Shown: positions 1 to 64,000 of the stretch, one piece after another
Position numbering within the stretch: position 1 is the first letter of the stretch
Layout of the letters: each line of letters starts with the position of its first letter
Assembly (NCBI GenBank): GCA_965261245.1
Contig: OZ253446.1
Span: 1,233,300-1,297,299, forward strand
Direction of reading: 5' to 3'
DNA length: 64,000 nt
From: Spirochaetia bacterium
Lineage (GTDB): Bacteria > Spirochaetota > Spirochaetia > G963692905
Position numbers and translations under genes: made by a program
Notes under the pieces: generated by a model
What the model was told of the DNA's origin: nothing
Database searches by the model: none
What the model saw: the letters and a program-made list of their open reading frames with translations, nothing else

Positions 1-1
1 G

Positions 2-616
2 GGGGACTTGAAGTTCAACTCCCCTGAGGTGAAGCGGGCCATTGATATTCTGGGCGAGATTTGGTTCAACGACTCGTTCGTCCTCGGTGGTCGGGACTCG
101 ATTTTGACCGTTCCGTTTGGCGACGCGGCCACTCCCCTGGTGACCTCGCCCCCGCAGGCGCTGATGCACCGGCAGGCGACGTTTATCTCGGGTTTTCTCC
201 CCGAGGATGCGCAGGCGCAAATTGGCGATGTGATTGATGTTTTCTACCTGCCGCCGATTGATGCCGAAGAAGGCAGCCCGGCCCTTGGTGCTGGGGATAT
301 CTTCAGTGCCATGCAGGATACTCCCGCGACCCGGGAAGTTATGCGCTACCTGGCCACTGGGGAATCTATCAAGAAATGGGTTGAAGCCGGGGGTGCTATT
401 GCTGCCCACAAGGATGCCAGTTTATCGTGGTATCCGTCGGAGCTGTTCCGGAAGGCTGCGGATATTATCCAGCAGGCGACCGTGTTCCGTTTTGACGGCT
501 CGGACCTGATGCCTGGTGTGGTTGGTGCTGGTTCGTTCTGGACCGGTATGGTTGACTATGTCAGCGGCGAAGACCTGGATACCGTGCTCGATAACATCGA
601 TAGTACGTATCCGTAG
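2..616 (+). CDS. ABC transporter extracellular solute-binding protein, C-terminal part (5' end outside window)
   Basis: Frame is open to the window edge (track start at 8 is an internal TTG). The C-terminal half resembles sugar-type family-1 solute-binding proteins. Followed by a hairpin plus T-run. Confidence 0.6.
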   Translation, partial: GDLKFNSPEVKRAIDILGEIWFNDSFVLGGRDSILTVPFGDAATPLVTSPPQALMHRQATFISGFLPEDAQAQIGDVIDVFYLPPIDAEEGSPALGAGDIFSAMQDTPATREVMRYLATGESIKKWVEAGGAIAAHKDASLSWYPSELFRKAADIIQQATVFRFDGSDLMPGVVGAGSFWTGMVDYVSGEDLDTVLDNIDSTYP

Positions 617-634
617 TACAAAAATATATTGTAC

Positions 635-677
635 GAGAGGGGGCGTCGCGCGAAAGCGTGGGCGCTCTCTTTTTTTA
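635..677 (+). terminator. Putative intrinsic terminator between convergent genes
   Basis: GC-rich imperfect hairpin (GAGAGGGGGCGTCGCGCG..GCGTGGGCGCTCTCT) followed by a T7 run. An A-run on the other side could serve the minus-strand gene. Confidence 0.45.
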
Positions 678-700
678 TGCGCTGGCGCGTGCGAGCGGGG

Positions 701-1174
701 TTAGTTGCCGAGCAGTTGCTGGAGGCGGTTGATGAAATCGCGGCGATGGCGGTGCAGGGCGCCCTGTCGCGGTGCCCCTGGGGGCGGGGCGGCGGTGCTG
801 CGGGCGAGGCGGTCGGATAGGTTGGTGCCGGTGAGTACGCGTCCGCACGGGTCGATAATGGTTGCCGCCGTCCCGGCCAGGCGTCCTGCCAACTGCAGGT
901 CGCGGGTGATGATTAGATCGGTCGAACAGGTATCGGCTATGATTTCGCGGTCGCTGTCGGGGCTGTGGATGACGGTGACCCCAGGGGTGGGGGGGATGTT
1001 GGTTTGCTGGTGTACGTACAACCGGATGGGCCCGTTCGCTGTTCCGCCGCTATCCCCTCCCTGGGGTGGGGCGAGTAGGGTAGAGTAGCGGGCAATTACC
1101 TTACGGAGGGCGCTGGGGAACGAGTCGCCGTCGACCAGTATGCGGGTAATGCGGGGGGGAGTCTCTTTTGCCAT
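701..1174 (-). CDS. YaiI/YqxD-family protein (DUF188, UPF0178)
   Basis: 157-aa ORF. Layout RILVDGDS...DREI...DLIITRDLQLA is typical of DUF188. Confidence 0.6.
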   Translation of the reverse strand: MAKETPPRITRILVDGDSFPSALRKVIARYSTLLAPPQGGDSGGTANGPIRLYVHQQTNIPPTPGVTVIHSPDSDREIIADTCSTDLIITRDLQLAGRLAGTAATIIDPCGRVLTGTNLSDRLARSTAAPPPGAPRQGALHRHRRDFINRLQQLLGN

Positions 1175-1191
1175 ACCGCGCCTTCTTTCTC

Positions 1192-2529
1192 TTATATACC
1201 GGGGGCGCCCAGGACTATTTCGGTGTCGGGGGGGGCGTGCCCGGCGGGCGGGGCGGTGTCTGGTGAGGCGGGGGGGAGTGCCTCAAGGGTGCATTCGCGT
1301 ATTTCCGGTTTGATAAAGCAGCTCTGGCCGCGGTGCAGGGTAAGGGTTTCGCTGCCTGCCGTAACGGTACACCCGCGGCCCGCGTAGACAAAGAGTATTT
1401 TTGCGCCGCCGGGTAGGGGGGTAGTAGTGGTGCCGTTCCCGCCCCCAAGGGTGATGGCGCGCAATGAAAATTCGGCGGCCGGGGTGGGGTAGCGGCGGGT
1501 GTTGGTACCGGGGGCCTGCTCGGGGTCTACGCGCTGCACCCCCTCGCCTGTCTCGTAATTGATAATCTTCAGAAGTTCATCGACGTGGATTGCCTTCGGG
1601 GTTAACCCGCCGCGTAAAACATTATCGGAGCTGGCCATAATCTCTATCCCGGCACCGTGCAGATAGGCGTGCGGGACCCCTGGGGCGATATACAGCCCGG
1701 CACGCGGGGGCAGGCACAGGGTGCGCAGGTAGAGCGGGGAGAGAACACTTAAGTCCCCGGGGTACTCCTGCGAGAGCCGCAGTACCCACCAATATGGGAG
1801 CAGCTCCTCGGGTGTGCCGTGCGGGGGCACCGCGGGCAGAGAAGCAATTTCTGATGCCGATACCCCGACGTGCCCCGCCACCCCCGGTAGGGCTTCGGAT
1901 AGCAGGCGCGCGCTTTTGGACGTATCGTTTTGCCCGATGGTAACAATAGCGCGGAATAATTTTTCCCGCGAGCTATCACACCCGAGCCCTGTCAGTACAT
2001 TACGCAGCGCGCCCAGGGAGAATAACCTATCGATCTCCCCCTGCTCCCGAAACCCGCACATGGCCCAAAACGGAGTGATGGCCATCATCAGCTCCGGTTT
2101 GTGGTTTGCGTCATTGTAAATACCGTTGCCTTGCGCATACCCGGCCCGGGCCTGCTCCAGGGTTGGGTGGGCCTGGATAGAGAGCGAGCGCCGCGCCGTC
2201 AGCAACTTGAGCAGAAACGGCAGCTTCTTACCAAAGCGTGTCACGCTCGCTTCGCCCAGCCACTCGGTTGGATTTTCGGCAATGACCGCGTCCAGTGCCG
2301 CACCGGCACCCACACCGGCGCCCGCACGCCCTCGCGGGGCACGGGCGGGGGGGGCGGGGGCGAGCAGGCACGAGGGCGCGCTGCTGTGCGCCCCCATCCA
2401 TACCTCGGCGTAGGGTGTTCTCTGTTTGTTATCGAACCCGCATATCTGCGGAATGATATCGTAATCTCCCCACGCATATTCCATAATCGGGCACTCCAAT
2501 CGATACATACGCATAGGTATATCGTACAC
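1192..2529 (-). CDS. manA: Mannose-6-phosphate isomerase, class I
   Basis: YAWGD near the N-terminus, LSIQAHP zinc-ligand region, HAYLHGAGIEIMASSDNVLRGGLTPK signature. Confidence 0.85.
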   Translation of the reverse strand: MYDIPMRMYRLECPIMEYAWGDYDIIPQICGFDNKQRTPYAEVWMGAHSSAPSCLLAPAPPARAPRGRAGAGVGAGAALDAVIAENPTEWLGEASVTRFGKKLPFLLKLLTARRSLSIQAHPTLEQARAGYAQGNGIYNDANHKPELMMAITPFWAMCGFREQGEIDRLFSLGALRNVLTGLGCDSSREKLFRAIVTIGQNDTSKSARLLSEALPGVAGHVGVSASEIASLPAVPPHGTPEELLPYWWVLRLSQEYPGDLSVLSPLYLRTLCLPPRAGLYIAPGVPHAYLHGAGIEIMASSDNVLRGGLTPKAIHVDELLKIINYETGEGVQRVDPEQAPGTNTRRYPTPAAEFSLRAITLGGGNGTTTTPLPGGAKILFVYAGRGCTVTAGSETLTLHRGQSCFIKPEIRECTLEALPPASPDTAPPAGHAPPDTEIVLGAPGI

Positions 2530-2551
2530 TTAAAAGCGTCTGCGGTAAACA

Positions 2552-4060
2552 CTACCACCCTAGATCTACCCCAATTTCTACCCTGATGTCCTCCCAGGTT
2601 ATCTGTGCAAAATCATCTACAATCACCTTCCCGGAAACTCCCCCCCAGGGCGGGTCTATTTTTGCGGCAAGCCCAGCCTCCCAAGTAGAATCGCCGGTTG
2701 CCTCATCGTACTGGTTTTTCCCTGTCAGCTCTATGGTAAACACGCCCGGCTTAACCCCAACCGCCCCCCGTGTTTTATGAGTATAGGTTTCCCACTCCTC
2801 GATGTCTAATTCATACCCGGCCTGCACGGAAACTTCCACTTGCCCTGTGTCCCAGGTAATAGACAGCTCCGGTTCAAGGGAAAAATCGTGCAGAGGCGCA
2901 CTGTCAGGGCGTCCATCAAAGGCGTATTCGACCCCCACCCCCCACGCCAGGGTACTATACTCCCCAACCCCCACCGCCCCGCGCCAGCGCCCGGTGTACT
3001 CGGTAAATAGATTGCGCACATCATAATAGCCCTGCGGAAAGTTAGTATAATTACCGTACACCACCCCCAGCCCGGAAAGCGCAATCTCAATAATATCCGC
3101 GGGGTTATACCGGTACCAGAGCTCCGCCCGCAACCCTTCGCGGTTGTACTCCCCGTGCTCATCCACGTATAACAGCGTCGCCCCGCCACCCCCGACTCCC
3201 CAGTAGTGCGGTTTCTCCCCAGCGCGCAGAACCACAGTAGCCGCAAATTGCGGACTCTGCCACAACCCCCATTGCCCATACACGCCCCCGACAACCGCCA
3301 GCCCGCCGGCGGCCCGCCGGATATCTATCGTCAGGGCGTGATGAAAAATATCGATACCGGGAAACACAAAGTCGTCAACAAACCACTTGTCATCCGTCGA
3401 TTCCCGGGGCGCGCTGATGTACGAATTCCACAAGCCCAACGTAATATTTTCTGTCACCGGCAACCCCGTCCCCACCTGTAGCTGCCAATTATCCCGAGGG
3501 TCCGTGCTATTGAGCGCCCCGCCATCCAGAAACGACCCGGCAACAATCAGATCAAACCCGCCCTCGTGTGAGTACATACCCCGCACCCCATACCGGTACG
3601 TACTATCAATCCCTTTTTCCAACCCAATCCCCGTCCGCTGCATCGCCGCATCCGAGCGCATACTGTATGCCAACGGTCTAAACCCCCGCCCCCCGGCAAC
3701 CCCCGTGCCCCGCAACGGCCCCACCGCCACACCCACTGGGTCAATAGTCAGATCAACCCCCCCGTCAACCTCCAACCGCTCCCCCGCCGCTCCCCACCGA
3801 CTCCCGCTCCCGCCGCCCCCTGTCTCCCACAACACCCCATACCGGGTAAACAGCTGATAATATTCATCTTCCACAACCAACCGCGTCTCACCCCCCTGGT
3901 TGTGAACGCGCGAATTAACCACACCCTTTTGACCCGCACCATACACTCCCCCGCTCACCCCGTTAGACCCAACCCCCATTACCAAAACAAACACCACCCC
4001 CCTCGCAACCACTCCCCCCCGCCGCAGCCCCCGCCGCCCACATCGTAACAACTCCCTCAT
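2552..4060 (-). CDS. Hypothetical secreted protein, possible outer-membrane beta-barrel
   Basis: Signal-like N-terminus (VVFVLVMGVGS). Gly/Tyr/Trp-rich alternating pattern. C-terminal aromatic residue (..GVDLGW). Confidence 0.4.
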   Translation of the reverse strand: MRELLRCGRRGLRRGGVVARGVVFVLVMGVGSNGVSGGVYGAGQKGVVNSRVHNQGGETRLVVEDEYYQLFTRYGVLWETGGGGSGSRWGAAGERLEVDGGVDLTIDPVGVAVGPLRGTGVAGGRGFRPLAYSMRSDAAMQRTGIGLEKGIDSTYRYGVRGMYSHEGGFDLIVAGSFLDGGALNSTDPRDNWQLQVGTGLPVTENITLGLWNSYISAPRESTDDKWFVDDFVFPGIDIFHHALTIDIRRAAGGLAVVGGVYGQWGLWQSPQFAATVVLRAGEKPHYWGVGGGGATLLYVDEHGEYNREGLRAELWYRYNPADIIEIALSGLGVVYGNYTNFPQGYYDVRNLFTEYTGRWRGAVGVGEYSTLAWGVGVEYAFDGRPDSAPLHDFSLEPELSITWDTGQVEVSVQAGYELDIEEWETYTHKTRGAVGVKPGVFTIELTGKNQYDEATGDSTWEAGLAAKIDPPWGGVSGKVIVDDFAQITWEDIRVEIGVDLGW

Positions 4061-4183
4061 ACTGCGATAAGCCCCCCTTGGGGCTCAATACATTAACCCC
4101 ACGCCCCCCTGTGGGCATAATATTACTATGCGCTACATTAAATATTACCCAAAGCGGGAATACAGGTATATTTCAGCCAATGC

Positions 4184-4213
4184 GGTACAAAAATATACAT
4201 TGTGTGCTACACT
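4184..4213 (+). promoter_or_regulatory. Promoter candidate, extended -10 (GGTACA-N18-TGc-TACACT), 7 nt from ATG 4221
   Basis: Read directly. No Shine-Dalgarno between the -10 and the ATG. Shares the GTGTGCTAYACT motif with 47194 and 48985. Confidence 0.4.
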
Positions 4214-4220
4214 CAAGAGT

Positions 4221-5510
4221 ATGCTGGATCTATTGATAATCGGCGGCGGTGTCCACGGAACAGCCCTGGCCCTAACGTTAACCCAAACCCTCGGCCGGGC
4301 CCGGCAAAGCATCCAAATCCTCGACCCCCACCAGCACCTCATGGAGGTATGGGAAAATAACTGCGCCGCCTGCGGGATGCGCTACCTCCGCTCCCCGGCC
4401 GCCCACACCCTCAGCGGCGACTTTTTCTCTTTATTAAAATTCGCCCGCATCCTGGCAAAACGCGACAGCACATTCAACGTCAATGAGGATCTTTTTGGTA
4501 AATACAAACGCCCCAGCCTACGGTTATTCCAGGAGCATTCCCGCTACCTCGTATCCCAGCACCAGCTGAAACAAATCCACACCCGCGGTACGGCTACCGA
4601 CATAACCATACGGGACAACTCCGTAGAGGTGGAAACCAGCGTCGGCAAAATTTTCGCCCGCCGGGTACTCCTGGCCACCGGGCACAGCTATCAACCAAAA
4701 AAAATTGACTGGTTTCAAACTGCCCGCACCCACCACCCCGGCCTGTCACTTGATTATATTTATTCCGACACCTTCTCCCGCGATGCATTACTGGCGAGCA
4801 AGCGTCCCATCATCGTCGGCGGCGGCATATCTGCCCTGCAGTGCGCATTATCGCTCCCGCAGCGCGGCAGGGTAGTTATAGCCCGCTCCTTCACCCAGGT
4901 GGCCGACTTCGACTCCGACCCCTGTTTCCTCGGTCCTGCGTGCCTGCGCGAATTCAGCAACACCAAAGACCCCCAGGAGCGCGCACGGTTTATCAGCGGC
5001 AAACGCAACCCCGGGACGGTACCCGGAGAGATTGCCTCCGCCTTCCAGCGGCAAATCGGACTCGGTAACATCGGGTACTGCATCGACGAAGTGCGCAAAA
5101 TCACCCCCACCGCCTCTGGTAATCCCAAAGAGTTCACTCTCGAGATGGCCTCCGGGCGCCAATTATCCGGAGACTTCCTCGTCCTGGCAACCGGCATCGA
5201 CTCCCCGCCCCTCCAGGCACCGCTCTATCGACGCCTCGTTGAGCGCTACAACCTCCCGGTGAGCACCGAAATTGCCGAGCAGCAAGTCCCCTCCCTGCCT
5301 GTTACCGACCAATCGCTGTGCTGGCACCCGCGCATCATGCTCTCGGGCACCGCCGCCCAACTGGCCTGCGGGGCAGCATCTGGAAATATTATCGGCACCC
5401 AACTGGTGCTGCGGAAAATAATACCCTATTTACTCGAGCAAGAGACCGCGCCTGCCCGAGCCCTATGGAAGCCCCTCCGCCGCCCACCAACCCCCACTGT
5501 TGCGGCCTAA
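4221..5510 (+). CDS. FAD/NAD(P)-binding oxidoreductase (two Rossmann motifs)
   Basis: LIIGGGVHGTALAL dinucleotide-binding motif right after Met-32 of the track ORF. Second GGGISALQCA motif. Start trimmed to ATG 4221 on promoter evidence. Confidence 0.6.
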   Translation: MLDLLIIGGGVHGTALALTLTQTLGRARQSIQILDPHQHLMEVWENNCAACGMRYLRSPAAHTLSGDFFSLLKFARILAKRDSTFNVNEDLFGKYKRPSLRLFQEHSRYLVSQHQLKQIHTRGTATDITIRDNSVEVETSVGKIFARRVLLATGHSYQPKKIDWFQTARTHHPGLSLDYIYSDTFSRDALLASKRPIIVGGGISALQCALSLPQRGRVVIARSFTQVADFDSDPCFLGPACLREFSNTKDPQERARFISGKRNPGTVPGEIASAFQRQIGLGNIGYCIDEVRKITPTASGNPKEFTLEMASGRQLSGDFLVLATGIDSPPLQAPLYRRLVERYNLPVSTEIAEQQVPSLPVTDQSLCWHPRIMLSGTAAQLACGAASGNIIGTQLVLRKIIPYLLEQETAPARALWKPLRRPPTPTVAA

Positions 5511-7546
5511 CCACTGCCCTCGCCACCCTGACTCTGGTCGCCCCCGCCCTCGCTCCCGCCGTTGCTCTCGTTCTCATCAAGTAATGTAAAAAATTCCTGC
5601 CCCGTAATAATTTTCCGCCCATACTCGCGCGCCTTCACTATCTTACTATTCACCGCCCCCGCACTCGCGTCGGTGTTTTCGTTCGTAACAAGATAATCGA
5701 GCGTCTTCGTCACACCTCCCGAGACACTCCCGCCCCGCTCCCGCACCAGGTCCCCTGCCTCGCCGCGCGTCATCCCACCCCCCAGAGGCCCGCTAAAGCA
5801 AAAACTAACCCCCGCCAGCCCGCCTTTGACCCCGGCCTTGAGGGTAATCCCCGATACCCGCAGTATCTCCTGCATCGCAGGATAGTGCTCGCCAACCGCC
5901 CGGGTGAACTGCTCGGCAAGAATATCACCAATCCCCCCAACTCCAGCCAGCTCCCCAGCCCCAGCCCCGGCCAGTTTCTCCAGCGAATCAAACCCAGCCG
6001 CAATCATTTTCTCAACAGTCAGCTCCCCGATGTTCTCAATATCGTTGGCGGCAATAAACTTCGCCAGCCCCAACTCCTTGATGGCGCGCAAATTCCCCAG
6101 CGCCTTCCGGGCACTCGTATCGCCTTGCCGCTCCAACCCGGCAATATCCCCCACCTCCAGGGTATAGAGCCCCGCAATCCCCCTCACCGCCCCGGTATCA
6201 AATAGCTGCGAAATCAGCACTTCGCCGAAATCCTTCACCCCCAGGACCTCCACCCACCGCCGAATACGGTGCAAAATACGCTGCGGGCACCGCGGATTCG
6301 GACAAATCACCCGCGTATCTTCGTTCACAAGCCCCCCCCCACACGACCCGCACACCGTCGGTATGTCGATGGGAGTGGTATCATCCCCACTTGCAACCAG
6401 ATACTCTATTTTCGGGATAATCTCACCCCGCTTACTAATGGCAACCCGCGCCCCAATACACAGCCCCATCTCCCGAATCAGCCGCGGGTTCACCAAATTG
6501 GCCCGCTGCACCGTCGTCCCCGCTAACCGGACCTTATCCGTAACCCCAATGGGAGTATAGTTTTGCCCCGATTGACTCCAGATTACCTCGCGGAGCACAG
6601 TCTCCCGCATCTCCACCGCAAACTTCAAAGCAATTTGCCGCTTAGGCTTGACCCGCAACTGATCCGCAACGTCAACCCTATCATCCTTAACAATAATCCC
6701 GTCAATCTCGTACTCCAACCCCCCCTGTTCCCGTGCCCCCGCTAACTCGTCCCGCCACGCCAGCGCATCATCAATAGACGCACACTTCCACGGCGCCGCC
6801 CGAAACCCCTGGGATTCCAACCACCCCAACAGGGCACTATGGGTTTTAAAATAACTCTCACCGCCGCGCTCCCCCCTATCCCCGCGGTGCCGCGCATCAA
6901 AGCAAAACAGCTCAATGTACTCACACCCCGCCCCGTCCTTCCGCTTCAGCAGCCCCGCAGTGGTGTTCCGGCTATTGGCCAACTCCGGGAACCGCTCCCG
7001 ATGCACCGCCCCGCGCATCACCAACTCCCCCCGCACTGCCCCGTCAAACCCCTCCCGTCCCCTCTCGTCCGCACCGACAATCTCTTTCGGCACACCCTCG
7101 CGGATACGCAGAATATTCTCGGTAACATCATCCCCGATTACCCCGTCCCCACGGGTAACCGCTACCGAATATTTTCCTTTCACGTATTGCAGCTCAATAC
7201 TAACCCCATCGAGCTTATGCTGCACCACCGCACGCTCCAGCCCAACCCGCTCCGCCCAACCCCGGAGCGCCGCCGGCGTAACCGCTTTATCCTGACTGTG
7301 CATAAACATAATATGCTCAACCTTCGGACGCTCGCCCCCACTGCCCGCGTTGCCAATTTTTTCCAGCACCCCATGCCCGGGATCCCGCTCCCGCAGGGTA
7401 TCCACCAGGGAATCAAAATAGGCATCACTAACCCCAGCGGGCACGCCGGCGTAATATTTTTCCTGAAAAAATACAATGCGCTCCGCCAACTCATCAACCG
7501 ATAGACCTCGCGGGTCCACCGCACTGGGCACTGTCTCTCTCCCCAT
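5507..7546 (-). CDS. ligA: NAD-dependent DNA ligase
   Basis: KxDG adenylation motif (HKLDGVSIELQY), Cys4 zinc finger (CGSCGG..CPNPRCP), HhH region and BRCT-like C-terminus. Start trimmed to ATG 7546 because the longer ORF runs into repeat A1. Confidence 0.85.
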   Translation of the reverse strand: MGRETVPSAVDPRGLSVDELAERIVFFQEKYYAGVPAGVSDAYFDSLVDTLRERDPGHGVLEKIGNAGSGGERPKVEHIMFMHSQDKAVTPAALRGWAERVGLERAVVQHKLDGVSIELQYVKGKYSVAVTRGDGVIGDDVTENILRIREGVPKEIVGADERGREGFDGAVRGELVMRGAVHRERFPELANSRNTTAGLLKRKDGAGCEYIELFCFDARHRGDRGERGGESYFKTHSALLGWLESQGFRAAPWKCASIDDALAWRDELAGAREQGGLEYEIDGIIVKDDRVDVADQLRVKPKRQIALKFAVEMRETVLREVIWSQSGQNYTPIGVTDKVRLAGTTVQRANLVNPRLIREMGLCIGARVAISKRGEIIPKIEYLVASGDDTTPIDIPTVCGSCGGGLVNEDTRVICPNPRCPQRILHRIRRWVEVLGVKDFGEVLISQLFDTGAVRGIAGLYTLEVGDIAGLERQGDTSARKALGNLRAIKELGLAKFIAANDIENIGELTVEKMIAAGFDSLEKLAGAGAGELAGVGGIGDILAEQFTRAVGEHYPAMQEILRVSGITLKAGVKGGLAGVSFCFSGPLGGGMTRGEAGDLVRERGGSVSGGVTKTLDYLVTNENTDASAGAVNSKIVKAREYGRKIITGQEFFTLLDENESNGGSEGGGDQSQGGEGSG

Positions 7547-7560
7547 CTCGTCTTTGTAAT

Positions 7561-7589
7561 AGTATATCACCGAATTCCCATTTTGTGAA
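7561..7589 (-). promoter_or_regulatory. Promoter candidate TTCACA-N17-TATACT, 14 nt upstream of ligA ATG
   Basis: Hexamers read on the minus strand. Confidence 0.4.
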
Positions 7590-7603
7590 TATAGGGAGTG
7601 AGA

Positions 7604-7754
7604 GGGGGCGCGCTGCCCCCCTCGCTGCAGCCAGCGTGCCCCGCGCAACGCGGGGCACCAGTGCGCTAACCCGCGCTTGCGCGGGTTACGGGCTCACTCC
7701 CGCTCGCCCGCCGCACACTTCGCCGTCTTCCGCTACCCCCCGGCGCTTCTGTAA
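7604..7754 (+). repeat. Intergenic structured repeat, family A, copy A1
   Basis: Shares GGGGGGCGCTGCCCCCCTCGCTGCAGCCAGCG..[hairpin]..CAGTGCGCTA..[hairpin]..TACGGGCTCACTCCCGCTCGCCCGCCGC..CTTCCGCTACCCCCCGnCGCTTCTGTAA with 17305, 34360, 57432 and 62128 (reverse). Confidence 0.85.
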
Positions 7755-7935
7755 CAGCATGCGTCCCCCCCGCGGAAACAAAGCGTAATGCGCCGTCACC
7801 ACGGCGCCAACAACAGACGCTACCCCCCGCCGCTTTCGTAATAGCATGCGCCCCCCCCTGCGGAAACAAAGCGTAATGCGCCGTCACCACGGCGCCAACA
7901 ACAGACGCTACCCCCCGCCGCTGTTGTAAAGCAGA
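7732..7935 (+). repeat. 87-88 bp tandem reiteration (about 2.3 units) of the family-A tail module
   Basis: GCTACCCCCC starts at 7732, 7819 and 7907. Each unit contains AAGCGTAATGCGCCGTCACCACGGCGCC. Confidence 0.8.
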
Positions 7936-7968
7936 TATCCTGATACCGGGGAATAGCAGACAGATTGA

Positions 7969-8040
7969 AAAATATGGCGGCTATTCAAAAATATGGCGGC
8001 TATTCAAAAATATGGCGACTATTCAAAAAATATGGTGGCT
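7969..8040 (+). repeat. 19-bp tandem repeat, about 3.7 units (AAAAATATGGCGGCTATTC)
   Basis: Direct reading. The last unit runs into the GAGCCTGTCGAAG motif. Confidence 0.85.
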
Positions 8041-8107
8041 GAGCCTGTCGAAGCCCCCAGTCTTGATACTAAACCCCGTACCAATACCGAGACTTCGACA
8101 AGCTCAG
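8041..8107. repeat. Inverted repeat GAGCCTGTCGAAG / CTTCGACAAGCTC separated by about 36 nt
   Basis: Arms at 8041-8056 and 8093-8107. The same motif recurs at 26852, 34770 and 62069. Confidence 0.75.
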
Positions 8108-8162
8108 TCTGCTATCTCTCCCATCCCCCGCGGTCCAACAACCAGAGAACAGCAAATTCTCT

Positions 8163-8314
8163 GCGCTAGGCATGTGAAGGGTGGCGGGGGCCTTTGCCCC
8201 CGCCAGACGCCGCGGGGTTCCGTTCGGTATCTCTTTGTTTCCAGCGGCGCGGCGGCCGAGCCCTGAGCACGCCGACCCCCACAGGGGCGACGCCCCTGTG
8301 GGGGTAGCGCCCAA
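8163..8314 (+). repeat. Intergenic structured repeat, family B, copy B1
   Basis: Shares GCGCTAGGCATGKGAAGGGTGGCGG[hp]CCGCCAGACGCCGCGG...CATCTTTAC...GGCGGCCGAGCCCTGAGCACGCCGACC[hp]GGGGnAGCGCCCAAC with 26918, 38595, 52356 and 46063 (reverse). Confidence 0.85.
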
Positions 8315-8403
8315 CGAATTCAAAAAATATTAATGTATCCAGGGTATCTGCTCTTTTATCGACTATGTATTTCGAAATACAAAAATTTTGTGAGGTTAGT
8401 ATT

Positions 8404-8880
8404 ATGATGAGTAATTTGAATTCTGTATTGATCGAAGGGAATCTTACGAGAGATCCAGAACTAAAAACGTTACCCAGCGGGACTCCTACGTGTACATTTG
8501 GTATTGCGACGAATAGGTACTATAAGGTACAGGGGGAGAAAAAACAGGAGGTATCGTATTTTGATGTTGAGGTGTGGAGTAAAAATGCAGAGAACTGCAG
8601 CCAGTATCTCAAGAAAGGAAGCGGTGTCCGCGTGGTTGGGCGTCTGAAGATGGATGCCTGGACGGGCGAAGACGGGGGGCGGAAAACTAAAGTAAAAATA
8701 GTTGCCGAACACGTCGAGTTCAAACCGAGCTTCGGGGCCCGGCGCGATAAAAAAGACGCGCAGGGGGGCAGCAGCGGGAGCGGCGAGAGCGGGGGGAAAT
8801 CCGCCGGCACCGGCGGGGACAAGGCGGCGGACGCCGAGTCTCCTGCTGTCAAAGAACAGGAGGAGATGGCGGTAGTATAG
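8404..8880 (+). CDS. ssb: Single-stranded DNA-binding protein
   Basis: OB-fold N-terminus (NSVLIEGNLTRDPELK..FGIATNR..FDVEVWSK) and Gly/Ser-rich tail. Start at ATG 8404. Confidence 0.85.
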   Translation: MMSNLNSVLIEGNLTRDPELKTLPSGTPTCTFGIATNRYYKVQGEKKQEVSYFDVEVWSKNAENCSQYLKKGSGVRVVGRLKMDAWTGEDGGRKTKVKIVAEHVEFKPSFGARRDKKDAQGGSSGSGESGGKSAGTGGDKAADAESPAVKEQEEMAVV

Positions 8881-8895
8881 AGAGAGAGGAGGGAG

Positions 8896-8947
8896 AGGGG
8901 GGAATCGGGAGAGAGTGCGCGTCCTCTCCTGACCCCTTTTTTATTTT
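8896..8947 (+). terminator. Putative intrinsic terminator after ssb
   Basis: GGAGAG..CTCTCC / GGGG..CCCC hairpin followed by TTTTTTATTTTT. Confidence 0.4.
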
Positions 8948-8986
8948 TGCGGTTGCTTAATCTTACCCCACGGGCTACAGTTAAGC

Positions 8987-10948
8987 GTGAGTGAATCCGC
9001 AACGGTAACGGCGTTAACGTTTCGTCCAAAGAGTTTTGATGAGCTTGTTGGGCAGGAATTTGTTGCGCACACGCTTGGGGAGGAGATTAAGCACGGTAAG
9101 GTCGCCAACGCCTACCTGCTTTCAGGCCCGCGGGGCGTGGGGAAGACCACCACGGCGCGCCTCCTGGCGCAATCCCTGAACCACGGGGACGATACGAGTA
9201 ACCCGCAGTGGCTGGCGATACGGAACGGGACGGCCCTGGATGTTGTAGAGATAGACGGGGCGTCGCATACGTCCGTCCAGGATGTCCGGCAGATAAAAGA
9301 GGATGTCCTCTACCCCCCGCAGGGGTCGCGGTATAAGATATATATCATCGATGAGGTGCACATGCTCTCTACCAGTGCGTTTAACGCACTGCTGAAAACC
9401 ATTGAGGAACCGCCCCCGTACATCGTCTTTATATTTGCCACCACGGAGCCCGAGCGGCTGCCGTTGACGGTGCGGTCGCGGTGCCAGCAGTTTCATTTCC
9501 GCCTGCTGCCGGCGAAACTTATTGTCCAGAAATTACAGGAAGTCGTTGACAGCAAGGGTATGAGCGCCGATCCGGCGGTCCTGGGGTGGATTGCGCACGA
9601 ATCGGACGGCTCGATGCGCGACGCCTATACTCTGTTTGATCAGATCGCTGTCTCCGAAGAGGCGCTCCACGACCTGGATGCGTTGCGGAGAAATTTCGGG
9701 CTGGCCGAGACGGAGGTGCTGGAGCAATTACTGGTTGCGCTTTCGCAGGAAGATATCGCGCAGGCGCTGACCATTGTGGATGATTTATTTTCCCGCGGCG
9801 TCGGGATAGAGAGCGTGGTGAACGACCTGTGTACTACCTTTCGGTCGGCGTTGCTGTATACCTATGAGGTGTCGATTGATGATGACAGTACCCACCAGGG
9901 GCTGTCGGAGGCAACCAGGCAGGCCCTGGGGTCGTACACGCGGGAGGCGCTCCTTGGTATCGGGGATGAGCTCCTGGGGCTGCATAGGCAGATGCGGTTT
10001 TCCCTGAATCAGCGCTACGAGTTCGAGTTGGCCCTGGCCCGGATAGGGTATATCCGCCAGCGGGTGACCCTACAGGGGGTTGGGGGGCAAATCGCGGCCC
10101 TGCAGGAGCAGGGCGGCGGGGCTGTTGCCGCAGCACCCTCTGCTAACACACCGCCCCCGCCCCAGCCGTCCCGCGAACCGGCAGCGCCGAGCACTCCCTC
10201 GCCCGTGCGCCCTCAACCTGTTCCCGATGCACCCGCACCCGCTCCTGAATCTGCCGTACCGGACGCTCCTGAATCCGTCGCGCCTGCCGCCCCGGCAGTG
10301 CCCGCTGCACCCGCGTCCGCTCCTGCCGCATCCGCCGCACCCGCTCCCGACGCACCCGCTCCCGACGCACCCGCTCCCGACGCACCCGCTCCCGACGCAC
10401 CCGCTCCTGAATCCGCTGCACCCCCCGCTCCCGCCGCACCCGTACCCGCTCCTGACGCACCCGCGCCCGCCGCGCCCGCCGCCCCAGCAGCACCTGTGGC
10501 CCCTAGCGCGCCCGCTGTTTCCGATGCGCCTGCTCCTGAATCCGCCGCCCCGGCAGCACCCCCCGTTCCCGACGCATCGCCCGCCCCAGCCGCGTTGGAC
10601 GATGCCCGCATAGCAGAGGCAGTCGAAACCCTTGCTGATATTAACCCCTCGCTTTATGATATACTCAAGAATAAGAGCACATGGGAGTTATCTGGCGACG
10701 GAGACAAGGCGGCCATTACGGTTACCGTGAACTCCGGGTTTGATTACGATCTTCTTATGAAATTGAAGAAACAGATGATGGAACGGATAGGACCAATATT
10801 GACAACCGCCGACGGCGCGCGCCCAATGATACAGGTTATCGGGCCGCACTCTACGGCGAACGTTGCCGACGGCGAGAGCGCCGCCGGGGCGCAGGAAAAA
10901 TTGCTGGAAATGACTAAATCAGTATTTGGAGGTACGAGAGTAAACTAA
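8987..10948 (+). CDS. dnaX: DNA polymerase III subunits gamma/tau
   Basis: Walker A GPRGVGKTT, DEVHML box, RSRCQQF sensor. GTG start. Long Pro/Ala-rich linker. Confidence 0.9.
   Translation: MSESATVTALTFRPKSFDELVGQEFVAHTLGEEIKHGKVANAYLLSGPRGVGKTTTARLLAQSLNHGDDTSNPQWLAIRNGTALDVVEIDGASHTSVQDVRQIKEDVLYPPQGSRYKIYIIDEVHMLSTSAFNALLKTIEEPPPYIVFIFATTEPERLPLTVRSRCQQFHFRLLPAKLIVQKLQEVVDSKGMSADPAVLGWIAHESDGSMRDAYTLFDQIAVSEEALHDLDALRRNFGLAETEVLEQLLVALSQEDIAQALTIVDDLFSRGVGIESVVNDLCTTFRSALLYTYEVSIDDDSTHQGLSEATRQALGSYTREALLGIGDELLGLHRQMRFSLNQRYEFELALARIGYIRQRVTLQGVGGQIAALQEQGGGAVAAAPSANTPPPPQPSREPAAPSTPSPVRPQPVPDAPAPAPESAVPDAPESVAPAAPAVPAAPASAPAASAAPAPDAPAPDAPAPDAPAPDAPAPESAAPPAPAAPVPAPDAPAPAAPAAPAAPVAPSAPAVSDAPAPESAAPAAPPVPDASPAPAALDDARIAEAVETLADINPSLYDILKNKSTWELSGDGDKAAITVTVNSGFDYDLLMKLKKQMMERIGPILTTADGARPMIQVIGPHSTANVADGESAAGAQEKLLEMTKSVFGGTRVN
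10337..10411 (+). repeat. 15-bp in-frame tandem repeat (GCACCCGCTCCCGAC, 4 units plus 1 degenerate) encoding APAPD
   Basis: Direct reading inside the dnaX Pro/Ala linker. Confidence 0.85.
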
Positions 10949-11250
10949 TGGTTAATATTTTTGAGGCACTAAAGGGCATGAAAGACATGCAGAAACACCT
11001 CTCCTCGATTCGAGTAGAGGGACGGGCGGGAGGCGATATGGTTATTATCGCTATCGACGGCAAATTTCAGCCGAAGAAGGTTACGATATCGCCCGAGGCC
11101 CTGGAGAACAAAAATCCCGAATTTGTTGCAGACCTGGTATCATCCGCCCTGAAGGATGCGGTGAGCAAGGTGCAAAGTGAACTGCAAGCGCGTCTTGGCG
11201 GCGGGGCCGGCGGGTCGATGCTGCAAGGCATGTTTGGCGGCGGCGGATAA
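10948..11250 (+). CDS. ybaB: Nucleoid-associated protein YbaB/EbfC
   Basis: 100 aa. Start overlaps the dnaX stop (TAATG). Canonical dnaX-ybaB-recR order. Confidence 0.85.
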   Translation: MVNIFEALKGMKDMQKHLSSIRVEGRAGGDMVIIAIDGKFQPKKVTISPEALENKNPEFVADLVSSALKDAVSKVQSELQARLGGGAGGSMLQGMFGGGG

Positions 11251-11253
11251 ACC

Positions 11254-11847
11254 TTGAACAGCATTCAGCGCCTGACGGAGCTGCTTGCCCGCTTCCCGGG
11301 GATTGGGCCCAAGAGTGCGCAGCGGTTGGTGTATTATCTGTTAAATACAGACAACAGTTATAACCAGCTGTTAGGCAAGGAAATTGGCGTCCTGCAGGAC
11401 AACATCAAGCGGTGTTCGCGGTGTAACTATTTTACCGAGGTAGATCCCTGTAATATCTGCACCGATATGCAGCGTGACCACAGTGTCCTCTGTGTGGTTG
11501 CCGCCCCCCAGGATGTCGAACAACTGGAAGCCAGCAGGGAGTATAACGGCGAATACCATGTTTTACAGGGATATATATCGCCGCTGCGCGGGCTCGGGCC
11601 GGATGAAATCGGCGGCCCGCGGTTGTACCAGCGGGTACGGGAACAGAAATATAAAGAGGTAATACTTGCCACCAATCCCACCGTGGAGGGCGAAACCACC
11701 GCCCTGTATTTGGCAAAACTACTGGATGATCTATCCGTACAGATTACCCGCCCCGCCATGGGGCTGCCGGTTGGCGGCGACCTGGGGTACACGGACAGAC
11801 AAACCATTGCCCGCTCCCTGCAGGATAGACGCTCCCTGGCCCACTGA
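11254..11847 (+). CDS. recR: Recombination protein RecR
   Basis: HhH N-terminus (FPGIGPKSAQRL), C4 zinc finger (CSRCNYFTEVDPCNIC), Toprim (ILATNPTVEGETTA). TTG start. Confidence 0.9.
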   Translation: MNSIQRLTELLARFPGIGPKSAQRLVYYLLNTDNSYNQLLGKEIGVLQDNIKRCSRCNYFTEVDPCNICTDMQRDHSVLCVVAAPQDVEQLEASREYNGEYHVLQGYISPLRGLGPDEIGGPRLYQRVREQKYKEVILATNPTVEGETTALYLAKLLDDLSVQITRPAMGLPVGGDLGYTDRQTIARSLQDRRSLAH

Positions 11848-11855
11848 CCTCTCCG

Positions 11856-12938
11856 ATGGATGTATTTCGTTCCGCCGACCAGTCGCCCCTGCATAACCTT
11901 GCCCTCGAACACGAACTCCTGGGCGAGGCAGACCGGCACCCGTTATTGCTGTGCTGGGTATCGGGGCCCGCGGTAGTAATTGGACGCAACCAGAACCCGT
12001 GGCAGGAGGTAAATTTAGACTATATTAACAAGCATGGTATCCAGCTGGTGCGGCGTGAAAGCGGGGGCGGTGCTGTCTACCATGACACGGGAAACCTCAA
12101 CTGCAGCTTTATTGCCCCGCAGGCCGGCGATGCGGTGGAGAAAAATCTGCTCCTGTTGGTACGGGCCCTGCATAGCATCGGGGTGCGGGCAAAACATAAC
12201 GCACACCACGATATAACCGTAGCGGGCAGGAAGGTATCGGGGAGTGCGTTTCGTATTTCCAAAGGCCGCTCGCTCCACCATGCGACACTGTTGGTCTCTG
12301 CAAATTTACGCCATCTGCGCGGATCCCTGCGCCCGGCCCCCGAGGGCGGGTTGGCAGTGCACAACAGTACCGCGATACCGTCACGGAGATCGTCGGTAAC
12401 CAATATATCCGAGCACGTGCCCGCCGCGCTCCGCTCGCGCAACCTGCTGGAGAAATTAATAGAGGCAATTGCCGCGCACGCCGCTGCCGATGACCCGCTC
12501 TCGACGGCGGCAGGGCGGCGGGGCACAGCCCCTCCTGGGGAAGAGGACGGCTGCCAGCCCATAGACCCCGTGGGGTATGCCGGCGTCGGTGCGCAGGTGC
12601 AGGCGCTCGGGGAGTGGGGATGGCGGTACGGGCGTACCCCGCCGTGTGATGTGGTTATAAAACACGATGAAAACTCCAGTATTTTGCTGAACGTACGCGA
12701 AGGCGTCATTTGCAGCGTGAAGTATAACAGCAAAATAGCAGCACGCGAAAAGATAGAAAATACCTTGCAGGGCATGCTCTGTTCGCAGAGGTATGAAAGA
12801 GAGACTATCCGCTCTGCCTTGCGGGAGATGGGGCGCGGGGCCGGCGGTAACGGCGGTGTGATGCCCGGTGCTGCAAAAGCAGAAATACGGTACGTGCGGG
12901 CAATACTACATACGCTGCTTACACATAGCGCAGTGTGA
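11856..12938 (+). CDS. lplA: Lipoate-protein ligase A family protein
   Basis: RRESGGGAVYHDTGN and KVSGSAFR motifs of the LplA/LipB/BPL fold. Confidence 0.75.
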   Translation: MDVFRSADQSPLHNLALEHELLGEADRHPLLLCWVSGPAVVIGRNQNPWQEVNLDYINKHGIQLVRRESGGGAVYHDTGNLNCSFIAPQAGDAVEKNLLLLVRALHSIGVRAKHNAHHDITVAGRKVSGSAFRISKGRSLHHATLLVSANLRHLRGSLRPAPEGGLAVHNSTAIPSRRSSVTNISEHVPAALRSRNLLEKLIEAIAAHAAADDPLSTAAGRRGTAPPGEEDGCQPIDPVGYAGVGAQVQALGEWGWRYGRTPPCDVVIKHDENSSILLNVREGVICSVKYNSKIAAREKIENTLQGMLCSQRYERETIRSALREMGRGAGGNGGVMPGAAKAEIRYVRAILHTLLTHSAV

Positions 12939-13038
12939 TAATGCGGGATTTTTTTACGTCAATTCGCTTGCAAAAATACCGATATTAGTATAGTATATTA
13001 TCGTGACAATGGATATAATTCTTATAGTGAGTCGATAG

Positions 13039-15213
13039 ATGGCTGAAGTAACAAGTGATGATGTAGTATTCATCTCAAAAAATGTAGTGGAGTTACCGCG
13101 CGGCGGGTACCTCATTAATACATCCGAGGGACAGATTCAGTTCGGTGCTCCCCCGGAGACAATCAAAGATACCATTGTAACCGAGGCATCGGTACCGCAG
13201 ATTTTTGTACTGCCCCGCCAGCTTTTCCATTGGCAAAAAGGCATCAACGTTGCTGATATGGAATTCCCCCTGTATTTCAATTTCTTTATCAAAAAACGCA
13301 AGACCCTGATAATCGGCACAGAGGCCCAGTGCCGCCGGTTAATCATCGCACTGCGCGAGGCGGTATTTGGTCCGCAAAACCTCGATCTATCGCAGGATGC
13401 AGCCGAGAACCAGCTGACCTACGTGCCGGATATCCGCGGCGAACTGGCCTACTTTCGCGGCAAACTTGAGTTGACCGATCTCTTTACCCTGAAAATATTC
13501 AGACAGCGGGAAGTCAAGCACGGTGATGTGACCATTTCAATTAATAATGATCAGAATTATGAAGTAGTTGATGGCGATAAAAAGCTGGCCACAGTACCTG
13601 GAAAAATTAATTACTCATCAAAATTCATCGTCGGCAAGCGCCTCCCGGAATCGTTTACGCCGCCGCGCTTTGCGGTAACCTGCCTTGGACCCAGCCATGG
13701 GTTTGACCCAAAGGATAACACATCGGGATTTATTATCTGGCTAAACGGCAACGGAATAATGATTGACCCGCCGGTAAATACCACAGAGTGGCTGGTAGAA
13801 TCAAACGTCAACCCTAAGTTTATTGACAGTATTATCCTGACACACTGCCACGCAGACCACGATGCCGGTACCTTCCAGAAAATTCTGGAGGAATCCAGGA
13901 TTACGGTCTACACCACACCCACGGTTATGAGCAGTTTCCTGCGTAAGTACTCTGCGTTCTCCGGCGAATCTATTCTGTTCCTGCGCAAGTTTTTCAACTA
14001 CCAACCGCTCTACATGGGGCGCCCGTTTTTCCTGCATGGCGGGGAATTCGATATTTTTTATTCGGTGCACTCGATCCCAACCATGGGGTTCAAGCTCCGC
14101 TTCCAAGGCCAGTCGTTTGTCTACTCGTCCGACCACCAGGGCGATCCAAGCGTACAGAAAGAGCTATTGAACAAGAAGCTGATAACCAAAGAGCGGTACA
14201 AACAGCTGCAGGAATTCCCGTGGGATAGCGATGTAATCTACCACGAATCGGGCATTGCACCCCTGCATACACCCATTACCTACCTGAACTCACTCCCCGA
14301 AGAGGTACAGGTTAAAACCGTTATCTATCACATCGCCAAAAAAGATTTCCCCGCACCGGGCGAGACAAAACTGACGCACGCCACCTTCGGCATCGAAAAC
14401 ACCCTCTATTTCAAAACCCAGCGTATTGAATACGAAGAGGCCAGCAAGACCCTTGATGTACTCAAGCACCTGGAATTCTTTCGCCACCTGACACCCGATA
14501 GGGTCCAGGAATTCTTCTTTATCCTGGAGCACAAGCAGTTCAAGCGCGGCGATATTATCATCAAAAAGGGCACCAAGGGCGATTACTTCTACATTATCAA
14601 ATACGGGAACGTCCGCGTAGACATTGCCGCACTATCCCGGAGTAAATACATGGGGGCCTTTGAGTTCTTCGGTGAGGTCGCCCTGATGGCTGACACCGTC
14701 CGTACGGCAGACATCGTCGCCGAAACCGACGTGCAGCTCTATGCTATCGAGAGAAACCGGTTCCTGAACTTCATCTCCGGTACCGAGTTCGAGAATGTCC
14801 TGAAGCGGTTGATTGAAAACCGCAGCGAAGAGACCTGGAACACCCTGGTGAACAGCCAGAGTTTTATCGGCCTGACCGACTACCAGTTGATGCTCCTTGA
14901 GTCCGTCCTCGAACCCCTGGAGCGCCACGGCAGCGGTATTCTGCTCAGAGAAAACGAAATGCTCCCCGGTATCTATATTATCAACCGCGGCAAGGTACAG
15001 GTAATGCGCCGCGGCGTGCAGTTAGATGACCTGAAACGCGGCGATGTAGTTGGCAGTGCCGACCGTATCCAGCGTAGCGAGCCGTCAGACCTCACATATA
15101 TCCACCAGAGCGATATTAAATTATTCTTTGTAAACAACAGGAACCTCAGTTACTTTATCGAGAGTAACCCCGGTACTGTAATCCGTATATCTTCCCGTTA
15201 CCGAAAAGTATAA
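13039..15213 (+). CDS. Metallo-beta-lactamase-fold hydrolase fused to two cyclic-nucleotide-binding domains
   Basis: HxHxDH motif (THCHADHDAG). cNMP-binding signature FFGEVALM..RTADIVA, with a second module near the C-terminus. Confidence 0.7.
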   Translation: MAEVTSDDVVFISKNVVELPRGGYLINTSEGQIQFGAPPETIKDTIVTEASVPQIFVLPRQLFHWQKGINVADMEFPLYFNFFIKKRKTLIIGTEAQCRRLIIALREAVFGPQNLDLSQDAAENQLTYVPDIRGELAYFRGKLELTDLFTLKIFRQREVKHGDVTISINNDQNYEVVDGDKKLATVPGKINYSSKFIVGKRLPESFTPPRFAVTCLGPSHGFDPKDNTSGFIIWLNGNGIMIDPPVNTTEWLVESNVNPKFIDSIILTHCHADHDAGTFQKILEESRITVYTTPTVMSSFLRKYSAFSGESILFLRKFFNYQPLYMGRPFFLHGGEFDIFYSVHSIPTMGFKLRFQGQSFVYSSDHQGDPSVQKELLNKKLITKERYKQLQEFPWDSDVIYHESGIAPLHTPITYLNSLPEEVQVKTVIYHIAKKDFPAPGETKLTHATFGIENTLYFKTQRIEYEEASKTLDVLKHLEFFRHLTPDRVQEFFFILEHKQFKRGDIIIKKGTKGDYFYIIKYGNVRVDIAALSRSKYMGAFEFFGEVALMADTVRTADIVAETDVQLYAIERNRFLNFISGTEFENVLKRLIENRSEETWNTLVNSQSFIGLTDYQLMLLESVLEPLERHGSGILLRENEMLPGIYIINRGKVQVMRRGVQLDDLKRGDVVGSADRIQRSEPSDLTYIHQSDIKLFFVNNRNLSYFIESNPGTVIRISSRYRKV

Positions 15214-15248
15214 CCAATATAACCGCTCCCGCGCGGTGTCTCTTGCTC

Positions 15249-16595
15249 TTAAAACCCGAAGTCTTCGTAATGCAGCTGCTGGCGCGGCACACCCATACCC
15301 TGCAAGTCCGCCCGCAAGGTCCGCTGCATCTTCGTCGGCCCGCAGATATAAATCTCACCGGCACGCAGGATATCCGGGGCAGCGTACTCTAGCAGCTTCC
15401 CCGCCGGCTCGCGCTGGCCCGTGTTGGACGGTGCTTGCGAAACCGCAACGTGCACTTCCAGGTTCGCCAACCCCGCCTGCCACCCCGGGAGGTAGGCGTC
15501 CAGGATATGCTTCTCATCGGCGCGTGTTTTCCAGATAAAGATAATCTTCCGCTTCGATTTTTCCGCCGCCAGCCCGTCGAGCATAGCCATAAACGGCGTC
15601 ACCCCAATACCGCCGCCGATAAATACCAGCGTTCTCTCCCGCGCCTGCCCCGACAGGAAGGTATGGCTGAAATGTCCATACGGGCCGTCCACCCGCACCG
15701 CATCACCAACCGCAGCCTGGGTCTGTATGCGCTTGCTCCAATCGCCGCTATCTTTAATGGTAACCGCTATATCGGACTCACCGCACTTACACAGTGTAAA
15801 CGGATGCTCGTCGCCCCGCGCCGCGCCGGTTAGTACTTTAATAAAGCAGTACGTCCCAGGGTGGTCGGCGTAACTGCGCCGCGGTTGGCGCCGTATACTA
15901 GCGGGGTCGCGGTGCAGGTGCAGGGTAACCACCCGCGGGGCGAGGGTATCAATTTTCCGTATCACAAACGGCCGCCTGCCCAACCACAGGGGATATATGA
16001 ACTTCCGCCACAGGTACGCCCCCATCGCTCCTGCGAACCACGCCGACATCAACCCCGTACGAAGCCAATTCTCCTGCGTGGACGCGGCAAGCAGTACATG
16101 CAGGAGCGCCAACAGCATAGCAACGGCGGTAATGTTATGTATACCCCGAAAGTGCTGGTACCCGATGCGCAGCCGACGCTGTAAAAAATTACGCACCCAC
16201 CGTATCGGGGGTACGTGCCCGGGGGCACTGGTCAGCAGCACCACCGCCAGTACCGACAGGAGCACAAACAGCATCAGCGCAATCTCGCCAAGCATTACCT
16301 GTAAATCCTCGGGCTGCCCGTGCCGGAGCCGGCTGTGCGCGATTGCAAACATCAACGCAACCGTCGCCATAATCCGATGAAACGCAATGACGCGCTCGTA
16401 CCCGTAGGTACGATCCAAAACCTTAAACCGCGGCCCGGTAATAAATTGATTCAGAAAGTAGCAAAAGGCAAATATGCCCGCGAAAGTGGCCAGCGACCAC
16501 GAATGAAAAAAACTATACCAATTCTGATGAAAGTAGGCGGCAACAACCACCATGGGGCTGAGTATATACAGCGCAACCAAACTACGCTTTATCAT
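15249..16595 (-). CDS. NOX/ferric-reductase-superfamily flavocytochrome (TM haem domain plus FAD/NAD(P)H domain)
   Basis: Paired His in TM helices (AFHRIMATVALMFAIAH; HNITAVAMLLALLH), HPFT FAD motif, GGGIGVTPF nucleotide motif, C-terminal CGP. SD GGGGAG before the ATG. Confidence 0.7.
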   Translation of the reverse strand: MIKRSLVALYILSPMVVVAAYFHQNWYSFFHSWSLATFAGIFAFCYFLNQFITGPRFKVLDRTYGYERVIAFHRIMATVALMFAIAHSRLRHGQPEDLQVMLGEIALMLFVLLSVLAVVLLTSAPGHVPPIRWVRNFLQRRLRIGYQHFRGIHNITAVAMLLALLHVLLAASTQENWLRTGLMSAWFAGAMGAYLWRKFIYPLWLGRRPFVIRKIDTLAPRVVTLHLHRDPASIRRQPRRSYADHPGTYCFIKVLTGAARGDEHPFTLCKCGESDIAVTIKDSGDWSKRIQTQAAVGDAVRVDGPYGHFSHTFLSGQARERTLVFIGGGIGVTPFMAMLDGLAAEKSKRKIIFIWKTRADEKHILDAYLPGWQAGLANLEVHVAVSQAPSNTGQREPAGKLLEYAAPDILRAGEIYICGPTKMQRTLRADLQGMGVPRQQLHYEDFGF

Positions 16596-16637
16596 ATACC
16601 GCTCCCCTTGCGTCGTTACACGCCCGCACCGTACGAG

Positions 16638-17111
16638 CTAGAGAATCTCCTCAACTTTGTTGGCAATCTGGTTGACCAACTCGGAGACGTCGCTTTTCTT
16701 CGAAGGCGTTGTAATACTATCAACTCCTTCGGGGTAGATGGGCGACCACCCAAGGTCCCGGTAGGTCGTGACAAGCACAACCCGCTCGGTATCTTCGACT
16801 TCGGCCAGCCAACTGGTGACCCACGGGCGAACCTGCGAATTAACCCCGGCGTTAATAACAACCACCGCATCAAAATCACCTGCGTAGTAATCACCCAATT
16901 CCTTCCGGCTATCTTCAACCAGAGTAACCTCGTAATCGCTCGATGCAAAACTTGCAGCAAGCTCCTCAACCAACGCGTTCTTGAACGCACTCTTCTCAGT
17001 CGCCACCAGGACGTGCCCAACGTGCTCGGCACCGTCCTCGCCGTGTGCCCCGAGGGCCAATAGCGGTGCAGCAAATAGCACCAACATCAATAATATCTTA
17101 TTCATCACCAT
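16638..17111 (-). CDS. Hypothetical secreted protein
   Basis: Signal peptide (KILLMLVLFAAPLLALGAHG). No family recognised. Lies directly upstream of the NOX-like gene. Confidence 0.5.
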   Translation of the reverse strand: MVMNKILLMLVLFAAPLLALGAHGEDGAEHVGHVLVATEKSAFKNALVEELAASFASSDYEVTLVEDSRKELGDYYAGDFDAVVVINAGVNSQVRPWVTSWLAEVEDTERVVLVTTYRDLGWSPIYPEGVDSITTPSKKSDVSELVNQIANKVEEIL

Positions 17112-17223
17112 CTCCTTTTTTATTAATTGCTTCCCGAATAATCTGTATCAAGCGGTCAATCTGCGGTTTGAATATATACCCGCCGACAACCCCGACAACC
17201 AGCCCCCAAAAAAATCTCATCAT
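17098..17223 (-). CDS. Small ORF, 41 aa, single-TM peptide (MMRFFWGLVVGVVGGYIFKPQIDRLIQIIREAINKKGDGDE)
   Basis: Not in the ORF track (under 60 aa). Perfect GGAGG lies 7 nt upstream of ATGATG. The stop overlaps the start of the next gene. Confidence 0.35.
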   Translation of the reverse strand: MMRFFWGLVVGVVGGYIFKPQIDRLIQIIREAINKKGDGDE

Positions 17224-17304
17224 ACAAGTACCTCCGATGTATTATGTCCTATAGTAGCATGTGCGGGGCGGTGTCGTCAAGTGCTTGGGAGAGGGTTTTT
17301 AGGA

Positions 17305-17458
17305 GGGGGGATACCCCCCTCGCTGCAGCCAGCGTGCCCCGCCTGCGCGAGCGCAGCCGCGGCACCAGTGCGCTAACCTGCTGCGCAGGTTACGGGCTCA
17401 CTCCCGCTCGCCCGCCGCGCACCTCGCTGTCTTCCGCTACCCCCCGTCGCTTCTGTGA
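17305..17458 (+). repeat. Family A repeat, copy A2
   Basis: Aligned by eye to A1. The tail motif GCTACCCCCCGTCGCTTCTGT recurs 88 nt downstream at 17524. Confidence 0.85.
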
Positions 17459-17725
17459 AGATATTAAGTCATCCACAAGAGATTGAAGCGTAATGCGCCG
17501 CAAAGGCGACGCCAATAAACAGACGCTACCCCCCGTCGCTTCTGTCTGCTTGTTGGCGCCGTGGTGACGGCGCATGGTTTTTTACCAACACTGGGGGGGG
17601 TTTGGCACCGCATACATCGCCGGCGGTGTACTTGCTGAAATACACCGCCATTGATTACACCCGCCATCTATCTGATAGACGCCGGCTTTACGCTGGCATT
17701 GCTACCAATTTGGTTGGTTATGGGA

Positions 17726-19075
17726 TTACTGGCATATGCTGCTACTGCATGAGCCACTGACACAATCGAAATTGTTAAAGCAAGCACCTCCTGTCTCACG
17801 AAGGCACGTGCCAATACTACTGCAAGCTAGCGAGGTATTGCAATGGTCGTTAAGCCGGCAAATACTTCCGATCATGCCAGTGGTGCTCGTGCATATTAGA
17901 TTGGAAGTCACGGTGGCACATATCAACGGGCTGGTGCATTGAATATCCCTTTGGCAAGCACCTCCGGACACAACAGTACCCGCCTGACTGCATACCTGGC
18001 TACCAGACGCTCCGGTACATATCAAACTACCAACACATGCATCGTCGGTAGTACATGTAGCCCCGGCCGCTATCCCGCACGCACCGCTCCCGCATACCAG
18101 GGCACCGTCACAGTGGTCATCGTTACCGCACACACTCCCGCCCAGGCCAGTGCCTGCCGTACTGCATACCTGACTACCGGTTGCACCGGTGCATATCAAC
18201 GGGTCGGTACATTGGTCATCGTCACTGCACGCATCATCAGCCATGCCGGCAGAGCATGTACCAGACCCACAGGTCAAACTACCGGCGCAATCGTCGTTGA
18301 CGCTGCAAGCAGCACCGGCTATTGCCCCGCATGCTCCGTTGCCGCAAATCAGCGGGCTGGTACAGTGGTCATTGGTGCCGCACACACTTCCAGTGGAACC
18401 GGTGCCTGCCTGGCTGCATACCTGACTACCGGATGCACCGGTGCATATCAAATCACCAGCACATGCGTCATCGGCAGTACATGTACCGCCGGCAGCTATT
18501 CCGCACGCACCGTTTCCGCACACTAGCGGGCTGGTACAATGGCTATCGATACCGCAAACACTCCCGTTCGCACCGGTGCCTGCTTGACTGCATACCTGAC
18601 TACCAGACGCGCCCGTACATATCAGCGCGCCGGCGCATTGGTCATCGACACTGCATGCATTGCCCGCCGCTATGCCGCATATACTATCACTGCCGCAAAT
18701 CAACGGCGCGGTGCACTCATCATTGGCATTACACATATCCCCGACATTGCCCCCAGGGCCGCCAGAGCAGGCCCCGATTTCACACATCAGGCCATCCGCG
18801 CAATGGCTATCGATACCGCACAAGGTACCGACCATGCCGTTACCGGCTTGCCTGCATAGCTTGTTATCAGATGCTCCCGCGCATATCAGACCGCTGACAC
18901 ATTCGTTATCCACCGTACAGGCATCACCTTCGGCTACGTTACTCCTGCCGCCTCCTCCATTGCCGCTGGTAGCGGCATCACAGCCGGCTATAACCAGGGG
19001 CAGGGCAATGATTGCACATACGGCAATTATTGCACTACATACACCAATTCGCGGTGTGCGTATTATATTATACAT
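17726..19075 (-). CDS. Cys-rich tandem-repeat lipoprotein (8-Cys modules of about 55 aa)
   Basis: Lipobox LVIAGC. About eight repeats of C-x5-C-x5-C-x8-C..C-x5-C-x5-C-x4-C (e.g. CTADDACAGDLICTGASGSQVCSQAGTGSTGSVCGTNDHCTSPLICGNGAC). Confidence 0.75.
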   Translation of the reverse strand: MYNIIRTPRIGVCSAIIAVCAIIALPLVIAGCDAATSGNGGGGRSNVAEGDACTVDNECVSGLICAGASDNKLCRQAGNGMVGTLCGIDSHCADGLMCEIGACSGGPGGNVGDMCNANDECTAPLICGSDSICGIAAGNACSVDDQCAGALICTGASGSQVCSQAGTGANGSVCGIDSHCTSPLVCGNGACGIAAGGTCTADDACAGDLICTGASGSQVCSQAGTGSTGSVCGTNDHCTSPLICGNGACGAIAGAACSVNDDCAGSLTCGSGTCSAGMADDACSDDDQCTDPLICTGATGSQVCSTAGTGLGGSVCGNDDHCDGALVCGSGACGIAAGATCTTDDACVGSLICTGASGSQVCSQAGTVVSGGACQRDIQCTSPLICATVTSNLICTSTTGMIGSICRLNDHCNTSLACSSIGTCLRETGGACFNNFDCVSGSCSSSICQ

Positions 19076-19239
19076 AATTGTATACCTCTCTTTGTATATT
19101 TAGAAAATTTTTCTTTATAGTTGACAACGAACCGGACGGCCGTGATGTATGAATAATAGTTCTGGCAGCACTGCTGAGATGAGAGAAATATATTTTTAGT
19201 GAAAAAAGCGGTGTATTTAGTACACTATTTTTACTGACT

Positions 19240-19260
19240 GGGGGGGGGGGGGGGGGGGGG
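19240..19260. repeat. Homopolymer G21 (C21 on the coding strand of the downstream gene)
   Basis: Counted directly. Ends 164 nt upstream of ATG 19075 and lies downstream of the promoter at 19365-19394. Confidence 0.95.
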
Positions 19261-19364
19261 TAAGTAGTGGTATAATAAGGACATAAAGCGATAATTTTAT
19301 AGCATTATACACGCTTTCCAAACGTGATGCGGTGGCTTTACACGCTACACTACTCACAATATAT

Positions 19365-19394
19365 ATTATAGCATACATTTTCGGGGGCTGTCAA
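19365..19394 (-). promoter_or_regulatory. Consensus promoter TTGACA-N18-TGc-TATAAT for the Cys-rich lipoprotein gene (about 285-nt leader)
   Basis: Perfect -35 and -10 hexamers on the minus strand. Confidence 0.55.
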
Positions 19395-19433
19395 GAGTTT
19401 TTTTACAAAACACTTACTGCTCTCTTTGTATAA

Positions 19434-20666
19434 TTACGGCAGAGTCGATACGGCGCCGTATAACCCTCCTGTGTTATTTGTGCCGATCCCCACCGTTACC
19501 CATTGGGTATTGGCATAATGGACGGCTAATAGTTCGTTGCTTGTACCGCTTGTGTCTCTTGTCCACATCGCGCCGTCCGTACTGGTGATTATGGCTCCTA
19601 CCCGTGTTTCGTTGCTGTTTATATCGTATCCCACCGCTACCCATTGGCTGTCGGCATAGTGGACATCAAGCAGCGCGCCGCTGACGTCGTTTGTCTGTGC
19701 CGTCCATGTGATGCCGTCGGAACTGGTACTTATGGCTCCACTGGTATTCCCCAGGCCGTCTATGTTGTTTCCCACCGCTACCCATAGGGAGTTAGCGTAG
19801 TAGATATCCCATATTCCGCCGTTTATATTGCTTACCCGCCCTGTCCACGCGGCGCCGTCCGGGCTGGTGGTTAACTCTCCCGCGTCGCCCGCGGCTGCCC
19901 ACAGGGAGTTGCCAAAGTATACAGTTCGCAGCCTATCGGTGGTATTGCTGGTCTGCGCTGCCCACGTTGTACCGGTTGCGCTGGTTGTTATGGCCCCGCT
20001 GGTGATGTCTCCCATGCTGTCTGTATTGGTTCCCACCGCAACCCATAGGGAGTTATCGTAATGGACGGCCGAGAGGGTACCGCGGGTTATATTACTGGTC
20101 CCCGCCGTCCACGTCCCCGTGCCGTTTGCGCTGGTTGTTATAACTGCGTTATCGCCAACCGCAACCCATAGGGAGTTGGCGTAGTGTACGTCAGACAACC
20201 CGCCGGTTACACTGCTTGTCTGGGCCGTCCATGCGGTGCCGTTCACACTGGTGCTTATACCTGCGTTGGCATCTACCATTACCCACAGGGAGTTGTCGTA
20301 GTGGATATCGAGTATTGTCCCCAGTGCGTTTGTTGTCCGCGGCGTCCATTCGGCGCCGTCGGGACTAGTGGCGGCACTCCCGGTTCCCGCCGCCACCCAC
20401 AGGGAGTTAGCGTAGTGGATAACCCGCAGGAGGCTCCCGACAGTATTACTTGTCTGCGCCGTCCACGTAGCCCCGGTTTCATCGTCCTCAACCACCCCCG
20501 GGGGGCCTTGGGGACCTGTTGGACCCGTCGGGCCTGCTGGGCCTGCCGGACCCGCCAGGCCTGCCGGACCTGTTAAACCCACTGGACCAGCTGGTCCGAC
20601 GCAGGCGGTTATTAGTACTGCGCCGCCTAGCAGCAGCGCGGTTGCTATTCTCACTATTCTATTCAT
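19434..20666 (-). CDS. Lipoprotein with collagen-like G-X-Y stalk and BNR/Asp-box beta-propeller repeats
   Basis: Lipobox LITAC. GPAGPVGLTGPAGLAGPAGPAGPTGPTGPQGPPG stretch. About 9 repeats of W..TS....L..VHYANSLWVAVG....ITTS.DG..W. Start trimmed to ATG 20666. Confidence 0.75.
   Translation of the reverse strand: MNRIVRIATALLLGGAVLITACVGPAGPVGLTGPAGLAGPAGPAGPTGPTGPQGPPGVVEDDETGATWTAQTSNTVGSLLRVIHYANSLWVAAGTGSAATSPDGAEWTPRTTNALGTILDIHYDNSLWVMVDANAGISTSVNGTAWTAQTSSVTGGLSDVHYANSLWVAVGDNAVITTSANGTGTWTAGTSNITRGTLSAVHYDNSLWVAVGTNTDSMGDITSGAITTSATGTTWAAQTSNTTDRLRTVYFGNSLWAAAGDAGELTTSPDGAAWTGRVSNINGGIWDIYYANSLWVAVGNNIDGLGNTSGAISTSSDGITWTAQTNDVSGALLDVHYADSQWVAVGYDINSNETRVGAIITSTDGAMWTRDTSGTSNELLAVHYANTQWVTVGIGTNNTGGLYGAVSTLP
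20496..20597 (-). repeat. Collagen-like (G-X-Y)11 coding repeat
   Basis: Uninterrupted Gly-every-third-residue stretch directly after the lipobox Cys. Confidence 0.8.
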
Positions 20667-20672
20667 GCCTGT

Positions 20673-20702
20673 ATTGTAACCCATATGCACAAACAGCGTC
20701 AA
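20673..20702 (-). promoter_or_regulatory. Promoter TTGACG-N18-TACAAT, 6 nt from ATG 20666 (leaderless candidate)
   Basis: Hexamers and spacing read directly. No SD. Confidence 0.5.
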
Positions 20703-20777
20703 TATTTTAGAGGGGGATCGCCCCCCTCTCGTCGCCACCGGCCACGCCCAGAGAGAGTGCCCACCGGGGCACTACAG

Positions 20778-22724
20778 TTACTGTGCCGGCTGTCCAGGCA
20801 GTGAGTCGCCGTTTGCCCCGCACGTTACCCCGGCGGGAAACATCGAGCAGTCAAAATCAGTACCCGCACCGTCGTAGTCAGCATAGCGGAGCCGCGGTGC
20901 CTTACCTGCGGCAAAGATCCACGCGTTCAGGGTGTTGTCATCTGCGTTACTCCAGGTCGACCATGTTTCAACCCGCTTTTGAGACGTAGAAGTACACGAT
21001 GCCTGAGTGGTGAACCCCGAGTAGGTTACCCCGGTAGTTGCACCCGTCATCGGTGCCGAGCAGGTTGAGTCGCTTGTATCCCATGTGCCCGCTGTCTTTG
21101 CCGCCGGGGAAGGCGCGCCGCATGCTGTCTGGGTAGTATAAGTAGTGTAGTCTATCCCGGCCGTTGCCCCTGTCATCGGTGCCGAGCAGGCCGAATCGGC
21201 TGTACTCCAGGAACCGGCGGCGACGGTAAGTGTTGTTGCGGTACATACCGTCTCAGAAGTGTATGTGGGGTTACTGCACGAGGCCGCGTTGGCGGCAGTA
21301 AGCCCGGTAGCGGAGGTTATGCCCACGGGCTTTGGTGATACTCCGCCCGTCGACTCTTCGTTGGTAACTTCACCAAATCCGTAGGATCCGGTGATGGGTA
21401 CAAACAACACCATCAGAGAACCGGCACGGTCGTCGGTTCCTGCGCCGGCGTCTACATTCCCGGTGGCGTAACTGGCAGTGACAATATTCCCGCTTGTTTG
21501 TTGTAGCCCTGCCAATCCGCCGATAAAATCGTTATCGCCGTTTCCGTTGACGTTTCCAGTGGCGTAACTTGCATCGATAGAAGCACCAGCGTCGGTCCGC
21601 CCTACCAAACCACCGGCATTGTCAGCTCCCCCGTTGGCATCAATGTTTCCAGTAGTAAAGCTAGCAGTTACGGAGCCTGCTAGCACACCCACCAGACCGC
21701 CAATTCTGTCAACGTTCCTGCTACCTACAACGTCTCCGGTAGCATAGCTGGCAGTAATAGCACCATGTCCCAATGCTGCCAAACTGCCGATGTGGACGAA
21801 GCCGCCGCCTGACCCGCTATGGGCCACCAAACCACCCACAAGCCCAATATTACGGATATGCGACTCTGCACCGGCTCCCCCAAAAAAACCGATAAAACCC
21901 TGGTCACGAAGAATTGCCAGATTGCTAATTGTAAACCCATTGCCCTCAAAGATAGTATTAAAAGTATTGATACCATCACCAACCGGCTCCCACCCGCCGT
22001 CACTCACCACAAAGTAAGGCGCGGCGTCATCGTCGTCATCAAGGGATCCATCTGCTTCAACGGTGCTGCCGTCGTTGTCCAAATCAAAATCAAGGTTTTG
22101 CAGCAGCTCGTACCCGCACAGATAGACTCCGTCGGTTGCGGTGGTACAATTACTGGTTGGCGCAGTAGGGGCACCTGCGGTGCTGCCGCCATCGGTGCCG
22201 CTGGTTTTGTAACTGGTACCATCCAGGTTGTAACGCATGTTATGGAGTTCAGCTAATGTGTTAATATCAATGAGCCCATCGTTGTCATTGTCAACATCAA
22301 CGCTGTCTATTACGGAATCTCGATCGGTATCTACCGCGCATACGGTACCGGGACCAGCCGTGCCGTCCAAGGCGTAGCCCGTGGTACATTCCTGACATCC
22401 AACGGTATCGGGAGCTGCTGCTGCGTCGCTAATTGGCGTACCGTTTTCACATGTATACACTGAACCGCATGCGGTACCGGGGCCTGCTGTCCCATCCAGG
22501 GTATAGCCCGTAGTACATTCCTGGCATCCGACGGTATCGGGGGTTGATATTGTTCCGGCAACTGGGGTGCCGTTCTGACATATATAGGTATAGGATGGGG
22601 GGTTGGTTTCCTCTACCGGACACCCCGCTATCAGTAGTGCCGTACCGGCACAAATAATTACTGCACACGCACGTGCGCTTATTCTTACAAGAGCATTGCT
22701 CTCATTCTTTCGTATATTTTTCAT
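20778..22724 (-). CDS. GLUG-repeat lipoprotein, paralogue 1
   Basis: Lipobox LIAGC. Two Cys modules (C.NGTP...GCQECTTGY.LDGTAGPGT.C). Ca-binding-like DTDRDSVIDSVDVDNDNDG. Repeated IGGLVG...ASYATGNV units. Conserved C-terminal tail ..RLRYADYDGAGTDFDCSMFPAGVTCGANGD.LPGQPAQ. Confidence 0.8.
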   Translation of the reverse strand: MKNIRKNESNALVRISARACAVIICAGTALLIAGCPVEETNPPSYTYICQNGTPVAGTISTPDTVGCQECTTGYTLDGTAGPGTACGSVYTCENGTPISDAAAAPDTVGCQECTTGYALDGTAGPGTVCAVDTDRDSVIDSVDVDNDNDGLIDINTLAELHNMRYNLDGTSYKTSGTDGGSTAGAPTAPTSNCTTATDGVYLCGYELLQNLDFDLDNDGSTVEADGSLDDDDDAAPYFVVSDGGWEPVGDGINTFNTIFEGNGFTISNLAILRDQGFIGFFGGAGAESHIRNIGLVGGLVAHSGSGGGFVHIGSLAALGHGAITASYATGDVVGSRNVDRIGGLVGVLAGSVTASFTTGNIDANGGADNAGGLVGRTDAGASIDASYATGNVNGNGDNDFIGGLAGLQQTSGNIVTASYATGNVDAGAGTDDRAGSLMVLFVPITGSYGFGEVTNEESTGGVSPKPVGITSATGLTAANAASCSNPTYTSETVCTATTLTVAAGSWSTADSACSAPMTGATAGIDYTTYTTQTACGAPSPAAKTAGTWDTSDSTCSAPMTGATTGVTYSGFTTQASCTSTSQKRVETWSTWSNADDNTLNAWIFAAGKAPRLRYADYDGAGTDFDCSMFPAGVTCGANGDSLPGQPAQ

Positions 22725-22756
22725 AGTGTTCTCCTTCTAAAATATATTCTGTCAGT

Positions 22757-22786
22757 AGCATACCATGTTGTGCGATTTGGGTGCAA
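22757..22786 (-). promoter_or_regulatory. Promoter candidate TTGCAC-N18-TATGCT for GLUG paralogue 1 (leader with GGAG)
   Basis: Read on the minus strand. A homologous sequence lies upstream of paralogue 2. Confidence 0.45.
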
Positions 22787-22821
22787 GCCTTTCACACCGG
22801 GCGTGGGGGAGAGAGAGGGTA

Positions 22822-22845
22822 GGCACCGCCTCCTTTGGCGGTGCC
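22822..22845 (-). terminator. Hairpin GGCACCGCC-N6-GGCGGTGCC downstream of GLUG paralogue 2 (no U-run)
   Basis: Perfect 9-bp stem, flanked by short GA runs. An identical copy is at 24924-24947. Confidence 0.35.
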
Positions 22846-22883
22846 AGAGAGAGAGCGAGAGCCCCGTCGAGAGATACTGCGTG

Positions 22884-24836
22884 CTACTGTGCCGGCTGTC
22901 CAGGCAGTGGGTCGCCGTTTGCCCCGCACGTTACCCCGGCGGGAAACATCGAGCAGTCAAAATCAGTACCCGCACCGTCATAGTCGGCGTAGCGGAGCCG
23001 CGGTGCCTTACCTGCGGCAAAGATCCACGCGTTCAGGGTGTTGTCATCCGCATTACTCCAGGTCGACCATGTTTCAACCCGCTTTTGAGACGTAGAAGTA
23101 CACGATGCCTGAGTGGTGAATCCCGAGTAGGTTACCCCGGTAGTTGCACCCGTCATCGGTGCCGAGCAGGTGGAGTCGCTTGTATCCCATGTGCCCGCTG
23201 TCTTTGCCGCCGGGGAAGGCGCGCCGCATGCTGTCTGGGTGGTATAAGTAGTGTAATCTATCCCGGCCGTTGCCCCTGTCATCGGTGCCGAGCAGGCCGA
23301 ATCGGCTGTACTCCAGGAACCGGCGGCAACAGTAAGTGTTGTTGCGGTACATACCGTCTCAGAAGTGTATGTGGGGTTACTGCACGAGGCCGCGTTGGCG
23401 GCAGTAAGCCCGGTAGCGGAGGTTATGCCTGCGGGCTTTGGTGACAATCCGCCCCCCGACTCTTCGTTGGTAACTTCACCGAATCCGTAGGATCCGGTGA
23501 TGGGTACAAACGTCACCGTCAGGGCACCGGCACGGTCAATGGTTCCTGCGCCGGCGTCTACATTTCCAGTGGCATAGCTGGCGGTGATAGCAGCAGGGTT
23601 TGCTGCTTGTTGCAGCCCTACCAGCCCGCCGACCCGATCGTTACCCCCGTTTCCGTTGACGTTCCCGGTGGCATAACTTGCATCGATATAACCAGTAGAG
23701 CGGATCCGTCCTACTAACCCACCGGTATTGTTATCTCCTGTGCCGCCGGCAACGTTTGCAGTAGCAAAGCTAGCGGTAATGGCGCCGCTCAGATCGCCTA
23801 CTAGACCGCCAACCCTGTCGGCGTCTATGCCGACAACGCTTCCGGTAGCATAGCTGGCGATAACAGCACCGAACACATTTCCTACCAGGCCGCCGACGTT
23901 GGAAGGCGTGCCTGACCCGCCGATATGAGTAATCGAAGCGTCTACTGACCCAATATTACGGACATGCGACCCTGGATTGATTCCTCCAAATAAACCGAGG
24001 TCGATCTGGTCTCTACGAATTGCCAGATTGCTAATTGTAAACCCATTGCCCTCAAAGAGGGCATCAAAAAGATTGGTATCATCACCGATCGGATCCCACC
24101 CGCCGTCACTCACCACAAAGTATGGCGCGGCGTCATCGTCGTCATCAAGGGATCCATCTGCTTCGACGGTGCTGCCGTCTCCGTCCAGATCAAAATCAAG
24201 GTTTTGCAGCAGCTCGTACCCGCACAGATAGACTCCGTCGGTTGCGGTGGTACAATTACTGGTTGGCGCAGTAGGGGCACCTGCGGTGCTGCCGCCATCG
24301 GTGCCGCTGGTTTTGTAACTGGTACCATCCAGGTTGTAACGCATGTTATGGAGTTCAGCTAATGTGTTAATATCAATGAGCCCATCGTTGTCATTGTCAA
24401 CATCAACGCTGTCTATTACGGAATCTCGATCGGTATCTACCGCGCATACGGTACCGGGACCAGCCGTGCCGTCCAAGGCGTAGCCCGTGGTACATTCCTG
24501 ACATCCAACGGTATCGGGAGCTGCTGCTGCGTCGCTAATTGGCGTACCGTTTTCACATGTATACACTGAACCGCATGCGGTACCGGGGCCTGCTGTCCCA
24601 TCCAGGGTATAGCCCGTAGTACATTCCTGGCATCCGACGGTATCGGGGGTTGATATTGTTCCGGCAACTGGGGTGCCGTTCTGACATATATAGGTATAGG
24701 ATGGGGGTGGGGGGTTGGTTGTCTCTACCGGACACCCCGCGATCAATAGTGCCGTACCGGCACAAATAATTACTGCACACGCACGTGCGCTTATTCTTAC
24801 AAGAGCATTGCTCTTATTCTTTCGTATATTTTTCAT
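22884..24836 (-). CDS. GLUG-repeat lipoprotein, paralogue 2
   Basis: Same architecture as paralogue 1. Start trimmed to MKNIRKNKSN (ATG 24836), because the longer ORF crosses the terminator/promoter cassette. Confidence 0.8.
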   Translation of the reverse strand: MKNIRKNKSNALVRISARACAVIICAGTALLIAGCPVETTNPPPPSYTYICQNGTPVAGTISTPDTVGCQECTTGYTLDGTAGPGTACGSVYTCENGTPISDAAAAPDTVGCQECTTGYALDGTAGPGTVCAVDTDRDSVIDSVDVDNDNDGLIDINTLAELHNMRYNLDGTSYKTSGTDGGSTAGAPTAPTSNCTTATDGVYLCGYELLQNLDFDLDGDGSTVEADGSLDDDDDAAPYFVVSDGGWDPIGDDTNLFDALFEGNGFTISNLAIRRDQIDLGLFGGINPGSHVRNIGSVDASITHIGGSGTPSNVGGLVGNVFGAVIASYATGSVVGIDADRVGGLVGDLSGAITASFATANVAGGTGDNNTGGLVGRIRSTGYIDASYATGNVNGNGGNDRVGGLVGLQQAANPAAITASYATGNVDAGAGTIDRAGALTVTFVPITGSYGFGEVTNEESGGGLSPKPAGITSATGLTAANAASCSNPTYTSETVCTATTLTVAAGSWSTADSACSAPMTGATAGIDYTTYTTQTACGAPSPAAKTAGTWDTSDSTCSAPMTGATTGVTYSGFTTQASCTSTSQKRVETWSTWSNADDNTLNAWIFAAGKAPRLRYADYDGAGTDFDCSMFPAGVTCGANGDPLPGQPAQ

Positions 24837-24860
24837 ACTATTCTCCTTATTTTTATTTTC

Positions 24861-24890
24861 AGTATACCGTATTGTACGATTTGGGTGCAA
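24861..24890 (-). promoter_or_regulatory. Promoter candidate TTGCAC-N18-TATACT for GLUG paralogue 2
   Basis: Homologous to 22757-22786. Confidence 0.45.
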
Positions 24891-24923
24891 GTCTTTCACA
24901 CCGAGCGTGGGGGAGAGAGGGTA

Positions 24924-24947
24924 GGCACCGCCTCCTTTGGCGGTGCC
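24924..24947 (-). terminator. Hairpin GGCACCGCC-N6-GGCGGTGCC downstream of GLUG paralogue 3
   Basis: Identical to 22822-22845. Confidence 0.35.
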
Positions 24948-24985
24948 AGAGAGAGAGCGAGAGCCCCGTCGAGAGATACTGCGTG

Positions 24986-26782
24986 CTACTGTGCCGGCTG
25001 TCCAGGCAGTGGGTCGCCGTTTGCCCCGCACGTTACCCCGGCGGGAAACATCGAGCAGTCAAAATCAGTACCCGCACCGTCATAGTCAGCATAGCGGAGC
25101 CGCGGTGCCTTACCTGTAGCAAACACCCATGCATTTAGCGTGTCATCACCAGCGTCATTCCACGATATGGTTAGCCAGTTACTGGCAGTTTTGCTAGTAG
25201 TCTCACAAGCTGTCTGTGAAGAAAAGAGAGTATACGTAACGCCGGCAGTAGCGCCCATGGATGGGGGGGTGCAGTTAGGAGACGCCCATACACCTGCGGC
25301 TTTACTAGTGCTAGTACATGCTGCCTGGGTGGTGTAAATTGGACTATTGCACCCCGAAGCCTCAGTGTTGGCAAGGGTAAGCCCGGTAGCGGCAGTAACG
25401 CCTGTCGGTTTTGTCGATATACCGTCCCCGTTATTATTCGTTACAGTTCCAAATCCATAGTTGGCAATGCTATACGGACCAGGAATGTTGCCGGCGCTAT
25501 AAACTCCAATTAGACTGCCGGCCATATCAGAAAAACCTATGCCACCGTCAACCGCACCAGTGGCATAACTTGCTGTGATGGCGCCGCCAAGGAGGCCGCC
25601 CACCAACCCTCCGACATTATCAAAATCTCCACCATTACCATTAACAGCACCAGTTGCATAACTTGCTGTTATGGAACCTGTGTTCATCTCTCCGACTAAA
25701 CCGCCGACAAGCTCGTTTGCAAGACTCTCAGTCATACCGCCATCAACTGTGCTGGTAGAAAAACTTGCTGTTATGGAGCCTCCACGTAGATTCCCGACTA
25801 AACCACCGACAATACTCCTGCCTCCAGTACCCCCAACAATGTTGCCAGTAGTATAACTCGCTATAACAGAACCGTTGTTGAATCCCACCAGGCCGCCGGC
25901 AGCAGTATTAGATGCGGAGCGTCTATTGTTAACCAATACATCGGTAAATCCTATATTGCGAACAACCGCCGTCAAACTAGCGCTGCCAAATGGAGCAACG
26001 TTTACCAAATTACGATGAATAGCAATATTGGCAACGGTAAAGCCATTACCATCAAAAATAGCATTAAAGCTGTTGTCGACATCACCAATTGGCGTCCACC
26101 CGCCGGTGCTCGCTGTAAAGTAGGGAGCGGCGTCATCGCCGCTGTCGAGTGTGGGGCTAGCGGGGGTGCCGGTGTAGGTGCTGCCGTCGCCGTCAAGGTC
26201 AAAATCAAGGTCCTGCATTAACTCATACCCGCACAGTACTACTGTTGTCATAGCATCACCGTCGTTACAATTTGCAGGCTCGGTTGCCGATGCTCCAGTG
26301 GTATCGGCGGTAGCCGCAGCGCTGGTTTTGTAGCTGGCACCGGTTAGGTCGTAGCGCATGTTATGGAGTTGCTCTAGTGTCCATATCTCTATGAGCCCAT
26401 CATCGTCGTTGTCTATATCAGTATCGCAAGCATGGCCGTCTGTCTGGTCGTTTGCATTCGGTACATTGGGACAGGTGTCGTTGACATTTGCTATATTGTC
26501 GTTATCAGTGTCTACCAGGCACTCGGTGCCTGCACCAGCCGTACCGGTTAGGGCGAAGCCGTTAACACAAGATTGGCACCCCGTAGTGTCGGCAATAGTA
26601 GTGGTACCGTCAATCGGTGTACCATTTTCGCAGGTATATTTTGACTCGCTGGTGCCGCCGCCGGGGGCGCCGCCGTTGGTGTCAACGGGACATCCCGCTA
26701 ATACTGTTATCAGTGTAATTGTTGCCAACCCGGCAACGGCGGCTACACTATGCCGTGTTAAAAAATATTTTAGATTACTCAT
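24986..26782 (-). CDS. GLUG-repeat lipoprotein, paralogue 3 (more divergent)
   Basis: Lipobox VLAGC. One Cys module, DTD/DND Ca-binding-like runs, VGGLVG repeats. The last ~45 codons are nearly identical to paralogues 1 and 2. Start at ATG 26782 (MSNLKYF). Confidence 0.75.
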   Translation of the reverse strand: MSNLKYFLTRHSVAAVAGLATITLITVLAGCPVDTNGGAPGGGTSESKYTCENGTPIDGTTTIADTTGCQSCVNGFALTGTAGAGTECLVDTDNDNIANVNDTCPNVPNANDQTDGHACDTDIDNDDDGLIEIWTLEQLHNMRYDLTGASYKTSAAATADTTGASATEPANCNDGDAMTTVVLCGYELMQDLDFDLDGDGSTYTGTPASPTLDSGDDAAPYFTASTGGWTPIGDVDNSFNAIFDGNGFTVANIAIHRNLVNVAPFGSASLTAVVRNIGFTDVLVNNRRSASNTAAGGLVGFNNGSVIASYTTGNIVGGTGGRSIVGGLVGNLRGGSITASFSTSTVDGGMTESLANELVGGLVGEMNTGSITASYATGAVNGNGGDFDNVGGLVGGLLGGAITASYATGAVDGGIGFSDMAGSLIGVYSAGNIPGPYSIANYGFGTVTNNNGDGISTKPTGVTAATGLTLANTEASGCNSPIYTTQAACTSTSKAAGVWASPNCTPPSMGATAGVTYTLFSSQTACETTSKTASNWLTISWNDAGDDTLNAWVFATGKAPRLRYADYDGAGTDFDCSMFPAGVTCGANGDPLPGQPAQ

Positions 26783-26788
26783 GCCTTG

Positions 26789-26818
26789 AGTATAGTACAA
26801 AAATATTTTTCTTGTCAA
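26789..26818 (-). promoter_or_regulatory. Promoter TTGACA-N18-TATACT, 6 nt from ATG 26782 (leaderless candidate)
   Basis: Read directly. No SD. Confidence 0.55.
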
Positions 26819-26917
26819 TGATTTAATATTTTTTCGCTAGCGTATTGGGGGCTTCGACAGGCTCAGCCACCGGGGGGTTGGTAGACATCGGTAATGCGTG
26901 AAAACAGCAAATTCTCC

Positions 26918-27068
26918 GCGCTAGGCATGGGAAGGGTGGCGGGCGCGTTTGCGCCCGCCAGACGCCGCGGAGTTTCTGCCGGCATCTTTACTGCGTGAGG
27001 CGCGGCGGCCGAGCCCTGAGCACGCCGACCGCCGTGCGCGCGCAGCGTGCACGGGGGGAGCGCCCAGC
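26918..27068 (+). repeat. Family B repeat, copy B2
   Basis: Aligned by eye to B1. Preceded at 26852 by CTTCGACAGGCTCAG. Confidence 0.85.
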
Positions 27069-27106
27069 ACTATACCACCGCTTAACTTAACCCGCTAAAT
27101 ATCCGA

Positions 27107-27112
27107 TAAAAT
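27107..27112 (+). promoter_or_regulatory. -10-like TAAAAT, 6 nt from ATG 27119 (weak -35)
   Basis: Spacing matches the other leaderless candidates, but no good -35 is present. Confidence 0.3.
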
Positions 27113-27118
27113 ATAGAG

Positions 27119-28672
27119 ATGGTACGCTTTATATCCCGTGTGATTCATGTTTGCGTGGTGCTGGTTGTGGTTGGCGCGAGTGCGTATGGGCAGACGAGTA
27201 CGCCGCGGCGGGTGGATGTGCTTCAGCGCGGCGGGGCGGGGGTGTCGTCGGGTGTGCAGCGTCGGGATCCTTCGGCTATTAATTTTACTCCAGAGAGTAT
27301 CAGGCAAGCCATTAATGGGAATCTTGTGCGGCTCAGTTGGCTGTCGGTGAACTACGAGGCGGGGCTTGAGTATAAGGTGTACCGTCATGTTGTTCCGATT
27401 GACGGGACGACGGTTAACGGTGCGGTGCTGCTTGGGCAACAGGGTGCGGTGCGGGGCGAGAATGAGTATTTTGACAGAATTGAAGACGAGGGGTATTACT
27501 ACTACGGGGTGGCGCCGGTGGCGCAAGGGCTGGGGGAGAGTCGGTTCTTTGTTGTGCGGGTGAACGCTACCGACCAGGCGATTTTTCTCGGGGCCGATGG
27601 GACCAGTGGGGTTGTGAGCGGCGGGATCGGGGGGATTGCCGTGGGGGTGCGGGATGACGCTGTGGCGATCAAGTACACCCACCCCGGGGCGGGGGCGGAT
27701 GAGGCGCGGCGGCGGCGGGCAACGAGGAATGCAACTGACATTGGGTTTCTGCACCGCGATCAATACATCCTGCGCTCAACGGTGCAGATCATCGATGACG
27801 CCACTGCCCGGGGGGCTGCGCGGGTGGCGAAGGTGCCGGCGAGTGAGAGCGGGTATGTGGATATTCCCCCGCGGTTTAATACCGATTACTTTTATGCGGT
27901 TGTCCCGGCGCCGGCGGTTGAAAGTGTTGATGCGGTTTTGGAAATAGTGCCTGGGCAGAATGCTACGGTGTTTCCGGTGCAGGTGACGCCGAGTGAGAGT
28001 AGTGCGGAGGCGAGGGCGCGGGGCACCGGGGAGTATCAGGCCAGTGCGCGCGGGGATGGTTCGCGGCTGCGGTTGCCGTTGATAAACAGTGCGTACATCG
28101 GGACGGGGATATACGAAGAGGTGGAGATTGTTGACCCCGGGAGACGGGTGGTTAGTACCAGCGGGGGCCCGGGGGTTGGCGATGGGCAATATATCCGTGC
28201 CGGTGGGCTGCAGGCGACTATTTTGCCTGTTGACGAGCGTCTCAGTCCGCTTGGCGGGGGTCAGACTGCGCTGCAGCAGATACTCTATTCGTCGTTTGCA
28301 AGCGGGAATTGGAACGATGCCATTCGGCAGCTGCGCGGGTATCAGCAGGAGCGGCAGGCGGCGAGCAGCGGTGGGTCGACGACTGGGGAGCTTGATGCCC
28401 GGGTCTATTACTACCTGGGGCAATCGTATTTCTATGCTGGGCGTTACCAGGATGCCATAACTAACTTTGCGCGCGCACAGGCGGTGTACGATAGCGAGAG
28501 TGCCCCGTGGGTTGAGGCCAGTTTGCAGCGCCTTGGGAGCGGTGCGGGTAGCCAGAGCAGCAGCAACGACGGGGGCGGTGCGGGCAACGGTGCGGGCAGC
28601 GTTATCTCTCCGGCGCCGGCGGATACTATCATTGCCCCGCCGGCTGCACCGGCGAACGGCACTATTTTTTGA
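27119..28672 (+). CDS. Hypothetical secreted protein with C-terminal TPR-like region
   Basis: Signal peptide (VCVVLVVVGASAYGQ). FN3-like segment (LSWLSVNYEAGLEYKVYR). TPR-like YYYLGQSYFYAGRYQDAITNFARAQ. Confidence 0.55.
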   Translation: MVRFISRVIHVCVVLVVVGASAYGQTSTPRRVDVLQRGGAGVSSGVQRRDPSAINFTPESIRQAINGNLVRLSWLSVNYEAGLEYKVYRHVVPIDGTTVNGAVLLGQQGAVRGENEYFDRIEDEGYYYYGVAPVAQGLGESRFFVVRVNATDQAIFLGADGTSGVVSGGIGGIAVGVRDDAVAIKYTHPGAGADEARRRRATRNATDIGFLHRDQYILRSTVQIIDDATARGAARVAKVPASESGYVDIPPRFNTDYFYAVVPAPAVESVDAVLEIVPGQNATVFPVQVTPSESSAEARARGTGEYQASARGDGSRLRLPLINSAYIGTGIYEEVEIVDPGRRVVSTSGGPGVGDGQYIRAGGLQATILPVDERLSPLGGGQTALQQILYSSFASGNWNDAIRQLRGYQQERQAASSGGSTTGELDARVYYYLGQSYFYAGRYQDAITNFARAQAVYDSESAPWVEASLQRLGSGAGSQSSSNDGGGAGNGAGSVISPAPADTIIAPPAAPANGTIF

Positions 28673-28711
28673 TTTTTCCCAGTAGTTAGGAACAGGGGCG
28701 GGGGCGGGGGG

Positions 28712-30769
28712 TTATTTTCTGTCTAATTCGGTGCGTTTTCTTTCCCGGTCCCTGAGGGTGATGTTTGTGCGCACGTTGTAGGTTTCCAGGGATCCAAGGT
28801 AGAGGCGCCAGCGCGGCAGTAACGTGATGAGTTTGTATTTTGGAAAGATAAATACCCATAGCTCTTTGGCATCGTGGCAGCCGATCTCTACGCGCAGGCG
28901 CTTCCGCGGGACCTCGAGGGTTACTGTGTTGATGTCGGCAAGGCGGAGACGAGGCCGGGTGGTGGTGTCGTATCGGGTAATCTTGCCGTCGCTTGCCGAC
29001 CTGCAGCGTATTATCAGCTTATCGAACGAGTCGACCGTCAGGGAGACGTTAATCTGACTGGCAAAGTAGGCCTTGAGCAGGGTGTGTGAGTTGTTGTGCA
29101 CCTGGTAATCTACGCTTACCGTGTCTTTTTGGAAGCGGTATTTCTTTACCAGGTCGATGATGGCGTCGATGGTGCTGGTGGTGGTTTCCCAGGACGATTG
29201 CAACTCTACCGTTGCGCGCTCGAGGTTGACCTGCGGGGAGTGGTAGATTACGTCGCGCAGGTTGTTGGATGATTTCTGGTCGTGCAGGAACTGGTAGGGG
29301 CTGGTGGTGTCGGTGAGGATATGGTCGACAAAGCACGAGCGCAGATTGAGGCGGTTGAGCACGCTGGTTTTGTCTCTGTCCTCTGGGGCGTTGTCCGCAC
29401 TGATTGTATCGAGTAGGGCGTTATAGGTTTGCAGGTGCGATAATTCGACCAGCGCCCCGCCCCGGCGGTGTACGGTGCCGGTCATCACTCTGCTTTGAAA
29501 GATGTATTCGTTTAGTCCATCGTAATCTATATCGGCGGTGGCAATTGTGTTGCGGATGTCCTGCAGCTCTGCCGCGATTCTTTCGGCCTCGAGGAGCAGG
29601 GTGTATGCGCGCTTTTGCTGCAGGAGGTTATCCACGGGGAGGTGCTGCGAGTTCAAGTAGGTGTACCGGTTCTGGCTTTGCAGAAGCAGGTCGTAGGCCA
29701 GGCGTTTGCGCTGTTTGTCTCCGCGCATCTGTTTAACCATGGTGTGTACCATTTGGGTCTTTGCATAGAGGCGAGATTGCTGGGAGTAGTTGTCCGCCAG
29801 GGGTTTGGTGATAGGGACTTGCGGGGTATGGAAGTACCGCCGGGCCAGGGGGAGCGATTCCTTGTGTGCGTTGTGCGGGCAGATGGTTTCCAGCCACGGT
29901 TCGGCCTGCTGGAGGAGCGTTAGCCACTTCTCGATGACCTGTTTGCCGGTGTGGATAGCGGTATCGTCAATGAGCGAGACCAGCTTCCGCCGTGAAAACA
30001 TCTGTGAGCGGTGCAGCTCTTTGAGTGCCACCAGTACCTTGCGCGGCCGCTGTGTCGAGTACCACAGGTCAAACAGGCGGGTATTCAGGGGATAGACGAC
30101 GAGCGGGCGGCCGTTGCACTCTGTCATCACGGGGGTGTCGTCGTTTTCGTGTTCGTGACCGAGGCGGGCGCGGCGGCGGTAGTGGGAGGGCATAAGGTTC
30201 AGGTGGCGCCGAATTGACTTGACCTCGTTCGCATGTTCGCTGTTTCTGGAAAATGTAAAGCGCCCCCCCCCGGTATCCGTTGTGCGCTTTCTCTGGACAT
30301 CGTCGCTGTCGCGTAAGAAGGTATATTCGAGCCCGCAGCTGGCGAGTATTGAGGCGTATTTTTGCTCCCATACGAGGTGATTGAACCATATACCGCGCGG
30401 GCGCCACTTGAACAGCCGGCTAATCTGTGTGGAGGTGCGCTCTATTTGCTCGACGGCATCACTGTGCGACAGCAGGGGAAACAGCGGGTCGTAATACCCC
30501 CCGCTGAGAAGCTCGATGCGCTTCTCGCCCAGCAGTTCGCGGATTACCTGAATATATTCCGGGTGATGGGTGTCGATCCACGCCAACAGCTGCCCGGGGA
30601 TGTACAGGACTGCCGAGAGCTGTTTGGTCTTGTAGAACGACTTAATAAACGGGGACAGTGAGTTCTGGTATAACGCCTCTATTTGCTCACGCTGCCACGA
30701 AATCGGCAACCCATAGGCTACCCCGAAGACGACGCGTATTCTATCCAGTAGGGTCCTGCGTACAGGCAC
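28712..30769 (-). CDS. Glycoside hydrolase family 57-like protein (alpha-glucan active)
   Basis: N-terminal region (..IELLSGGYYDPLFPLL.., ..GIWFNHLVWEQ..) resembles the GH57 catalytic domain. GTG start. Confidence 0.6.
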   Translation of the reverse strand: MPVRRTLLDRIRVVFGVAYGLPISWQREQIEALYQNSLSPFIKSFYKTKQLSAVLYIPGQLLAWIDTHHPEYIQVIRELLGEKRIELLSGGYYDPLFPLLSHSDAVEQIERTSTQISRLFKWRPRGIWFNHLVWEQKYASILASCGLEYTFLRDSDDVQRKRTTDTGGGRFTFSRNSEHANEVKSIRRHLNLMPSHYRRRARLGHEHENDDTPVMTECNGRPLVVYPLNTRLFDLWYSTQRPRKVLVALKELHRSQMFSRRKLVSLIDDTAIHTGKQVIEKWLTLLQQAEPWLETICPHNAHKESLPLARRYFHTPQVPITKPLADNYSQQSRLYAKTQMVHTMVKQMRGDKQRKRLAYDLLLQSQNRYTYLNSQHLPVDNLLQQKRAYTLLLEAERIAAELQDIRNTIATADIDYDGLNEYIFQSRVMTGTVHRRGGALVELSHLQTYNALLDTISADNAPEDRDKTSVLNRLNLRSCFVDHILTDTTSPYQFLHDQKSSNNLRDVIYHSPQVNLERATVELQSSWETTTSTIDAIIDLVKKYRFQKDTVSVDYQVHNNSHTLLKAYFASQINVSLTVDSFDKLIIRCRSASDGKITRYDTTTRPRLRLADINTVTLEVPRKRLRVEIGCHDAKELWVFIFPKYKLITLLPRWRLYLGSLETYNVRTNITLRDRERKRTELDRK

Positions 30770-30785
30770 TGGTTATCTCTGCTTG

Positions 30786-31880
30786 TTACAGCGCTTTCTC
30801 TGATTGAGGATCAAAGAGAGTGATATGCTCCGACTCGACCGCCAGTTTTACCTTCTGGCCGGGTTTATGGGCAGATCTCGGCTCCACACGGGCAATCATC
30901 TGCTGCTTGTTCACCAGCACATAGAGATGCGTCTCGGCCCCAAGGGGTTCGACAATATCGATAACCGCCTCAAAGGTCGACCCTTGTTTGCTCTGGGTAA
31001 CATCAAGGATGTTCTCAGGACGCACGCCGAAGATTAACTTCTTGCCGCCGTAGCCTTTGGCTTTTTTGGCAAGATCGCCGTCAAGTTTAAGCTGAAAGCC
31101 GCCGTCGCCGCTCAGTGATACCGAGCTTCCGCTGACTGTGACATCCAAATTGAGGAAGTTCATTGGCGGGGAGCCGATAAACCCGGCAACAAAGCGGTTG
31201 TTGGGGTTGGCGTATAGGTCTAATGGACTGCCGATTTGCTGTACTTTTCCGTCGCGCATAACAACGATTTTGTCGCCCATAGTCATGGCTTCGACCTGAT
31301 CGTGTGTTACGTAGATCATGGTCGCCTGCAGGCGGTTGTGCAGCGATGAAATCTCGGTACGCATCTGTACCCGCAGTTTTGCATCAAGGTTCGACAGCGG
31401 CTCGTCAAAGAGAAAAACCTTTGGCTTACGGACTATTGCCCGCCCTACCGCTACACGCTGACGCTGTCCACCGGAGAGCTGCTTTGGTTTACGGTGAAGA
31501 AGGTTGCCCAGCTCAAGAATCTTTGCAGCCTCTTGTACCCGTGACTCAATTTCTTCTTTCTTGAATTTACGAATTTTTAGTCCGAACGCCATGTTGTCAT
31601 AGACAGACATGTGCGGGTACAGGGCGTAATTCTGAAATACCATAGCAATATCACGGTCTTTCGGCGGGATATCGTTCACCACCTTACCATCAATGGTCAA
31701 TTCACCGGAGGTAATATCCTCCAAACCCGCAATCATGCGCAGACATGTTGTCTTGCCGCATCCCGAGGGACCAACTAAAACAACAAACTCACGATCGGAT
31801 ATAGAAACGTCAATTGCATCAACCGCAGTAACATCACCGTCGTATACTTTCGTCAACTTACTTAATTCTAAATTCGCCAT
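30786..31880 (-). CDS. Sugar ABC transporter ATP-binding protein (MalK/UgpC/MsmX type)
   Basis: Walker A GPSGCGKTT, signature LSGGQRQR, Walker B FLFDEPLS, C-terminal TOBE-like domain. Confidence 0.9.
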   Translation of the reverse strand: MANLELSKLTKVYDGDVTAVDAIDVSISDREFVVLVGPSGCGKTTCLRMIAGLEDITSGELTIDGKVVNDIPPKDRDIAMVFQNYALYPHMSVYDNMAFGLKIRKFKKEEIESRVQEAAKILELGNLLHRKPKQLSGGQRQRVAVGRAIVRKPKVFLFDEPLSNLDAKLRVQMRTEISSLHNRLQATMIYVTHDQVEAMTMGDKIVVMRDGKVQQIGSPLDLYANPNNRFVAGFIGSPPMNFLNLDVTVSGSSVSLSGDGGFQLKLDGDLAKKAKGYGGKKLIFGVRPENILDVTQSKQGSTFEAVIDIVEPLGAETHLYVLVNKQQMIARVEPRSAHKPGQKVKLAVESEHITLFDPQSEKAL

Positions 31881-31886
31881 GAGAGA

Positions 31887-31947
31887 ATTATGACATATCT
31901 GCAGAAGTCATGCAAGCGTTTTTACAAAAAATTTTTAAAATTTTTTT
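31887..31947 (-). promoter_or_regulatory. Promoter TTGCAT-N17-CATAAT, 6 nt from ATG 31880, with an A/T-phased upstream element
   Basis: Hexamers at 31915..31910 and 31892..31887. A6T5A4T7 block at 31926-31947, 10 nt upstream of the -35. Confidence 0.5.
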
Positions 31948-31982
31948 GGCTGGTTTTTGGGGGTTATTTGCTGGAATTCTGA

Positions 31983-32675
31983 CTACTGGGCAGGCTGCCC
32001 GGAGACCGGTGTCTCCCCGGTGGTTTGATCGGAATTTTGATCACCACCAGGGGGCGCGTCGGCGCTGCCGTCGGCAGTGCTATCGCCAGGTATTTCCTGG
32101 CCGGATTCGCTAGTATCATCGACGGCAACCGGGCCGAGGCTGACGACCAGATCGATGCGGGTAAACGGTCCGATTGCGCTTTTGGGATCCGGGGCTTGGG
32201 CAATAATTATCCCCGGGGGCGCTTCGTCGAGTACGTAACTGACGGCATCAATTTGCAGGGTGGTATCCAGGTCGGAATCAAAATTTGCCACAAACGCCTC
32301 CACGTCGGCAACCGTTTTGCCGACGAAATTATCAATCCGCACCCCCGCTGGACCGCGGCTGATAACCAGGTTGACCCGCTTGCCAATGCGCACATTACTG
32401 CCGGCCGACGGCGATTGTTTCAGCACCGTTCCCTTGCTGTCTGACTGTTTGTCAAAATCGAGACGAATATGCGGGAGCAATTCGCGCTCCTGCAGCTCAA
32501 TGACGGCCTCGGCCAGCTCTGTGCCGACGACATCCGGGACAAAGGTTTCCGGCTGCCGGCGCAGGGTGAACAGGATAGTGAATAGCGCAACAAATGTAGT
32601 TGCCGCCAGCGCAATAATTACCGGTGTCAGGGGCGACCCCCCGCCGCCTCCGCCCCCAATGGGGTTGAAGCGCAT
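31983..32675 (-). CDS. PASTA-domain membrane-anchored protein
   Basis: TM helix (VIIALAATTFVALFTILFTL) followed by PASTA-like units (PDVVGT..A...L......V..QSP.AG..V..G..V.LVISRG). Start at ATG 32675. Confidence 0.6.
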   Translation of the reverse strand: MRFNPIGGGGGGGSPLTPVIIALAATTFVALFTILFTLRRQPETFVPDVVGTELAEAVIELQERELLPHIRLDFDKQSDSKGTVLKQSPSAGSNVRIGKRVNLVISRGPAGVRIDNFVGKTVADVEAFVANFDSDLDTTLQIDAVSYVLDEAPPGIIIAQAPDPKSAIGPFTRIDLVVSLGPVAVDDTSESGQEIPGDSTADGSADAPPGGDQNSDQTTGETPVSGQPAQ

Positions 32676-32742
32676 AATCAGTTCTCGCAACCGCAGGCGC
32701 GGCAGGCGTATATTTGTAAATCTCATACTATCGTTTCTCTGT

Positions 32743-33777
32743 CTATTCTAGTAGTGTACCAATAACCCGGGGGTAGCCGTTCAGGAACTCCTTCCAATCC
32801 AGCGCGCGTCTACCAGCCATCTGCACTCTCTGTATTGCAAGTACCCCATCCCCTGTTTGTACCAGTAATCCATACTCTTTGTCTACCCCCCCTGCTTCAC
32901 CTGGGCGGCAGGGGCGGTCGGGGGCGGCGGTGCTGGTGTTCTCGCTTTGCTCCGGCAGCGGCACCGCGCGCAAAATAGCCATACGGGTACCGGCAAAGGT
33001 AGTGTACGCCCCCGGCCACCCGCTCATCGCCCTGACCAGCCGCGCAATATGCCCGGCGGGCATATTCCAGTTAACCCGCCCGTCGTGTTTGGTAATTTTC
33101 CGGCAATAGACGGCATCGGCGCCGCGCTGTTTGCGCCCGGGACCCGCCCGTCCCGCAAGGATGCCGGCGGTAACCTGCACCAGCGGCTCCACCGCCGCCG
33201 CGGATAACCGCTCCCCAAGGGTCTGGCGGTCAACAAACCCGCCGTCCCTGCCCGCACCCACGCCCGCGTCACCAGCAGGCGGCGCAACCGCTACCTCGAC
33301 CTGCGCGTAGATGTCCCCGCAATCGATATCTTTGCTGATCCCCTGTATGGTAACCCCCGTCCGGGTATCGCCGGCCAATAACGCCGCCGCTATCGGGCTT
33401 GCACCGCGGAAGCGCGGCAGCAGCGAGGGATGTACGTTAATTGACCCCAGGGCGAACAGGCGTAAAAAGCTCTCTGGGAAGTACTTCCCGTAGGCAAAGC
33501 ATACCAGCAACCGGTACATCGCACTGCCGTCTTTCGGGCACACCGCGTCCCGGGCCTGGGCATCAAGGTTTTCCGGCGAAAACACCGGTATGTCGTATTC
33601 GCGGGCAATACGCGCCAATTCGGATGGCTCGCCGCCGTCTTTTGTCTTGCCGCGGCGCTGCTGTCGGTAGAGTGCGTGCGGGGTAATAAGCAGCCCGCCC
33701 ACGGCCCCCCCGCGTTCATAGAGGGCGCGGAACGCCGGCACGGCAATGGGATCGCTAGCCGCAAACAGTACAGACAT
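32743..33777 (-). CDS. fmt: Methionyl-tRNA formyltransferase
   Basis: Formyltransferase core (SINVHPSLLPRFRGASPI) and C-terminal domain. Lies immediately downstream of def. Confidence 0.85.
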   Translation of the reverse strand: MSVLFAASDPIAVPAFRALYERGGAVGGLLITPHALYRQQRRGKTKDGGEPSELARIAREYDIPVFSPENLDAQARDAVCPKDGSAMYRLLVCFAYGKYFPESFLRLFALGSINVHPSLLPRFRGASPIAAALLAGDTRTGVTIQGISKDIDCGDIYAQVEVAVAPPAGDAGVGAGRDGGFVDRQTLGERLSAAAVEPLVQVTAGILAGRAGPGRKQRGADAVYCRKITKHDGRVNWNMPAGHIARLVRAMSGWPGAYTTFAGTRMAILRAVPLPEQSENTSTAAPDRPCRPGEAGGVDKEYGLLVQTGDGVLAIQRVQMAGRRALDWKEFLNGYPRVIGTLLE

Positions 33778-34338
33778 CTACCGATCTCTGGGGGAACGGG
33801 GGCGGGCGGACGGCGCGGGTGTTCCCTGCTGTTCGTGGTAGTGACGCTGCAACCGCCGCCGCGAGTGCCGCGCCATCCGATCCCAAAACAGAATACCGTC
33901 CAGGTGATCAATTTCGTGCAAAATCACCCGCGCCTGCATTCCGGCGGCCTCCAGGGTGATGTGCGCGCCGTGCTGATCGTACGCACTAACCCGCAGGCTC
34001 TCTGGACGCTTGATATCGCCAAACGCCCCCGGGAGGCTCAGGCATCCCTCTTCGGCAACGATGCTGTTGTTTGACACCCACTCGACAGTCGGGTTAATTA
34101 TCACCCGCGCGACATCCTCCGGGGCCTGCATGACAAACACCCGCAGGGCCCGTCCAACCTGCGGGCCGGCCAACCCAATGCCTCGGGCCTGGTACATTGC
34201 CTCCAGCATCGCCGCCGTCAAATCGCGAATCTCCCCATTGATATCCGCAACTGCTTCGGCGACACCGTGCAGACACTCATCGGGCTCGGTGTGAATACGC
34301 ACATCCATATCTTTATAGATTATATCGCAAGCGGGCAT
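33778..34338 (-). CDS. def: Peptide deformylase
   Basis: GIGLAGPQVG, EGCLS and HEIDHLDG motifs. Confidence 0.9.
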   Translation of the reverse strand: MPACDIIYKDMDVRIHTEPDECLHGVAEAVADINGEIRDLTAAMLEAMYQARGIGLAGPQVGRALRVFVMQAPEDVARVIINPTVEWVSNNSIVAEEGCLSLPGAFGDIKRPESLRVSAYDQHGAHITLEAAGMQARVILHEIDHLDGILFWDRMARHSRRRLQRHYHEQQGTPAPSARPRSPRDR

Positions 34339-34359
34339 GCGTCAAGGCGGGTTTTATAT

Positions 34360-34518
34360 GGGGGGGGCGCTGCCCCCCTCGCTGCAGCCAGCGCACCCAC
34401 CTGCGCGAGCGCAGGCGGGTACCAGTGCGCTACCCACGCCCTGCGTGGGCACGGGCTCACTGCCGCTCGCCCGCCGCGCACTTCGCTGTCTTCCGCTACC
34501 CCCCGTCGCTTCTGTGAA
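34360..34518 (+). repeat. Family A repeat, copy A3
   Basis: Aligned by eye to A1. The tail motif recurs at 34637. Confidence 0.85.
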
Positions 34519-34699
34519 GATATTAAGTCACAGGTAGTGCATCAATTCCGAAGGCGCTGTTTGCATACACGACAGCAATACCACGCCAACCCAATATCAA
34601 TGTATGGTGCACCGCCCACGCGGTGCCAAAAACCAGCGCTACCCCCCGGCGCTTTTGTAAAGCATGCGTCTCCCACGCGGCAACAGGGATTGGGAGACA

Positions 34700-34771
34700 G
34701 TAGACCGAATGCGAAAGACCGTAGACTGAATGCGAAAGACCGTAGACTGAATGCGAAAGACCGTAGACTGA
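34700..34771 (+). repeat. 21-bp tandem repeat, about 3.4 units (GTAGACTGAATGCGAAAGACC)
   Basis: Direct reading. The last partial unit runs into GAGCTTGTCGAAG (34770-34782). Confidence 0.85.
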
Positions 34772-34842
34772 GCTTGTCGAAGTCTCGGTTGTTATATCAG
34801 CACTGGAGTTTCGGCACTGCTGCTATTCGGGCGGTTATGGGA

Positions 34843-35805
34843 TTACTGGCATACAAAACTACTGCATACCCCACTGGCACAATCGCTATTATTACCGCAA
34901 CCGGTGCCGGCCGTCCCATCGGTGCATAGACCGTTTAGACAAGCAAAATCGCAATGGCTACTAAAACCGCAAACACTACCCGCACTACCATCACCGACGG
35001 CCGCGCATACATCACTGCCGGACACTCTGGCACATGTCAAACCAGTATCACAATCGGCAATGGCGGCGCACGCACTACCCGCACGGCCATTGCTTGCCGC
35101 GCATACATCACTGCCGGACACAAACGAACATATCAAATTAGTATCACAATCGGCACGGTCGGCGCACGCACTACCCGCACTGCCATCGCTTGCCGCGCAT
35201 ACCGTACTGCCAAGCATACTGGACACACCGGACACAACGGCACATACCAAACCGGCGGCACAATCACCGCTAACATCGCAAGCACCGCCGGCGGCTACCT
35301 TGCCGCATGCGCCGGCATTACATACTAGCGGACTGGTACAATGGCCATCGATACCGCACACACTGCCGGCACTGCCATCACCGGCGGCACTGCATACTCG
35401 GCTACCGGTTGCACCGGTGCATATCAAATCAGTATCACAATCACCATCGGCAACACAAGCGCCGCCGGCGGCTACCTTGCCGCATACCCCATTACCGCAC
35501 ACTAGCGGACTGCTACAATGGCTATCGATACCGCATACACTATCGGCACTGCCATCATCGGCGGCACTGCATACCTTGCTACCGGTTGCACCGGTGCATA
35601 TCAAATCAGTATCACAATCACCATCAGCAACACAAGCACCGCCGGCGGGTATTTTGCTTGCGCTGCTGCTGCCAGTATCACAACCGGCCAAAATCATCAC
35701 AACCGCCAGCACTCCGGCCGTTGCTATTACGCCGCGTAGGCGTTTTCTACTCGCTAAAGAGCGACAATCTCTCTCTGCGAGTGTATTAAACAATTGTATA
35801 TTCAT
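34843..35805 (-). CDS. Cys-rich tandem-repeat lipoprotein (intact paralogue)
   Basis: MNIQLFNTLAERDCRSLASRKRLRGVIATAGVLAVVMILAGC lipobox. 8-Cys modules as in 17726..19075. GGAG lies 9 nt upstream of the ATG. Confidence 0.75.
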   Translation of the reverse strand: MNIQLFNTLAERDCRSLASRKRLRGVIATAGVLAVVMILAGCDTGSSSASKIPAGGACVADGDCDTDLICTGATGSKVCSAADDGSADSVCGIDSHCSSPLVCGNGVCGKVAAGGACVADGDCDTDLICTGATGSRVCSAAGDGSAGSVCGIDGHCTSPLVCNAGACGKVAAGGACDVSGDCAAGLVCAVVSGVSSMLGSTVCAASDGSAGSACADRADCDTNLICSFVSGSDVCAASNGRAGSACAAIADCDTGLTCARVSGSDVCAAVGDGSAGSVCGFSSHCDFACLNGLCTDGTAGTGCGNNSDCASGVCSSFVCQ

Positions 35806-35913
35806 ATTTCTCTCTCCTTATTTTCATTTTAACACAACAAAACGGATACACCAATGCCGAATGCGCCCCGCCGGCTTGATGCCGGCACTGCTGCTATTCG
35901 GCCGGTTATGGGA

Positions 35914-36904
<991 letters not shown>

Positions 36905-37037
36905 ATTTCTCTCTCCTTATTTTTATGTTAACACAACGATATGGGAGCGTCAAGTGAATTAGTAGAGAAATGTGCCTTTTGACGCCGTGGTTGCAGCAAC
37001 ACCCTCCCTCTCCGGCGTTTTGTTTGTCTTGTTCTCT

Positions 37038-38132
37038 TTACGGTGCAGTTGTCATGGTGCCGCCCGCTGCTACCCATAGCCCGTTGGCGTAATGGATATC
37101 CAGGAGTCCAGCGCTCACGTTACTTGTCTGTGCCGTCCATGCGGCACCGGTTACGCTGGTGGTTATGTCCCCCGCTCCCCCTCCAACCGCTACCCATAGG
37201 GCATTGGCATAGTGGATGTCAAATAACCCGCCGGTTACATTGCTTTCCTGCGGTGCCCATGTGCTGCCGTCTGCGCTGGTGGTTATGTCCCCGTCTTCCC
37301 CGACCGCTACCCATAGGTTATTGGCGTAGTATACGGCTTCCAGTTTACCGCTCACATTGCTTGTCTGCACCGCCCATGCGGTACCGTCTGTGCTGGTTGT
37401 TATGGCGCCGCTGGATACTGTATTTCCCATGTCGGTTACGCTGGCTTGACCAACCGCTACCCATGAATTATTGGCATAGTGGACGTCGTCCAGTGAGGTA
37501 TTTACATTGCTTGTCTGCGCCGTCCATGCGGTGCCGTTTGCACTGGTTGTTATGACTCCGTTCTCCCCAACCGCTACCCATAGGGTATTGGCATAGTGGA
37601 CGGCAAGCAGGGAGTCGCTCACGTTGCTTGTCTGCGCTGTCCATGCGGTGCCGTTTGCACTGGTGATTATGCCGCCGTCTGCTCCCACCGCTACCCATAG
37701 ATTGTTGGCATAGTGGACATCGGATAGGTTGCCGGTTACATTGCTGGTTTGTTCCATCCATTCGGTGCCGTCTGCACTGGTGATTACGTCTCCGCCGTCA
37801 CCAACCGTTACCCATAGGTTATTGGCATAATGGACGTCGCGCAGGTGACCGCTTGCATTGCTCATCTGCTGCTTCCATTCGGTGCCGTTTGCACTGGTGG
37901 TGATGCCTCCTGTGTTTATTGTGGTCCCCGTGTTGGTGACTCCCACCGCTACCCATAGGTTATTGGCATAATGGACGGCAGTTAGCCCGCCGGTCACACC
38001 GCTTACCCGTGCCGTCCATGTGGTGCCGGTTGGATCCTCGCTTGGTTGCTCGTCTGGGCAACCGATTAGTAGTATGCTGCTAATTATTATGGCCAGTAGC
38101 AAAGCCGCCGTTTTTATAAGGTATTTACTCAT
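37038..38132 (-). CDS. BNR/Asp-box beta-propeller lipoprotein
   Basis: Lipobox LLIGC. About 8 repeats of W..QTSNV...L.DVHYANNLWVAVG..G.ITTSA(D/N)GT.W. Start trimmed to ATG 38132. Confidence 0.75.
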   Translation of the reverse strand: MSKYLIKTAALLLAIIISSILLIGCPDEQPSEDPTGTTWTARVSGVTGGLTAVHYANNLWVAVGVTNTGTTINTGGITTSANGTEWKQQMSNASGHLRDVHYANNLWVTVGDGGDVITSADGTEWMEQTSNVTGNLSDVHYANNLWVAVGADGGIITSANGTAWTAQTSNVSDSLLAVHYANTLWVAVGENGVITTSANGTAWTAQTSNVNTSLDDVHYANNSWVAVGQASVTDMGNTVSSGAITTSTDGTAWAVQTSNVSGKLEAVYYANNLWVAVGEDGDITTSADGSTWAPQESNVTGGLFDIHYANALWVAVGGGAGDITTSVTGAAWTAQTSNVSAGLLDIHYANGLWVAAGGTMTTAP

Positions 38133-38138
38133 ATATAC

Positions 38139-38167
38139 ATTATACCACGGGAAAGGAATTTTGTCAA
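38139..38167 (-). promoter_or_regulatory. Consensus promoter TTGACA-N17-TATAAT, 6 nt from ATG 38132 (leaderless candidate)
   Basis: Perfect hexamers. Only GTATAT separates the -10 from the ATG. Confidence 0.6.
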
Positions 38168-38214
38168 ATTTTAGCAAATTTTGCCTGATATTTGACGCTT
38201 TCGTTTGTAGCCGG

Positions 38215-38517
38215 CTACCCAAGAAACTGATAGATACTAACCAGCACCGCGAGTAACGCAACCCCGAATGCACCAAACCACCGCAAACTAGCAAAGTTCT
38301 TGTCGGTTCTGTCCATATGGCGCGTGAAATCCTGACGCAGGTGCTTTATCTCTTCTTCAACCCGAATCATGCGTTCCACGATCCGCATATCTCTGGAAAA
38401 CCCTGTCCCACTGTCTGCAGCGTAGCTGGCGGTGTTTGCGTGCATTTGCTGTGTTATCAGGGGAACCAGTTCGGTAACCAGCGCTTTTTTGTCTGCTTTC
38501 GTTAACGCTTGAGCCAT
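38215..38517 (-). CDS. Small coiled-coil protein with C-terminal TM anchor
   Basis: 100 aa. C-terminal helix WFGAFGVALLAVLVSIYQFL. No family recognised. Confidence 0.5.
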   Translation of the reverse strand: MAQALTKADKKALVTELVPLITQQMHANTASYAADSGTGFSRDMRIVERMIRVEEEIKHLRQDFTRHMDRTDKNFASLRWFGAFGVALLAVLVSIYQFLG

Positions 38518-38594
38518 AGTAAAAGTATAATTATTTTCGGAGATATGTCAAGCGTACCCATCTTGTCAATAATTGAAGGTGGGTGCAATACTTT

Positions 38595-38746
38595 GCGCTA
38601 GGCATGTGAAGGGTGGCGGGCGCGTTTGCGCCCGCCAGACGCCGCGGAGTTCCTGTAGCATCTTTACTGCGTGAGGTGCGGCGGCCGAGCCCTGAGCACG
38701 CCGACCGCCGGCGCGCCTGGGGCGCGGCGGGGGTAGCGCGCCCAAC
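38595..38746 (+). repeat. Family B repeat, copy B3
   Basis: Aligned by eye to B1. Ends 8 nt from the priA stop codon. Confidence 0.85.
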
Positions 38747-38753
38747 CCCTGGG

Positions 38754-40799
38754 TTAGAGTATGCGGAGCGGGTCGATGTCGCATTCGGTGAATACACCCG
38801 CGGGGGGGGCGAGGGCGAGGGCGTGGGCAGCGGGGGCGCGGGCGGTGGTGATGTCGGGGGCGAGGATGATGATTTGCCAGCGGTATTTGTCGGAGATTTT
38901 GGCGATGCTGCACGGCTGCGGGTCGTAGATGCTGAGCTCTGGCGAGGATTGTGCGGCGGAGGCGGCGGCGCGCTGGTGGAGGGTGTGGGCGAAGTTTTTG
39001 ACTTTGGTGTCGCTGGTGCCGCGGATGACGATGCGGATCATGCGGCGGTACGGGGGGAAGGCGAGGTCGCGGCGGATGGTGAGCTCGCGGTTGTAGAACT
39101 CCTCGAGGGCGGCGGCTGCTGCGGTGGTGACGGCGGCGTTTTTGCCCCGGTAGGTTTGGATGATGACCTGGCCGCCGTCGGGGTGACGGGAGGCGCGGCC
39201 GGCGACCTGGGTGAGGAGGATGAATGTCTGCTCCTCGGCGCGGAAGTCGGGGAGGGTGAGGGAGGCGTCGGCGAGGATGATGCCGACCAGCCGGAGGTGG
39301 CGGAAGTTGAGCCCTTTGGCGATCATCTGGGTGCCGACGAGGATATCGATTTTTTGTTCGGAGACGTCGCGGAGCAAGGTCTCGAGGGTCCCGGGGCGGG
39401 CCATGGTGTCGGTGTCGACGCGGGCGATGCGGGCATCGGGGAATAGGCGGCGGGTCTCTTGTTCGACCAGCTCGGTCCCGAAGCCGACGAAGCCGATGTC
39501 GATTGACTTGCACTCAGGGCACTGGGTCTGTTTGGGTTGGCGTTCGCCGCAGTAGTGGCAGAGCATGCTGGCTTTCTGTTTGTGGTATATCAGGGCGATG
39601 GCGCAGCGGGTGCAGCGTTGGGTGTACCCGCAGGCGCGGCAGATGAGTGCGTGTCCGAAGCCGCGGCGGTTATGCAGGAGTAAAACTTGCTGGTTTTCCC
39701 CCAGGGTGTCGTGGATGGCTTGCTGGAGTTTGTCCCCGATGATGCCGGGTTGGCCTTGCAGGGGGGCGATGGTGATGCGCGGGGGCTGGCCGATTGCCCG
39801 CTGGGCCAGGGTGAGGTGGTGCATCCGGGAGGTTTTGATGGCGTGCCACGCCTCCAGGGAGGGGGTGGCGCTGGCCATGAGGATGCTGGCGGAGTGGGCG
39901 GCGGCGCGGCGGAAGGCGACGTGGCGGGCGTGGTATCGGGGCGTGGTGTGTGACTTGTATGCGCCCTCTTGCTCCTCGTCGATGATGATCAGGCGGATGT
40001 CGGGGAGGGGGGCGAAGATGGCGCTGCGGGCGCCGATGACCAGCCGGGCCTGGCGGGTGGTGATCTGCCGCAGGGCGGCGGTGCGCTGTTTGTGGGTGAG
40101 GCGTGAGTGGAGGAGGGCGTGGGGGGTTGTGGGGAAGCGGTGCTTGATGAGTTCGGCGGTTTGGATTGCCAGGGATATTTCCGGGACGAGGAGGATGACG
40201 CCGCCGGTGTCGCTGGCGTTGAGTGTCTGGTGGGCGATGTGGAGCAGCAGCTCGCCCTTGCCGGAGCCGGTGACGCCGTGCAGGTAGGTGTGCGGGGGAC
40301 GCGGGGCGGCGGGTGCGGTGGTGGGCGGCGGCGCGGCGGGGTGGGAGGTGATTTTTTGGTATTGTTTGAGTACTTGCTGTTGGGCGGGGGTGAAGGTAAT
40401 GGTTGGGGGCGGTGGGGGCGGTGCGGTGGCGACGGGGAGGGCATCGGAGAGCGGGGTAGGGGGGTCTGTTTCCTGCGGGCGTTTGCCCAGGGCGACGGGG
40501 AGCATTGCGGATAGGGCCTCGCCGAGTGAGCAGAGGTAGAATTCGCGCATCCAGTGGGCGAGGGCGAGGAGGTCGGGGGTAATCCACGCACTGTCGTCGA
40601 TGACGCGGGTGATGTCTTTGACGTCGTATTTGCTGGCCGCCTGTTGGGTGGTGTGGGCGACGATAAATCCGCGCAGCTTGCGGTTGCGGAATGGGGCCTC
40701 TACCCGTTTGCCGACGGCGTAATCGTTTTCCCCATCGGGGGCGTGGTAGGTAAAAGGCCGGTCGACGGGGAGGTTGAAGGCAACGTGCAGGTAGGGCAT
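38754..40799 (-). CDS. priA: Primosomal protein N' (replication restart helicase)
   Basis: Walker A GVTGSGKGE, DEEQEGAYK box, Cys-rich zinc-binding insert (CRACGY..CTRC..CHYCG..CPEC). Confidence 0.9.
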   Translation of the reverse strand: MPYLHVAFNLPVDRPFTYHAPDGENDYAVGKRVEAPFRNRKLRGFIVAHTTQQAASKYDVKDITRVIDDSAWITPDLLALAHWMREFYLCSLGEALSAMLPVALGKRPQETDPPTPLSDALPVATAPPPPPPTITFTPAQQQVLKQYQKITSHPAAPPPTTAPAAPRPPHTYLHGVTGSGKGELLLHIAHQTLNASDTGGVILLVPEISLAIQTAELIKHRFPTTPHALLHSRLTHKQRTAALRQITTRQARLVIGARSAIFAPLPDIRLIIIDEEQEGAYKSHTTPRYHARHVAFRRAAAHSASILMASATPSLEAWHAIKTSRMHHLTLAQRAIGQPPRITIAPLQGQPGIIGDKLQQAIHDTLGENQQVLLLHNRRGFGHALICRACGYTQRCTRCAIALIYHKQKASMLCHYCGERQPKQTQCPECKSIDIGFVGFGTELVEQETRRLFPDARIARVDTDTMARPGTLETLLRDVSEQKIDILVGTQMIAKGLNFRHLRLVGIILADASLTLPDFRAEEQTFILLTQVAGRASRHPDGGQVIIQTYRGKNAAVTTAAAAALEEFYNRELTIRRDLAFPPYRRMIRIVIRGTSDTKVKNFAHTLHQRAAASAAQSSPELSIYDPQPCSIAKISDKYRWQIIILAPDITTARAPAAHALALAPPAGVFTECDIDPLRIL

Positions 40800-40814
40800 A
40801 GGCGGTGGGCGGCG

Positions 40815-41765
40815 TTAGGAGGGGTTTAGGAATTGCTGCAGTTTCTGCAGATCTTCCCATACCGGTTGGCGCCAGCGCGAGTTGCGCAGGACGGCACTGG
40901 GGTGGTAGGTAACAAAGAGCGGAACGCCGAGAAATTGGTGCTGTTTGGTGCGGAGGGCCCCGAGGGTGGCCTCCTGGTTGAGGAGGTGCTGGGCGGATAT
41001 TCTGCCGACTGCGAGGATGGCGCGCGGGCGGATGATGGCAATTTGTTTGAGCAGGTAGGGTTTGCAGGCGGCGGCCTCGTCGGTTTGCGGGTCGCGGTTA
41101 CCGGGGGGGCGGCACTTGATGATGTTTGCAATGAATACGTTGGTCTTGCGGGATAGGTTGATTGCCGCAAGCCATTTATCGAGGTACTTCCCTGCCCGGC
41201 CGACAAACGGCTCGCCCTGTTGGTCCTCGCTGGCACCCGGGGCCTCGCCGATAACCATGACTTGCGGGTTCAGGACCCCGACCCCGGGGACGGCGTGGGT
41301 GCGGGTTGCGGATAACCCGCAGGCGGTGCACGAGCGGACCTCGGCGGCCACTGCCTCAAGGTCGCGGGCGAGACTGGCTTGGTCTTGCGGTGTCGCTGGT
41401 GGGCGGGCGGCGGGCGCGGGGGGCGGTGGCGGCGGCGTCGGAGCGCTGTGCGTCGGAGCACTGTGGGTTGGTGCGGGTGCCGCAGGCGCGGGAGATGCCG
41501 GTTTTCCTGCGAGAGGCGCCAGGGCAGGGGGCGGGGGCGGGGGCGAAGAGGCAGGAGGCGCGGGGGGTTCGGATTTGCTAGTGCCTGCCGAAGAAGCAGA
41601 GAGCGATTGATTCCGGGGTGCCGGCGTTTGTGCACCGGCTGCCGCAGAATTGTTGCTGCTGCGGTACCACCTGCCGTGCGCGATATCGTCCAGCGCGCCG
41701 GTAATTGAGGTAACTGCGTCGTTTTCTGCCGGCGGAGTATTACTCATGCCATGAGTGTAGCACAA
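40815..41765 (-). CDS. Uracil-DNA glycosylase, family 4, with Pro/Ala-rich N-terminal extension
   Basis: GEAPGASEDQQGEPFVGRAGKYL and HPS motifs, Cys cluster (CTACGL). About 130-aa low-complexity N-terminus. Confidence 0.8.
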   Translation of the reverse strand: MCYTHGMSNTPPAENDAVTSITGALDDIAHGRWYRSSNNSAAAGAQTPAPRNQSLSASSAGTSKSEPPAPPASSPPPPPPALAPLAGKPASPAPAAPAPTHSAPTHSAPTPPPPPPAPAARPPATPQDQASLARDLEAVAAEVRSCTACGLSATRTHAVPGVGVLNPQVMVIGEAPGASEDQQGEPFVGRAGKYLDKWLAAINLSRKTNVFIANIIKCRPPGNRDPQTDEAAACKPYLLKQIAIIRPRAILAVGRISAQHLLNQEATLGALRTKQHQFLGVPLFVTYHPSAVLRNSRWRQPVWEDLQKLQQFLNPS

Positions 41766-41808
41766 ACGGCATATATCGGGTAGCGCTCCCGGGCACGCCC
41801 GGCGGGGC

Positions 41809-42690
41809 CTATGATAATCCCAGCTGTTTATCGTAATGTATCCACGCGAGATACAGGGCGTGGGCGGGCGCGGTGTTCCCGACAGACTCCCGCTCCTTGC
41901 TTTCGAGCAGGCGGGAGATATCGGCGGGCGAATACTTGCGGGTATCGATCACAGTCCCGACAATCGACCGGATCATTTTGCGGCAGAAGCCGGTGGCGGT
42001 AATGGTGATGGTGTACCCGTCGGCGGTAGAGTAGGCGGCGGCGGTGGTAATGGTACGGAGCACCGGAGGCGCGGCGGCGCGGACGGGCGGGGGAAGTTGG
42101 CAGAACGCACAGAAGTCATGGGTGCCGACGAGGGCGGACAGGGAGCGGTTGACGCTCCGGAGATCCAAGGGCGCGGGTATGTGCAGGCGGTAATTCCGCA
42201 GATGCGCCAGGACAGGTCCGGGGTAGAGGCGGTAGTGATAGGTACGGAGGCGGGCATGGTAGCGGGCGTGAAAATCTCCCGGAACCTCGGCGCTGGCGGT
42301 TATGTTTACGTCATCTGGCAGCAGGGGGTTGAGTGCATAGCAGAACCGGTCTGCGGGGATGCCGGTGTTGGGGGTAATAAAGTTGGCATATTGCCCGATG
42401 GCATGGACGCCGGCGTCGGTGCGGCTGGCGCCGGTCAGTTTTATCGGCGCACCGCCGTGGAACTCCTGCAGTGCGTCGGTCAGGACGCCGGCAACAGTAC
42501 GGGGCGGGGGCGGCGGCGGGTGTGCCGTGTCAGGGCGAGGCGCCGCGGAAACCCCTGCGGGATCGGATCCAGCATCGGACCCGGCAGCAGATGACCCCGC
42601 AGGCGCCGAATTTTCCTCACCCCCCGGTTGCTGCTGCCAGCCGTAAAAAGCACTGCCGTCGTAGGAGATGCGTAACCCGATATTTCGCAT
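41809..42690 (-). CDS. truA: tRNA pseudouridine(38-40) synthase
   Basis: YDGSAFYGWQ N-terminus, catalytic RTDAGVHA. Contains a low-complexity insert. Confidence 0.85.
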   Translation of the reverse strand: MRNIGLRISYDGSAFYGWQQQPGGEENSAPAGSSAAGSDAGSDPAGVSAAPRPDTAHPPPPPPRTVAGVLTDALQEFHGGAPIKLTGASRTDAGVHAIGQYANFITPNTGIPADRFCYALNPLLPDDVNITASAEVPGDFHARYHARLRTYHYRLYPGPVLAHLRNYRLHIPAPLDLRSVNRSLSALVGTHDFCAFCQLPPPVRAAAPPVLRTITTAAAYSTADGYTITITATGFCRKMIRSIVGTVIDTRKYSPADISRLLESKERESVGNTAPAHALYLAWIHYDKQLGLS

Positions 42691-42758
42691 AGATAGGAGT
42701 TAGAGAGAAACCGCGGAGACCCCCGCCTCGCCCCCCCTGTGAGAGCCTCTTTCGGCTG

Positions 42759-43646
42759 TTACCCCCTCCCCATCGGGTTGGCGATCTCTATATCGTCCGT
42801 CGTGCGATGCGATTTGCAGCTCTGCAGCTCCTTGTTAACCAGAGCAAAGACACGCTGCGAATGCTCTAACAATACCGACGGCTTAAGTTTGCTGATTTTA
42901 CCAAGCCCGAATATACGCGACAGACGCATTTTTGATACCTCCAGGTTTTTGGCGCGCACCTTAATAATGTCCCGCGGCCCCCAGTTAAGTTCCAACACAC
43001 TGGCTATATAGAGTATGCCGTCGAAACCATAATTTTTATCGGTATCCGGACCAAGGTTCAGATCATCAGGAATCGCCGCCTGCTCCCGCTCTTCTAAGTC
43101 AAGGGCACGCTTGTACAGAAAGCGCGCCTTGCGGTAGAAAACGCGCATCAGCACATCCCAATTATTTCCCGGTTGCTGGCGGTGCAAGTCGCCCAGCAGC
43201 CACGCGGCCCGGAGCGAACAGAGTGCCTGCCGAAACGCAGGGCAGCTCTCTGGGGGCATCCCGTCGTAGCATTGCATGGCGTAGTAATACGATGCAATCC
43301 CCCCCAGGAGCGTGCGTTCCTTAGAGAAGTCAATCCCCGGGGCAATCGATTCCATTGATTCGCGCCGCTGATTTTGCCGGCGATGAATGGTCTCCAGGAG
43401 CCCGGGTTTGAACGTGCGTAAAAAATCGGTCTTGAAGGCCGCATACGAGCAGCGCGGACAGACGGTTATCGAATAAATTGCCGGCGTAACTACAACGCCG
43501 TCAATAGGCGCGTAAGTATGACGGAGCTCCGGAGTGAGCTTGTCGACAGACAGACGCCCCCGCCCGGTGTGTAACTCCTCGCGCCGAAAGCCCTGTTCGC
43601 ACACAGGACAGGAAAGTTTTTCGGATGCATAATAACTTAATTTCAT
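42759..43646 (-). CDS. DUF2225-like protein (zinc ribbon plus helical domain)
   Basis: CPVC...CPRC pair at the N-terminus followed by a helical region. Family assignment is from memory of the DUF2225 layout. Confidence 0.5.
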   Translation of the reverse strand: MKLSYYASEKLSCPVCEQGFRREELHTGRGRLSVDKLTPELRHTYAPIDGVVVTPAIYSITVCPRCSYAAFKTDFLRTFKPGLLETIHRRQNQRRESMESIAPGIDFSKERTLLGGIASYYYAMQCYDGMPPESCPAFRQALCSLRAAWLLGDLHRQQPGNNWDVLMRVFYRKARFLYKRALDLEEREQAAIPDDLNLGPDTDKNYGFDGILYIASVLELNWGPRDIIKVRAKNLEVSKMRLSRIFGLGKISKLKPSVLLEHSQRVFALVNKELQSCKSHRTTDDIEIANPMGRG

Positions 43647-44098
43647 TCACTCCCCCCCTGTCCAGTAGACTGGTGTTGCTCTATTATTACATACGCCGTA
43701 GCGTATTCGTCGGTGTAGCTGATTGATACATGGTTCCGCCACCCCGTCCCGCCCATGCGCTCCGAGAGATCATTGAACAGCACAACCTGCGGGGCACCAA
43801 CCGAACTGCGGCTGACGGCAATATCCCGCAGCTCCATATCAAGCATCCCAGACCCCAACGCCTTCCCGAAAGCCTCCTTAACCGCGTACCGTCCGGCTAT
43901 GGCACGCTGCTGGGCATACGCCCCGCCCCCGCGCCGACCCCCCCCAGCCTCGCCTTCGCGCCCCGTCCCGCTCCCGGGTAGCGAGTAAATATACTCGCGG
44001 TCAACACCATGGAAAAACCGCTCCAGTTTTTTCCGATTCCCAACCCAATCGCGGAAACGATCAATGGCCACAGTATCCACCCCTATGCCGTAAATCAT
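43643..44098 (-). CDS. acpS: Holo-[acyl-carrier-protein] synthase
   Basis: MIYGIGVDTVAIDRF N-terminus and KEAFGKALG motif. Contains a Gly/Arg-rich insert. Confidence 0.8.
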   Translation of the reverse strand: MIYGIGVDTVAIDRFRDWVGNRKKLERFFHGVDREYIYSLPGSGTGREGEAGGGRRGGGAYAQQRAIAGRYAVKEAFGKALGSGMLDMELRDIAVSRSSVGAPQVVLFNDLSERMGGTGWRNHVSISYTDEYATAYVIIEQHQSTGQGGSE

Positions 44099-44108
44099 AT
44101 TCTCTCCA

Positions 44109-45083
44109 TTATTGATTATCGACCTCTACCAGTAATTCCTTGGGTGTAAAATCAATCACCGTCAGGCCCTCAAACTCCTGCGGCAGCGCGGGCGTGACCG
44201 CGAGCGTATAGACCCCGGGGTTATTTATTTCCTCGGCATCAACCTCCAGGAAAACCTCATCCCCCGGTAGTTGGTTCAACGCCGACAACACACCCTCAAT
44301 GATAACCCGCCCATCTTCATAGGTATACGAGGCAGACAGATTTCTCCGCAGATTATTGATTTGCAGCTGCGGTAAATTGATAGTCTGGGTAATGGGTACC
44401 TCAACAATATTCACCCGTACCGACACAGTGTTCTCTCTAGTGAACTGCATGTACTCATGTACCCCCGGTACCTCCAGCTCTGTCACAAAAGATTCCGTGT
44501 ATTCGTTCAAATCCAGGTCAACGCTCCGCAGCGTCTCCAGGTTCTCGATAACGCTCCGCGGTCCGGTGACCTCCAGCGACGCCGGACTCAACCGCGCCTG
44601 CGCAACCCGGTACCCGCGCCGCGTCCCCGCCCCGCCTCCAAGCTCGACCCGCACCACCTTGGCAATCCGCTCCTCAATGCGCACCGACACCTGCGCCGGC
44701 ACACTGGACACCTCCAGGGGGTCAACCTGCAGCGCACCGCCCAACCGCTCCAACTGCACCGACGCATTCACCGTCCCGACAGTCTGGTACTGCCGGAGAT
44801 CAACAAAGGCCCGGATATCCTCACTGATAATAGCGACAATCTCATCTCCCTCGCCGCGCAAATTCACCTGCACGCTGCGCGCCAACTCCGCAGAGGGCAC
44901 ATAATTTTGCGGCATGATAACCTCCAGGGGCACGGTAATGATCCGTTCCTGCAGGGTAGTGATGTTATTCAATAAAACAATGCCGATTGCCGCTAACAGC
45001 GATATGGCCTTGATATGCCACATATTAAACAGCATACCCGTCCATTTCCTGACAACCCGACGGGTAGTGCGCAGAGAATTCAT
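44109..45083 (-). CDS. cdaR: YbbR-domain protein (CdaR-like regulator of diadenylate cyclase)
   Basis: N-terminal TM helix plus repeated YbbR-like beta modules. 4-nt overlap with cdaA. Confidence 0.7.
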   Translation of the reverse strand: MNSLRTTRRVVRKWTGMLFNMWHIKAISLLAAIGIVLLNNITTLQERIITVPLEVIMPQNYVPSAELARSVQVNLRGEGDEIVAIISEDIRAFVDLRQYQTVGTVNASVQLERLGGALQVDPLEVSSVPAQVSVRIEERIAKVVRVELGGGAGTRRGYRVAQARLSPASLEVTGPRSVIENLETLRSVDLDLNEYTESFVTELEVPGVHEYMQFTRENTVSVRVNIVEVPITQTINLPQLQINNLRRNLSASYTYEDGRVIIEGVLSALNQLPGDEVFLEVDAEEINNPGVYTLAVTPALPQEFEGLTVIDFTPKELLVEVDNQ

Positions 45084-45886
45084 CGCCCCATACCCCCCGC
45101 CGCCGTTGCCCCCGCCGCCCCGTCCCGTCCATCCACCAGGAGCCCGTGCAGCCGCTGCTGCATCGCATCCAGGGAGAGCACGTTATGCAGCCGTCCATCA
45201 TAGGCCAACGACAGCGTCCCGGTCTCTTCAGAAATAATCAACGCTATGGCGTCACTCTCTTCGGCAATCCCCAGCCCCGCCCGGTGCCGCGTCCCGTAAT
45301 TGGCCACGGCATCAGTCTGGGTAGACAGAGGCAGCAAACACCCCGCCGCCACCACCCGGTCATCGCTAATAACCACCGCCCCGTCGTGCAGGGTAGTATT
45401 GTATGCAAAAATTGTCATCAGCAACTGACTGCTAACCTCCGCGTAGAGCTTCGTCCCGCTATCGATAATATTGAGCAGCCCAATCCGCCGCGTGAACACA
45501 ATCAGCGCCCCGCGGCGCATCTCCACCAGCTGCTTGACGGCGGTAATCACCGGTTCAATGGGATACTCTTTCACCTCCCGCACCGACCCGAATGTAAACA
45601 CCGTCCGCCGCCCCAGCCGGTTAATTATCTGACGAATTTCCGGCTGAAAAATAATTGCCATGGCAATCAGAAAACTTGGAGCCAGCCGATTCATTATCCA
45701 CAGCAGCGTCTCCAACTGCAGCAGAAACGCCAACCCGTAGACAATCCCCAGCCACAAAACACCGCGGATAAGCTGCAGCACCCGCGTCTTCACCAGTAGC
45801 CGGTACGTGTGATAAATCACCGTCGCTATCAGGAGCACATCAAGTGCCGGCCGCATGTAGGTATCAAATATTGCCGCAATACTCAT
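45080..45886 (-). CDS. cdaA: Diadenylate cyclase CdaA
   Basis: Three N-terminal TM helices. DAC domain motifs DGAVVI and GTRHRAGLGIAEESDAIALIISEETG. Confidence 0.85.
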   Translation of the reverse strand: MSIAAIFDTYMRPALDVLLIATVIYHTYRLLVKTRVLQLIRGVLWLGIVYGLAFLLQLETLLWIMNRLAPSFLIAMAIIFQPEIRQIINRLGRRTVFTFGSVREVKEYPIEPVITAVKQLVEMRRGALIVFTRRIGLLNIIDSGTKLYAEVSSQLLMTIFAYNTTLHDGAVVISDDRVVAAGCLLPLSTQTDAVANYGTRHRAGLGIAEESDAIALIISEETGTLSLAYDGRLHNVLSLDAMQQRLHGLLVDGRDGAAGATAAGGMGR

Positions 45887-45907
45887 ATTGGCATTATCCC
45901 CCGATGG

Positions 45908-45997
45908 CTACTTTTTCTTATGGCGATTCTGACGTAGTTTCTTCTTCCGCTTGTGCGTAGATATTTTTTTCCGCTTCCGTTTCTTCCCGCAGGGCAT
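45908..45997 (-). CDS. Small basic ORF, 29 aa (MPCGKKRKRKKISTHKRKKKLRQNRHKKK), bS22 / AURKAIP1-COX24-like
   Basis: Not in the ORF track. The sequence pattern matches the very small Lys/Arg-rich ribosomal protein bS22 class as I remember it. Lies directly upstream of cdaA. Confidence 0.5.
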   Translation of the reverse strand: MPCGKKRKRKKISTHKRKKKLRQNRHKKK

Positions 45998-46062
45998 ATT
46001 CAACCATACCCGAAACTCACACCCTGTGTCAAGCGGTTTAACAAGAAATTTATATTATTATT

Positions 46063-46218
46063 TTGGGCGCCCCCACCGCGGCGCTGCCGCGGCGGGTCGG
46101 CGTGCTCGCAGCTTGCTGCGCGCGGCCACCGCGCCCGTCCCAGTAAAGATGTCTGCTCAAGGCAGGCGGTGTCTGGCGGGCGCAAAGGCGCCCGCCACTG
46201 CTCCCATGCCTGGCGCGC
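46063..46218 (-). repeat. Family B repeat, copy B4 (reverse orientation, most divergent)
   Basis: The reverse complement aligns to B1. The closing stem is GCGCC/GGCGC instead of GCGCT/AGCGC. Confidence 0.8.
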
Positions 46219-46237
46219 ATCCTTGCTCGTCCCCGTG

Positions 46238-47134
46238 CTACCTTGCAGCGGCCAGGCGCAGTATTTCCGGCCGGTATTCAAAATGGAGATTATCAAAAAA
46301 CAGCCACTTGCCGCCCCAGACAAACCCGTTATCTTCAAACGCATCAATAATGGCCTGCGGGGGCGCCCAGCGTTCGGCAATAGGAATGGCCCACCAATCA
46401 CTGATACCCCACTCAGCAGACCAGCGCCAGTAGACATGCTGTCCCTGGTAATCATTGGAGAGCAGATCGACGGCTATCCCATAGGCGTGATAACTGCGCA
46501 CAGCAGTCCCGCTGATGGTGCGCCAGTGATACCCGCTGATGCTTTCAAGATTGCCGAGATATTCCCGTACCCCCGGGTCGCGGGCGGCGGCATAGCGGAT
46601 TGCAGCCTCAACGCGCGTCAGGGGATTGAGTAGAAACGGATGGACGTTAACCTGCTGCCCGAGAAAGTTGGTGCGCGTAATAATGCGTTCGGCATCGGCA
46701 CGGCTCGATATCCCATAGAGGGTATCCAGGAACGCATTGCTCCGCCGCACGGTATCCGGCGGCCTGCCGTCAAACAGAGAGCGCAGGTACTGTTCGCGCT
46801 CCGGGGGAACAATAATCTGCTGCGCCGCCCCGCGGTAGTAGGGGTAGAACCGGATACTCTGGTAGTCGGCATAGTTGGCGCGCTCACTTGCCGGAAGGAT
46901 GCGCCCGCGCGACCACCAGTACCGGCGCCCGCCAACCTCAATGCTCGCCTCTCCAGCGGAAAAGTTAAGACCGCCGATCCGTGCCGGGTAGGCGCCAATG
47001 AGCGCCTGCAGCTCCCGCCGCCCATCAGAGAGCTCCCAGGTACTTGGCAGCGTATTGGCAGCAGCAACGGCAGCTGCGCCCGCGCCAACCAGGAGAAGCA
47101 ACGCACCCATGCGCAACGTAAGACGAAAAATCAT
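46238..47134 (-). CDS. Peptidase M15-like (VanY / D,D-carboxypeptidase-type) secreted protein
   Basis: Signal peptide. RSYHAYGIAVDL (SxHxxGxAxD-type) and FVWGGKW motifs. Confidence 0.6.
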   Translation of the reverse strand: MIFRLTLRMGALLLLVGAGAAAVAAANTLPSTWELSDGRRELQALIGAYPARIGGLNFSAGEASIEVGGRRYWWSRGRILPASERANYADYQSIRFYPYYRGAAQQIIVPPEREQYLRSLFDGRPPDTVRRSNAFLDTLYGISSRADAERIITRTNFLGQQVNVHPFLLNPLTRVEAAIRYAAARDPGVREYLGNLESISGYHWRTISGTAVRSYHAYGIAVDLLSNDYQGQHVYWRWSAEWGISDWWAIPIAERWAPPQAIIDAFEDNGFVWGGKWLFFDNLHFEYRPEILRLAAAR

Positions 47135-47196
47135 ATGCGTATATTAATTATATACAAAACCGAAGAATTACTAGACCCCCTCGCTCGTGTTTTGTG

Positions 47197-47205
47197 TGCT
47201 ATACT
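47197..47205 (+). promoter_or_regulatory. Extended -10 TGc-TATACT upstream of the HAD hydrolase gene
   Basis: GTGTGCTATACT motif, 16 nt before ATG 47222. Confidence 0.35.
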
Positions 47206-47221
47206 GTATGAGAGAACGAGA

Positions 47222-47881
47222 ATGAAGCGCCACGTAATATTTGACCTTGACGGGTTGCTGGTTGATACCGAACGGTTCTTCCTGAAAATCTTTTGCGATG
47301 TGCTCGCAGAGCACGGGCACGAGGCGACACTGCAGGAGTATCGGAAATACATCGGGCTCCGCAAAGAAGAGATGATAGAGACGATGCTTCGCGAGCCGCA
47401 TATAGGGAAGAAGGCCCGGAAGATTATGCGGGAAATATTTGCCCGCAGTAAGACCCGCTATGCCATCGACAAACCCCCGCCCCTGCGCCCGGGGGCCCGG
47501 GAAATTGTTGAACACCTGCACCAGCAGAACATACCTTTATCGGTGGCAACCGCCACCCAGCACCGCCTCGCTATGATCTATTTGCGCTCTACCGGGATGG
47601 ATAGGTATTTTCACATGGTATTAGGCGGCGAACACGTCAAGCGCGGAAAACCGGCCCCGGATATTTATCTTCTGGCGCTCAAGAAATTTGGTGTAAGCAA
47701 ACACGAGGTTGTCGTCTTTGAAGATTCACCGCGCGGCGTAGAAGCAGCACATGCCGCGGGGCTGCGGGTGGTACAGATTCCTGATATGCTCAAACCGACC
47801 GCAGAGACACGCCGGCAGGCCTTTGCCGTCTATCCCTCACTGTCGGCAGCCCAAGAGAATCTGCCTCATATATTGTCGTAA
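47222..47881 (+). CDS. HAD-superfamily hydrolase (beta-phosphoglucomutase/phosphatase-like)
   Basis: Motif I FDLDGLLVDTE. C-terminal FEDSPRGVEAAHAAG. Start trimmed to ATG 47222. Confidence 0.75.
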   Translation: MKRHVIFDLDGLLVDTERFFLKIFCDVLAEHGHEATLQEYRKYIGLRKEEMIETMLREPHIGKKARKIMREIFARSKTRYAIDKPPPLRPGAREIVEHLHQQNIPLSVATATQHRLAMIYLRSTGMDRYFHMVLGGEHVKRGKPAPDIYLLALKKFGVSKHEVVVFEDSPRGVEAAHAAGLRVVQIPDMLKPTAETRRQAFAVYPSLSAAQENLPHILS

Positions 47882-47895
47882 CGCGCCGGGTGCGG

Positions 47896-48516
47896 TTACG
47901 ACTGCTTCGCGCTCAATTCGGCATACCGGAAGCAGCTGACCAGGTGGTCGTTCATCATCCCGGCGCCTTGCATGTACGCGTAGATGGTGGTGGAGCCGAT
48001 AAACCGAAAGCCGAATTTTTTCAACTCTGCCGTCATGCGGTCCGAAAGCGGAGAGGTATCGGGGACATCCTGGTGGCGGCGCCAGGTGTTTTGTATGACG
48101 CGCCCGTCGGTGAAGTCCCAGAAAAATTTACTGTAGCTGCCGTGCTTCTCTTGTATATCCAGGAACGCGCGGGCGTTGACAATGGCTGCCTCAATTTTGC
48201 GGCGGTTACGGACTATCCCGGGGTCGCCGAGGAGGCGTTCAACGTCCTTGTCGGTAAAGCGGGCAATCGCCTGCGGGTCAAAGCCGGCAAAAGCCGCCCG
48301 GTAACCCTCGCGCTTTTGCAGCATCAGCCCCCAACTGAGCCCGGCCTGCGAGCAATCCAGGAGCAGGTATTCAAAATGCAGACGGTCGTCATGGAGCGGA
48401 ACGCCCCATTCGCGGTCGTGATAATCGTGGTAGAGCGGCTTTTGCGCCCAGGTACAGCGCGACGGGGCTGGTTTCCCGTTCGCGGCGGGCGCGTCTTTCG
48501 TGTTGCTCACTGCCAT
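47896..48516 (-). CDS. tag: DNA-3-methyladenine glycosylase I
   Basis: RCTWAQ..YHDREWGVP N-terminal zinc-snap motif and Tag-family core. Confidence 0.85.
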   Translation of the reverse strand: MAVSNTKDAPAANGKPAPSRCTWAQKPLYHDYHDREWGVPLHDDRLHFEYLLLDCSQAGLSWGLMLQKREGYRAAFAGFDPQAIARFTDKDVERLLGDPGIVRNRRKIEAAIVNARAFLDIQEKHGSYSKFFWDFTDGRVIQNTWRRHQDVPDTSPLSDRMTAELKKFGFRFIGSTTIYAYMQGAGMMNDHLVSCFRYAELSAKQS

Positions 48517-48517
48517 C

Positions 48518-48895
48518 CTACAAGATGTCGGGTTGGTAGACGGTGCGGGTGCTTATCTGGTCGCCCGTATTCAAAGTCCCTGCGGGTTCAATTATCAGGA
48601 CAGCGCAGCGGTCACCGGCATACGGTTTATGCTCAACGCCCCGCGGTACCACGTAGAGATCGCCTTCGCGTAGACGGACGCTGCCGTTACGTAAATCGAT
48701 GCGCATCTCGCCGCTGACTACCAGGAACGCCTCATCGGTATCGTCGTGTTTGTGCCAGACAAAGTCTCCTTTTATGGTGGTAAGCTTTAAATCGTAATCG
48801 TTAATCCGCCCAACCCGCAGGGGGTGCCAGTCCTTACTGATCCTACCGGCAATTTTGCGCAATTCCAAAACTTCGTTCATATTAGAGTATAGCAT
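48518..48895 (-). CDS. Cupin-domain protein
   Basis: Cupin motifs (WHKHDDTDEAFLVVSGE; VVPRGVEHKP). The true start may be the second ATG at 48880, on promoter evidence. Confidence 0.7.
   Translation of the reverse strand: MLYSNMNEVLELRKIAGRISKDWHPLRVGRINDYDLKLTTIKGDFVWHKHDDTDEAFLVVSGEMRIDLRNGSVRLREGDLYVVPRGVEHKPYAGDRCAVLIIEPAGTLNTGDQISTRTVYQPDIL
48886..48894 (-). promoter_or_regulatory. Extended -10 TGc-TATACT, 5 nt upstream of internal ATG 48880 of the cupin ORF
   Basis: Same TGCTATACT motif as at 47197 and 48988. Confidence 0.3.
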
Positions 48896-48966
48896 GAGTG
48901 ACGTGGGTAGCGATACATGCTAGGGGTGCTTTCGCGCTACCGTGCCCGTGAGAGATTGTAGAGGTA

Positions 48967-48996
48967 TTGAGTGTCTGTTCTCAGGTGTGCTATACT
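48967..48996 (+). promoter_or_regulatory. Promoter TTGAGT-N18(TGc)-TATACT for tRNA-Ser
   Basis: The -10 lies 21 nt upstream of the mature tRNA 5' end. Confidence 0.45.
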
Positions 48997-49017
48997 GTCA
49001 AACACACAAAAAGTGTT

Positions 49018-49105
49018 GGAGAGGTGGCCGAGCGGCTGAAGGCGCACGCTTGGAAAGCGTGTGTACCCTAATACGGTACCGAGGGTTCGAATCCCTCTCT
49101 CTCCG
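49018..49105 (+). tRNA. tRNA-Ser (anticodon GGA)
   Basis: 88 nt. Acceptor stem GGAGAGG/TCTCTCC, anticodon loop TTGGAAA, long class-II variable arm, T-loop GGTTCGAATCC. No encoded CCA. Confidence 0.9.
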
Positions 49106-49111
49106 TTATTA

Positions 49112-50818
49112 CTATCGAATTTGCCACACTGCTTTTGCTTGTGCGGCTAACCACTTTTGATGCTTATTAAGAGTATCTATATCCCACGCGTCGTATGCCG
49201 CGATTTTATTATTTATCTTGCATGGAGATTTACGCAGTGTCTCTTTCTTTTCTGCAAAACTTTCTTGTGCCATATTCTTGCTACGGGACAGTAATGTCAT
49301 GTTCCCCAATCTGCCTATCGCTTCATTGTAATTTTCCAGTCCAAAGTACTCTCGCCAGGCGTCATTGGGTTTTGCGGGCAGAATATGCTCTACCGTTAAA
49401 TTTACAGGCAGTTCATCCCCGCCTGAAAGATACTTCTCTATTTGCAGTAATAGGTATTTGGCTTTTGTATTACTTTGCCTGCTTGGCATCGTTTTGAGAC
49501 TAAAGTCTGCTACAAATTTCTCATCGCGTGGATAAACTTTATCTAGTAATCTGCTCTTTACTCCTTGAATACCTTGGGGCTTATTACTTGTGATGTACAT
49601 GGATATATCATTATAGATTTTCTCCTGAAGGTTGGGCATTCTTTCGCCAATTATATTGTACCGAATAGATATCACGGCTAGCCATTTAACAATCTTAACG
49701 AATTGAGTTGGTGTAAAATTAGTATATGATGCCATCATTAAGCTCAATGGAGTTTTAATATTGAATACGTCTAGCGTTCTTAAATCCTCAATGCACTGCT
49801 TATATACGGGACTGTGTTCACTCCAAAATCCATCGCCAGGGTCTTGCAGAGCAGCATAGATCGTGGCGTAATTTTCTAAATGGCAGACATAGGGTACTAC
49901 TTTATCTTGTTTGTCTCTAGATAGTTTATTTCTCAAAACTCGATACAGCTCTTTTGTTGGTCTTAAACGAGTAGACATTCCTTCGTAGCTGCGCAAAAAA
50001 GAGGTAAAGTTTGCTTCCCCCAACTGGTCAAGAATACCCGCCCATATCTGTTCAAATTCTTCAATATCCGCATCAGTGATTTTCTCTTTATCAGATGACA
50101 AAATTGATAATAAATAATTTTTGAGCAGATCGGGGATAGCCAAATGTAACCCACGGGCATTCAGAGTTTCGAATACCAAATAAGCATCTAAGTCATCTCC
50201 TACTGCAATTGTTGTAAAAAGAAGGCCAGCGCCTATTGATTCTACTAACTGTGCAAGTGCTTCGCTAGTATACCCTTTAATTACATTCTCAAAAAATTCA
50301 AACGCCTTGTTAATTTTACGATTACTGGTAGCTGTAATGCCGCGTTTTGTAGGAATGCCATATGGGTAGGAAATTATTGCTTTAAAATGCTTGCTGTTAG
50401 TTCGGTTTAAAATAAGTTTGGGAGCAGTTCGTAATGTTGTTAAGTTTAAAACTCCTAAATAACGCTTATGAATTTCTTCTCTCCTCACCTCGTTCTTTTT
50501 AGTTTCATGACCGCTAGCAATAATTTTTTTCAATCTTGCCAGAACGGCAATAATGATTAAAGTAATAGTGGTGATGCGTTGCTGCCCGTCGACAATTTCA
50601 AATTTCTTGCTGTCCTGGCTTTGCAAGACCAAATATCCCATAAAATGCTGTATTTTCTCGCTGCGCATACGTTCAATGTCTTGCCATAACTCAGTAATTT
50701 GTTCTATTTCCCAGGAATAATCTCTCTGAAAATTAGGAACAATATAACTTTTGTCGTTTGACATAATTTCACCAAACGTCTTGTTGACGGGAGTTAAGGG
50801 AATTTCTTTAAATTGCAT
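49112..50818 (-). CDS. DUF262/DUF1524 two-domain nuclease (GmrSD-like type IV restriction / defence candidate)
   Basis: N-terminal YIVPNFQRDYSW and DGQQRITT (DUF262/ParB-like). C-terminal HNH-like EHILP..N..GNMTLL (DUF1524). Markedly AT-rich. Confidence 0.75.
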   Translation of the reverse strand: MQFKEIPLTPVNKTFGEIMSNDKSYIVPNFQRDYSWEIEQITELWQDIERMRSEKIQHFMGYLVLQSQDSKKFEIVDGQQRITTITLIIIAVLARLKKIIASGHETKKNEVRREEIHKRYLGVLNLTTLRTAPKLILNRTNSKHFKAIISYPYGIPTKRGITATSNRKINKAFEFFENVIKGYTSEALAQLVESIGAGLLFTTIAVGDDLDAYLVFETLNARGLHLAIPDLLKNYLLSILSSDKEKITDADIEEFEQIWAGILDQLGEANFTSFLRSYEGMSTRLRPTKELYRVLRNKLSRDKQDKVVPYVCHLENYATIYAALQDPGDGFWSEHSPVYKQCIEDLRTLDVFNIKTPLSLMMASYTNFTPTQFVKIVKWLAVISIRYNIIGERMPNLQEKIYNDISMYITSNKPQGIQGVKSRLLDKVYPRDEKFVADFSLKTMPSRQSNTKAKYLLLQIEKYLSGGDELPVNLTVEHILPAKPNDAWREYFGLENYNEAIGRLGNMTLLSRSKNMAQESFAEKKETLRKSPCKINNKIAAYDAWDIDTLNKHQKWLAAQAKAVWQIR

Positions 50819-50874
50819 TGCCTAATACCACCTATATAATAATACTAGCAGTATTGCTGATTGTCAAATATCTG

Positions 50875-52257
50875 TTATTCCACATACCCCGCGATTACAT
50901 CGCGGTAAAAATAATAGCTATCTTTCGGGTACCGCCCAAGGGTGGTGTAGTCGCAATAAACGATGCCGAAACGCTTGGTGTACCCAAACCCCCATTCAAA
51001 ATTATCGATGAGTGACCACAGGAAGTAGCCGCGCAGGTTGATGCCTTCGTCAATGGCTTGCCGGCACGCCCGCAGGTGTGAGCGGAGAAAGGCGATACGC
51101 TCCGGGTCGTGTACCCGTCCGTCCGCACCAAGAGTATCCTGGGTGGCGAGGCCGTTTTCGGTAATATACATCGGTATATCGCCGATCTCGGCTTTTATCC
51201 AGCGCAAGTGACGGAGAACCCCCCCTGGGGTAATGTGCCACCCCATGTCGGTAACCGGCTCCCATTGGGGCATGTTATCGAGCATAAGTGTCCCGATTTC
51301 GCTTTCGCGGGCGTCGGTGTTTTGTCCAGGTGTCTTTGGGGCGTCGGGGCGCACAGCTCCTTTGGCAAATTCCATGTAATAATTCAGGCCGAGAAAATCT
51401 ATCGGCTGGGCAATTTTTTCCATATCGCCGTCCACAATAGGGAGCGTGATCCCCCGTCCGCCGAGCATATCAATTTCCCGCTGCGGGTACCCTTTCCCGA
51501 AGAGCGGCCACAGGTACATGCGTGCATCATCGTTGGCAATATCGGAGGCTTCAATGTCCTCTTCCCGCCGGGTGGCCGGGCGGGTTACGGCCAGGTTGAG
51601 CGTGGTGCCGATTTGTACATCAGCGCCCCCGTGTGCCCGCAGGGCACTGACGCCTAACCCGTGGGCCAAATTAAGGTGATGGACTACCGTTGCCGTCTCC
51701 TGGGCGTCGGTGTGCCCGGGCGCGTGGTACCCCAGGAGGTGCCCCATAACCGCGACGCACCACGGCTCGTTGAGGGTGATCCACATATCGATGACATCCC
51801 CCAGGGCGCGGGCGCAGATTTCCGCGTAGTCGGCGAAGCGCAGCGCCGTATCCCGGTTCACCCAACCCCCCCCGGTGTCCTGGAGGGTTTGCGGGAGGTC
51901 CCAGTGATAGAGGGTGGCCACAGGGCGCACCCCGCGCTCCCGGAGCCCCTCGGCCAGGCGGCGGTAGTAGTCCAAACCTTTCTGGTTCGCCGCCCCGCTC
52001 CCCGTGGGGAGGATGCGCGGCCATGCGATGGAAAACCGATACGCCTGCACGCCGATGTCTGCCATCAGGGCTATGTCTTCGGGGTAGCGGTGGTATTGGT
52101 CGCACGCGACATCGCCGTTGTGGTTGGCGTAGACCTTCCCGGGTGTTTTACAAAAGGTATCCCAGATACTTTTCCCGCGCCCGCCGGCATCAACGGCACC
52201 CTCGACCTGGTAACTGGCGGTAGCAACCCCCCAGAGAAACGAATTATCTTTAATCAT
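50875..52257 (-). CDS. Beta-glucosidase, glycoside hydrolase family 1
   Basis: FLWGVATASYQVEGA, TLNEPW (acid/base) and YITENG (nucleophile) motifs. Confidence 0.9.
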   Translation of the reverse strand: MIKDNSFLWGVATASYQVEGAVDAGGRGKSIWDTFCKTPGKVYANHNGDVACDQYHRYPEDIALMADIGVQAYRFSIAWPRILPTGSGAANQKGLDYYRRLAEGLRERGVRPVATLYHWDLPQTLQDTGGGWVNRDTALRFADYAEICARALGDVIDMWITLNEPWCVAVMGHLLGYHAPGHTDAQETATVVHHLNLAHGLGVSALRAHGGADVQIGTTLNLAVTRPATRREEDIEASDIANDDARMYLWPLFGKGYPQREIDMLGGRGITLPIVDGDMEKIAQPIDFLGLNYYMEFAKGAVRPDAPKTPGQNTDARESEIGTLMLDNMPQWEPVTDMGWHITPGGVLRHLRWIKAEIGDIPMYITENGLATQDTLGADGRVHDPERIAFLRSHLRACRQAIDEGINLRGYFLWSLIDNFEWGFGYTKRFGIVYCDYTTLGRYPKDSYYFYRDVIAGYVE

Positions 52258-52263
52258 ACGGCG

Positions 52264-52292
52264 ATAGTATCATCCACGGCGATAATATGCAA
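52264..52292 (-). promoter_or_regulatory. Promoter TTGCAT-N17-TACTAT, 6 nt from ATG 52257 (leaderless candidate)
   Basis: Read directly. No SD. Confidence 0.5.
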
Positions 52293-52355
52293 ACCAATAG
52301 AGGGGGTGTAAAACGATAATTATTACTCCAACAGATGCCGGGACTAAGAGAGACC

Positions 52356-52503
52356 GCGCTAGGCATGGGAAGGGTGGCGGTGCCCTTTGGCACCGCCAGA
52401 CGCCGCGGTGTTACAGCGGGCATCTTTCCGTGTTGCGGGCGGCGGCCGAGCCCTGAGCACGCCGACCGCCGGCGCGCGCAGCGCGGCGGGGGGAGCGCCC
52501 AAC
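52356..52503 (+). repeat. Family B repeat, copy B5
   Basis: Aligned by eye to B1. The apical stem is TGCC/GGCA. Confidence 0.85.
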
Positions 52504-52571
52504 ATAGCATCTGAAAAAAAGAGGGCATTTGACCTTAACGGGAGGGGTTTCGTATGATACTATGAAGTAGT

Positions 52572-53519
52572 ATGAAGCGCGCATTGATTTTTTTTAACCG
52601 GAACCGCGAGGGTGCACGGGTGGTGGCGGGGAATGTTGCGAAGTACCTGCAGGCGCATGGGATTACGGTGCGGCAGTATCAGTCGGGGCACAAGAGCGTG
52701 CGGCGCTACCCGCTGGTTGATTTTGCGGTATGTGTCGGGGGCGATGGGACGGCGTTGTTTGCATGCCGGGCGCTTGCCGAGCAGAGTATTCCGATTCTGA
52801 CCATCAACTACGGGAAGTTCGGGTTTATTACCGAGGTCTCCCTGGACGATTGGAAGCAGGCGGTGGAAAATCTGCTGCAGGGGGAATTTGAAACCGAGAG
52901 TAGAATTTTGATCGATATCTCTATCCTGCGCGGTGCGGGGAACGATGGCGAGAGCGGTGGGCGTGCGAGCGGGAGCGGCGGCACCTACCGGGGGCTGAAT
53001 GATGCGGTTATTTCGGTCATGGGGCTGTCGAAGATCATGAACTTTGCCGTCTTTTTGAACAACCAGCTGCTGGAAGAGTACCGGGCGGATGGGCTGATTG
53101 TTGCTACCCCGACTGGGTCGACGGCCTATTCGGCGGCAGCTGGCGGGCCGATCCTGCACCCGACCTTGCGGGCGCTAGTTGTTAATCCGATTTGTCCGTT
53201 CACGTTGGCGCACCGTCCGTTGGTCATCCCTGAGGATCAGCGGGTGCTGATTAAGCCGTCCTATGGGCGCAATGTGCGTATTCTTTTGACTATTGATGGG
53301 CAGGAACAAATTCCTTTGTCGCCGAATGACCGCATTGAGGTGGCGGTTTCCGAGCAGGTTGCGAGTATTGTGCGTTCCGAGAATTATTCGTTCTTTGAGG
53401 CCATTCAGCGCAAACTGGGCTGGTCTGGGGCGGCGCGCTCCGAAGGTACCCGGAGCGGGGCGGGGATGGGTGACGACGACGGGGGCGAAGATGATGAAGG
53501 TATGGTGGGTGATGCTTGA
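52572..53519 (+). CDS. nadK: NAD kinase
   Basis: GGDGT motif, NDAVI.., ATPTGSTAYS. Acidic/Gly-rich C-terminal tail. Confidence 0.85.
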   Translation: MKRALIFFNRNREGARVVAGNVAKYLQAHGITVRQYQSGHKSVRRYPLVDFAVCVGGDGTALFACRALAEQSIPILTINYGKFGFITEVSLDDWKQAVENLLQGEFETESRILIDISILRGAGNDGESGGRASGSGGTYRGLNDAVISVMGLSKIMNFAVFLNNQLLEEYRADGLIVATPTGSTAYSAAAGGPILHPTLRALVVNPICPFTLAHRPLVIPEDQRVLIKPSYGRNVRILLTIDGQEQIPLSPNDRIEVAVSEQVASIVRSENYSFFEAIQRKLGWSGAARSEGTRSGAGMGDDDGGEDDEGMVGDA

Positions 53520-55230
53520 AGAGCTGCATATCCAGAATTACCTGCTCATCGATAGACTCACGGTGCGGTTTGCCGAGGGGCTGAATGTCCTGAGCGGCGA
53601 GACCGGGGCGGGGAAGTCTATTCTCCTGGGGGCGCTGACGCTGTTGTTGGGGCAGCGCGGGGGCGATGTTATTCGGCGCGGGTGCGATGAGTGCGTGTTG
53701 AGCGCGGGGTTCCGGGTCGGTGATGATGCGGTGGTGCAGGAGTGGCTGAACGACCACGGGGTCAAGAGCGAAGAGGGCAGGGTAGTGGTGCGGCGCATTA
53801 TCCGCAAGAGCGGGCGCGGGGCGGTGCATATTCAATCGGCGCCGGCTACGCTTGCCGAGCTGAGCGAGCTGGCTGGGCGGCTGGTCGATATCCACGGGCA
53901 GCACGAGCACCAGTCCCTGCTGCGTACTCCCGCGCATCGGCGTATGCTGGACGGGTACGGGGGGATGTTGGAGCTAACCGGAGAGGTTGGGAAATGCCAC
54001 GCCGAGCTGGTGACCCTGCAGAAGCGCTTCGAAACCCTGAGTTCGTACCAGCGGGAGCATAAACACGAATTGGAGCTGTTGGAGCATGCGGTGCAGGAGA
54101 TTCAGGCGGCGCATCTTGAGAGCGGTGAGGAGCAGCGGTTGGATGAAGAGATACGGGTGCTCTCGCAGTACGAGCAGCTGCACGAACTGTGTGACGAATT
54201 AGTGCGGGTGCTGAATGGCGGCGGGCGGACCGGCAACAGTGGCGGCGGTGCGGGTGCCAACGGGGGTATTATCACGATGCTGGCCCGGGCGCGGGTAACC
54301 CTGGAGCAGATCGGGAAGATCGACCACTCGCTGATAAAACTTTCCGAGCGCCTGGATACCAGTTATTATGAGCTTGAGGATATCGCCACCAGTGCCCAGG
54401 AGCACCTGACCGGACTGCGGTACGATACGGCGAGCGTGCAGGATAAGATGCGCCGCCGTGATCTCATCGGTAACCTGCAGCAGAAGTATGGTGACAGCAT
54501 AGAGAAAATTGAGGCGTATGCCGCCGAGGCGCAGGCGCAGATAGAGCAATTGCGTGCGTGGGAAAAGAACCGGGCTGCCTTTGTGCAGAACATTACCCGG
54601 GTGCAAAAACAGGTAATGGAGGCCGCCGGACGGCTGTCGGAGCAGCGGAAGCAGGCCGCGGTTGAGCTGGCGGGAAAAATTGTGCCGATTATCCGCGAGC
54701 TGGGGATCGGCGAGGGGGAGTTTTCCATTGCTGTTACCCAGCAGCGCGATGATAACGGCAATTTTATGTGCAGTGCCAGTGGGATAGATATTGTGGAGTT
54801 CCTGATCCGCACCAATAGCGGGGAGGAGATGCGTCCGTTGCGGAAAATTGCCTCCGGGGGCGAGCTGTCCAGGATCATGCTCGCTATGAAATCGGTCCTG
54901 GCGGCGGCCGACCGCATCTCTACTATGATCTTTGATGAAATTGATAGCGGCATTGGGGGCGCGGTGGCCCGGGCGGTCGGGCGCTACCTGCAGAAATTGG
55001 CGGAAAAGAAGCAGGTCCTGTGTATTACGCACATCGCCTCTATCGCCGCCCGCGCATCCCATCACCTGCATGTCAGCAAGGAGGTACGGGGGGACCGTAC
55101 CGTGACAAGTATAGAGGAGATTACCGGGCAAGAGCGGGTCAGCGAAATTGCCCGCATGCTGGCGGGGAAACGTGAAGGCAAATCTTCCATCGAGCATGCT
55201 GAGGAACTCCTGCGGGAGTGCGCCCAGTAA
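53512..55230 (+). CDS. recN: DNA repair protein RecN
   Basis: MLEELHIQNY..LNVLSGETGAGKS Walker A, long coiled coil, SGGELSR signature, FDEIDSGIGG Walker B. ATG 53512 overlaps the nadK stop. Confidence 0.9.
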   Translation: MLEELHIQNYLLIDRLTVRFAEGLNVLSGETGAGKSILLGALTLLLGQRGGDVIRRGCDECVLSAGFRVGDDAVVQEWLNDHGVKSEEGRVVVRRIIRKSGRGAVHIQSAPATLAELSELAGRLVDIHGQHEHQSLLRTPAHRRMLDGYGGMLELTGEVGKCHAELVTLQKRFETLSSYQREHKHELELLEHAVQEIQAAHLESGEEQRLDEEIRVLSQYEQLHELCDELVRVLNGGGRTGNSGGGAGANGGIITMLARARVTLEQIGKIDHSLIKLSERLDTSYYELEDIATSAQEHLTGLRYDTASVQDKMRRRDLIGNLQQKYGDSIEKIEAYAAEAQAQIEQLRAWEKNRAAFVQNITRVQKQVMEAAGRLSEQRKQAAVELAGKIVPIIRELGIGEGEFSIAVTQQRDDNGNFMCSASGIDIVEFLIRTNSGEEMRPLRKIASGGELSRIMLAMKSVLAAADRISTMIFDEIDSGIGGAVARAVGRYLQKLAEKKQVLCITHIASIAARASHHLHVSKEVRGDRTVTSIEEITGQERVSEIARMLAGKREGKSSIEHAEELLRECAQ

Positions 55231-56420
55231 TGCGCCCCGCCCGCCCTCACCGCCGCGGGCGCACCGCCGTCAGGCCGCTGGCTAACCGGCGGGTTATACG
55301 CGTAACACGCATCCTGGTGGTCATCGCCCTGGTCGGCATCCTCTATTCGGTACTGTTTGTCCCCAGTAGTGCCGACGAGCCGCTCTTCTACCCCGAGTGG
55401 GCCATAGATGATTACCAGCACGGACAATCGGCAGCCGCCGCCGCCACCACCGGCACCCAAGGGAGCGGGGGTGCCGGCGATACATCTGGAGAAAACGGCA
55501 TTGAAAATTATTGGTACAACGGCACCTTCGGGGCAGTTAGCCCGCGGGGTGAGGTGGTGTTTGCCCAGGCAGCGCCTTTTTACGTCAATTATTCACCGCA
55601 GCGGTACGCAATTATTGAGCGCGTAAATACAGATACCGCCGTCCGCGACAGCGGCAGCGGGCGGCGCCTGTACTCTATCCCCGTCCCGGGGTACCCGCAC
55701 ATACACCAACAGCGCGCCGTGATGGTATTTTCCTCCGGGTACGAGGTTGCCGAATGGTCCCTCGACAGGGAGCTGTGGCGCCGTTCGTTTGCCGCGCCAA
55801 TTGCCGGCGTCGGCGTCAGTGCCCGGTTGGCGGCAATCGGTCTGTTAGACGGCAGGTGCGTGATCGTCGACAGAGACGGCAAGGAGATCGGAACAACCCA
55901 GGCCCCCGGGGGGGTCGCGGTTGTGGCCGCCGTTGCGCTCTCCGGGGACGGGGCGCGGTTGGCGGTGATCGAAGCCGGAGAGGTGGACGGTACCCCGCGC
56001 GCCTGGACGGCCCACTACGAAATCAGTGAAACCGGCGTCACCGAACTCTACCGCTTTCCCCTGGCGCCTCTGTCTACAACCCTCCCGCCCCTGCGGTTTA
56101 TTGAGGACACCTACGATGTCATGCTCTACCACGACGGCGCCCTCTACCTCGTCGATGACTCGCACCAGCAATTACGCGCCCTCGAGCGCGATGTCAAACT
56201 GGTCGCGTGGGACGGCAACCCACAAGGCATAGGGGCGATTACCGCCGTCGGAAACAGACGCACCCTGACGCTCTACTACCCAACCGGCACCCCTGTGCTC
56301 GCCCTGCCGCTCGGCGACCAATCCACCCACCCGGCAAACTTCCTGCACCTGCATAGCGGGTTAAGTATGACCCTCGGTTCGCACGAACACCTTATCCGCC
56401 TCCGGGGCACAGTGAAATGA
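55230..56420 (+). CDS. Hypothetical membrane-anchored protein
   Basis: ATG overlaps the recN stop (TAATG). Arg-rich N-terminus then a TM helix (ILVVIALVGILYSVLFV). No family recognised. Confidence 0.5.
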   Translation: MRPARPHRRGRTAVRPLANRRVIRVTRILVVIALVGILYSVLFVPSSADEPLFYPEWAIDDYQHGQSAAAAATTGTQGSGGAGDTSGENGIENYWYNGTFGAVSPRGEVVFAQAAPFYVNYSPQRYAIIERVNTDTAVRDSGSGRRLYSIPVPGYPHIHQQRAVMVFSSGYEVAEWSLDRELWRRSFAAPIAGVGVSARLAAIGLLDGRCVIVDRDGKEIGTTQAPGGVAVVAAVALSGDGARLAVIEAGEVDGTPRAWTAHYEISETGVTELYRFPLAPLSTTLPPLRFIEDTYDVMLYHDGALYLVDDSHQQLRALERDVKLVAWDGNPQGIGAITAVGNRRTLTLYYPTGTPVLALPLGDQSTHPANFLHLHSGLSMTLGSHEHLIRLRGTVK

Positions 56421-57403
56421 GGCACCAAAAGCGCCCCCGCGCCACCGCTGCCGCGGCACTTGTGTTTCTCGCCGCATTCCACCTCACCCCGCCCCCGCCC
56501 CTGCCGGCATGGCAATGGCCCACCGCCACTCCCCGGTTAGAGGCCGGGTACCTGGACACGGTCGACACCCACTACCTACCCGGTATCATTGTCCGCGACT
56601 TCACCCCCGTCACTGCCGCCTCGCGCGGAAGCACCAACGGTACCGCCAACAGGAGCAACAGCAATTTCCCAGTCATCCCCGTACGCCCAGGGCGCATCCT
56701 GCTGGCCGTCCCGCCGGTCGAACAACCAACCTCCGTCGCCCCTCCGCACGTCCTGAATGGATTCGTCCTGGTCGAACACGACGACGCCATCCGGGCACTC
56801 TACACCCACATCACCCCGCGCCTGCAGGGCTCGCCCCCGAGCGCCGATAGACCGACCGCCCAGCGCGCCGTCAACCCGCAAACCGCCGTCGACACAACAG
56901 ATACCCTCGGGAGAGCCGCAGGAAACAACGGCACGCAAATCCGCCTGCACATCTTCGACCCAGTTGCCCGCGCCTACCTGAACCCCCTCCTCCTCCTCCC
57001 GCCCCTCCAGGACCGCCTCCTCCCCGGTATCAGGGAATTCACACTGCGCAACCACACGTACGCCTTCACCGATAACTATTTCACCATCGAGGCCGAAATC
57101 TTTGACCGCCGCCTCTTTGTCAGCAACCTCATCACCACCCTGCCCCCGTACGTGCGCCTCTCCTACGACAACCGCAGCCAGACAATAGTTTTCGACGCAC
57201 TCATCGAGGATAACGGCGCCCTCCTGGTTGCATCAACCCGCCGCCTCCTGCGGGACACCGTGACCCACGACGGCCGCTACCTCCTCGGGCCGTTTCTCTA
57301 CAGCGACCAGGACACCATCACCTTTTCCATATCCGATTACCGCGCCAACCTCCGTACCCAGGATTTTTCCCTCGCAGAAGAAGAGGCGTCACTGCTGCGG
57401 TAG
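56417..57403 (+). CDS. Hypothetical secreted protein, possibly a degenerate M23/LytM-like domain
   Basis: ATGA overlap with the upstream gene. Signal-like N-terminus. NGFVLVEHDDAIRALYTHI resembles the M23 core strand, but the metal ligands are not evident. Confidence 0.4.
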   Translation: MRHQKRPRATAAAALVFLAAFHLTPPPPLPAWQWPTATPRLEAGYLDTVDTHYLPGIIVRDFTPVTAASRGSTNGTANRSNSNFPVIPVRPGRILLAVPPVEQPTSVAPPHVLNGFVLVEHDDAIRALYTHITPRLQGSPPSADRPTAQRAVNPQTAVDTTDTLGRAAGNNGTQIRLHIFDPVARAYLNPLLLLPPLQDRLLPGIREFTLRNHTYAFTDNYFTIEAEIFDRRLFVSNLITTLPPYVRLSYDNRSQTIVFDALIEDNGALLVASTRRLLRDTVTHDGRYLLGPFLYSDQDTITFSISDYRANLRTQDFSLAEEEASLLR

Positions 57404-57431
57404 CTGGGAATATAGAGAGAGGGGTGTATGC

Positions 57432-57586
57432 GGGGGGCGCTGCCCCCCTCGCTGCAGCCAGCGTGCCGCGCCTGCTTCGCAGCCGCGCCACCAGGCGGCT
57501 ACCCACGCGCGCGTGGGTACGGGCTCACTCCCGCTCGCCCGCCGCCGCCTTCGCTTGCTTCCGCTACCCCCCGGCGCCTCTGTAAA
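57432..57586 (+). repeat. Family A repeat, copy A4
   Basis: Aligned by eye to A1. Confidence 0.85.
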
Positions 57587-57691
57587 GCATGCGTCACCCA
57601 CGCGGTAACAGAGCGTAATACACCGACAGCGAGTGCAGCCGACGTTGTGCGGTACCAAAAACAGCTATATTTTACCATACTTTATTGGTAT

Positions 57692-57750
57692 AAAAAATTT
57701 TTAAAATTTTTTGCCAAAATACTTGACAAGAGAAAATTATATGCTATAAT
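57692..57750 (+). promoter_or_regulatory. Promoter TTGACA-N16(TGc)-TATAAT with upstream A6T5A4T6 block (about 285-nt leader to ATG 58041)
   Basis: Perfect hexamers at 57723-57728 and 57745-57750. The A/T block at 57692-57712 lies 10 nt upstream of the -35. Confidence 0.6.
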
Positions 57751-57866
57751 TATTACTGTTATGGTTAGAGTGGTGCACAAAACAGGTTTGTTGCGACGCA
57801 ACGCAAGCGCTATGACTGGTATTTCCTCCGTAAATCCTGGTAATCGCTGGACTAATCTCTCGCTTA

Positions 57867-57875
57867 CCCCCCCCC
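57867..57875 (+). repeat. Homopolymer C9 in the leader of the FN3-repeat lipoprotein gene
   Basis: Counted directly. Ends 165 nt upstream of ATG 58041. Confidence 0.9.
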
Positions 57876-58040
57876 GCAGAGATGCCGCAGCGGTAGATAA
57901 CCCGCTCTCACTAATATCATATATCTCACATCCCTATAACATCTCTGGGGATACTAATACACCCCGGGTGTCCGCGCCCGATGCAAACGCCCCGCACAAG
58001 TTCGAAAACACTTATATATATAGAGAGGAGATATACGATT

Positions 58041-60434
58041 ATGTATAATATAATACGTACCATACGTAACATTACACCGAGACCCGGTGTACTAACCGCC
58101 TGTGCGGCAGTGTTTGCCGTCCTGGTGCTATCGCTGGTAATAGCCGGCTGTGAAGAGACCATTGTCCAGGAAGTCGGCGAGGGCGTCCCGCCTGCACCGA
58201 TAAGCATATCAGTAGCCCCCGGACAAACCAACGACAGCGTCGTTATAACATGGACCGACCCCACGGATGCCGATTTTTCGCATGTGTTTTTGTACTGGAC
58301 ACCGGCAATCGCCGGCGTGGAACAGCCCCTACGGGTAGAAAAAGGCGTTGAAACCGCAACCATCACGGGGTTATCGGGTGGAGATTACATATTCACCGCC
58401 GCTACCGTGGATACCGCAGGTAATATATCGGAGACAAGCGCACGCGTGCGCGGCGGTGCAGATGTTGCTCCGCCAGGTGTAGTAACCCCGACAGCAACCG
58501 CCGCAGTAGGCGGGAGCGTGGATGTAACCTGGACCGATCCCTCCGACGAAGATTTTTCACATATTCTTTTATCATGGACTCCGGCTACCCCTGGTGACAA
58601 CCAGCCGCTCCGTATAGATGCCGGTATACAGGCCGCTAACGTGACCGGTTTGGCCGACGGAACATATATGTTTACGGCAACAAGCGTAGATGCTGTCGGC
58701 AATCAATCGGTTGCCAGCGCCGCGTCCTCGACAACCACAGATGGAACCGCTCCCGCTGCCGTTACCGCCACTGCCGCCTCAGGAGATAACAGTGCCATAA
58801 CATTAACCTGGACCGATCCCACCGAAACCGATTTTTCACATATTCTAATATCCTGGCCCGATGGAAACGGCGGGAATCTTACATCACCGCTGCAGATCGC
58901 TAGCGGTACAGAAACGGCAACCGTCATGCACTTTACTCCCGGTAGTATTGAATTTACGGTAGAGTCCGTAGATAATGCAGGAAACGTAGCCTCCAGTACC
59001 GTTACCGGTACGGCCACAGCAGATATGACGGCACCAGCCGGGGTAACCCTGACGGCTGCCGCCGCAGCAGGCGGTGCCCGGATTACCTGGACCGATCCCA
59101 CCGATTTTGATTTCTCGCATATTCTCTTGTCATGGATGACCACCGGGGGCACAGCTGAATCGCGCCGCGTAAATAAAGATATAGAGACGGCTACAGTTAC
59201 CGGATTGACCGATGGTGCCGCCTATATGTTCACCGCCAAGAGCGTTGATTCTGCAGGTAACGAATCGGCTGTCAGTACGGCGGCAAGCGTAACCGTAGAT
59301 ACGGCTGTGCCTGCCGTTACTGGTATCAGTGCAACAGCAGGAGTGGGAAGTGCAACCATAACGTGGACCAATCCCACCGCTGCTGATTTCAGACACGTCG
59401 ATATTACATGGTCACCGATACTTGCCGATCAGACGCAGCCAGTGCGGAGGATGGGATCGGGGGCGAATCAGACGTTGGTGCTGACTGGTCTAACCAGCGG
59501 TACGCTATATACTATTACCGTAACATCTGCTGATACCCTTGGGAACGAAGCAACCGCTACGGCTACCGTAACGCCCACTGCTACTGCCTCCCCTGCGGTA
59601 ACTGCTGCAGCGACAACGCGAATAACCCCTGCCGGTGGCACTACTGTGACCTGGACCGATCCAAGCGATACGAGTGGAATATCTAAAATAGAGATAACTG
59701 GATTACCAGCCCCAACTACTGCGATAATGGCGATGGTTGGTGACGAAACCGCAAACATTACCGGGCTCAATCCAAACATCAATCATACCATCATGATTTC
59801 AATCCTTGATAGCTCTAATGTTGTTACCAATGTAACCGCAGTAACTGCCAACGCCACACTGCCGGTTGCTCTCTTTAGTCTAGGAGCTGTCGACGGAGAT
59901 TTTGGTTTTGCAGCATGTAACAATGCACTTACTACCGGCACGGGCGCCGCGGTAACGGCTATGCGCACCGCGGGCTACTCTAAGGCGGTATTCTTCGGAT
60001 CAAGAGGCGGTACAGATGCGTATGATTTTATCGATCTTGCAACTAATGTTAATGCACTTGGGTTCAGCAGCACTGCTAATGCAACCCAGCTTGAAGCGCG
60101 GCCGGTTGTAGTCTATACCAGTGCTAATCCCACTACCACTTTCGGATCCCCGCTCGTATCGCGCACCATCGGCAATGTCGTGAATGTTGCTCCTGGAGGA
60201 GGATGGCAGAATGACGGGTATACTGTGGTTGACGACCTTACTACTAGAAGTTTTTGGTCATTCACCGCTAATCAGCGGCTAGGAAATTCACATTGTAACA
60301 ACGCTACCAGTAGGGCGTTTCAGGGAGTTGCAGGCATAACGGGAGGCTCTGCTGCCATTGATGGTATTGCCACTGGTAGTACTAGTTTCTCCGGCTGCAA
60401 CGCTGCCCGTACTGTAATCTGCGCCGCCCACTAG
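58041..60434 (+). CDS. Lipoprotein with six FN3-like tandem repeats and a Cys-containing C-terminal domain
   Basis: MYNIIRT.. N-terminus, lipobox VIAGC. Six units containing TWTDP.D.DFSHILLSW...G...A.VTGL.DG.Y.FT..SVD..GN.S. About 190-aa C-terminal domain with 4 Cys. Confidence 0.75.
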   Translation: MYNIIRTIRNITPRPGVLTACAAVFAVLVLSLVIAGCEETIVQEVGEGVPPAPISISVAPGQTNDSVVITWTDPTDADFSHVFLYWTPAIAGVEQPLRVEKGVETATITGLSGGDYIFTAATVDTAGNISETSARVRGGADVAPPGVVTPTATAAVGGSVDVTWTDPSDEDFSHILLSWTPATPGDNQPLRIDAGIQAANVTGLADGTYMFTATSVDAVGNQSVASAASSTTTDGTAPAAVTATAASGDNSAITLTWTDPTETDFSHILISWPDGNGGNLTSPLQIASGTETATVMHFTPGSIEFTVESVDNAGNVASSTVTGTATADMTAPAGVTLTAAAAAGGARITWTDPTDFDFSHILLSWMTTGGTAESRRVNKDIETATVTGLTDGAAYMFTAKSVDSAGNESAVSTAASVTVDTAVPAVTGISATAGVGSATITWTNPTAADFRHVDITWSPILADQTQPVRRMGSGANQTLVLTGLTSGTLYTITVTSADTLGNEATATATVTPTATASPAVTAAATTRITPAGGTTVTWTDPSDTSGISKIEITGLPAPTTAIMAMVGDETANITGLNPNINHTIMISILDSSNVVTNVTAVTANATLPVALFSLGAVDGDFGFAACNNALTTGTGAAVTAMRTAGYSKAVFFGSRGGTDAYDFIDLATNVNALGFSSTANATQLEARPVVVYTSANPTTTFGSPLVSRTIGNVVNVAPGGGWQNDGYTVVDDLTTRSFWSFTANQRLGNSHCNNATSRAFQGVAGITGGSAAIDGIATGSTSFSGCNAARTVICAAH

Positions 60435-60472
60435 GAGTGTATAAATATGAAAATGAATAGGAGAAAAATAGT

Positions 60473-62014
60473 ATGTTTATAAAAAACTTTCTAAAAATTA
60501 ATATAGCCCTTATCGGGCTAACCGTCCTGGCACTTACCCTCAGTACGTGCGAAGAGACCACAGTAATACCGTTCACGGTAAATCTTGTCTGCCCCAACGG
60601 CACCGCCGATGCGGGTACCGGCATACCAGGCACCATTGGCTGTAGCGCCTGTGAAGCCGGGTATGCCCTAATTAACGCAGCGTGCGTTCCTGCCATCGCT
60701 CCCGCCGCCACCCGCGTCACCCTCCCGGCAAACTACGCCGAAGGCGATAACCCCACGGTTACCGTCGTGGCAGATTTCGAGGACCCGCAGGCAATGATAA
60801 CCGCCGGCTGGGCCGCCACTGATGATTTTGCCTCTCCTGCTGATGTGGATGCATGGCGAGGCCGCTCGCTTGCAGGCAGCGGCGCGGCGTATGTTGGTGA
60901 CCGTCCACTGAACACCTGTCTCCCTGATGATTCAGGATTTGCCAATTGCGACGGCACCTCTACCACCATTACCTCACCAGATATACCCATAGCAGGACGC
61001 TACCTGAACTTCCTCCTGGCTGGTAGGCCGAACAATGCAAACATTGGTGTTATTATCCAGGACAGCGAACAAGCTGCTGCTGATTTTGCAACAGAAAACA
61101 TCGCATTCATTCAACCGCTCCACAATGCCCCACCGTGGACCGTTTCAGATTACGATTGGCGTACGGTAGATTTACAAACCGAAATGGCAGAAACCGATAA
61201 TAAAATACGCATTATCATTCAAGACCAGGCACCCGGGTGGGTAAACGTCGATCACTTCTTTTTTAGTGACACCCCATGGGGGATGCGGGAGGCACAATGG
61301 AGCCTGGATTTCCCTGATTTTTTTGGCGGAAGTGTCGGTACTGGGAATGACTATCTTCGGTTACATACTGGCGGGTTTGACCCCGCTACCGGTCTGCCCA
61401 CTGCACTTTTTGGCGGCTTTGATGATGCCAGCGGGTTTTCTACCGACAGCGGGTGGGCGTATTCGCAAAACATCACCCTTGATCCTGCGACCAATGCCCC
61501 CGCGGATACGGGACTTGCCGGTGTATTTGCCGGTGCATCAACCGCTCGCGGATGGGTGGGCGGTGCTGCTATTAGCACATGTAATATAGACGGTGCTGGG
61601 TGTCGGCAAAGTCTTGCTACCATTACCTCCGCGCCATTTCGGGTTACCGGTCGGTATTTAAACTTTCTGCTCACGGGCAGTACCAGGACAGGTGCCCCGG
61701 ATATCAGCTTAGACGGCAGTGAAGTCAATCCTGCTGTGGAATTTCGCCTGTTCGCGGGAACTGATGATATCGACATGCCCGGGGAGGCACAACTGCGTAT
61801 GTCCCCGACAATCTGCGGGGAAGATTTGAGAGGAGCGAGTAACGGCAATGATGAGAAGTGGCACTCTATTGATGTGAGTGCCTATTTTGGCGAGCAGCTC
61901 CGCTTTCAGCTTGATGATACATCAATAGATGGGTGTCAGGCCATTACTCTTGATCATATGTATTTCAGTGATTACCCAGTACGGAATAACGTGCGGACAA
62001 CCCTGACAAGATAA
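60473..62014 (+). CDS. Lipoprotein with one Cys module and two beta-sandwich (LamG/GH32-associated-like) modules
   Basis: Lipobox LTLSTC. CPNGTADAGTGIPGTIGCSACEAGYALINAAC module. Duplicated ITS..(I/F)...GRYLNFLL.G motif. AGGAGA SD. Confidence 0.65.
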   Translation: MFIKNFLKINIALIGLTVLALTLSTCEETTVIPFTVNLVCPNGTADAGTGIPGTIGCSACEAGYALINAACVPAIAPAATRVTLPANYAEGDNPTVTVVADFEDPQAMITAGWAATDDFASPADVDAWRGRSLAGSGAAYVGDRPLNTCLPDDSGFANCDGTSTTITSPDIPIAGRYLNFLLAGRPNNANIGVIIQDSEQAAADFATENIAFIQPLHNAPPWTVSDYDWRTVDLQTEMAETDNKIRIIIQDQAPGWVNVDHFFFSDTPWGMREAQWSLDFPDFFGGSVGTGNDYLRLHTGGFDPATGLPTALFGGFDDASGFSTDSGWAYSQNITLDPATNAPADTGLAGVFAGASTARGWVGGAAISTCNIDGAGCRQSLATITSAPFRVTGRYLNFLLTGSTRTGAPDISLDGSEVNPAVEFRLFAGTDDIDMPGEAQLRMSPTICGEDLRGASNGNDEKWHSIDVSAYFGEQLRFQLDDTSIDGCQAITLDHMYFSDYPVRNNVRTTLTR

Positions 62015-62127
62015 GAATTCTGGTTATCGGAACTGTGCGGACGCCGCAGTGCCGCGGTGTACCCGAGACTTCGACAAGCTCAGTCTACTATCTACTGTAA
62101 TCTCTGATGACTGGAAGTAGACGCGTG

Positions 62128-62277
62128 CTTTACAACAGCGACGGGGGGTAGCGGAAGACGGTGAGAGCGGCGGCGGGCGAGCGGGAGTGAGCCCGTACCC
62201 ACGCGCCCGCGCGTGGGTAGCCGTTCGGTGCCTGCGCGAGCAGGCACGCCGGCTGCAGCGAGGGGGGCACCCCCCCT
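62128..62277 (-). repeat. Family A repeat, copy A5 (reverse orientation)
   Basis: The reverse complement aligns to A1. Flanked at 62069-62083 by CTTCGACAAGCTCAG. Confidence 0.85.
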
Positions 62278-62357
62278 CTTGCGTCCCTGCAGCGGATGTG
62301 ATAAAATGCAGTACGGATATCGGAACGGTTCCGGGGAAACAATAATAGGAGGCAGAG

Positions 62358-63806
62358 ATGGCAAAATTTAGTCACGATACAATTATAATCGGCGGAGGCG
62401 CAGGAGGGTTGGTTGCGACGGTCGGGCTGGCGCGCCTGGGGGTTAAGGTTGCCCTGGTAGAGCGGCACAAGAAGCTCGGCGGCGATTGTCTGTTTCACGG
62501 GTGTGTACCGAGCAAGAGTCTGCTGCGCAGTGCGGCGGTGTACCATCAGGCGAAGCACTTTTCAGATTACGGGCTCCCGACGGTAAAGCTGCCGCGTCCG
62601 GACCTTGCGCAGGTGAACAAGCGGGTACAGGGGGTCATCAAGACCATCTCTGACCACGATTCGATCGAGCGTTTTGAAAAACTGGGCGCGGAGGTCATAA
62701 TTGGCGATGCGCGGTTCTTGTCGGAGCATCAGGTGCGGGTAGACGGTAAAAAGACCATATCTGCCAAGAATATTATCATTGCCGCCGGGAGCGGGCCGGC
62801 AGAGCTGCCTATCCCGGGGCTGAAAGAGTCCGGGTATATTACCAACCTTGACATATTTACAATGAAGAAATTGCCGGAGCATTTGCTGGTAATCGGGGCA
62901 GGGCCGATTGGGGTAGAGATGAGTATGGCTTTCAGCCGCCTCGGGAGTAAGGTGACTATTATAGACAGAACGGAGACGATACTGCTGAAAGACGATCCGG
63001 ATATGTCCAAGGTGGTACAAGAGGAGATGTTCCGCTGCGGGGCCACGCATATTTGCAACGCAGCAATTGAGCGCATTGAAGGCAAAGGTAAGAGTAAAAC
63101 CATCCACTATAAGGTTGACGGTAAGTCAAAATCGGTAACCGGCGATTGCCTGTTGGTCAGCGCCGGACGGAAGGGGAATGCGGTATCTATGGAATTAGAG
63201 AAGGCCGGCGTTGAGATTCAGCGTAGTTTTATTCCCACAAACGACAAACTGCAAACTTCGACTAAGAATATTTATGCTATCGGGGACAGTAATGGTAAAT
63301 TTTTGTTCACCCATGTGGCGGCGGCGGAGGCCAGCGTTATTGTGCGCCGAGTCGGGCTGCGTGCCGGGGGAAGGATAAATTACCGCGCGGTACCGTGGGT
63401 TACGTACACCGACCCGGAATTGGCATCTATTGGGTACAACGAGATGTTTGCCAAAGCCGATGGGGTCAAGTACCGGACCGTTGTCGCTAATTTCGATGAG
63501 AACGACCGCGCCCTGGCAGAGGGTGCCCCGGAAGGGCGGATAAAAATATTGATTGACAGGAAGAGTAAGGTATTGGGGGTGCAGATTGTCGGGTATCATG
63601 CCGGTGATTTGCTTGCTCCGGCGCTGTTTGCCGTCAACCAGAAGTGGAAAGCCAGTGCGTTGATGGGACCGATATTTCCCTACCCGACAACGGGCGATAT
63701 TTACAAAGGTGCGGTGGGGAACTTTATGGCTCCGAAGCTCTTTAATAACCGGGTGCGGGGGTTTTTGAAATTGCTGCACGGGTACCGGGGCAAACAGAAA
63801 GATTAA
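62358..63806 (+). CDS. Class I pyridine nucleotide-disulfide oxidoreductase (dihydrolipoamide dehydrogenase / mercuric reductase-like)
   Basis: FAD motif IIIGGGAGG, redox-active GGDCLFHGCVPSK, NAD motif VIGAGPIGVE, C-terminal dimerisation domain. AGGAGG SD. Confidence 0.8.
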   Translation: MAKFSHDTIIIGGGAGGLVATVGLARLGVKVALVERHKKLGGDCLFHGCVPSKSLLRSAAVYHQAKHFSDYGLPTVKLPRPDLAQVNKRVQGVIKTISDHDSIERFEKLGAEVIIGDARFLSEHQVRVDGKKTISAKNIIIAAGSGPAELPIPGLKESGYITNLDIFTMKKLPEHLLVIGAGPIGVEMSMAFSRLGSKVTIIDRTETILLKDDPDMSKVVQEEMFRCGATHICNAAIERIEGKGKSKTIHYKVDGKSKSVTGDCLLVSAGRKGNAVSMELEKAGVEIQRSFIPTNDKLQTSTKNIYAIGDSNGKFLFTHVAAAEASVIVRRVGLRAGGRINYRAVPWVTYTDPELASIGYNEMFAKADGVKYRTVVANFDENDRALAEGAPEGRIKILIDRKSKVLGVQIVGYHAGDLLAPALFAVNQKWKASALMGPIFPYPTTGDIYKGAVGNFMAPKLFNNRVRGFLKLLHGYRGKQKD

Positions 63807-63814
63807 GTAGAAAG

Positions 63815-64000
63815 ATGAAAAATTTAAAAGCAATTGTATTAGTAGCACTGCTGCTGGTTTGTATCGTGCTGGTGACCGTCCTGGACGTGCGCCAGTATTT
63901 GGCGACGTTTATTGAATCGATAGAAGGATTGGGGTTTAGCGGTAAACTGATATTCGGCGCGATTTATGCCCTGGCAACGATTTTGTTCGTGCCGGGCTCT
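63815..64000 (+). CDS. TVP38/TMEM64 (DedA-related) membrane protein, N-terminal part (3' end outside window)
   Basis: Hydrophobic N-terminus and ..IYALATILFVPGS motif. ORF is open to the window end. Confidence 0.55.
   Translation, partial: MKNLKAIVLVALLLVCIVLVTVLDVRQYLATFIESIEGLGFSGKLIFGAIYALATILFVPGS

Follow-up and report, generated by a model that had tools for sequence, protein, structure and literature searches.

The question raised by this locus is whether an exceptionally long G:C homopolymer that lies ahead of a lipoprotein gene serves to vary the expression of that gene, or whether it is a run of bases that has grown there without consequence. The window, i.e. the whole 64,000-nucleotide stretch of DNA that was analysed, reads TTTACTGACT-G21-TAAGTAGTGG on its plus strand, with the Gs at exactly 19240-19260. 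The tract is pure, and it gives C21 in the coding strand and the RNA of the lipoprotein gene and G21 in the template strand. A run-length census found it to be the sole homopolymer above 9 nt in the 64 kb, the next longest being three C9 runs and then a handful of 8-mers. Both the direct reading and the census thus confirm the earlier note, which had singled out this run as the longest homopolymer of the window. The homopolymer counts of the census drop about 3-fold with every additional base, and a 21-mer is therefore not a product of chance. The intergenic region is AT-rich: without the tract, the predicted leader has about 35% G+C, as against 56.7% for the window.

The gene that follows the tract (17726-19075, minus strand) encodes a 449-aa protein. 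According to the translation its signal peptide is that of a lipoprotein and ends in LPLVIAG before the cysteine (lipobox LVIAG/C), and the protein carries Cys-rich repeats of roughly 58 aa each. The ATG is preceded, at a distance of 9 nt, by the Shine-Dalgarno sequence GAGAGG (19085-19090). Pfam returned DUF7107 and Dickkopf_N for this protein, both as weak matches. The internal repeats are common to paralogues at 34843-36904, and a second set consisting of a propeller gene and Cys-rich lipoprotein genes is located at 34.8-38.3 kb. The gene immediately upstream (19434-20738, minus strand) encodes a propeller protein in which Asp-box-like repeats come after a collagen-like Gly-Pro stretch, and its stop codon begins at 19434. 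Exact-protein look-ups returned no record of the lipoprotein, of the upstream propeller protein or of a 157-aa neighbour. A homologue search with the full-length lipoprotein gave 9 distant matches only and missed the orthologue described below, and a search with the first 134 residues gave zero matches.

Between the two genes there is a sigma-70-type promoter, TTGACA-18 nt-TATAAT, which agrees with the consensus at 12/12 hexamer positions and has an upstream TG, i.e. an extended -10 (19365-19394, minus strand). Perfect 12/12 sites occur only three times in the 64 kb window, the lipoprotein promoter included. The start site is predicted near 19358, which gives a predicted 5' leader of about 283 nt (19076-19358, minus strand) in which the tract occupies RNA positions 99-119. 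The tract is separated from the -10 hexamer by 104 nt and from the ATG at 19075 by 164 nt; these distances, like the positions of the propeller stop, the promoter and the ATG, had been given correctly from the start. A second promoter-like site (9/12, 19321-19294) is likewise upstream of the tract. For the stretch from the tract to the ATG, a relaxed promoter scan gave no site that matches at 9/12 positions or more, the best one scoring 8/12. The only strong sigma-70-type promoter between the two genes thus lies upstream of the tract and the lipoprotein ATG follows downstream, so that transcription of the tract, as a C-run within the predicted leader, is most probable. The promoter scan thus supports as most probable the earlier proposal of a C21 run in a leader of about 285 nt, and we regard the tract as likely to be a hypermutable element within a leader.

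A leader of this length is conspicuous in comparison with the promoters of neighbouring surface-protein genes, which have a leaderless-type layout. In both propeller genes (20660-20715 and 38125-38170, minus strand) a near-consensus -10 hexamer is followed by the ATG at a distance of exactly 6 nt. The other perfect promoter of the minus strand, with its -35 at 38167, lies ahead of one of them and a near-consensus promoter (TTGACG, 18 nt, TACAAT; about 20709-20672) lies ahead of the other. An example of the layout is TTGACA-17-TGGTATAAT-gtatat-ATG, and the longer ORF starts of the propeller genes (GTG at 20738, TTG at 38294) are probably wrong. The same arrangement, TATAAT-6 nt-ATG, is found in lipoprotein homologues of related contigs (L002:3365-3405 and L003:4950-4990). 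The neighbouring surface genes and the lipoprotein homologues thus appear, on the basis of their promoter sequences, to have leaderless mRNAs, and the predicted 283-nt leader is therefore special to this lipoprotein gene. No other copy of the leader was found in the window or in any retrieved locus. Long repeats are absent upstream of the three distant lipoprotein homologues (L001-L003); L003 has a C9 run on its coding strand, 283 nt ahead of the called start, and its real start looks leaderless.

A 14-mer, ATGTATGCTATAAT, is common to the lipoprotein promoter (19365-19383) and to the leaderless promoter at L002:3378-3396, which belongs to a 65%-identical homologue from another species. Where the leaderless genes carry their ATG, the lipoprotein leader of the window has ATT. 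These two features are the reason for which we consider that the long leader may have been acquired secondarily, or may be what is left of a former 5' coding region.

Sister contigs were recovered by synteny, using a conserved cNMP-phosphodiesterase gene that is located 4 kb away. Two contigs of ENA sample ERZ26694059, L004 and L005, are 95.4-95.8% identical to the window. L004 stops just short of the lipoprotein gene, whereas L005 carries the orthologous gene together with its leader and promoter. At the orthologous position this independent metagenome contig has a pure G27 (L005:14859-14885). The comparison with related strains that had been called for has thus revealed a difference in tract length, G21 in the window versus G27 in L005, albeit as two alleles that both come from consensus assemblies, in which runs of 21-27 nt are the hardest to call. 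Over 6.7 kb of aligned flank the L005 assembly has no more than 3 single-base gaps; of the 11 homopolymers of at least 6 nt, 9 have the same length in L005 as in the window. Because of this low indel noise, the difference between 21 and 27 is probably real. G/C repeats become mutable at about 8 or more uninterrupted units, and the tract is above this threshold without interruption in both strains. As the same promoter, leader and gene with a pure G-run at this point are present in L005, the sequence comparison indicates that the G21 is a genuine, maintained and probably length-polymorphic tract.

The sequences around the tract are conserved to different degrees. The promoter is identical at 36/36 positions, the leader is 93% identical between the promoter and the tract and 93-94% identical beside the ATG, and a variable patch of 30 nt (19157-19186) is 57% identical, with 13/30 differences. 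In each strain this patch contains a short palindrome, GCAGTGCTGC in the window versus CAGTACTG in L005. Upstream of the promoter the homology ends a few bases past the -35, where L005 has an IS element. The lipoprotein orthologue shows 80% amino-acid identity, and its ORF is apparently split in L005 into pieces of 409 aa and 99 aa. Two transposase-like ORFs bracket the L005 lipoprotein cassette (L005:11971-12881 and L005:15141-16155), and one of them takes the place of the propeller gene immediately upstream of the conserved promoter.

Further occurrences of the locus were sought in several ways. A same-locus search with exact flanks and a variable gap found no match in genome or metagenome contig collections, and the conserved 28-mer of the promoter had no match in the metagenome contig collection. 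A third orthologous tract was not found: the sister species (78-84% identity) lack the whole surface-protein island. The missing part (window about 17300-26800; absent from L006 and L087-L090) comprises the Cys-rich lipoprotein, propeller and GLUG proteins, whereas the adjacent block with the phosphodiesterase, ferric-reductase-like and 161-aa genes is retained. By these comparisons, the island is specific to the strain or species. Among species representatives, 'MAG: Spirochaetia bacterium' OY843583.1 comes nearest, with 77% amino-acid identity in a conserved neighbouring gene, and the other relatives are uncultured Spirochaetaceae MAGs. The host, as placed by sequence identity, is thus a member of an uncultured Spirochaetia lineage and not a Treponema.

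Several simple readings were ruled out. A frameshift switch of the lipoprotein is incompatible with the 4 stop codons that lie in its frame between the tract and the ATG, and a spacing change in the lipoprotein promoter with the location of the tract outside that promoter. A promoter tract of the Treponema pallidum type was rejected, as the tract starts 104 nt past the -10 hexamer and is 21-27 nt long, not 7-12; among the sites of at least 9/12 in the promoter scan, none contains the tract in its spacer or has it immediately ahead of the start site. A switch by RNA structure was rejected as well, given that the folds predicted for C-runs from 0 to 33 nt agree with each other, also in how the Shine-Dalgarno sequence is paired. 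The leader is not a known RNA element, with no Rfam family matching it or any part of the 700 nt around the tract. Finally, a sigma-54-like match in the variable patch was dismissed by eye, having the wrong spacing, being on the wrong strand and not being conserved.

The window contains one more long simple repeat. It is a (GA)18, i.e. (TC)18 on the plus strand, at 36839-36874 (minus strand), in the 5' coding region of a paralogous Cys-rich lipoprotein gene with its ATG at 36904; the paralogy is seen from the shared repeats and a DUF7107 match. With 18 units the frame ends after 28 codons. With one unit more or two units fewer, the frame reads MNIQLFNTLA(ER)n…VLAVVMILAGC…, i.e. a complete lipoprotein precursor with the lipobox LAGC. 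From its sequence we take this paralogue to be a classic translational phase-variable gene that is at present off. Long simple repeats thus occur only twice in the window, which has about 55 genes, and both times at the 5' end of a gene of this lipoprotein family; the presence of the (GA)18 supports the view that this is a family of contingency loci. The claim that the homopolymer is a second hypermutable device of a different kind on the same family therefore stands in so far as a different repeat is present; the (GA)18 is translational, however, and mechanistically unrelated to the tract.

We tentatively suggest, with a probability of roughly 45%, that the G21 is a poly(G:C) contingency repeat which is prone to slippage and which, from within the untranslated leader of this gene for a surface lipoprotein, tunes the yield of transcript. 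This suggestion is based on a tract that is pure, longer than expected by chance, unique in the window and downstream of a conserved, perfect promoter, and that is retained at the same site but with another length in a strain about 4.5% diverged. Its position, past the promoter and ahead of the ATG of a lipoprotein gene with a lipobox, is that of a contingency locus, such loci being found in the ORF or in 5' control sequences of genes that typically encode surface proteins. Replication slippage would alter the length of the tract at high frequency, and the length would set the amount of full-length mRNA. The tract would then act as a graded dial rather than as a strict on/off switch, and it would do so during the elongation or termination of the transcript.

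The step that we consider most likely in such a mechanism is the loading of Rho on the C-run, because this is the only strongly C-rich, G-poor and unpaired segment of the leader. Windows of 78 nt that contain the whole tract have a C/G ratio of 5-6.2 and 21-25 YC dinucleotides, whereas the ratio elsewhere in the leader is 0.6-2.7. In the minimum-free-energy and centroid folds the C-run itself is unpaired, and the pairing probability of the tract is at most 0.15 at every tract length modelled. No start codon ahead of the tract is accompanied by a Shine-Dalgarno sequence. The tract region is thus C-rich, G-poor, predicted to be unstructured and apparently untranslated, which are the features by which rut sites are recognised. 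Rho usually terminates 100-200 nt downstream of its loading site (PMC10319736), so that the stops would fall at the start of the gene and a longer tract would lead to more premature termination. Rho-dependent termination is widespread in at least one spirochaete (PMC10319736). In its composition and predicted lack of structure, and in having the start of the gene within the 100-200 nt termination zone, the tract resembles the rut sites of other leaders (PMC10319736). Known rut sites are, in contrast, diffuse regions with C>G, and the tract is a pure homopolymer.

A G-quadruplex in the template strand could supplement or replace the Rho step. According to the common rule, such a structure can form where G3+N1-7 is repeated four times, and the G-run of the template strand satisfies this pattern. 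A fold that permits quadruplexes also predicts one, although it was computed with RNA energy parameters for a DNA strand and is indicative only. Action through Rho or through a quadruplex would be graded rather than binary in its effect and would favour a long tract, which would explain why the tract has 21-27 nt rather than 7-12. A hypermutable Rho-loading site or a template G-quadruplex roadblock, at which slippage heritably retunes premature termination in the leader, would be a specific version of the dial proposed above, and in this specific form we hold it to be unlikely. If it were true, it would be a contingency locus that works via transcription termination and not via promoter spacing or reading frame.

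Two other features of the predicted leader RNA lie beside the C-run. A long-range helix is predicted within 19260-19357 (minus strand), in which RNA positions 2-11 (19348-19357) pair with positions 90-99 (19260-19269), so that the helix abuts the 5' edge of the C-run. Both arms are identical in L005, and there is consequently no covariation signal. A short hairpin, GUGUA-CUAAA-UACAC followed by CGC and then U6 (19202-19225, minus strand), starts 15 nt after the tract and is kept in L005 with one change in the loop. It is too weak to appear in the terminator scan. This inverted repeat could be a weak terminator-like hairpin or an operator-like site for protein binding.

As regards known systems, the general kind of element is a familiar one, i.e. 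a repeat in the 5' region of a surface-protein gene; what is unusual is the length, the position and the uncultured spirochaete host. [quoted passage not shown] The uspA1 and uspA2 repeats reportedly lie downstream of the transcription start site, as is said to have been found by Lafontaine in 2001 and Attia in 2006. Like them, the present tract is a simple repeat that separates the start codon of a surface-protein gene from its promoter, with the reservation that the start site is here a predicted one. In Moraxella catarrhalis, length changes of these repeats alter the mRNA level in a graded, high/low manner and without a frameshift (PMC7302503). The uspA1 tract has 6-12 G and lies 29 bp from the ORF, whereas here the tract has 21-27 nt, lies 164 nt from the ATG and has C on the coding strand. 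The G-repeat in the leader of tlpB of Helicobacter pylori is targeted by the small RNA RepG, which results in a gradual, length-dependent control (PMC8295292). The likeness is that of a variable homopolymer in the 5' UTR (here a predicted one) of a surface-related gene. In tlpB, however, a C/U-rich loop of the small RNA pairs with 7-12 G, whereas the RNA here would carry C and the tract is about twice as long.

The promoter-located tracts are more remote. The poly-G tracts of tprE/G/J/L and tp0126 of T. pallidum have 7-12 nt and are part of the promoter itself, where they either separate the -35 from the -10 or stop about 4 nt short of the transcription start (PMC7864442). The present tract resembles them in being a G:C homopolymer of apparently variable length 5' of a putative surface-protein gene of a spirochaete (PMC7864442). 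It differs in lying 104 nt downstream of the -10 hexamer and in a host that is not a Treponema, and the analogy with the tpr genes that had been drawn in the earlier note does not hold, the architecture being different (PMC7864442). The surface-protein genes porA (poly-G) and opc (poly-C) of Neisseria meningitidis are controlled by switches in the promoter spacer (PMC7864442). Here too a G:C homopolymer is found at a surface-protein gene, but it is not between or over the -35 and -10 of the promoter of that gene, and the hexamers of the opposite strand are 31-37 nt apart.

A neutral origin is the alternative that has to be taken most seriously, even if we consider it rather doubtful. The tract would be a runaway homopolymer that arose by slippage in a tolerant, AT-rich, non-coding stretch, and its length would drift with no effect on expression. 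Both observed lengths (21 and 27) are far above the 7-12 nt of characterised switches, in fact the tract is much longer than any of them, and in a run of this length changes of one or two bases may have little effect. The island is strain-specific, fast-evolving and, in L005, flanked by IS elements, all of which would be compatible with drift. Moreover, only about 1-1.5 interrupting substitutions are expected since the split of the strains (about 1.5 at the leader divergence of about 7%), so that two pure tracts are only mildly surprising. On the other hand, long G/C runs are absent from the rest of the window and nearly so from the relatives: 1.38 Mb of related spirochaete loci contain just two homopolymers above 10 nt, the L005 orthologue and one unrelated G28. 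The tract is long and pure in both lineages, the leader that contains it is unusual for this set of genes and otherwise 93% conserved, and the other long repeat of the window is a functional-looking switch in a paralogue. These points speak against mere drift. Even if neutral, the tract would still be a useful marker for strain typing in metagenomes, being an extremely mutable site.

Another explanation concerns the opposite strand. A promoter-like array is located at 19234-19276 (plus strand), consisting of cTGACT, Gn, 10 nt and TGGTATAAT; the corresponding hexamers of L005 are TTGACT and TGGTAGAAT. The tract would then be the spacer of a promoter of the porA/tp0126 type, the antisense transcript would collide with the lipoprotein promoter, and the tract length would set the extent of the interference. 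It is true that both hexamers flank the tract and are kept in L005, where the -35-like element even improves to TTGACT and the TG is kept as the -10 becomes TGGTAGAAT. However, the spacer has 31 nt (37 in L005) as against 17 in functional promoters, i.e. the two alleles are 14-20 nt off, and a 17-nt spacer would need a G7. The extended -10 would fire whatever the length of the tract. Neither a plus-strand gene nor a conserved terminator is found downstream, and the homology with L005 ends about 120 nt further on. This explanation therefore seems very unlikely.

It is also scarcely probable that a small ORF runs through the tract, such that the C-run is read as polyproline and the tract length sets the frame. 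Ribosomes in one frame would read 56 codons up to a stop that overlaps the lipoprotein ATG, which would allow coupling or protection from Rho, and those in the other frames would meet a stop shortly behind the C-run. In L005 as in the window, a frame without stops extends from the tract to a point slightly beyond the ATG in spite of the 13/30 differences that the variable patch contains; 190 of 5000 shuffles had a longest open stretch that reached 56 codons. The frame that begins 6 nt past the -10 hexamer crosses the tract without a stop in either strain. Nevertheless, in the relevant frame there is no ATG, GTG or TTG with a Shine-Dalgarno sequence before the tract, and the position of a leaderless ATG is occupied by ATT. 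The amino-acid changes between the strains are almost all non-synonymous and look unconstrained. With C21, moreover, the long frame differs from the frame that is entered from the 5' end, and as a second frame is also largely open the signal is weak.

A sequencing or assembly artefact is hardly credible: poly-G read artefacts do occur on some platforms, and the G28 in the unrelated, low-coverage Illumina MAG contig L017 is suspicious in this respect, but the tract is internal to a 2.34 Mb contig, has unique flanks and recurs at the corresponding site of a diverged strain whose assembly is independent and has near-zero indel noise. The G28 itself (L017:4482-4509) lies within a G-rich stretch between two convergent genes of a high-GC Spirochaetia MAG sequenced with Illumina at 4x, and may be a poly-G sequencing artefact.

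Should the tract indeed tune expression as a contingency repeat in the leader, surface variation driven by repeats would occur not only in well-studied pathogens but also in an uncultured spirochaete lineage with a small genome (2.3 Mb). One lipoprotein family would then have two unrelated repeat devices, i.e. a coding (GA)n frame switch and a leader homopolymer. The length of the tract and its position deep in the leader make it a clean natural test of attenuation that depends on Rho or a G-quadruplex and is set by a homopolymer.

Two further observations concern the neighbourhood. Three tandem paralogues, encoding large, thrombospondin-like lipoproteins with GLUG motifs, are located at 20778-26818 (minus strand). 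They share segments that are 97-100% identical, e.g. 22199-22299 equals 24305-24405, which suggests recent duplication or gene conversion within the same surface-protein island. At 49112-50818 (minus strand) there is a gene for a GmrSD-type restriction endonuclease, a modified-DNA-specific enzyme of which both the N-terminal and the C-terminal domains match; this is a defence gene that is unrelated to the tract.

Follow-up and report, generated by a model that had tools for sequence, protein, structure and literature searches.

Introduction

The vlp genes of Mycoplasma hyorhinis form a lipoprotein multigene family in which a conserved 5' region (promoter, SSR, SD and prolipoprotein signal) precedes divergent, repetitive mature parts. 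Each gene switches independently of the others by means of a poly-A tract in the spacer of its promoter. In siaD of Neisseria meningitidis, by comparison, a poly-C tract shifts the reading frame and brings about Rho-dependent premature termination. Among spirochaetes, Treponema pallidum carries G tracts at tprE/G/J, tprL and tp0126 that range from 7 to 11 within strains and modulate transcription (PMC7864442). They lie in untranscribed promoter DNA, either between the -35 and the -10 or overlapping the -10, with the TSS ~4 nt downstream (PMC7864442). Variable repeats within the transcribed leaders of surface-protein or virulence genes likewise set expression in a graded or on/off manner, as in M. 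catarrhalis uspA1 (G(n)), H. pylori tlpB/RepG, M. tuberculosis espR and H. influenzae hmw/RNase III (PMC7302503, PMC8295292, PMC11898584, PMC12721329). These leader repeats act via mRNA level, structure, sRNA pairing or processing, and none is described with the repeat inside a translated upstream ORF (uORF) that ends on the main start.

Here we analyse two lipoprotein genes, in a 64-kb stretch of spirochaete DNA (64,000 nucleotides; the window), whose 5' regions resemble each of these systems in part. As in the vlp family, a conserved 5' region and signal peptide are joined to divergent mature lipoproteins in a multigene family; here, however, the 5' region is itself modular, the promoter spacers (16-18 nt) are free of repeats, and a uORF is present that vlp, with its promoter-spacer poly-A, does not have. 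As in T. pallidum, a G/C homopolymer of at least 7 nt and of polymorphic length precedes genes that encode surface or outer-membrane proteins in a spirochaete (PMC7864442), but it sits 73-116 nt past the consensus -10 and inside an ORF. As in siaD, slippage of poly-C would cause a premature translation stop with an effect on the downstream RNA; the siaD tract belongs to the structural gene, whereas here the structural gene is intact and the frameshift would be confined to a non-conserved leader ORF. Finally, as in coupled leader-peptide and uORF systems (ATGA, TAATG), a stop codon overlaps the main start, and the openness of the frame is conserved while the peptide is poorly so. Metabolites, antibiotics or tRNA charging are the signals for classical leader peptides, whereas the input here would be a heritable, reversible change in DNA length.

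Results

Cassette A, on the forward strand, opens with an UP-like AT-rich element (AAAATTTTTAAAATTTTTTGCCAAAATAC; 57686..57722) 5' of the -35. Its sigma-70 consensus promoter (57723..57750) comprises TTGACA (57723-57728), a 16-nt spacer and the extended -10 TGcTATAAT (TGCTATAAT, up to 57750), a 12/12 hexamer match with the TG in place. Segment 1 of the leader (57751..57862), a hypervariable module, leads from the -10 to CTTA (57863-57866) and a run of nine C (C9, 57867-57875), the junction with the 165-nt segment 2 (57876..58040), which contains a conserved pyrimidine block (TATATCTC; 57920-57927) and the SD (AGAGAGGAG; 58022-58030). The gene itself (58041..60434, ATG 58041) encodes a 797-aa FN3/DUF4959-repeat lipoprotein with a signal peptide, the lipobox VIAGC and Cys37; homologues are 94% and 81% identical to it, and at least 13 paralogues occur in a single 2.34-Mb record. 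The UP stretch of A up to AAAATACTTGACA also occurs on the related contigs L005, L006 (two copies) and L129, described below. Within the window, an element resembling it lies at 31913-31946, 5' of a leaderless gene.

Cassette B lies on the reverse strand. Its promoter (19365..19394) has TTGACA at 19394-19389, an 18-nt spacer and the same TGcTATAAT (TGCTATAAT, up to 19365), followed by CTTA (19264-19261) and C21 (19260-19240; G21 on the forward strand). In segment 2 (19068..19239), the frame leading to a TAA at 19070-19068 that overlaps the ATG at 19075 is open throughout, and the SD, AGAGAGG, occupies 19091-19085. The gene (17726..19075, ATG 19075) encodes a 449-aa Cys-rich repeat lipoprotein with the lipobox VIAGC, whose homologue P0129 matches it in signal-peptide type.

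The sequence-only reading had proposed that these two genes, unrelated in their mature parts, share a start region, a perfect promoter and a poly-C tract. Each of these elements could be reproduced. A 20-mer at the start (ATTATGTATAATATAATACG) occurs exactly twice in the window (zero expected from shuffles), both products begin MYNIIRT and carry VIAGC, and their signal peptides are 59% identical, whereas FN3/DUF4959 repeats in one mature part face Cys-rich DUF7107/Dickkopf-like repeats in the other. A promoter scan recovered the perfect promoters of both leaders; the 64 kb contain just one further perfect -35/-10 pair. The measured distances also agree with that reading: 290 nt (A) and 289 nt (B) from the -10 to the ATG, 165 and 164 nt from the end of the CTTA-Cn tract (C9 in A, C21 in B) to the ATG, and 116 and 104 nt from the -10 to the tract, which places the tract outside the consensus promoter in both cassettes. 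Its idea that promoter-to-ATG distance and tract position are constant did not hold, since the family ranges from 115 to 290 nt and the homologous leaders measure 265, 283, 182, 172, 115 and 195 nt. Because the homologous leaders differ in length, the equal spacing of A and B and the 12-nt 'compensation' between tract and upstream segment are best read as coincidence, and constant spacing as a hypothesis is ruled out. The remainder of the two leaders had looked unrelated by eye; this agrees with the alignment of the stretch from the -10 to the tract (z = 1.0, not significant) and not with that of the stretch from the tract to the ATG, which aligns with z = 7.3 (0/500 shuffles).

For comparison, we used relatives on contigs (L-numbers) of ENA sample ERZ26694059. 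These contigs have 2-5x coverage and fragmented genes, and all homopolymer lengths, those of the window included, are taken from assemblies whose accuracy is low or unknown; only ~3 independent lineages are available per segment. The comparison reveals a modular cassette: an AT-rich UP element, a consensus promoter with an extended -10, an initiation codon 7-10 nt past the -10, a variable segment, CTTA plus Cn (C7, C9, C21 or interrupted), a second segment, the SD and a lipoprotein start that reads Met-Tyr-Asn or Met-Asn-Asn. Across leaders, the tract lies 73-116 nt 3' of the consensus -10 and 67-168 nt 5' of the ATG, and CTTA-Cn recurs in L007 (two copies) and L129.

That the cassette is portable, as had been suggested from A and B, is borne out by L007, in which promoter, segment 1 and CTTA-C9 (91% identical) stand before two lipoprotein genes, one Cys-rich and the other, 1.4 kb away, of FN3 type and with a different segment 2. 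Segments 1 and 2 thus reassort independently, with the C tract as their junction. In the same manner, cassette A and L005 are 98% identical in the promoter and 100% identical in segment 2 (part of which is also present in L004), though their segments 1 show only background similarity (0.58).

The tract itself differs between relatives, in line with the earlier suggestion that it is variable. B has C21 where the homologous L007 leader has C9 (their segments 2 are 76% identical, with indels of -3, +4 and +2 nt); A has C9 where L005, with an identical downstream segment, has C5TC9TC; and L129 has C7. Two properties of slippage loci are therefore found: tract length differs while the flanks are conserved, as read from low-coverage assemblies, and both C9 and C21 reach a homopolymer length of at least ~7-8 nt. 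G/C runs of at least 8 nt number 12 in the window against 5.2 +/- 2.4 expected.

Genes with a similar start and no tract would, in the sequence-only reading, have spoken against the cassette, and such genes exist in part: the L006 and L008 genes (start MYNIVRK or MYNMLRT) retain the common UP/-35 element, and their leaders are only 41-51 nt long and tract-free. The long leader is thus an optional inserted module, not an obligatory one. Two members with long leaders, L007-3 and L130-2, also have no tract. Proteins starting with MYNIIRT do occur in protein collections. A search of 185,579 species genomes for the shared 20-mer gave three chance matches only, in unrelated taxa, and a metagenome scan for the cassette promoter (TTGACR-N5-6-AAAATATATGCTATA) picked up generic consensus promoters of AT-rich, unrelated organisms, more than 120 in number and none with a C tract.

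Upon examination of the leaders for reading frames, we found a feature that the earlier reading had missed, namely a uORF that begins close to the promoter, crosses the tract and ends at a stop that overlaps the lipoprotein ATG. With it, reading frame replaces spacing or structure as the likely basis of the mechanism. In A, the uORF (57761..58048, forward strand) starts at an ATG 10 nt past the -10, comprises 95 sense codons, passes the tract as CTT ACC CCC CCC C.. (Leu-Thr-Pro-Pro) and ends at a TAA (58046-58048) that overlaps the lipoprotein start (ATGTATAA). In B as sequenced, the uORF (19217..19357, reverse strand) starts at a GTG (19357-19355) 7 nt past the -10 and has 46 codons; after CTT ACC (CCC)6 it meets a premature TAA (19219-19217) 21 nt 3' of the tract. 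B thus has one C too few, or two too many, for the frame that reaches the lipoprotein start, and alignment with L007 would put it in register with C22, although sequencing error could account for the frame assignments, in or out, of B and L005.

The same architecture recurs among the relatives. Every long leader has an ATG or GTG 7-10 nt past the -10 without an SD, and the tract is read in the frame CTT-ACC-CCC in A, B, L007-1, L007-2 and L129. The uORFs of A, L007-1, L007-2 and L007-3 are intact, and each has its stop at position +5 or -2 relative to the main ATG: A, L007-1 and L007-3 have the TAA at +5 (ATGTATAA), and L007-2 has TAATG, overlap counts that are qualified by the AT-rich start region, in which another frame also has a stop at +10. 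In L130-2, a 54-codon uORF ends just 5' of the SD. L129 departs from the pattern in that its promoter-proximal ATG ORF ends before the tract; its Leu-Thr-Pro-Pro frame is nonetheless open from the stop of that ORF to the main start, where a TAA lies at +5 of ATGAATAA.

The openness of this frame is non-random. In shuffle nulls, the chance that the ORF reaches the main start is 0.017 for A, 0.005 for L007-1, 0.042 for L007-2 and 0.19 for L007-3 (four of seven leaders). Within segment 2 of A, B and L007-1, the coupling frame contains no stop and the other frames contain 2-6: two and four in A (P = 0.05), four and two in B (P(open) = 0.019), with P = 0.014 for L007-1. The indels that separate segment 2 of B from that of L007-1 sum to a multiple of 3, and both leaders are open even where homologous bases fall in different frames. 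Taken at face value, these counts indicate that the open frame is kept beyond chance by selection, in an analysis whose frame hypothesis was framed after inspection of the data. A frameshift that joins the uORF to the lipoprotein was also considered, and rejected because the lipoprotein frame has early stops in segment 2.

Two further genes in the window bear on how such a uORF could be initiated. The third perfect promoter (TTGACA, 17 nt, TGgTATAAT; 38130..38167, reverse strand) is followed by a lipoprotein ATG (MSKYLIKTAALLLAIIISSILLIGC) 6 nt past the -10, without an SD, making this gene leaderless. A second leaderless gene, a 364-aa ORF on the reverse strand (31878..31946 for its 5' region), has an UP-like element, TTGCAT, 17 nt and TGtCATAAT, with its ATG at 31880, again 6 nt past the -10. 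Because both genes place the ATG 6 nt past an extended -10 without an SD, leaderless initiation is plausible in this genome. The uORFs start at 7-10 nt (a 2-4-nt 5' end) or with GTG, and initiation there could be inefficient in comparison with the 6 nt of the clear leaderless genes.

Discussion

The arrangement of promoter, tract and overlapping stop suggests a mechanism to which we assign a probability of about 0.5: slipped-strand phase variation via a near-leaderless, translationally coupled uORF. The 5' expression cassette is modular, and a Treponema-like spirochaete lineage uses it for its surface lipoproteins. Its consensus extended -10 promoter would fire and yield a transcript that starts within a few nucleotides of the ATG or GTG, leaderless or nearly so, such that the uORF across the whole leader is translated. 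The poly-C tract, read as Thr-Pro-Pro... inside this uORF, sits at the joint of two independently exchangeable segments. When the frame is kept (A, C9), ribosomes would reach the stop that overlaps the start (ATGTATAA, or TAATG in a relative) and either initiate again or keep the SD region accessible and the RNA covered. When the tract, presumably variable within a population, slips in replication by a non-multiple of 3 (as in B as sequenced, C21), the uORF would end 21-30 nt past the tract, leaving ~140 nt of leader untranslated and altering lipoprotein output because coupling is lost, because Rho-type polarity sets in, or for both reasons. Both the direction and the magnitude of this effect may differ from the simplest expectation. 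ON and OFF could be reversed if uORF ribosomes occlude the SD, and because the SDs of the lipoprotein genes themselves are strong (AGAGAGGAG, AAGGAGG), the coupling may modulate rather than gate expression, or even repress it. More tentatively, a reversible, heritable poly-C length switch that lies in a near-leaderless, non-conserved uORF, outside both promoter and structural gene, may gate a family of surface lipoproteins by determining if ribosomes get to the overlapping stop and start, with a module of promoter, segment 1 and Cn that recombines at the tract and can be placed before unrelated genes. We would call it a portable phase-variation device, since the switch-bearing module recombines at the C tract and can precede unrelated genes.

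The tract might instead act at the RNA level in an untranslated 5' UTR, through folding, RNase processing, a G-rich sRNA or the recruitment of Rho to a C-rich, rut-like site, and the open frame would then be incidental. Among Rho substrates poly(C) is classically the best, which counts in favour of such a role, and the tract is presumably transcribed because it lies 3' of the only recognisable promoter and 5' of the ATG, 104-116 nt past the former and 67-168 nt before the latter. Homopolymers in 5' UTRs control expression elsewhere (PMC8295292, PMC12721329, PMC11898584, PMC7302503), and the MFE folds of A and B pair the conserved block with the SD. Folding of the whole leaders nevertheless showed them to be no stabler than their shuffles (z = -0.9 and -1.3), and masking of the SD was not significant: the pairing appears in the MFE folds of L007-1 as well as A and B, yet SD accessibility was not significantly below the values obtained when the upstream sequence was shuffled (A 0.07, B 0.03, three others n.s.), so that anti-SD pairing is demoted to a possibility. 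Rfam returned no match for either leader at gathering or permissive thresholds and no sRNA in the 64-kb window. With the frame-specific absence of stops, the compensating indels and the overlap of stop and ATG left unexplained, we regard an action purely on the RNA as unlikely. Distinctly unlikely, in our estimation, is a tract that serves as a promoter element in the style of T. pallidum tprE/G/J, tprL and tp0126, where a second, tract-proximal promoter would drive the gene, tract length would tune its activity and the upstream promoter would serve another purpose. The organism does resemble a treponeme relative by the names of its homologues, and poly-G immediately 5' of the TSS or between the -35 and -10 modulates outer-membrane protein genes in T. 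pallidum (PMC7864442). Neither the promoter scan nor inspection, however, turned up a sigma-70-like hexamer pair on the flanks of the tract in A, B, L005, L007 or L129, and the search for a second promoter around it yielded no convincing hexamers. The consensus promoter always lies 73-116 nt 5' of the tract, promoter, segment 1 and tract move as one unit, and the uORF statistics would again go unexplained.

A different role within the same reading frame would make the tract mainly a poly-proline stalling or frameshift-prone element of a regulatory leader peptide, rendering expression sensitive to EF-P, tRNA-Pro or translation status with no switch at the DNA level. Leader ORFs with Pro codons and CCC-C slippery sites are established elsewhere, for example in mgtP and in frame maintenance by EF-P and m1G37, and this precedent counts in its favour. 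Five leaders carry consecutive CCC Pro codons in the uORF frame, and every uninterrupted tract but one is a multiple of 3 (C9 three times, C21 once; the exception is C7 in L129). Yet C9 encodes just two or three prolines, the long leaders L007-3 and L130-2 have no tract, and the length differences between homologous leaders fit the prediction of slippage, which makes stalling as the main function very unlikely; it can coexist with phase variation through the coupled uORF. Least probable is that the tract has no regulatory role, the duplicated 5' regions sharing ancestry, the tract being neutral and merely prone to slippage or a recombination junction, and the distances coincidental. The equal distances are indeed coincidental, the family does duplicate and recombine its 5' ends, and members with short leaders work without a tract. 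Against this, at least five leaders with otherwise diverged flanks retain the tract at one and the same junction, the open frame is maintained, and tract-bearing cassettes are associated only with surface lipoproteins.

If phase variation through the coupled uORF is correct, a coupled leader ORF would be a third position for contingency repeats, beside the textbook promoter and coding sequence, and a spirochaete with a small genome could use one transferable module to switch many unrelated surface lipoproteins, their coding sequences staying intact. Expression is then predicted to depend on tract length modulo 3. The proposal also bears on how homopolymer 'errors' in long-read spirochaete assemblies are read. 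Gene callers miss such ORFs or label them hypothetical, as at 11038-11394 of L007, and lipoprotein ORFs are extended upstream, as in the 817-aa call that begins at 57981.

Two lipoprotein leaders with a common start region and C tract

Leader A, on the forward strand, serves the gene of a lipoprotein with FN3/DUF4959 repeats and comprises TTGACA at 57723, a 16-nt spacer and TGCTATAAT ending at 57750, then CTTA followed by C9 (57867-57875) and the ATG at 58041. Leader B, on the reverse strand, serves the gene of a lipoprotein with Cys-rich DUF7107/Dickkopf-like repeats and comprises TTGACA at 19394, an 18-nt spacer and TGCTATAAT ending at 19365, then CTTA followed by C21 (19260-19240) and the ATG at 19075. 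Both loci are as the sequence-only reading had described them, with distances in A and B of 290 and 289 nt from -10 to ATG, 165 and 164 nt from tract to ATG, and 116 and 104 nt from -10 to tract. The unrelated mature parts and the near-identical start nucleotides that it reported also stand: the 20-mer ATTATGTATAATATAATACG occurs in the window at these two starts only (0 expected), and the signal peptides (MYNIIRT...VIAGC) are 59% identical. By eye the leaders had looked otherwise unrelated; upon alignment, this held for segment 1, from the -10 to the tract (z = 1.0), but not for segment 2, from the tract to the ATG, which is significantly similar (z = 7.3). The window has a G+C content of 56.7% and contains ordinary bacterial housekeeping genes (LigA, DnaX and ManA).

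Leader modules meet at the C tract

DNA of relatives came from one ENA assembly, ERZ26694059 (loci L004, L005, L006, L007, L008, L129 and L130), whose contigs have 2-5x coverage and several fragmented genes; single-base details, above all homopolymer lengths, are therefore provisional. The L004 contig, which carries a 94% homologue of the FN3 lipoprotein (P0001), terminates within the leader (position 1, 103 nt before the ATG), and family genes in L008 (5441-11659) are split into several ORFs. Both observations fit a low-coverage assembly that is prone to errors near repeats and homopolymers, and single tract lengths therefore carry limited weight.

Leader A and the leader in L005, the locus of the 81% homologue P0002, have promoters that are 98% identical and segments 2 that are 100% identical, whereas their segments 1 show background similarity (0.58). 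L005 and L129 have segment 1 in common (0.85) but not segment 2. At L007, the leaders L007-1 and L007-2, which precede a Cys-rich and an FN3-type lipoprotein gene, respectively, have promoter, segment 1 and CTTA-C9 in common (0.91) and then diverge completely. Judging from these comparisons, the C tract is the junction between leader modules. At this fixed place the tract itself is polymorphic: C21 in leader B versus C9 in the homologous L007-1, and C9 in leader A versus C5TC9TC in L005, each ahead of the 100% identical segment 2; in L129 it is C7. The L006 and L008 genes (MYNIVRK..., MYNMLRT...) and L130-1 have the UP/-35 element of the long leaders (AAAATACTTGAC), and in the L006 and L008 genes the SD/start region matches as well; these leaders are only 22-51 nt long, without a tract, so that the long leader, by the same comparisons, is optional.

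Because the relatives display modularity, tract polymorphism and an optional long leader, the earlier proposal of a portable 5' cassette with a variable C tract was right in substance. Its constant -10-to-ATG spacing, and the 12-nt difference in tract length seemingly compensated upstream, are coincidental, since spacing is not conserved among homologous leaders, which span 115-283 nt (265 in L005, 283 in L007-1, 182 in L007-2, 172 in L129, 115 in L007-3 and 195 in L130-2).

An upstream ORF extends to the lipoprotein start

In leader A, an upstream ORF (uORF) begins at ATG 57761, 10 nt past the -10, forms a 95-codon frame that reads the tract as CTT ACC CCC CCC C.., and has a stop codon, TAA 58046-58048, that overlaps the lipoprotein start (ATGTATAA). 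The L007-1 uORF runs from a GTG 9 nt past the -10 through C9 to a TAA at +5; that of L007-2, with the same segment 1 and C9 and a different 67-nt segment 2, stops as TAATG; and in L007-3, a tract-less deletion variant, the frame still reaches a TAA at +5. The uORF of leader B (reverse strand) starts at GTG 19357, 7 nt past the -10, passes C21 and ends 21 nt beyond the tract (TAA 19219-19217). Despite this early stop, the coupling frame, that is the frame ending on the lipoprotein start, is open from end to end in segment 2 of B; register with the start would need C22 or C19. The L005 uORF is likewise out of frame past its interrupted tract. In L130-2, which lacks a tract, a GTG 9 nt past the -10 opens a 54-codon frame that ends just before the SD. 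L129 is an exception at its 5' end, in that its promoter-proximal ATG ORF ends before the tract; its Leu-Thr-Pro-Pro frame is open from that point to a TAA at +5.

We shuffled leader interiors, with start region and SD fixed, and scored promoter-proximal ORFs reaching a stop that overlaps the main ATG. Such an ORF is observed in A, L007-1, L007-2 and L007-3, with shuffle probabilities of 0.017, 0.005, 0.042 and 0.19, respectively. The coupling frame has 0 stops in segment 2 of A, B and L007-1 (P for this openness = 0.05, 0.019 and 0.014, respectively), against 2-6 in either of the remaining frames. Segment 2 of B differs from that of L007-1 by indels of -3, +4 and +2 nt, whose sum is a multiple of 3; between the +4 and +2 indels the two leaders differ in the frame in which they read homologous bases, and both frames stay open. 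This pattern points to selection for translatability through to the start codon, with little on the peptide. Because the frame tests were designed post hoc, once the pattern was known, and cover few lineages, the uORF is, in our view, well supported but short of proof.

Two window genes have an ATG 6 nt past an extended -10 and no SD, both on the reverse strand: a lipoprotein gene (MSKYLIKTAALLLAIIISSILLIGC; ATG 38132, region 38130-38167) behind the third perfect promoter of the window, and a 364-aa ORF (ATG 31880, region 31878-31946) behind a UP-like element. For this reason, leaderless mRNAs appear to be in use in this genome; the uORF starts would lie 0-4 nt from the expected TSS. The extension of the 38132 gene to TTG 38294 in the ORF list is probably wrong.

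Gene calling is affected at two leaders. The L007-2 uORF is called as a gene (L007 11038-11394): together with non-coding DNA upstream of it, it makes up a protein of 118 aa whose end falls on the lipoprotein start. An in-frame ATG at 57981 (57981-58040) lengthens the FN3 lipoprotein ORF to 817 aa, so that its signal peptide is buried. The short-leader member at L006 13766-13810, with the same sequence in L008, has a 10-codon mini-ORF (MYCCCKKGDI) that starts 6 nt past the -10; its stop lies 5 nt ahead of the lipoprotein ATG. Promoter-proximal ORFs that abut the main start may thus characterise the family in general, members with a short leader included.

A putative frame switch and its alternatives

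We propose that the C tract slips during replication and thereby determines the frame of the uORF. With the frame kept, ribosomes would cross the leader and terminate on the lipoprotein start; there they could re-initiate, and the RNA would stay covered. With the frame lost, translation would end 21-30 nt beyond the tract and ~140 nt would go untranslated. Coupling would then be removed, and the RNA may become open to Rho, for which poly(C) is a good substrate. Given the strong SDs of the lipoprotein genes, the effect on output may be graded, and its sign could go either way. A role of poly-proline stalling would be compatible with this switch. As a secondary idea, a conserved pyrimidine block (57920-57927 in A), which pairs with the SD in MFE folds, might mask the SD until the uORF is translated; this masking was not significant against shuffles.

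The tract could instead act at the RNA level in an untranslated UTR, as for uspA1, tlpB/RepG, espR and hmw. The window leaders do not fold unusually well and have no Rfam match, and such a role would leave the frame statistics unexplained. So would a promoter tract like that of T. pallidum, against which the position of the tract relative to the only recognisable promoter also speaks. Neutrality of the tract is a further alternative to the frame switch.

Homopolymers are already known to cause phase variation, in treponemes too, and variable-lipoprotein families are known to have conserved 5' cassettes; there are precedents as well for repeats in 5' UTRs and for coupling through an overlapping stop and start. 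Our literature search turned up neither a contingency repeat that lies in a coupled leader ORF of non-conserved sequence nor a switch module that reassorts at its own repeat.

Lipoprotein families and other repeats

More distant FN3-protein homologues bear the names 'Spirochaetia bacterium' or 'Treponema sp.', so that the organism is probably a spirochaete akin to treponemes. A 797-aa protein in the 90% cluster of the closest homologue comes from a 2,343,434-bp record, evidently the genome to which the window belongs, with at least 13 FN3 lipoprotein paralogues. The window FN3 lipoprotein (58041-60434) is a mosaic: its N-terminal ~130 residues are nearer to P0002, with whose leader its own is identical, and the rest matches P0001. 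Such a mosaic points to exchange by recombination between alleles or between paralogues, of the kind seen in families with antigenic variation. The paralogous lipoproteins at 19434-20738 and 37038-38132 (both reverse strand) contain many ~35-40-aa repeats (..HYANSLWVAVG..TS.DG..WT..), one with a short collagen-like Gly-Pro-X stretch past the lipobox, and are probably another surface-protein family of the organism.

G or C homopolymers of at least 8 are enriched across the window (12 observed versus 5.2 +/- 2.4 expected under a first-order Markov model). The ten further runs lie at 1228, 2347, 6332, 7851, 17593, 30263, 34360, 38802, 43938 and 51866, some inside a dispersed intergenic repeat. 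This repeat, ~100-200 nt with GCTACCCCCCGnCGCCTCTGTAAAGCATGCGTCACCCACGCGG and copies ~80% identical, resembles a REP or MITE element. It adjoins cassette A directly upstream (57404-57650), recurs at 7605-7798, 17305-17460, 34357-34519 and 62120-62276 (reverse strand) and at L004 4201-4349, and is tandemly amplified in L005 (9312-9610, three copies).
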